A DNA stretch of 24,378 nt from Prasinococcaceae sp. CCMP 1430 (GCA_013416795.1 RQSC01000808.1:77904-102281); one strand, 5' to 3'; shown: positions 1 to 24,378, numbered from the stretch's first letter. Numbers and translations are program-made. Notes: generated from the sequence alone by a model not told the origin.

Positions 1-331
1 GGGGTAGGTCATCAGGAGCCCGCGCGCGCGCCCCGCCCGCCCCCGCCGGGCGAGCGATCCCAGTCCGTCCCCCATCAAACGAGCAGACGCGCGCGCGTGG
101 CGTGGCGCGCGCGGCTTCCGGCGCGCTGCGAGGGCGGGAGCGAGGAGCGCCGCGCGCGCGCGCGCCCCCGCGCCCCGGCGCGTATTAAGGGTCAGAGCCC
201 CATGAAGGGTCTGATGTTCGACTCGTTCACACATCACAATGCACGCGTTCCGACGGGGTGCGGGGTTGAGGTTGGGAGGGGCGCGCCCCGCCGGCGGGTG
301 CGCGCGGCCGCGCGCGCCGAGATAAAATTTG

Positions 332-522
332 GCGCGCGCGCGCGCGCGCGGCCGGCCCCCCCTCGCTCCCGCTCGCTTCCCCCCCCGGCCGGGGCCCGAC
401 CCGACCCAAACCTCGGGACGCGGGGGGCGACGGGAAGGGAGGTCGAAACGCCAATGGATGCGTACCCTAATGAATGCGACCTCAAACGCGACGGCGCGCG
501 CGCGCGCGCGCGCGCGCGCGCG
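332..522. repeat. Two alternating (GC)n tracts upstream of SS4 (332-350, 19 nt; 494-522, 29 nt)
   Basis: Read directly from the sequence. Confidence 0.9.
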
Positions 523-531
523 GTTATTATC

Positions 532-3387
532 ATGCGCCGCCGCGGGGGCGAAGTGGCGGGGCGGGGNNNNNNNNNNNNNNNNNNNNNNNNNNNNNNNNNN
601 NNNGCCGCGGTGGCCAGGGCGGCCGGGGGCACGCCCAGGCGGGGTAACCGCAAGGCGGGAAAGGCCAAGGATGCGGCGGAGGCGCGCACGGGCGCCGCCC
701 TGCAGGCGGCCGCCGAGGCCGCGGACACCGTCGAGGACGCCGTCGAGGAGACGGTCGAGGACGCGCCCGCGCCCGCGGCCGCCAAGGAGGAGAGCGAGGG
801 CGAGGGCGAGGGCGAGGGCAAGGGCAAGGGCAAGGGCAAGGGCAAGGGCAAGGACGAGGACGAACCAGCGCCCAAGGCAGAGGCCAAGTCCGCGCCCAAG
901 GCGGAGGCCAAGCCGGCGCCCGCGCCCTCCGCCGCCGCCAAGCCCGCGCCTCCGAACGCGGCCGCGATCGCGGCCTCGGAGGCCGAGGAGCGGCTCGCGG
1001 AGAAAGTGATGGCCATCGCCGAGGCGAAGCTGGCCGAGGCCGAGAAGGGCATCCAGGCCATCGTGAAGCGGGAGGCCCAGGCGCGCGCCGACGCACAGGC
1101 GGCGCGAGAGGCGCTCGGGGCGGAGGCCGCGTCGCGCGAGAAGCTGCTCTCCGAGCTGAAGCAGCGGCTGGCGGCCGCCGAGGAGGAGACCGAGAAGGCC
1201 AAGGGCGACGCCGCCAAGGCCAACGACGCCGCCGCGAAGGCCAAGGACGCCGCCGCGAAGGCCAAGGACGACGCCGCGAAGGCCGAAGCCGACGAGGCGC
1301 GCAAGGCCGCCGACGCCGAGCTCATCGAGGAACTCGAGAAGCAGCTCGAGGCGGCCACGCGCGTCGCCGAGGACGCGCTCGCCATGAAGACCCTGCTCGA
1401 GGCCGCCGAGCGCCGGGCGGACGACGCGGAGGAGCGGGAGGCTGCCGCGGCGAGGTCCGCGATCTCGGCCGCGGAGGCCGCGCAGGACGCGACCGCCGCC
1501 GCCGAGGAGCTCACCACGGTGGCGATGGAGATCCAGGAGAGCGCGACGGACGACGAGAGCGCCAAAAAGGCGGCGAAGAAGAAGAAGGACAGCGGGTACA
1601 CGGAGGAGCCTTCGGCCCCCTTCGCGTGGGAGGACGGCCAGTGCTACGACGCGCGCATGGGGTTCTGGTCGCAAGCCCTGCTGCGCGTGGACGCGCTCAG
1701 CGCGGCGGGCCTCGTCACGCCCAGCGCGGCGGACGCGCTGCGCCTGCTCGTGTGGCGGCGCAACCGTCGGCTGCGCGAGCTGTACGAGCGCGCCGAGGGC
1801 GAGGCGCCCGGCAACGACGCGCACCTCGCGGGGTTGCTCGCAGAGATGACGAAGCGCGACGGGCGCCCGGGCATGCACGTCGTGCACGTGACCGCGGAGA
1901 TGGCGCCCGTCGCGAAGGTGGGCGGCCTCGGGGACGTGGTGCAAGGCCTCGGCCGCTCCCTGCAGAGCCGCGGCAACTGCGTGGAGATCGTGCTGCCCAA
2001 GTACGACACGCTCGACCACTCGCAGATTGACGGAATGCGGCTGATCGAGGGCCTCGAGCTGAGGGTGCCCTTCGAGAACCACTACGTGCCCGTGCACGTG
2101 TGGACCGGCAGCGTGCACGGCCTGCCCGTGGTGCTGCTCGACCCCTCGAACGGCATCTTCGCCCGCGGCGGCCCGTACGGCCAGCACGACGACGTGGTGC
2201 GGTTCAGCATCTTCAGCGCGGCGGCGCTCGAGTTCCTCGCGGTGACCGGGCGCAAGCCGGACGTCATCCACATCCACGAGTGGACGGCCGCCGCGGCCGC
2301 GCCGCTCTTCCGCGAGCGCTACGCGCGCTGGGGCAGCCTAGGCTCGGCCGCGCTGGTCTTCACCGCGCACTCGTTCGAGCACCAGGGCAAGGACGGCGCG
2401 AACTTGCTCACGCGGCTCGGTCTCTCGCAGGAGGCGCTGCACACCCCGGCGCGCATGGCCGACGTGCGCGATCAAGGCGCGATCAACCTCATGAAGGGCG
2501 CCGTCGCCGCGTGCGACGCGATGACCACCGTCAGCCCGACGTACGCGGCCGAGGGGTGCACGAAGGAGTTCGGCTTCGGGCTCGACGAGATCCTCTCCAA
2601 GCACCGCAACAAGCTCACAGGTGTCCTCAACGGCATCGATTACGCTGCGTGGAACCCGGCCACCGACATGTTCCTGCACACACAATACGCGCGGGCGCAG
2701 GAGGCCGACGGGGACAAGGTGGTCGACGCCTTCGTCGGCAAGGCCGTCAACAAGCGCGCGCTGCAGGAGGAGGTTGGGCTGAATGTCGACCCCCACGTGC
2801 CGCTGGTGGCGTGCGTGGGGCGGCTGGCGGCGCAGAAGGGCGTCAACCTCATTCGCCACGCAGTGTACCGCGCGGCCGAGCAGGGCGCGCAGTTCGTGCT
2901 GCTGGGTCTGCCCGTTGACAACCACATACGAGGCGACTTCGAGAACATCGCGCGGGAGTTCGAGGGTCGCGGCAACGTGGCCATTGTGCTCGCCTACGAT
3001 GAGGGCTTCGCGCACCGCGTGTACGCCGGCTCCGACATTCTGGTGATGCCGTCCATGTACGAGCCGTGCGGCCTCGCGCAGATGATCGCCATGCGCTACG
3101 GCACGGTGCCCGTCGTGCGCAGCACCGGCGGCCTGCGCGACAGCGTGGACGATGTCGACAGCGATGAAGGAGGCAACGGCTTCAGGTTCGATCACGCCAA
3201 CGAGGAGGGCCTCAACTACGGGCTCGATCGCGCCATTCAGTACAAGCGTGACAACGCCGACTGGTGGAGGGACACGCTCGTGGACACGTGCATGAGCACG
3301 GACTGGAGTTGGAACACCTCGGCCGAACACTATGAGGGCGTCTACCAGCGTGGCATGGCCGCGGCGAGCTCGCGCAAGGGCTGGTGA
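532..3387 (+). CDS. SS4: Soluble starch synthase IV (GT5) with long Ala/Glu/Lys-rich coiled-coil N-terminus; true start uncertain (in-frame ATG at 532, or inside the N gap 567-602)
   Basis: Motifs AEMAPVAKVGGLGDVV (KxGGL ADP-glucose site), RLAAQKGVNLI and PSMYEPCGLAQMIAMRYG. The pre-catalytic segment FWSQALLRVDAL...LRLLVWRRNRRLRELY resembles, from memory, the SSIV-specific region of plant SS4. No intron is needed from 603 to the TGA at 3385-3387. The ORF portion 97-531 reads through (GC)n tracts and is probably non-coding. Confidence 0.93.
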   Translation: MRRRGGEVAGRXXXXXXXXXXXXXAAVARAAGGTPRRGNRKAGKAKDAAEARTGAALQAAAEAADTVEDAVEETVEDAPAPAAAKEESEGEGEGEGKGKGKGKGKGKDEDEPAPKAEAKSAPKAEAKPAPAPSAAAKPAPPNAAAIAASEAEERLAEKVMAIAEAKLAEAEKGIQAIVKREAQARADAQAAREALGAEAASREKLLSELKQRLAAAEEETEKAKGDAAKANDAAAKAKDAAAKAKDDAAKAEADEARKAADAELIEELEKQLEAATRVAEDALAMKTLLEAAERRADDAEEREAAAARSAISAAEAAQDATAAAEELTTVAMEIQESATDDESAKKAAKKKKDSGYTEEPSAPFAWEDGQCYDARMGFWSQALLRVDALSAAGLVTPSAADALRLLVWRRNRRLRELYERAEGEAPGNDAHLAGLLAEMTKRDGRPGMHVVHVTAEMAPVAKVGGLGDVVQGLGRSLQSRGNCVEIVLPKYDTLDHSQIDGMRLIEGLELRVPFENHYVPVHVWTGSVHGLPVVLLDPSNGIFARGGPYGQHDDVVRFSIFSAAALEFLAVTGRKPDVIHIHEWTAAAAAPLFRERYARWGSLGSAALVFTAHSFEHQGKDGANLLTRLGLSQEALHTPARMADVRDQGAINLMKGAVAACDAMTTVSPTYAAEGCTKEFGFGLDEILSKHRNKLTGVLNGIDYAAWNPATDMFLHTQYARAQEADGDKVVDAFVGKAVNKRALQEEVGLNVDPHVPLVACVGRLAAQKGVNLIRHAVYRAAEQGAQFVLLGLPVDNHIRGDFENIAREFEGRGNVAIVLAYDEGFAHRVYAGSDILVMPSMYEPCGLAQMIAMRYGTVPVVRSTGGLRDSVDDVDSDEGGNGFRFDHANEEGLNYGLDRAIQYKRDNADWWRDTLVDTCMSTDWSWNTSAEHYEGVYQRGMAAASSRKGW
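567..602. other. Assembly gap (36 N)
   Basis: Run of n. Confidence 1.
796..852 (+). repeat. Coding hexamer repeat (GAGGGC)4(AAGGGC)5 encoding (EG)4(KG)5K
   Basis: Read directly; matches EGEGEGEGKGKGKGKGKGK in the SS4 ORF. Confidence 0.9.
1198..1281 (+). repeat. Four imperfect 21-nt tandem units encoding heptads (AKGDAAK/ANDAAAK/AKDAAAK/AKDDAAK) in the SS4 coiled coil
   Basis: Units start at 1198, 1219, 1240 and 1261. Confidence 0.85.
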
Positions 3388-3452
3388 GAGCAAGCGCCAA
3401 CCTGGCGGGCTTGAGCCAGCGCGAGTGAGCGCGCCGGCGCGAGGACCCGGTA

Positions 3453-3457
3453 TGTAA
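3453..3457 (+). terminator. Candidate TGTAA polyadenylation signal of SS4
   Basis: TGTAA about 65 nt after the stop, in an AT-rich patch. UGUAA is the established chlorophyte poly(A) signal. Confidence 0.55.
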
Positions 3458-3829
3458 ATAATTTTTGAGCAGCGACGCAGTGGCGAGCGCTCGGAGGAAA
3501 ACGCAAATGCCCGCGCACGAGCGCGTCTCCTCCCCCTCGCGGCCCCACGTCCTGAGCTTGGCGACCGTCCTCTCGGTGCGCGGCGCGGTGCCACGCAGCG
3601 AGTCCTGCCCCCCCCCCCCACGATCGGGTTAGGGTTCACAGCACATATTTTAGGGGTCAAGTCTCGGGATATTACTGTAGATCCACTTGCACGCTGGGTA
3701 GGGTTCGAGCTTCGAGCGGCGTCTCCTCCCTCAGGTGGTGATGGAGAGGTCAGTTCGCGTTGGCGGCGTCTAGGCGCGAATTCCCCGAGTGCACAACACC
3801 GCGCGCGCTCGCGCGCTCGATCCGCAGGG

Positions 3830-5169
3830 GTGCTGGGGACGGCGGCCGCGGAGACGGCGGAGGTTCTAGGGGGGGGGGGGGGGGGGGAGCGGCGGCCGCG
3901 TCGCGCTGGCACGCACGCGGCGGCGGCCGCCTTTCCCCCGGAGCTACTGAGCGCGGCGGCGGCCGCGCGGTACTGCGCCGCGGGCGGGGCCTGCTGCTTC
4001 CTCTCGCACTCGGCCGCGGTGCCGGTCGACGTCGTCAAGACGCGCTGCCAGCTCGACCCCGCGCGGTACCCGGCGCCGCTGGCGGCCGCTCAGACCATCG
4101 TCGCAGAGGAGGGCGCGGGCGCGCTGCTCGGCGGGCTGGGTGCGACCGGGCTGGGTTATCTAGTGCAGGGGAGCTTGAAGTACGGCATCTTCGAGAGTCT
4201 CAAGGGCGTAGTGGGCGGCACGCTGGATGCAGCATTCGTTGCCGATCACAGGCTGGTGCGTGCGCGCGAGTGCGGGGATTGGCTAGTGCCACTGAGGCAA
4301 GGACATGCGCGCACGCGGCTCGTGCCTGCTCGCAACAGCGCTCGCGCATGCGCACGCACGCGAAAGAGCATAAGCTGACGCGCGCAACGCATTCGTTTGC
4401 TCGCTCAGGTGCTGCTGATTGCGTGCGCGTCCACCGCCGAGCTCTTCGGCACCAGCGCCTTGTGCCCCTTCGAGGCCGCACGCATCCGCATGGTGGCCGA
4501 GCCCGACTTCGCTCCCTCGCTGCTAGCGGCGATGCGGAAGCTTGCTGGCGACGGGCTGGGTCCGCTCTATGGAGGGTTGCCGGTGATTCTGCTCAAAATG
4601 GTACGCAAGCGAGCGCGCGAGCGCATCGACGCGCGAAGGAGCGCAGGGAGAGCGATGCGGAGTGCGTTGGTCACCGCGCGTCGTCACGCGCGCTGACGCC
4701 TGCAGTGCTGCGCCCGATGCTCGTGGCACACGCGCACTCGTCTCGAATGCCTACCCGGAAATGCGCGCAGGTGCCGTACACTGTCACTCAGCTGGTGTCG
4801 TACGAGTTGGCGACGCGGACTCTGTACGATGCCGCAGATGCTGCCGGCAGCGGCGATATGCTGGCTGCATATGTACCCGCCGCAGCAGCGCTCGCGGCGG
4901 CGCTCGCGGCGACGGTGACCTCGCAGCCTGGCGATGCATTGCTCAGCGAGGTCAATCGAATGAATGCATTAGGCGAGACCGAGGGTGACGGTGGCGGCGA
5001 ATTTGTGCCAGAGAGCCTGCCCGCCATCGCGCTGCGATTAGGGCGCTCGGGCGGGCTTGCTACAGGCCTATCATCGCGCCTTGCACAATACTCGCTCATC
5101 GTCGTGACGCAGCTCGTCACCTACGACCTGATCAAAGTCGCCCTCGGCCTTGGCCTTACAGGCAGATAG
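3830..5169 (+). CDS. Mitochondrial carrier family protein, phosphate carrier (PiC/Mir1)-like; exons about 3830..4255, 4409..4600, 4771..5169; 5' end unresolved
   Basis: Three carrier repeats with Px[DE]xx[KR]-type signatures (VPVDVVKTRCQLDP, LCPFEAARIRM, SQPGDALLS). PiC-like segments GYLVQGSLKYGIFE and VPYT. Two phase-0 GT-AG introns join three different ORFs of the track into one frame (338 aa counted from 3830). Confidence 0.85.
4256..4408 (+). other. Spliceosomal intron 1 of the carrier gene (153 bp, phase 0)
   Basis: CTG|GTGCGT...GCTGAC (4374-4379)...CTCAG|GTG; removal restores the frame (ADHRL|VLLIAC). Confidence 0.85.
4601..4770 (+). other. Spliceosomal intron 2 of the carrier gene (170 bp, phase 0)
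   Basis: ATG|GTACGC...GCTGAC (4692-4697)...CGCAG|GTG; removal restores LLKM|VPYT. Confidence 0.85.
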
Positions 5170-5204
5170 CGCCCAAATGAGCGGCGCCAATTGAGTATGA
5201 CTCT

Positions 5205-5209
5205 TGTAA
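5205..5209 (+). terminator. Candidate TGTAA polyadenylation signal of the carrier gene
   Basis: TGTAA 35 nt after the TAG at 5167-5169. Confidence 0.5.
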
Positions 5210-5318
5210 TATCTTTGGGCATGCCGGGGTGCTCGTCGTACGCACGTTGGTGGTGGAATGCCAAGGCACGCGTGGCAGCAATGCGCCGCGGCGCACACAA
5301 CGCGTCGCTGCGACGTCC

Positions 5319-6836
5319 TCAGGGAAGAAGCCGGACTTTCCCCCCGGAATCGCCTCCGTCCTCCCTCCGCAGCTTGTTGGGAAACATGGCAATGAAATCT
5401 ACCAACTTCTTCACGCTTCTTGGTTTGCCTCTGATGCTTTGCCCGATGTCCGACAATTCAGCGGCGCCGCCTCGCTCTCTCAGAAATCCGACGACGATGC
5501 GCAGCACCTCGAGGTGCTCTGCGGTCGGACCGACATTCTCGCCAAGCTGGCCCTGCTGGGCAGTCGCCTGGCTTCCTCCTGCGCTGTCCTCGCGCTTCTT
5601 GCCCGTGTAGGAACCCCATGCCTTCGCCTCGGCGTCCGCAGCGCTGCCCTGCCTGCCGACGGGTGGCGCGCCCCAGCCCTGCGGCTGGGCCGCTTGCACG
5701 TTTCCAACGTTTCGCCCCAGGCCCGGTGGTAGAACACTCTGTGTCGGGGCCACCGGCGCGGCACCTGCACTCGCCCGCGCGCCATCAGTGGCTGCACCAC
5801 CACCACTTTGGGCGGCTGCTTGCCGACCATCCTTGCCCTTCTTGCCCTTCTTGCCCGTGTAGGAACCCCATGCCTTCGCCTCGGCGTCCGCAGCGCTGCC
5901 CTGCCTGCCGACGGGTGGCGCGCCCCAGCCCTGCGGCTGGGCCGCTTGCACGTTTCCAACGTTTCGCCCCAGGCCCGGTGGTAGAACACTCTGTGTCGGG
6001 GCCACCGGCGCGGCACCTCCACCTTCCCCGAGAAGTCCCTCCAGCAGCTGATCAGCGAGGGCGCTTTCGGACTGACCAGCCCCTTGCGAGGGGCCGGGAA
6101 CGGGCGGAGCATTGCTGCTCTGCCGCGCGATTCCCAAGGGCTTCGCTCCCCACCCAGTCGCCTCCTGCTGAGGTGCTGCTTGCTCCGCCTTCCTCACATT
6201 CGGCACCATGCCTGGGGGTAGCTTTGACGCTGTTCTCACCGAGGGTACGATACTCGCGGTCGGCTGGTGCCCCTGCTGTTGCGGCTGCCACTGCCGCTGC
6301 TCGATCTCCTCACGACGTAATTTGTCATCAACTGCCTTCAAGGCGACGTCGACGTCGTCTTGCGCTCCCTCGCGCTTGCGCTTGTCCCTGCGCCCTCGCG
6401 CCCCCTCGCCCTCGCGCCATTCGTCCGATCCCGCGCGCAGCATCTCCGCCGGAACGTCAGCCTCGATCGCGCGGCGCTCCTCTTCATCAAGAGCGCGCTC
6501 CACAGCGGCGCGGTGGCCAGCCTCGGCCGCGAGTATGGCGAAGTCCGGCTGCTGGCGGCTCTTCGAGAGCTCCAGGGCAAGGGCGTCCCCCGTATCGCTC
6601 GCCAAGAGATTGGCGATGTCTTCTTGCACTTTGATGGCTGCCCTGACGGCCGCCGCCACGTCGTCGTAGTATGCAGCGATCCAATGCGAGCCGCGGTCGT
6701 GATCCTCTCCGGCGTTGTACTGGTACGCATAGCGAATGCCGCGGGCGCCCTCGAGCATCGAGGCGATCTCGGCGGCGCACGCACGCGTCGGCACGTGCAA
6801 CACGCGCACCCCAGTCACTCGCCCCCCGTCAGACAT
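5319..6836 (-). CDS. Uncharacterised 505-aa protein: N-terminal RRM-like fold, Gly/Gln/Pro-rich linker with five WG motifs, C-terminal winged-helix (LOTUS/OST-HTH-like)
   Basis: Long open frame with coding-like composition, ATG at 6836 in GCCATG context (MSDGGRVTGVRVLHVP), stop at 5319-5321. Domain calls are by pattern recognition only. Confidence 0.75.
   Translation of the reverse strand: MSDGGRVTGVRVLHVPTRACAAEIASMLEGARGIRYAYQYNAGEDHDRGSHWIAAYYDDVAAAVRAAIKVQEDIANLLASDTGDALALELSKSRQQPDFAILAAEAGHRAAVERALDEEERRAIEADVPAEMLRAGSDEWREGEGARGRRDKRKREGAQDDVDVALKAVDDKLRREEIEQRQWQPQQQGHQPTASIVPSVRTASKLPPGMVPNVRKAEQAAPQQEATGWGAKPLGIARQSSNAPPVPGPSQGAGQSESALADQLLEGLLGEGGGAAPVAPTQSVLPPGLGRNVGNVQAAQPQGWGAPPVGRQGSAADAEAKAWGSYTGKKGKKGKDGRQAAAQSGGGAATDGARASAGAAPVAPTQSVLPPGLGRNVGNVQAAQPQGWGAPPVGRQGSAADAEAKAWGSYTGKKREDSAGGSQATAQQGQLGENVGPTAEHLEVLRIVVGFLRERGGAAELSDIGQSIRGKPRSVKKLVDFIAMFPNKLRREDGGDSGGKVRLLP
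5595..6018. repeat. Exact 172-bp direct repeat (5595-5766 and 5847-6018), offset 252 bp (in frame), inside the minus-strand CDS
   Basis: The two copies are identical base for base by eye and encode AAPVAPTQSVLPPGLGRNVGNVQAAQPQGWGAPPVGRQGSAADAEAKAWGSYTGKK twice. Confidence 0.95.
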
Positions 6837-7494
6837 GGCCGACGCCCCTACCACCGACCTCTCCCAGATCCCCGCCCCCTCCACTGCCTTTCTCGCGCCT
6901 GCTCCTCCCTCGCTCGCCGATGCGCCCTCTGGCCGGCCGGCCGGTCCGCCCGCCCGGCGGCGCCGCGCGCGAGAGCTGCGCAGCGCCTACCCCTGGCCGC
7001 GCCCCTCGCCGTGGGCGGCGGCTCGAGGCTCTTGACTCGCACGCACGAGGGCCCCGGCGTGTCCGAGGCCGTCGTCGGCGGCGGCGGCGGCGCGCCGCGT
7101 CCGCCCACTGGCAAGCTGGCCTGCGCAGGCGCTTTCAATCTCGCACAAAAAAAAACGCTCTGAGTTTCGCTCGTATTTCGCCTGCGCTCACTCGCGCGCG
7201 CGCGCACACGTGCATGCGCTCTCATATGCGCATACGGGCAAAAAAATGGGGCCGAACGTGCGAGACAGCGCGCGGTCGCTGCGCGCCACAGCGCGCGCGT
7301 GCGCGTGCGCTTGGGGGAGTAGGGGGTGGCGGGGGGCGACTGTAAGCATCGACGGCGGGCGAGGGGGGGGCACAGGGCGAGGCGGGGCTGAGCTCACGTG
7401 AGAGAACGGCGGGCGCGCGCGCGGGCGCAGGGGAGGTTTGAGGAGGTGGGAGGCGCGGGCGCGCGTGGGGAGGGGCGGCGCCGGCGTCGGTGCG

Positions 7495-9288
7495 ATGGCG
7501 GCGACGTGGGTGTCGCAGTCGCAGCGCAAGGTTGGCCGCCGGCGCGAGTTTTACCTGGTGGCGAGCGATGGCTCGGTGGCGCTCGCCGGGCTGGGCATCG
7601 ACCGTGACGGCCGCGGTCACTACACGTACTCCGCCGCAGGCATCACGGCGGGCGCTGCGGCACGCTCCGCTGTGCCCGCGGTCACCAACATCGCCGGCAT
7701 GCAGAAGATGCTCGCAGCGTATCTCGGCGCCGATGCGAGGGCGGCCCTGGCGGCAAGCCCGGAGGCCGTGATGCCAGGCGCGGCGGCCGCCGCGGAGGGA
7801 GCACGCGCAAACGAGCGTGCGCAGAAGCGCGGCGGTGCCGCGGGGGGCGGCAGCGGAGCACGGCCGCGCGCCGCGCAACATGCAGCTGCGAGCGGCGAGC
7901 ACGCGGTGCCCGGTGTGCCGCAACCACCGCCGCCAGCCGAGCGGGCGCAGGTGCCGCCGGGCGGCTACGACGCGTGGCGTGAGCAGAAGGGACTGACGCT
8001 GGATGGGCGCATCACAAAGGCCTACTTTCTGTCGGCCGGCGGTGGCCGTGCGTCCAGCGAGAGGCTGGTGGTTGTGGGTGTCGAGGGAGCGCGCAAGGAC
8101 AAGCACTACATCTACACCGTTGTGGACGACCTCGGAGGCCTGTTGCCGCCGCTCGATACGGCCAACAACGGCCGTCTGGTCAAAGAGTACCTCGATCATG
8201 TGCTCACGTGGGTGCCTGGCGAAGCGATGCGTGCGTTGGCGCCCAGGGGCGCGCGAGCTGTGGCGGGGGTTGTCTCTTCACTGCACAGTGGTGGCGGTGG
8301 CGGCAGTGGGACGCAGGCGGCAAGCGGCCGCGGACGTGGCCGCGCTCGCGCCGGTGCGCGGGCGCCGCTCGAGCTGGACCATCTCGATGCGCCAGTGGAG
8401 GGCAAGCGGCGGCGCGTGCAAGCACAGTTCTACGACCCGTCCATGGTGCGCACGCGCGCGAGTGCGCACCCACGCCCGCTTGCCGGATCCTCCACTCGTC
8501 TCGCCACCCCATGCGCAAGCTGACCATGCCTAATCCGCGCTTGCTCGCGCACGCTCTCTGCTTCTGCGCCCTCGCAGGACGAGGGGCGTGGCGCGCATAG
8601 GGCGACCGTGAGCGGTACGCGCGAGGCAGCCGCTCTGGCCGGGGGTGGGACGCACGGCAGAGCGGCCGGTAGTGGCGGTGGCCGCTCGCGGTCGGGCACG
8701 CGCGATGGAGGCAGTTCGCGAGCACGAGCAAACACCACCGCCGGAGCGCACCCGCATCTGCCGCAGCCTGACACATCCTCGTGGGTTGCCGGCACACACG
8801 TGCTGCACCCGGGCATGCAGGCGTGGCTGTGCGCACCCGCTAGCGGCATTGCCGACGCTGCAGGTGCGGCCGGCACGGGCGCGGCTGCGGTTGATGGGTC
8901 GGAGCTCTCGGCCTTGCGTTCGCACGTCAAAGTGCTCAGCGCGATGATCGTGCTCGACGACGACCACGTCGACCGCGCAACACTCGGCGGGGTGAGCGTG
9001 TCCACGGTCAAGGAAGTCAAGGCAGTGCTCCAGTCGCTGCTGAATGCGCCTCGAGTGCCGACTCTGGCGACCTTCGAGGCGAGCGGCATTGCGCGCCCTG
9101 TGGCTGCGCTGCGCACGCACCCAGGGCCGGGTATCGCCGCGCTCGCCGAGGCGCTCAGCAGGCGCTGGGCGACTGCAGTCGACGAGGTCGCGTCGGCCAT
9201 CATGCGGGAGCCCGCCAAGCTCCTTACAGGTCACTGCTTCGAACCGGCGCAGGAGCAGCGCGGCGTGCGCTGGGACCCGTACGCATGA
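7495..9288 (+). CDS. Uncharacterised 553-aa nuclear-type protein: two copies of a beta-rich module at the N-terminus, TFIIS N-terminal (LW/Med26)-like domain at the C-terminus; exons 7495..8445 and 8578..9288
   Basis: ATG at 7495 (MAATWVSQ). A phase-0 intron fuses ORFs 7438..8523 and 8608..9288. TLATFEASGIARPVAALRTHPGPGIAALAEALSRRW matches the TFIIS-N pattern T...L..TGIGK.V..LRKH...I...A..L...W. Confidence 0.75.
8446..8577 (+). other. Spliceosomal intron (132 bp, phase 0)
   Basis: ATG|GTGCGC...GCTGAC (8519-8524)...CGCAG|GAC; removal skips the in-frame stop at 8521-8523. Confidence 0.85.
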
Positions 9289-9950
9289 GGGCGCCTCCGC
9301 CGAGCCGCGCGCGGGCCGCGCGGCGCGTATAATACACTTGGCCTCCGAGCCTCGCATCGTGTCACCCCACCCCACTTCACCTCACCCCGCCCCGACCCGG
9401 CCCCCAGAGGGCTAGAATAGGGGCGCACGATGCACCACCACGCACACAGGCGCGCCCGCACCCGCACCCTCCCGCCCGCCCGCCTGCGCGCCGCGCCCCC
9501 CTTCGTGTTGGGCGGGTTCGGGAGGTTAACCCTCTTTCCGAACCCCAATGACGCGCGCACGGGCGCAGCGCGAGGGCGCGCCACGCGGCCGGAAGGAAGG
9601 CGCGTCGGCGGCATCGCAGCGGGCCCTCGTCAGCGCTCGAGAGAGCGAGGGAGTGGCCGGGCCGCCACAGCGCGTGCGAGGCGCGCGCGCGGCAGCCGGG
9701 GGATGGCCTTCATCCGCTCGAAGAGCTCCAGCTGCTCGGCGGTGGCCTTCTTCTGGTACCCCCTTTTCCCCCCCCAATGCGCGCGCTCGATGCGCCGCCT
9801 GCACCAACACCCCCCTTATTAACACGCAGCTGCCGCTCTGCGCGCGCGCGCCGAACCAACCGACTCCGAGGGCCTTTTCCCCCCTTCCCCTTCCGCCGCG
9901 CGCGGGGCGGCGCGCGGGCCCAGATTTCGTTGGAAACCGACGGCACGCGT

Positions 9951-9984
9951 CGCGCGCGCGCGCGCGCGCGCGCGCGCGCGCGCG
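9951..9984. repeat. Perfect (CG)17 microsatellite, intergenic
   Basis: Read directly from the sequence. Confidence 0.95.
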
Positions 9985-10371
9985 TCCCCGGACAGATCCA
10001 GAGGGAAGTTGGGGTAGGGTCTGTGATGAGGATGCATATTGATGAGAAACACAAGCCGGCGCGGTGCTTTGAGGTTGGGGTTGGATTGGAGCGTTCGCCA
10101 GGCCTCGTCGCAGGGCAGACTGCCAGATCGAGATCGGTGCGCCTGCTGAACCCAACGCCACACCCAGCAGCAACTGACGCCGAATTCGATAAGGATCCTG
10201 TGTCGATCGGGATTTTTTGGGGCTCGGTTTCAGTCTCGGGAAGCCGCCAATTGGATGGGAAAGCCCGGAAAAGGCTCGCGCGCCGGCGTTTCGGCGCGCG
10301 CGCGCGAACCCGAGCGCCCGTGCATGCGAAAAAGCCTTCGTTCGGATGCCGAAAATGGAGTCTCCCGTCAG

Positions 10372-10381
10372 TATATTATAT
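10372..10381 (+). promoter_or_regulatory. AT-only patch TATATTATAT, possible TATA-like element about 205 nt upstream of the M32 ATG
   Basis: Rare pure A/T stretch in a very GC-rich background; its function is inferred from position only. Confidence 0.3.
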
Positions 10382-10585
10382 GTAAAAGTGATTTGCACAT
10401 GCGCGGAAAATGTGTGTGTTCGCGTGCGTGTGTTTCGCTGACGCGTTCGTCCCCGAGGTCGAGGGCGCGCGGGGGCACCCCACCCACACGGCGCGCGCCG
10501 CGGCGCGGGCGCCGATCGTGACCCATCCCCCCGGCCCTTCCCCCCCTCCCCGCCCCCTCGCGGCTGAGAGGGCCGAGGCGTCGCC

Positions 10586-12248
10586 ATGGCGGCGGCGGCG
10601 CCCGCCGAGGCGTACGCCGGCCTGAAGACCGAGCTCGAGGAGATCGCCTCGCTGAGCGGGATCGAGGGACTGTTGCACTGGGACCAAGCGAGCATGATGC
10701 CGCCGGGCGCGCAGGAGCTGCGCGGCAAGCAGATGGCGGCGCTCGCCGGCGTGGTGCACGCTCGCAAGACCTCGGTCAAGCTGGGTGAGCTCATCGCTGC
10801 GTGCGGCGGTGCCGAGGCGGACGCGGCCGCGCTGGGGGAGGGCGCCTGCGAGTTCGACGCTGCCAACGTGCGGCGCGCGCACGAGGACTACCGCCGCGCC
10901 TCCCGCGTCCCCGCGGAGATGGCGAAGCGCGAGGCTGAGCTCAGCGCGGCCGGCTACGCTGCCTGGATGAAGGCGCGTGAGGAGAACGACTGGCCAACCT
11001 TCAGCCCCATCCTGAAGGAGGTGCGAGCGCGCGGCGCGCTGGCGCACGCTGGCCGCGTGTGCACTCGCGCTGGCGCACATGCGCTGACCGTCCGGACCTA
11101 TCATCACGACACAGTGGATTGCGCTCGTGCGCGAGCGCTGCGCGCTCGTTTGGCCGGAGCTGCCCGCCTACGACGCCGCCCTGAGCGACTACGAGCGTGG
11201 GCTCACCAAGGAGAGGCTTGACGAGATCTTCCCCCCCATTCGCGATGCCGTGAGCGCGCTGGTCAGCGAGGTGTACGCCGCCGCAGAGGAGAAGGGCGGT
11301 CCGGTGGCGCTTGGCGCACGCGCGTCGGTGCTCGCCGGCGAGTTTGATGCAGACAAGCAGGCGGCGCTCAGCAAGGAGGTGGCATTGGCCATGGGCTTTG
11401 ATGAGAAGTTCGGCAGGCTCGACGTGAGTGCGCATCCGTTCACCGGCGGTGCTGGCCCGCAGGACACGCGCATGACCACGCGCTACAAGAGCGAGGACCT
11501 CTCTGAAGGGCTCACCGGCACCATCCACGAGACCGGCCACGCGCTCTACGAGCAAGGCCGCAACGCAAAGTACACCGGCCAGCCCGTGTCGGCAGCGCAC
11601 AGCATGGGCATTCACGAGAGCCAGTCGCTCCTGTGGGAGCGCATGGTGGCGCTCAGCCCCCAATTCAGTGAGTTCCTCCTCCCCAAGCTGGCCGCATCCT
11701 TCGGCAGCCACTTCGACGGGGTGACGCCCGAGCAACTACACGCCTCCTTCAACCTCGTGAAGCGCCCGAGCCTCATTCGCGTCGAGGCAGACGAGCTGAC
11801 GTATCCCCTGCACGTCATATTGCGCTACGAGCTGGAGTGCGGACTCATGGACGGCTCCATCGAGGTCGACGACTTGCCCAAGCTGTGGAACGAGAAAATG
11901 GAGGCGATGCTCGGTTGTGTCCCCGAGAGCGATTCGAAGGGCGTGCTTCAGGACGTCCATTGGTCCGCAGGGGCCATCGGATACTTCCCCACGTATCTGC
12001 TGGGTGCCGCCTACGCGTGCCAGATCTTCGATTACGCGCGCTCGCAGTTGCCCGGCCTCGAGGAGGAGCTCGTGAAGGGCGAGTTCTCACGCCTCCGCGA
12101 ATGGCTGCGCACCAACGTGCACGAGCTGGGCTCCAAGTTTGACACTGCTGATGAGCTGCTCATCGCTGTGACCGGCGAGCCCCTGAAGCCGGACGCCTTC
12201 ATTGGGTATCTGACCACCAAGTACCGCGCGTTGTACGGCCTGTCTTGA
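10586..12248 (+). CDS. Metallocarboxypeptidase of family M32 (carboxypeptidase Taq/Pfu type), 522 aa; exons 10586..11020 and 11115..12248
   Basis: LHWDQASMMPPG, HPFT, TRMTTRY, the zinc motif HETGH (11526-11540), HESQS, IRVEADELTYPLHVILRYELE, QDVHWSAGAIGYFPTY. A phase-0 intron restores PILKE|WIALVRER. Confidence 0.95.
11021..11114 (+). other. Spliceosomal intron (94 bp, phase 0) in the M32 gene
   Basis: GAG|GTGCGA...GCTGAC (11083-11088)...ACAG|TGG; removal joins ORFs 10586 and 11127. Confidence 0.9.
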
Positions 12249-12306
12249 GGAGGGCATCGGCGCGGATACACCCAGGGAGGCGCGGTCATTTCTTACGTAA
12301 GAACCA

Positions 12307-13542
12307 TCACGCTCGCTTTACTCGCTCTCGGCGCGCTCGAATGAGTCTCTCAACGCACGCCTCCGGAGGCGACCACATCCTCATGCCTACGGCGCCGAGA
12401 ATCTGGCGCAGCGCGCCTCCACCGAAGCGCGCCCATGCGACAAGCAGCGCGATTGCTAGCGCACGCGCGGCGGGCAACGTCCAAAGCGAGCCCCAAGCGG
12501 CTGAGAATGCGAGCGGCACGAGGGCTACCACGCCCGGCTCCCAGGCGTCCGCTGGGAGCTTGCACACGTCCTTGACTATAACCTTGTTGCACTGGTGACT
12601 GAAGGACAGTGTGAGGAGCGCGAGCAGCTCAAGCGGGTGCTCCTGCCCGAAAGGCGACAAGTGCATGACAGCGACACTCGACAGAAGTACAACCATGGCC
12701 CCAAGTTCGCGCGCCGCGCCCTCATATCGCTGGTTTGAGCAAGAGACGCGACGCACACCCTCGATTGCATTGCGCAGTGGTCCCGCCAGGCCAGCCAGGC
12801 AGACAACGTCGGCGACCACCACCGTGCGAGCAGCGCTCGCGATGGGCTGCGGCAGCACGCCGAGCAGCGGTCCAGGCAGAGGCAGGGGCGCCACGAAGAA
12901 ACTCGCGCCACACACGAACCCCACGACGCCGATGGCCATCGCGAGGAACTGCGACTCGGTGGTGCCCACCGGCCAGCGCAGCGGTCCGCAGTGGCGCGCC
13001 TCCCAGTAAGCGACGTACGTCGCGAGCAGCCCCACGGCGAGCGACAGGGCGAGGCGCACGCCGGCGCCGAGCGAGGCCATCGAGAACGTCGCCACGAAGA
13101 AGTGCGGCCACGTGAAGGCGTCGCACCCATGGTCCCAAAGGCAACCCACGGGTGAGCCGCAGCCCAGCGCACGCGCGTGCTTGCCGTCCACCGCATCAAG
13201 CGTTTGGTATGCGAAGAAGGCCGCGGGGATGGCGAGCAGCACCCACGGTGGAAGCGCGCCCGCGGCCTCAGCAGCGGCGCAGTCAACGCCGGGGCAGTAC
13301 ACTACGGCCAGCACGCCCGCCAGTAGCGTGAAGAGGTTTCCCGCCGCGGTGACCGTGTTTGGATGGACGAACGGTGGCACACGCGCGGCTGCGGCCTCCC
13401 AGAAGGGCGTCATGAACATGCGGTCGAGCCACCCCTCCATCTCGCTGCGGTGTTCGTACGAGGCGAGCGCACGGAGCGCATCCTCGCCGAGCGGCCCACG
13501 CGCAGCGCTCTCTCGCGCCGCACTGCGGGTAAGGGTGCCCAT
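12307..13542 (-). CDS. AAPT: CDP-alcohol phosphatidyltransferase (choline/ethanolamine phosphotransferase, AAPT/CEPT type), 411 aa
   Basis: Family motif DAVDGKHARALGCGSPVGCLWDHGCD, the PNTVTAAG segment and several hydrophobic helices. Likely ATG at 13542 (MGTLTRSAA); the upstream part of ORF 12307..13938 overlaps the neighbouring gene and is probably spurious. Confidence 0.9.
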   Translation of the reverse strand: MGTLTRSAARESAARGPLGEDALRALASYEHRSEMEGWLDRMFMTPFWEAAAARVPPFVHPNTVTAAGNLFTLLAGVLAVVYCPGVDCAAAEAAGALPPWVLLAIPAAFFAYQTLDAVDGKHARALGCGSPVGCLWDHGCDAFTWPHFFVATFSMASLGAGVRLALSLAVGLLATYVAYWEARHCGPLRWPVGTTESQFLAMAIGVVGFVCGASFFVAPLPLPGPLLGVLPQPIASAARTVVVADVVCLAGLAGPLRNAIEGVRRVSCSNQRYEGAARELGAMVVLLSSVAVMHLSPFGQEHPLELLALLTLSFSHQCNKVIVKDVCKLPADAWEPGVVALVPLAFSAAWGSLWTLPAARALAIALLVAWARFGGGALRQILGAVGMRMWSPPEACVERLIRARRERVKRA

Positions 13543-13731
13543 GTGTCCTCCCACTCTCACACCCCACCCATCCACCGACCCACCCCACCCCACCCCACCT
13601 GCCACTGCCGCCGCCGCATGTGCGCTGTCTGCCGCGACTGCCGGCAAAGGCAAACGCTCGACGAGCATAGTGATCCGCTGCGTTCCCGCTCGCCACACCG
13701 CCGCGTCTTCCCGGCTGCCGGCAGGCGCACC
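13543..13731. promoter_or_regulatory. 189-bp head-to-head intergenic region (candidate bidirectional promoter) with CACCC-rich tract at about 13559-13599
   Basis: Lies between the divergent ATGs at 13542 (-) and 13732 (+). Confidence 0.6.
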
Positions 13732-15270
13732 ATGGCGCCCACCGTGGCGGCACGGGCGGCAGGGCGCGCGCCCGCGCGGCGAGAGCGCGCGCAGACGCGG
13801 GACTTGGGGGCACGGCGGCGGCAGCGGGCGGGTCGCATGAGCGCCAGCGGCGTCAATGTTGTCGGCGGCAATGCCGGCGACGCTGCCGACGTCGCTGGCG
13901 GCGCCGTCGACGCACTCCGCGTGGTGCTCGTACGCCACGGCGAGTCGACATGGAATGCCGCCGGGCGCATCCAGGGCTCCTCAGACTACTCCGTGCTCAC
14001 CGAGAAGGGGCGCGCGCAGGCGGCGGCCTCCGCCGAGGCCGTCGCCGGTGCGCGTGTCGATGCGCTCTATGCATCGCCGCTGGCACGCGCGAGGGAGACC
14101 GCCGACATCGTGTGGGGCGACGGACGCGAGCGCAGCGAGGATGGGCGCGCGGTCGCAACCATTGTGGATGAGCTGCGTGAGATCGATCTGTACGCATTCC
14201 AGGGCCTGCTGAAGGCCGAGGGCAAGGAGCGCTTCGGCGCGCGCTACCGTGCGTGGCAGGCGACACCCGCCGACTTCGAGGTCGACGGGCACTACCCAGT
14301 GCGCGAGCTCTGGGCGCGCGCGGAGGGCGCGTGGGCGGCGCTACTCGCCGACGCGCGTGCGCGACCGGGCGCGCGCGTTGTGCTTTGCGTGGCCCATAAC
14401 GCGGTCAACCAGGCGCTGCTCGCGACAGCGCTGGGGCTCGGCCCCGAGCGCTTTCGCACGCTGCTGCAGAGCAACGCGGCGCTCACCGTAGTGGACTTCG
14501 ACTTCGAGTGCGGCAGCGCAGGCGAGGGCGCGGATGTGGGCGTTGGTGCCAGCGTGGGCGCGCGCGTTCGTGTGGATAGACACAACCAAACTCCATCGCT
14601 GCCTTTGGGTGCAGGCGCGGGTGGCACCGGCGCGCGCGTCGTGCTCGTCGCGAGCACGGAGGGGACCGAGGCTGCGGGCACGGGCGAGGGCGCGCAATGC
14701 GGCGAGTCAGAGCGCGCGGCGGCGCTAGCTCGCGCGCTCGCGCGTACGGGTGTACGCGCAGTTCTTGCGCCGAGCGCACCTGGCGGCATCGCTCGACGCA
14801 CCGCTGCGGCGATTGCCGACGCGGCATCGGGTGTGGACGTCACGGAGGTTCTCGAACTCAACGAGCCCGACTGCCTTGAGGGTGCCGAGGACGCACAGGA
14901 GGTAGCGTGGTCCGCAGCGTGCGCGGCAGCGGTGACGATACGCACCGCGGCCGCACGCGCCGAGGCGGCCGCCTCTCAAGGCGACTTGGGCGGCGAGGAA
15001 GAGGCCGGCTCTGTCACTGTAGTCGCCGTGGTGGAGCGGCCCGCGCTGGCGGCCGCCGCGCTTTGTGCGGTTCTCGGACTGCCACGCGCCACGGCGGGCA
15101 TGTTGTCCGTGCGCGCGGGCGCCATGAGCGTCGTGGACTTTCCGGACGGCGCGGCAGCGGCCACGGAGGGCGAGCAGAAACGTGTGGTGCTGCGCGCGAC
15201 CAACTACTGCGCGCACCTGGGCGGGTCGGCGGCGAGCATCGACGTCGATCGGCCGCCGCACGACGGCTGA
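13732..15270 (+). CDS. Histidine phosphatase (phosphoglycerate mutase family), 2-carboxy-D-arabinitol-1-phosphatase-like, two PGM domains with the second degenerate; 512 aa with putative plastid transit peptide
   Basis: RHGESTWNAAGRIQGSSD, LREIDLYAFQGLLK, GHYPVRELW, AHNAVNQALLA, LLQSN and the C-terminal SVVDFPDG...RATNYCAHLG closely match my recollection of plant CA1Pase. The N-terminus is Arg/Ala-rich and nearly free of acidic residues (MAPTVAARAAGRAPARR). Confidence 0.85.
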   Translation: MAPTVAARAAGRAPARRERAQTRDLGARRRQRAGRMSASGVNVVGGNAGDAADVAGGAVDALRVVLVRHGESTWNAAGRIQGSSDYSVLTEKGRAQAAASAEAVAGARVDALYASPLARARETADIVWGDGRERSEDGRAVATIVDELREIDLYAFQGLLKAEGKERFGARYRAWQATPADFEVDGHYPVRELWARAEGAWAALLADARARPGARVVLCVAHNAVNQALLATALGLGPERFRTLLQSNAALTVVDFDFECGSAGEGADVGVGASVGARVRVDRHNQTPSLPLGAGAGGTGARVVLVASTEGTEAAGTGEGAQCGESERAAALARALARTGVRAVLAPSAPGGIARRTAAAIADAASGVDVTEVLELNEPDCLEGAEDAQEVAWSAACAAAVTIRTAAARAEAAASQGDLGGEEEAGSVTVVAVVERPALAAAALCAVLGLPRATAGMLSVRAGAMSVVDFPDGAAAATEGEQKRVVLRATNYCAHLGGSAASIDVDRPPHDG

Positions 15271-15412
15271 GCGCGCATGCCGGAGTCCTCCGATGAACAG
15301 CGCGGACAGCAAAACGAGTAATCTCAGCCCATTTGTTGCTGTGTGTTACCAAGCGGGTGCGTGCGGGTATGGGCAGCGCGCGCTCTATCTCTACTGGCCT
15401 CGCGCGCGCAAT

Positions 15413-18400
15413 TCAGATGGTGAACGCCGGCGAGGGCGAGTCGACAAATGCGGGCGGTTTGCTGGGCGCATGACCCCAGCTTGTGCGCGCGCCCCGCCCC
15501 GCGAACCCAAACTTCTTGTAGTACGAGTAGCTTTTGGTCTCGGAGCGCTTGAGGTACTTGTAGCCCTGGCCGAGTCCCGGCGTGTCCACCATTGCCACGG
15601 GGGCCACCACGTGCTCAGCGCGAAGCTTCTCGAAGGCCTCGCGGCGAGCAGCATCTTCGGCTGCCAACTGCGCCTCAGCTTCCCCACCGCCCCCCGCCAC
15701 ACCCGCGTTGACAGGCGGTTCGGGGAGCGTGGCAGGGCCCTCAGAGATGGCGCTAGCGTAGTGGCCCAAATCGACGAACTTGATGCCCGCCTTGGAGCCG
15801 GGCTCGAGATAACGCACCTTGGCCTTCTTCACGTGGCCGCTGCGCTCGAGGCCATCCTTCAAACGTCCATATAGCATCACGCGGCCGCTCGAGGAAAGCT
15901 CCACGGCCATGTCGGCGAGGTACTCCACGCGCGCGCCCTCCTCCGAGGTGGCCCATTCGGCGGCGCGCGCGATGTTGGCGTCACGCGCGGCCCGGAGGCG
16001 CTGCTTCTCTTCGAGCGCAGACTCGGCTGCCGCACGACGCGCCATCTCCGCATCGTACTTCGCGGCGTCGGCCGCGGCGCGCTCAGCCACTCGGGCCTCC
16101 TCCTGCTCTGCCAACGTGCGTCGGAGCGCAGCCTCATCCTCTATCCTCTTGAGCTCCTTTGCGCGGGTGGCCTCCTCCTCGGCGGCAACGCGTGCCGCCT
16201 CCGCTTCCTTTGCCTCGCGCAGCTCGCGCTCAGCGGCAGCCTTGCGAGCGAGTTCCGCAGCCTCCTCCGCAGCGCGTTCTGCAGCCTCCTCACGCAGGCG
16301 CGCTTCCTTCGGGCGAAGTCGCACCTCCACGTCTGACAGCGCCACAGTGCCGTTCAAGTCGGCACCGCAGGCACCCTCGATGGCGCACACCACACCACGC
16401 AGCTCGCGTTGGCTCACGCCTGGCAGCACACGCCGCACGAGAGCGCCCGCTGAAGCCAGCGATAGACGCGCGCTGCTGCTCTCAAGTATGGCGGCAGCGC
16501 CACCGCTCATCGAGCCTTCATCGAGTCTCGCGGCGATGCCCGCGCACGGCAGCAGCGTGCCCGCGCGCGACTCGCGCGTCGAGCCTTCACAGAAGAAAGC
16601 TACCTGGAAACGGCCCATAGCGCCGCCGTGTGCGGCCTCGGCAGGTGCGGCTGCCGCACTCTCGACCGCGGCGGCGCCCTGCGACACCCCTTCGGAGAAC
16701 TCCTTCAGCGACACGCTTCTAGCGGCTCCCGTCGCTTGCGCAGCCGAGCCCATCATCGAGACAACGTACGCCGCTTCATCGTCGGTGGCATCATCGACAA
16801 GGAGGAGCACAAGCTTGGCTGCCGCCGTGATGTCGATGCGAGAGCCCTTTGCACCACGTTTGGCGGCGGTCTTGGCACGTTTGGATGCTTCAGCGGAGGC
16901 GGCGAAGGCGTCCGCAAGCGTGGGCTTGGTTGAGCTCGCCATGCGGCGCTGCAGGCGCACGAAGATGCTGGCACGTGTCTTGGGAGTCGCACTGCCCTCA
17001 GCGGATGCTTTCTTCTTCGGTGCCTTTTTCTCGGATGCCTTCTTTTTCGAGGCTGGGCGCACGGGCGCCGAGGCCGGCCCAGTGCTCTTGCTGCCGGCGG
17101 CGGCGGCCTTCTTCGAGCTCACTTTCTTGGCTGCGTCGGCCGATGCTTTCGTGGCCGCACTCTCAAGACTAGATACCTTCTTCTTCTTCTTCTTTGGCGT
17201 CGTGGCCGCCGGAGCGGTCGGCGTCGTGGCGCCTGCCTTGGTGCTAGCCTTGGTGGTACCCTTGGTCGTGGGCTTCGAGCCAGAACTTGCTGGTCGCTTG
17301 GACTTGCCTGCGTCCGGCGCACCAGATGCGGGCTCACTTTTGGCGCGCTCCGCCGCCATCTTCGCCTCGAGCTTTGCCTTCGCGGCCCGAGCCTCCTTTC
17401 TGCGCTTTGCAGCGGCAGCCGCTTCTTCTTTAGCGCGCTCGGTCTGCTTTCTGGGCGAATTAGCAGCCAGCTCTACCAGCGCTGACGCGTCCGCACCGCG
17501 CGCGGTCCTCCCTGAGGCGGGGCCTCTGTCCGCCGTCGTCTTGGTCTTCGCGGTAGTAACCTTAGCCGCGGGCTTGGTGGCGCGCGCCAACGCGCTCTTG
17601 GAGTGAATAAACTCAGAGTGCATGATGACATCGGCGACCGCGGACAGCTCCGATGCGTTCGACAAGTCGCGCATGAGAGGGTCTCTGTGCTTGCGTGGCG
17701 GCGCTTTTCCCAGCACCTTAGGTGGCGGCGGCGGCGACGCGGGCTTGGTCATGACCGGGCGTTCCGGCAGTGGCGCCGCAAGCGGCAGCGCTGGCTGGCC
17801 TTTCTTTGACTTAGACGCTGGCGAGGCAACCGGCACGAGTTTCGGCGTTGGTGCTGCCTCTGGCGGGGTCTTCGGCTCCTTCGGCTCTGGCGTCTTCGCC
17901 TCAGTAGTCTGCGCAATGAGCGTGAGCACGCCTCGCGCGGGCTTGCCATCCGCGGCCTCATGGCCACCGCCACCATGCGGCGTCTCAGCGGCTGGGCGCA
18001 AAACACCCACGCGTCGATCGGCCAGCGCCACCAAGTCTGCACCGCCGGCCCAAGCGCTGCTCGCTGCGAGGCTCTCCACCTCCGCGGCCACGCGGCTCAG
18101 GTCGAGCGTGTACACGTACTTGCCCGCACGCGGGCCCAGCGCAAGGCGCGCGGCGCTGAGGAGCTTGCCGAGACCTCGAAGCGCGCCGCGCACAGACTCG
18201 TCGACGCCGCCAGCGTCGCTCTCGATGGCTGCACCACCGCCGTCGAGACCGCACGCCGCGCGCAAAAGCCTTGCGCCTCCCGCGAGGGCCATTTGCACTC
18301 GCGGCGCGTTGTGATGCTGCAGGTTGCCACTGAGCTCCGCCACGAGGCTTTCGATGTCGCGATCGCCGCTCATGAGCGCCGCCTGCACAGCGGGCGCGAA

Positions 18401-19409
18401 GCCTATTGGCGTTGACGGAAAGCCCGCCATCGCAAGCAGGCGGAGCGTGGCGAGCCCCGTGCGAAGGCGCTGCCCACCCAGCAGCGGGCCGCGGAAGGTC
18501 TCCTCCTCGTACTGCGGCAGGGCGCGCTGCAGGCAGGCGTAGAGCGTGTCGAAGAGCAGCGCGCCGCCACCGCCGCTGTCGGCGCCCTGCGCGAGCGCGC
18601 GCGAGAGCGCCGCGCTCGCATCGACGAGGTCATCCCATGCCAGGAGCGGCGCGGCGCCCTCCTCGCCTGCATCGGCGGGAACGTCGGCCATGGCGCTGGC
18701 GAGCAGGTGGCGCACGAGCGCGCCGCCGCCTGCGCCACGCGCGTGCTCCGCTGGCACGCCTGACGCGCCGGCCAGCGCGAGCGGCGGGGCCTACCGTGGG
18801 CAGCGCGCCGAGCGCCGCGGCGCGGAAGATCGCGCCGCGGCTCGCGCATCCCGCAGCGAGTGAGGCCAGAGCCGCGCGCTGCTCGTCGGCGCCGGCCGTG
18901 CACGAGGCAAGCGCACGCGTGTACCGCCCGTACGCCCCGTCGGACGGCCCCTCTGGCGCGCCCTCCCGCGCCGCGAGCGCGCGCACGAGCGCACCGAACG
19001 CCGCGAGCGCGCGCCGGTAGGCGGCTGGCGGCGCGGTCGCGCTGGGCGAGAGGGCCTCGCCGGTCGACGGCGGTACCGACGCCCCGTGGAGCGCGCGCAC
19101 CTCGGGCACGGCCAGCTCGAGCTCCGCAGCGAATGCAGCGCCGCCGTCGCTTCCGTCGCCGAGCGCCACGCGCAATCGCTCTACGGTGTCGCATAGCGAC
19201 GACTCCTTCGCACTCGCGACGGCGGCGGTCCCAGCGTCGGGGAGCGCCGCGGGGCGCGGTGGGGGCACGGCGGCAGCGCTACCAGTGACGTTCGGGAGCG
19301 CGGCGAGGCGCGTTGGCAGCGGAAGCGGCGCGCGCAGCGACGCAAGGGGAGCCGCCGCGGTCGTCGGCGGTGCGGCGCGTGGCGACGCGAGGGGCGCGGC
19401 CGCGGTTGG
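15413..19409 (-). CDS. Large uncharacterised protein (>1300 aa if joined), 5' end lost in the N gap, apparent 1-nt frameshift near 18786-18789; helical N-terminus, Lys/Ala/Pro low-complexity middle, possible degenerate EF-hands, coiled coil
   Basis: The 1114-codon ORF 15413..18757 has coding-like composition, and a second coding-like frame runs from the gap edge (19409) to about 18790. Confidence 0.65.
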
Positions 19410-19696
19410 NNNNNNNNNNNNNNNNNNNNNNNNNNNNNNNNNNNNNNNNNNNNNNNNNNNNNNNNNNNNNNNNNNNNNNNNNNNNNNNNNNNNNNNNNNN
19501 NNNNNNNNNNNNNNNNNNNNNNNNNNNNNNNNNNNNNNNNNNNNNNNNNNNNNNNNNNNNNNNNNNNNNNNNNNNNNNNNNNNNNNNNNNNNNNNNNNNN
19601 NNNNNNNNNNNNNNNNNNNNNNNNNNNNNNNNNNNNNNNNNNNNNNNNNNNNNNNNNNNNNNNNNNNNNNNNNNNNNNNNNNNNNNNNNNNNNNNN
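19410..19696. other. Assembly gap (287 N)
   Basis: Run of n. Confidence 1.
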
Positions 19697-19721
19697 CGCC
19701 GCTCGGGGAACCGCGCACGAA

Positions 19722-19800
19722 CGCGCGCGCGCGCGCCCGGCGGCGGGAGGGCGCGGCGCCGCGTTCGTTTTGATGCGCGATCCGGCGCGCGCGCGCGCGC
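19722..19800. repeat. Two alternating CG tracts (19722-19736 and 19785-19800) in the divergent intergenic region
   Basis: Read directly from the sequence. Confidence 0.85.
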
Positions 19801-20352
19801 CCTTTGAATTTTTGCGCCCCCGCCCGGATCGCGGGCGGGAGCCCAGTCCCCCAAACGCAAACACACAGCCGAAAGAATGACAACGTTCACATTCACGTAG
19901 GTGCGGGGGCGCGCGGTCGGCGCGCGGCCGTCCGCGAAACGCGCGGCGTTCGCGGTGCGTTTTCGGCACGCCCTCTTTCTCGCGGTTCCCGTTTTCGCGG
20001 GGCGCGTCTTCCGCGGGGTCGGCGCCGCGGGCGCGCCCGCAACGCATCGAAAGCTCGAAGCTCGAAGCTGGCACCGCGAGGTTGAGGTTCTGTTTTAGGG
20101 TTGAGACGCCGCATCGGACAGGGTTTCCAACGCCGCGCTGCGCGCGCGCGGGCCCGGATCGAATCGAATCGCGCGCGCGCGACCGCGGACGGGGTTTCGT
20201 CGTCGGATTTAGGGTTAGAGGAAGTAGGGTCTCTGAATGGGGATTCGCGTGTCAAATCGCATGCGTTTTTCGGGGTCGGCGGCGCGCGAGAGGGAAGTGC
20301 GCGCGCGCCCGCACGCGTGGCGCGCGCGTGGCGGGCGGGGGTCCCCCCGCNC

Positions 20353-22023
20353 CCTTCCCTCGCGAGCTCCGCGACTGCATGCGGTATCGAGGCCGCCCAG
20401 CTGCGTGCGCCCCACCCCCCCCTCCAGCGGCCCGCGAGCGCGCTGCGGGGGATCGAGGCGGTCGCCGCCGCGTCCGCGCTGCGCGGCTTCGCGCTCGGCT
20501 ACGGAGGGTATGCGACGCTGACGGTCCTGGGCGTGGCGCTGCGCGAGCGGCTGTGGAGGCGCGCCGCCGCCGTCGTCTTCGAGAGCGGGCGCGCCAGGGA
20601 GGGCGCGCGCTACGGCGCCTTCCTCGCTGCGGCGCTGGCGAGCTACAACGGCGTGATGCACGCCACGCGCGGCGTCGATCCGCGCACCGCGCTCGGGCGA
20701 TATCGCGGCGCGCTGGCCGGCCTCGTCGGCGGCGCCTCGCTGGGCATCGCACCCACGGCCTTCTCGCGCCCCGCGACGCTGCTGCTGAGCGTGCGCGCGC
20801 TCGAGGTGGGCGCGCGTAACCTCGTGCGGCGCGGCGTCGTGCCCAGGCTGCCGCACGCCGACGCCGCTCTCATGGCGGCGGCGAGCGCGCGCGTCATGTG
20901 GTGCTGGATCTTCTGCCCGCGGGCGCTTGACCCGGGCTACCTGCGCTTCATCATGCGCATCGGAGGAGTGACGCGCGAGCAGCTCGACGCGCTCGCGACC
21001 GTGCTCAGGGGGGAGAGGCTGGGCGCGGAGCTTCTGGAGCGCCTCAACGCCGCGCTGCCCGCAGGGCAGCCGCCAGTGCGCGCCGACGCCTGGCGCCACC
21101 GCGGCGCCGAGGCACGTGTACTTCACAACGCCCCCTCGGTGTCGAGCGCCGCCTTCCTGGCCAGATACTGGCTGGGCGCGCTCGGCCGCAGCATGCGCAT
21201 GTACCTGCCCGTGTACGCCGCGCCGGCCGTGCTGCTGCGCGCCCCCGAGGCGCTGCGCGACCCAGCGGGCTGGGCGGCAAGGACCGCGCCGGAGGTGGTG
21301 ACCGGCGCGGCGCGCTCGGCGCTCTTCCTGGGCTCGTTCTGCGCGACGGGATGGGCGGCGGTGCTTGGCTTTGCGGCGGCGGGCGCCAACGCGCGCGCGC
21401 TCGGGGGCAAGGGTGGCGAGGCCTTCCACGGCTCTGTGAGCGGCGCCGCGTGCGGCCTCGCTGTGGTGCTGGAGAAGCGCTCGCGCCGCGTCGAGCTCGC
21501 GCTCTTCGTGCTCAGCCACGCGCTGCGCTCCTGCTGGCGCGGCGCGCCTCTGCGGCGCCGGGAAAAGGACAGGGTGGAGGCGTTCGTGACCGTGCCGCTC
21601 GGTATGCTCGCGGTGGCGTGCATGTGCCACGCCTACGTGCGCCACCCGGATGACGTGCGCCGGTCCTACGCCAAGATCATGCGGCGGCTCATGGACAACG
21701 GTACGGGGGGCCAGCAGAAGCGCAAGCTGCTGTGGCCGCTGGTGTCGGCCAAGCCCGAGAAGGGTGTCAAGGACGGCAAGGATGTCAAGGATGTCAAGCT
21801 CGCGCCGGTGCCACAAACGGACCGGCTGCTGCGCCTCATCCCGCGCGACGGCTCAAACGCGTCCTTCGGCGACTGGAACGAGGAGCATGCGGGGGCGGCG
21901 CGTCCCGCTTCGCCCCGTACGACGTCGCGCCTCGCGGAGGAGGGGCCGCCCCCACCTCGCGCGGGCGCGGGCGTGATTGACGGCGGCCTGGCGTCGGCCG
22001 ACGGGGAGGCGCCCGCAGAGTGA
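20353..22023 (+). CDS. TMEM135: TMEM135 (PMP52)-family membrane protein; start codon not visible, probably at or near the single N at 20351
   Basis: ALAGLVGGASL, LLLSVRALE, HADAALMAAASARVMWCW, YLPVY, ARSALFL and VLEKRSRRVELALFVLSHAL match the two-half TMEM135 pattern. There is no in-frame ATG before the conserved region. Confidence 0.8.
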   Translation, partial: PSLASSATACGIEAAQLRAPHPPLQRPASALRGIEAVAAASALRGFALGYGGYATLTVLGVALRERLWRRAAAVVFESGRAREGARYGAFLAAALASYNGVMHATRGVDPRTALGRYRGALAGLVGGASLGIAPTAFSRPATLLLSVRALEVGARNLVRRGVVPRLPHADAALMAAASARVMWCWIFCPRALDPGYLRFIMRIGGVTREQLDALATVLRGERLGAELLERLNAALPAGQPPVRADAWRHRGAEARVLHNAPSVSSAAFLARYWLGALGRSMRMYLPVYAAPAVLLRAPEALRDPAGWAARTAPEVVTGAARSALFLGSFCATGWAAVLGFAAAGANARALGGKGGEAFHGSVSGAACGLAVVLEKRSRRVELALFVLSHALRSCWRGAPLRRREKDRVEAFVTVPLGMLAVACMCHAYVRHPDDVRRSYAKIMRRLMDNGTGGQQKRKLLWPLVSAKPEKGVKDGKDVKDVKLAPVPQTDRLLRLIPRDGSNASFGDWNEEHAGAARPASPRTTSRLAEEGPPPPRAGAGVIDGGLASADGEAPAE

Positions 22024-22453
22024 GCGATGCAGGGGGCCGCGACCGGGGCGGGGCGGGGCGGGGGCCGAAGAGGGGGGGCTGGGAGGTTGTCTTTCGCGTG
22101 GCCCTCGCGTCGATGCGGCCTCCTCGCATCCCCACGCGTCCGCTCCCCGCTGCATGAGCGCATGCATGTATACCTGCACGCAAAAATACGAGTGTGCGGA
22201 CGCGGCCCATTGCGGGTACCCTCTCTCGATGTCACAATTTTGGAAAACTCCGCGCGCCCGGGTGTGCGGGCGGGGCGGTAGCAGCTGCGTGCGCGCGGCC
22301 ATAATCTCGACACTGTGTGAACGAGCGCGCACAAGGAGACGCGTGCTCGTGGCGACGCCTGAACGCGCTTTTGTGCGCGTTTGCACATTAATGCGAGATT
22401 ATGTGCAGCCATGTGTGCGTTCGTGGCGCGCATCGCTGCTCCAACTGTCCTGA

Positions 22454-22670
22454 TTACTCTGCGCCGCGCGACACTCCGCGGGCCTGTACTACCTCGCCTT
22501 CCTCGAGCGCATCGCTATTTCCACCAGAAGCGTGGCAACTGTTGCCGCCACTGCGGACGCCGCCATTGCCTCTGCCACCGCCATCGCCTCCATCGCAGAC
22601 GCCGGTAGCAACGGCAATAGCAGCACCACAACCAGCGTTTAACATGTCGTCGGCCTCTTCGCTGCTGCTG

Positions 22671-22722
<52 letters not shown>

Positions 22723-23905
22723 ACTCCACGCCTACGAGCTCGCCCTCTTCGGTGGCGTTTTCGCCCACCACAAGGTAGTCGCCCGCTTTCACCTCTTCGG
22801 GCAGCGCCACCGCGAGCGTGGGGAATTCGACGAGCGTGCGTCCGACGAGCGCCTCGCGCAGTGGCGCTCGGGGATCGAGGGCGTAGTAAACCTGGCGGTC
22901 TGCTCGGCAGAGCTCCTTGCGGAGGAGCAGCCGCAGCGGGGTATCGTGCTCGTGCACACACCCGTCGCCGCCGCCTGCGCGTGCGCCGTCCCCGCCATGG
23001 CCCTCGGCGGCTGCGCCGCCCGCGTTTTCCCCCGCGGTTTCCCCTGCGCGCGCCTCGTGCGCCTCCACGTACTCGCGCAGCCTGTGCCTGACCGCCGCGC
23101 CGCAGCCCCCAAGCGCGGCCCCGAGGGCTGCGCCAACAGCCGCGCGCTCGTCAACGCTCTCGAGCACCACCGTCTCACCCGCACTGGCACCTTGACGGCA
23201 GCCAGCAGCCTCGCTGCCCGCCGCCCCATTCGTGCGCGCGAAACGCAGCTCCACGCGCCAATGCAGCGTGCGCGAGCCCTTGGCCCCCTTCCCGCCCCCC
23301 TTGCCTCCGAGCCGCGTCGTGTTGGCCTCACGCCGCCCCATCCCTGGCGGCATGAAGCGCAGCGAGACACCGCGCTCGCGTGCGGCAGCGCGCAGTACGT
23401 GCAGCGCACGCGGCAGCGCCGCGTCCGGACGCTCTTGCGGAGGGCGCAGCTCGTCGGCGTCCTCGGCGTCATCAGCGTCCGCAGCAGAGCCCCTCCCACC
23501 GCGTCCAGACCTCCCCCTCCCGCGCCCGCCGCCGCGCCCGCCGCGCCCGCCGCGCCCGCCACCAGCGAACGCGCTTCGTGGACGCGCGCGCTTGGCGGCG
23601 TCGCCCTCGCGCGCCGCCTCCTCGAGGAGCGTGTAGTCCGACGCGAGGTGCGCGTCGGTGAACTCCGCGAGCGGCACGAAGGCCGTGCGGTCGCGCTTGC
23701 CCGTGCACCCGTGCACGGCCTTGTGCGCGCGCACGCACCCGAGCGAGCACGTGCGCCGCGCGCAGCCCGGGCACGTGTACTTGGCGGGCGCCCCGCACTG
23801 CGCGCACGCGACGCCCGCGCTGCCGCACTGCGCGTCGCCGCGTCCACCCCACGGGCGCGAGCGCGGGCGCGCGAGCGCGCTCGCGAGCGCGCCGTGTGAC
23901 ACCAT
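22454..23905 (-). CDS. BCD1: Box C/D snoRNP assembly factor BCD1 / ZNHIT6 (zf-HIT protein), about 483 aa
   Basis: zf-HIT CAQCGAPAKYTCPGCARRTCSLGCVRAHKAVHGC followed by TGKRDRTAFVPLAEF...LASDYTLLEE; further motifs MPPGMGRREANTT, HWRVELRF and LVGRTLVEFPTLAV; first ATG at 23905. Confidence 0.92.
22671..22718 (-). repeat. (CTGTCG)8 coding hexamer repeat encoding an acidic (SD)n tract in BCD1
   Basis: Read directly; matches SDSDSDSD in the ORF translation. Confidence 0.9.
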
Positions 23906-24378
23906 CACGCGTTCTCTTACCTCACCCCACCCCCATCCCCGTTCAACGCACCCACGCGCGTGTGCACACGCACCCACACCCACGCCCACACCCACGCTCG
24001 CCCCCCGTCCCCCTCCCCCTCCCCCCCCCCCTTACACCATCCCAGCCGCCGCAGCGCGCTCCTCGCTGGCGCTGCTTCGGCACACAACCCAATCCATCTT
24101 TTGGGTCTGACAATTGTAGGGTTCTGATACATTCGAACGCTCATTGCATGTGATTCGGACGTGAGGTGACTCGACGCGTGCGATTTGATACGCTCATTTC
24201 TTTTCAGCCCGGGGATGGAACGGGAGCAGGTGCGGGCGCCCGCACAACAGTCAGTTGCGCCCGCACAGTCGCGTCTCAGCGGCGCGCGAAATGCGCAGAG
24301 GCGGGCGAATCCGCGCGCGTTCGCTGCCGCCTCTGCGCGAGCAGAGGCAGCGGCGGCGGCGCGCGGGCGCCGCGTGGG

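Follow-up and report, generated by a model that had tools for sequence, protein, structure and literature searches.

Does the open reading frame at positions 5319–6836 encode an Argonaute-binding protein, or indeed any protein at all? In the window, by which we mean the whole stretch of 24,378 nucleotides that was analysed, a first-pass annotation had noticed at this place an RRM-like N-terminus, five WG motifs in a glycine- and glutamine-rich middle part and a LOTUS-like C-terminus, and it had proposed that the product could be a scaffold of a small-RNA pathway or of RNA granules.

The list of open reading frames contains a frame of 521 codons at 5319–6884 on the minus strand. Its first ATG (6834–6836) opens an intronless coding sequence of 505 amino acids plus stop at 5319–6836 (minus strand, stop codon 5319–5321), in exact agreement with the annotated borders, and the N- and C-terminal sequences quoted in the annotation are present in the translation. 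The GC content at the three codon positions is 0.74/0.54/0.72, and the dip at the second position is as expected of a coding sequence. At the third position the value of 0.72 is low beside those of the neighbouring housekeeping genes, 0.93 for the starch synthase and 0.85 for the M32 peptidase. The window as a whole has a GC content of about 70%, and that of the published genome of Prasinoderma coloniale is 69.8% (PMC7455551). Apart from the starch synthase and M32 peptidase genes, the frame has as neighbours in the window those of a histidine phosphatase and a BCD1/zf-HIT protein; all four are typical green-algal nuclear genes.

Transcription of the region can be followed in public sequencing runs. 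In a run of the same organism that by its label is probably an RNA data set (X1), two contigs covering 5056–5624 and 5989–6852 are colinear with the genome, contain no joints and end there, whereas a DNA run (X11) reads on into both flanks beyond these ends. Contigs of an ocean metatranscriptome (X3) cover 6587–6834 and 5091–5298, and the sole gaps in the transcript contigs coincide with the internal repeat described below, where the unitigs break. The ends of the X1 contigs compared with the continuation of the X11 reads, together with the X3 contigs, support an intronless transcript that runs roughly from 6852 to 5056 (approximate span 5056–6852, minus strand, the strand being deduced from the reading frame). 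The resulting leader of 16 nt in turn supports the ATG at 6836 as the start codon. The gene is transcribed in culture as well as in the communities sampled by ocean metatranscriptomes.

In DNA of 70% GC a long reading frame might also arise by chance and would then be no protein-coding gene. In fact long frames are present in all six frames of the region, and a phmmer search against 1.84 billion representatives did not find a homologue outside the species. Nevertheless, we regard a fortuitous frame as extremely improbable, as the transcript contigs agree with the borders of the coding sequence, the GC dip at the second codon position is like that of real genes, and all four indel polymorphisms that segregate in the population are multiples of three. 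Moreover, the single sequence suffices for a confident model of a winged helix, and gene callers recovered the same frame on independent metagenome contigs from the Tara expedition data, including an identical call of 505 amino acids on one Tara contig. The coding sequence at 5319–6836 is a real and expressed gene.

Judged by sequence searches, its product is an orphan restricted to the marine green picoalga Prasinoderma. The word-index protein search returned only near-identical metagenome variants (at least 94% identical), and the exhaustive phmmer search recovered the protein's own cluster and no other relative. A sequence search of the PDB gave no match at E = 10, and Pfam gave no relevant match at the same permissive threshold, either with the whole protein or with three separate pieces of it. 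The matches to DUF3378 and Macoilin reported by Pfam were dismissed as noise. Because a relative at the sequence level was not found, the domain calls rest wholly on single-sequence AlphaFold2 models. The protein illustrates that RRM and LOTUS calls made by eye require the support of profiles or structures.

The C-terminal domain comprises residues 438–505 (5322–5525, minus strand) and was assessed with the AlphaFold2 model, structural alignment with VIA-align, Foldseek and language-model neighbours. The model of the last 85 residues has helices at 19–34, 41–47 and 58–63 and strands at 38–40, 69–73 and 79–83 (numbering of the model), that is, the order alpha1–beta1–alpha2–alpha3–beta2–beta3 that is expected of the winged helix in LOTUS/OST-HTH domains. 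One of the five models is confident, with a mean pLDDT of 80.1 as compared to 49–63 in the other four. Winged-helix families, OST-HTH among them, make up all language-model neighbours of the C-terminus (0.76–0.82), and a shape search of the structure atlas returned generic winged helices, for example, DUF7343 and MarR. With Foldseek the domain had no match in the PDB at E ≤ 0.001; generic winged helices appeared from E = 0.013 upwards, with the LOTUS domain of TDRD7 at rank 13 (E = 0.064). The VIA-align search of 48,161 representative chains stayed throughout below Z = 9, a range that the tool calls common for unrelated small domains, and ranked 2od5 (8.5), Egalitarian (8.5), the LOTUS domain of MARF1 (8.3), Z-alpha of ZBP1 (8.2), the WHB domain of cullin/APC2 (7.9), the LOTUS domain of Tejas (7.7) and TDRD5 (7.6), and in a second run Egalitarian (8.6–8.9), 2od5 and MARF1 (both 8.5) and Z-alpha and ZAP (both 8.2). 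LOTUS and Egalitarian domains are near the top in these searches (Z 7.6–8.9 over 65–73 aligned residues), tied within about one Z unit with Z-alpha, ZAP and the cullin WHB domain. Other fold matches include many DNA-binding repressors and the winged helices of cullins, ORC and MCM.

This ranking favours a LOTUS-type RNA-binding winged helix without establishing it. The domain has the topology of the minimal LOTUS/OST-HTH domains of MARF1, TDRD5/7, Tejas and the plant and bacterial NYN-LOTUS proteins as well as that of the Egalitarian domain, and it shares with them a long connection between alpha2 and alpha3. According to their authors the Egalitarian domains closely resemble LOTUS (PMC13186709). 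The published definition of OST-HTH has an insert of helical form that joins helices 2 and 3 and carries the motif Ghxph, its two-turn helix being regarded as unique to these domains (PMC2848206). In the algal model the connection consists of 10 residues in coil conformation instead of a two-turn helix, and the sequence SVKKL stands at the place of Ghxph, just before the recognition helix; it fits the hxph part but has a serine instead of the motif glycine. Also unlike the known family members, the domain has no match to the OST-HTH profile PF12872 (E = 10, whole protein or the isolated C-terminal 73 amino acids) and no other sequence match. We consider with moderate confidence, on the basis of the model, that the C-terminus is a winged helix, and a minimal one if it belongs to LOTUS. 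The extended LOTUS domain, which binds Vasa, is defined by an additional C-terminal helix and has been reported in animals only, and the activity conserved in minimal LOTUS domains is the binding of G-rich RNA as well as G-quadruplex RNA (PMC7498356). In contrast to the extended domains, the algal protein has no additional helix after the wing and ends two residues past beta3. There are many winged helices whose ligands are DNA or proteins, not RNA.

For the N-terminus (residues 9–92, 6561–6812, minus strand) the picture is less clear. The single-sequence AlphaFold2 model of residues 1–120 shows strands at 9–15, 34–41 and 51–57 and helices at 18–30 and 60–79, followed by further helices, with a mean pLDDT of 63.6. 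The beta–alpha–beta–beta–alpha order is shared with the RRM, and a likeness to RNP1 is seen in the dipeptide RG and the beta3 after it, which is rich in aromatic residues: the sequence RGSHWIAA fits about four of the eight positions (assessed by eye against the textbook consensus). By contrast, the model has a helix at the position of beta4, and the aromatic residue of RNP2 is absent from beta1, where VRVLHV has an arginine (again by eye and against the textbook consensus). Both fold searches yielded a generic ferredoxin-like set, namely subunit L of the archaeal RNA polymerase (Z 7.1) together with ABM monooxygenases, Pcc1/Gon7, CutA and ACT domains. Subunit L, the ABM monooxygenases and Pcc1 outrank the RRMs, which appear at ranks 48–50 only. 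Foldseek found no match in the PDB for this domain at E ≤ 0.001, and an RRM profile was not matched in Pfam at E = 10, either by the whole protein or by residues 1–96. The language-model neighbours are clusters of RRM_1, RRM_2 and RRM_11 (0.86–0.89), with a low count of shared features and scores below the tool's threshold of 0.9; they are a lead at most. In the model, therefore, the N-terminus has a ferredoxin-like fold at low confidence, possibly RRM-like and then degenerate.

Both domain assignments of the first-pass annotation thus survive in a reduced form. Its proposal that profile searches and AlphaFold with Foldseek be applied to both ends led to a ferredoxin-like and a winged-helix model, but to no Pfam match and to no Foldseek hit at E ≤ 0.001 at either end. 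For the N-terminus the order of the secondary structure elements stands in a low-confidence model, whereas the assignment to the RRM family lacks a profile match, an RNP2 aromatic and a good rank in the fold searches. For the C-terminus a winged helix with LOTUS-type domains among its top neighbours was modelled, but no PF12872 match and no separation from Z-alpha, ZAP and the cullin WHB domain. The reference to the recruitment of Vasa-type helicases does not apply to this protein, as the C-terminal helix of the extended LOTUS is absent.

The two terminal domains are connected by a charged helical segment and a long linker. The former comprises residues 98–182 (6291–6545, minus strand), with helices at residues 98–119 in the AlphaFold2 model and the remainder delimited from the sequence, and it contains a basic KRKR patch, read directly from the sequence at residues 147–156 (6369–6398, minus strand), that by eye resembles a nuclear localization signal and may act as one. 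Residues 185–437 consist of 18% alanine, 17% glycine, 11% glutamine and 10% proline and have very few hydrophobic residues; from this composition alone the linker of about 250 residues is predicted to be disordered. Within such a proline- and glycine-rich linker PPGx and WG could arise by chance.

All five WG motifs are found where they had been reported, at W229 (6147–6155), W304 (5922–5930), W323 (5865–5870), W388 (5670–5678) and W407 (5613–5618), but they are not five independent motifs. A direct repeat with a spacing of 252 bp, detected by a separate repeat search and missed by Tandem Repeats Finder, spans both QGWGA and both AWGS motifs. Young copy 1 (residues 274–357, 5766–6017, minus strand) contains LPPGL (5970–5981), QGWGA (GWG at 5922–5930) and AWGS (WG at 5865–5870), followed by a spacer rich in lysine and glycine, and young copy 2 (residues 358–441, 5514–5765, minus strand) contains LPPGL (5718–5729), QGWGA (GWG at 5670–5678) and AWGS (WG at 5613–5618), followed by the linker into the winged helix. 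Over their first 171 nt the copies show 100% identity, and the 81-nt tails that follow are unrelated. Given this identity the number of independent tryptophan motifs is three instead of five, since two of them lie in the tandem duplicate, and the locus illustrates how a very recent internal duplication can inflate motif counts. After removal of the second copy the enrichment of WG over composition-matched shuffles is modest: in residues 185–357 all three tryptophans precede a glycine (P = 0.004), in residues 130–357 three of five do (P = 0.024).

In the X11 strain the depth over the repeat unitig (5595–5766) is about double that over the spacer unitig, and the two copies are therefore real in that strain. 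Seven of the 11 population variants have a single repeat copy and lack copy 1, which reflects either a true copy-number polymorphism or the collapse of the exact 171-nt repeat in short-read assemblies.

What is new is an older third copy of the repeat, recognized by sequence alignment, that retains both LPPG[M/L] and GWGAxPxG. This old and diverged copy at residues 197–243 (6108–6248, minus strand) contains LPPGM (PPGM at 6207–6218) and TGWGAKPLG (GWG at 6147–6155), and in local alignment with the young module it reaches a score of 86, with z = 7.4 relative to 1000 shuffles. The positions kept between old and young copies are LPPG[M/L], NV, PQ, GWGA, P, G and RQ. Thus the linker contains three times a module of LPPG[M/L] followed after 14–18 residues by GWGAxPxG, with AWGS in the two young copies only. 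The source of this apparent conservation is one old duplication within the gene, not a comparison of orthologues.

Further information comes from the natural variants. The protein cluster has 11 members from ENA/Logan, and the exact protein of the window is absent from the protein collection that was searched. The 11 variants are at least 98% identical and differ by four indels (84, 8, 7 and 1 amino acids), all of them in frame. In pairwise comparison with the window copy the pN/pS ratio (dN/dS) is about 0.6–0.7 overall, on just 13–17 differences per pair. By region it is 0.16–0.32 in the N-terminal domain, on very few changes, and about 1.4 in the linker, on 5 differences. Such ratios rest on 5–17 differences per pair, which are too few to decide. 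In both end domains the non-synonymous changes per site are fewer than the synonymous ones, again on very few changes. Taken together, the low GC content at the third codon position (0.72) and the overall ratio of 0.6–0.7 suggest weak constraint.

How, then, might the protein work? To the following reading we assign about an even chance: the protein would be a Prasinoderma-restricted, nucleic-acid-associated modular adaptor, and its linker would offer PPG-hydrophobic and GWG motifs, in several copies, for docking. Such an adaptor would have four parts, the N-terminal alpha/beta domain (perhaps a decayed RRM), the charged helical stretch, the linker and, at the C-terminus, the minimal winged helix, which would be of the RNA-binding LOTUS/Egalitarian/Z-alpha type. 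The winged helix, and possibly the N-terminal domain too, would attach the protein to nucleic acid, which most probably is RNA. The LPPG[M/L] motifs would recruit a protein with a GYF domain, and the exposed tryptophans would dock into the tryptophan-binding pockets of a partner. The ligand consensus of GYF domains is PPG followed by a hydrophobic residue; PPGL in TNRC6/GW182 binds GIGYF1/2, and the three algal LPPG[M/L] motifs fit the consensus of the GYF ligands in TNRC6, TTP, ZNF598 and SmB (PMC10187677). Plants, too, have proteins with GYF domains, among them EXA1 and PSIG1. Unlike the motif in those ligands, the algal PPG could be a chance feature of the proline- and glycine-rich linker. 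We take LPPG[M/L] as a putative GYF ligand and as a lead. If the motifs are functional, the protein would be a compact and experimentally tractable adaptor that a single algal lineage put together de novo out of a winged helix and duplicated docking motifs. As it stands, it is mainly a well-characterized orphan gene.

The main rival to this adaptor holds that we are looking at a young and fast-evolving lineage-specific gene, whose linker motifs are by-products of the expansion of low-complexity repeats without any docking function and whose winged helix serves generally to bind DNA or proteins and has nothing to do with RNA biology. This deserves serious consideration, though we do not think it probable. 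It accounts well for an orphan among 1.84 billion representatives, for the exact 171-nt duplicate and the frequent in-frame indels of the linker, for the linker pN/pS of about 1.4 (on 5 differences) and for a third-position GC content that is low for the genome; the DNA-binding repressors and the cullin, ORC and MCM winged helices among the fold matches also speak for it. It accounts less well for the old repeat copy, in which LPPG and GWGA are kept while the flanks have diverged, for the deficit of non-synonymous changes in the end domains (0.16–0.32 in the N-terminal domain, on very few changes) and for a gene that is transcribed both in culture and in the ocean.

The original proposal goes further than the adaptor in that it takes the WG/GW motifs as Argonaute hooks and the protein as a GW182-like scaffold of small-RNA or RNA-granule function, with an RRM, an Argonaute-binding linker and a LOTUS domain. 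The three independent tryptophan motifs do stand among small residues, W304 and W323 are 19 residues apart, the linker has PPGL as in TNRC6, and domains of the LOTUS type rank high among the structural neighbours. Furthermore, in a viral suppressor three WG/GW motifs are enough for the binding of AGO1 (PMC2904775), so that a low number of tryptophans is compatible with a putative hook. Against the proposal, the independent motifs are just three and modestly enriched, detectable orthologues that could provide evidence of conservation are missing, the RRM and the LOTUS domain fail in every profile search, and the Vasa-binding helix of the extended LOTUS is absent. In addition, Dicer is listed among the families that were gained after the Prasinodermophyta had diverged (PMC7455551), and the small-RNA pathway of this lineage may therefore be incomplete or atypical. 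A study of small-RNA genes across the Viridiplantae (PMC7994812) had nothing usable to say on Prasinoderma. Binding of Argonaute by the protein thus stays putative; on priors it is unlikely, and so is the scaffold that was built upon it.

The algal protein and GW182/TNRC6 both have GW/WG tryptophans in a region rich in glycine and glutamine (probably disordered in the algal protein), a GYF motif of the PPGL type, an RRM-like domain and a basic patch resembling a nuclear localization signal. In contrast to GW182/TNRC6 the algal protein shows no sequence homology, has the order reversed with the RRM-like domain at the N-terminus, is devoid of UBA and PAM2 and has a winged helix added. GW182 has dozens of tryptophan motifs, as compared to three to five in the algal protein. 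There is a more daring version, to which we give only a very small chance: an independently evolved GW182-like adaptor in Prasinoderma, the deepest-branching green lineage, in which LPPG[L/M]...GWGA would couple Argonaute, bound through the tryptophans, to a translational repressor with a GYF domain, while the minimal LOTUS-type winged helix and the decayed RRM would add contacts to the RNA. If this were true, it would represent a route of slicing-independent silencing outside animals.

The orphan protein differs in length among its 11 near-identical variants from ocean metagenomes, and every one of these differences is in frame. The largest concerns the 84-aa module at positions 5514–6017 of the window, which is present in two copies in four of the variants and in a single copy in the remaining seven. 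The single-copy forms could have arisen by assembly collapse at the exact repeat of 171 nt. A duplication of the eight residues SQGAGQSD is found in 7 of the 11 variants and is absent from the copy in the window. In addition, one variant (P0003) carries an insertion of seven amino acids and another (P0013) an insertion of one amino acid.

The 3′ flank of the orphan gene contains the pentamer TGTAA, the usual polyadenylation signal of green algae, only once, on the minus strand at position 5160 and 161 nt past the stop codon. The contig from X1, a public run that is probably an RNA data set of the same organism, runs ∼100 nt beyond this pentamer and ends at position 5056. Within ∼150 bp of the stop codon lies the 3′ end of a convergent gene (4397–5169, plus strand) which looks like a mitochondrial carrier, as the ORF 4397–4696 on this strand matches the Pfam family Mito_carr with an E-value of 1.6e-4 and a score that falls slightly short of the gathering threshold. 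Because its coding parts are spread over different frames, this gene probably contains introns.

Elsewhere in the window, a starch synthase (97–3387, plus strand; Glyco_transf_5 with E = 1e-57, and Glycos_transf_1) has an N-terminal extension of ∼590 aa without a Pfam match, and a protein with a BCD1 domain and a HIT zinc finger (22454–23995, minus strand) is a homologue of a box C/D snoRNP assembly factor. The ORF of an M32 carboxypeptidase (11127–12248, plus strand; E = 2e-124) covers only positions 142–489 of the profile, and the N-terminal part must be encoded further upstream, in another exon or frame.

The GC content falls sharply to 0.54 between positions 19001 and 20000, compared with 65–76% in the rest of the window, and the two ORFs spanning this segment have no Pfam match. 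For two long ORFs, of 1114 aa (15413–18757, minus strand) and 640 aa (20101–22023, plus strand), Pfam gave no match at E ≤ 0.001. These may represent additional genes restricted to the lineage, or reading frames that stay open by chance in GC-rich DNA.
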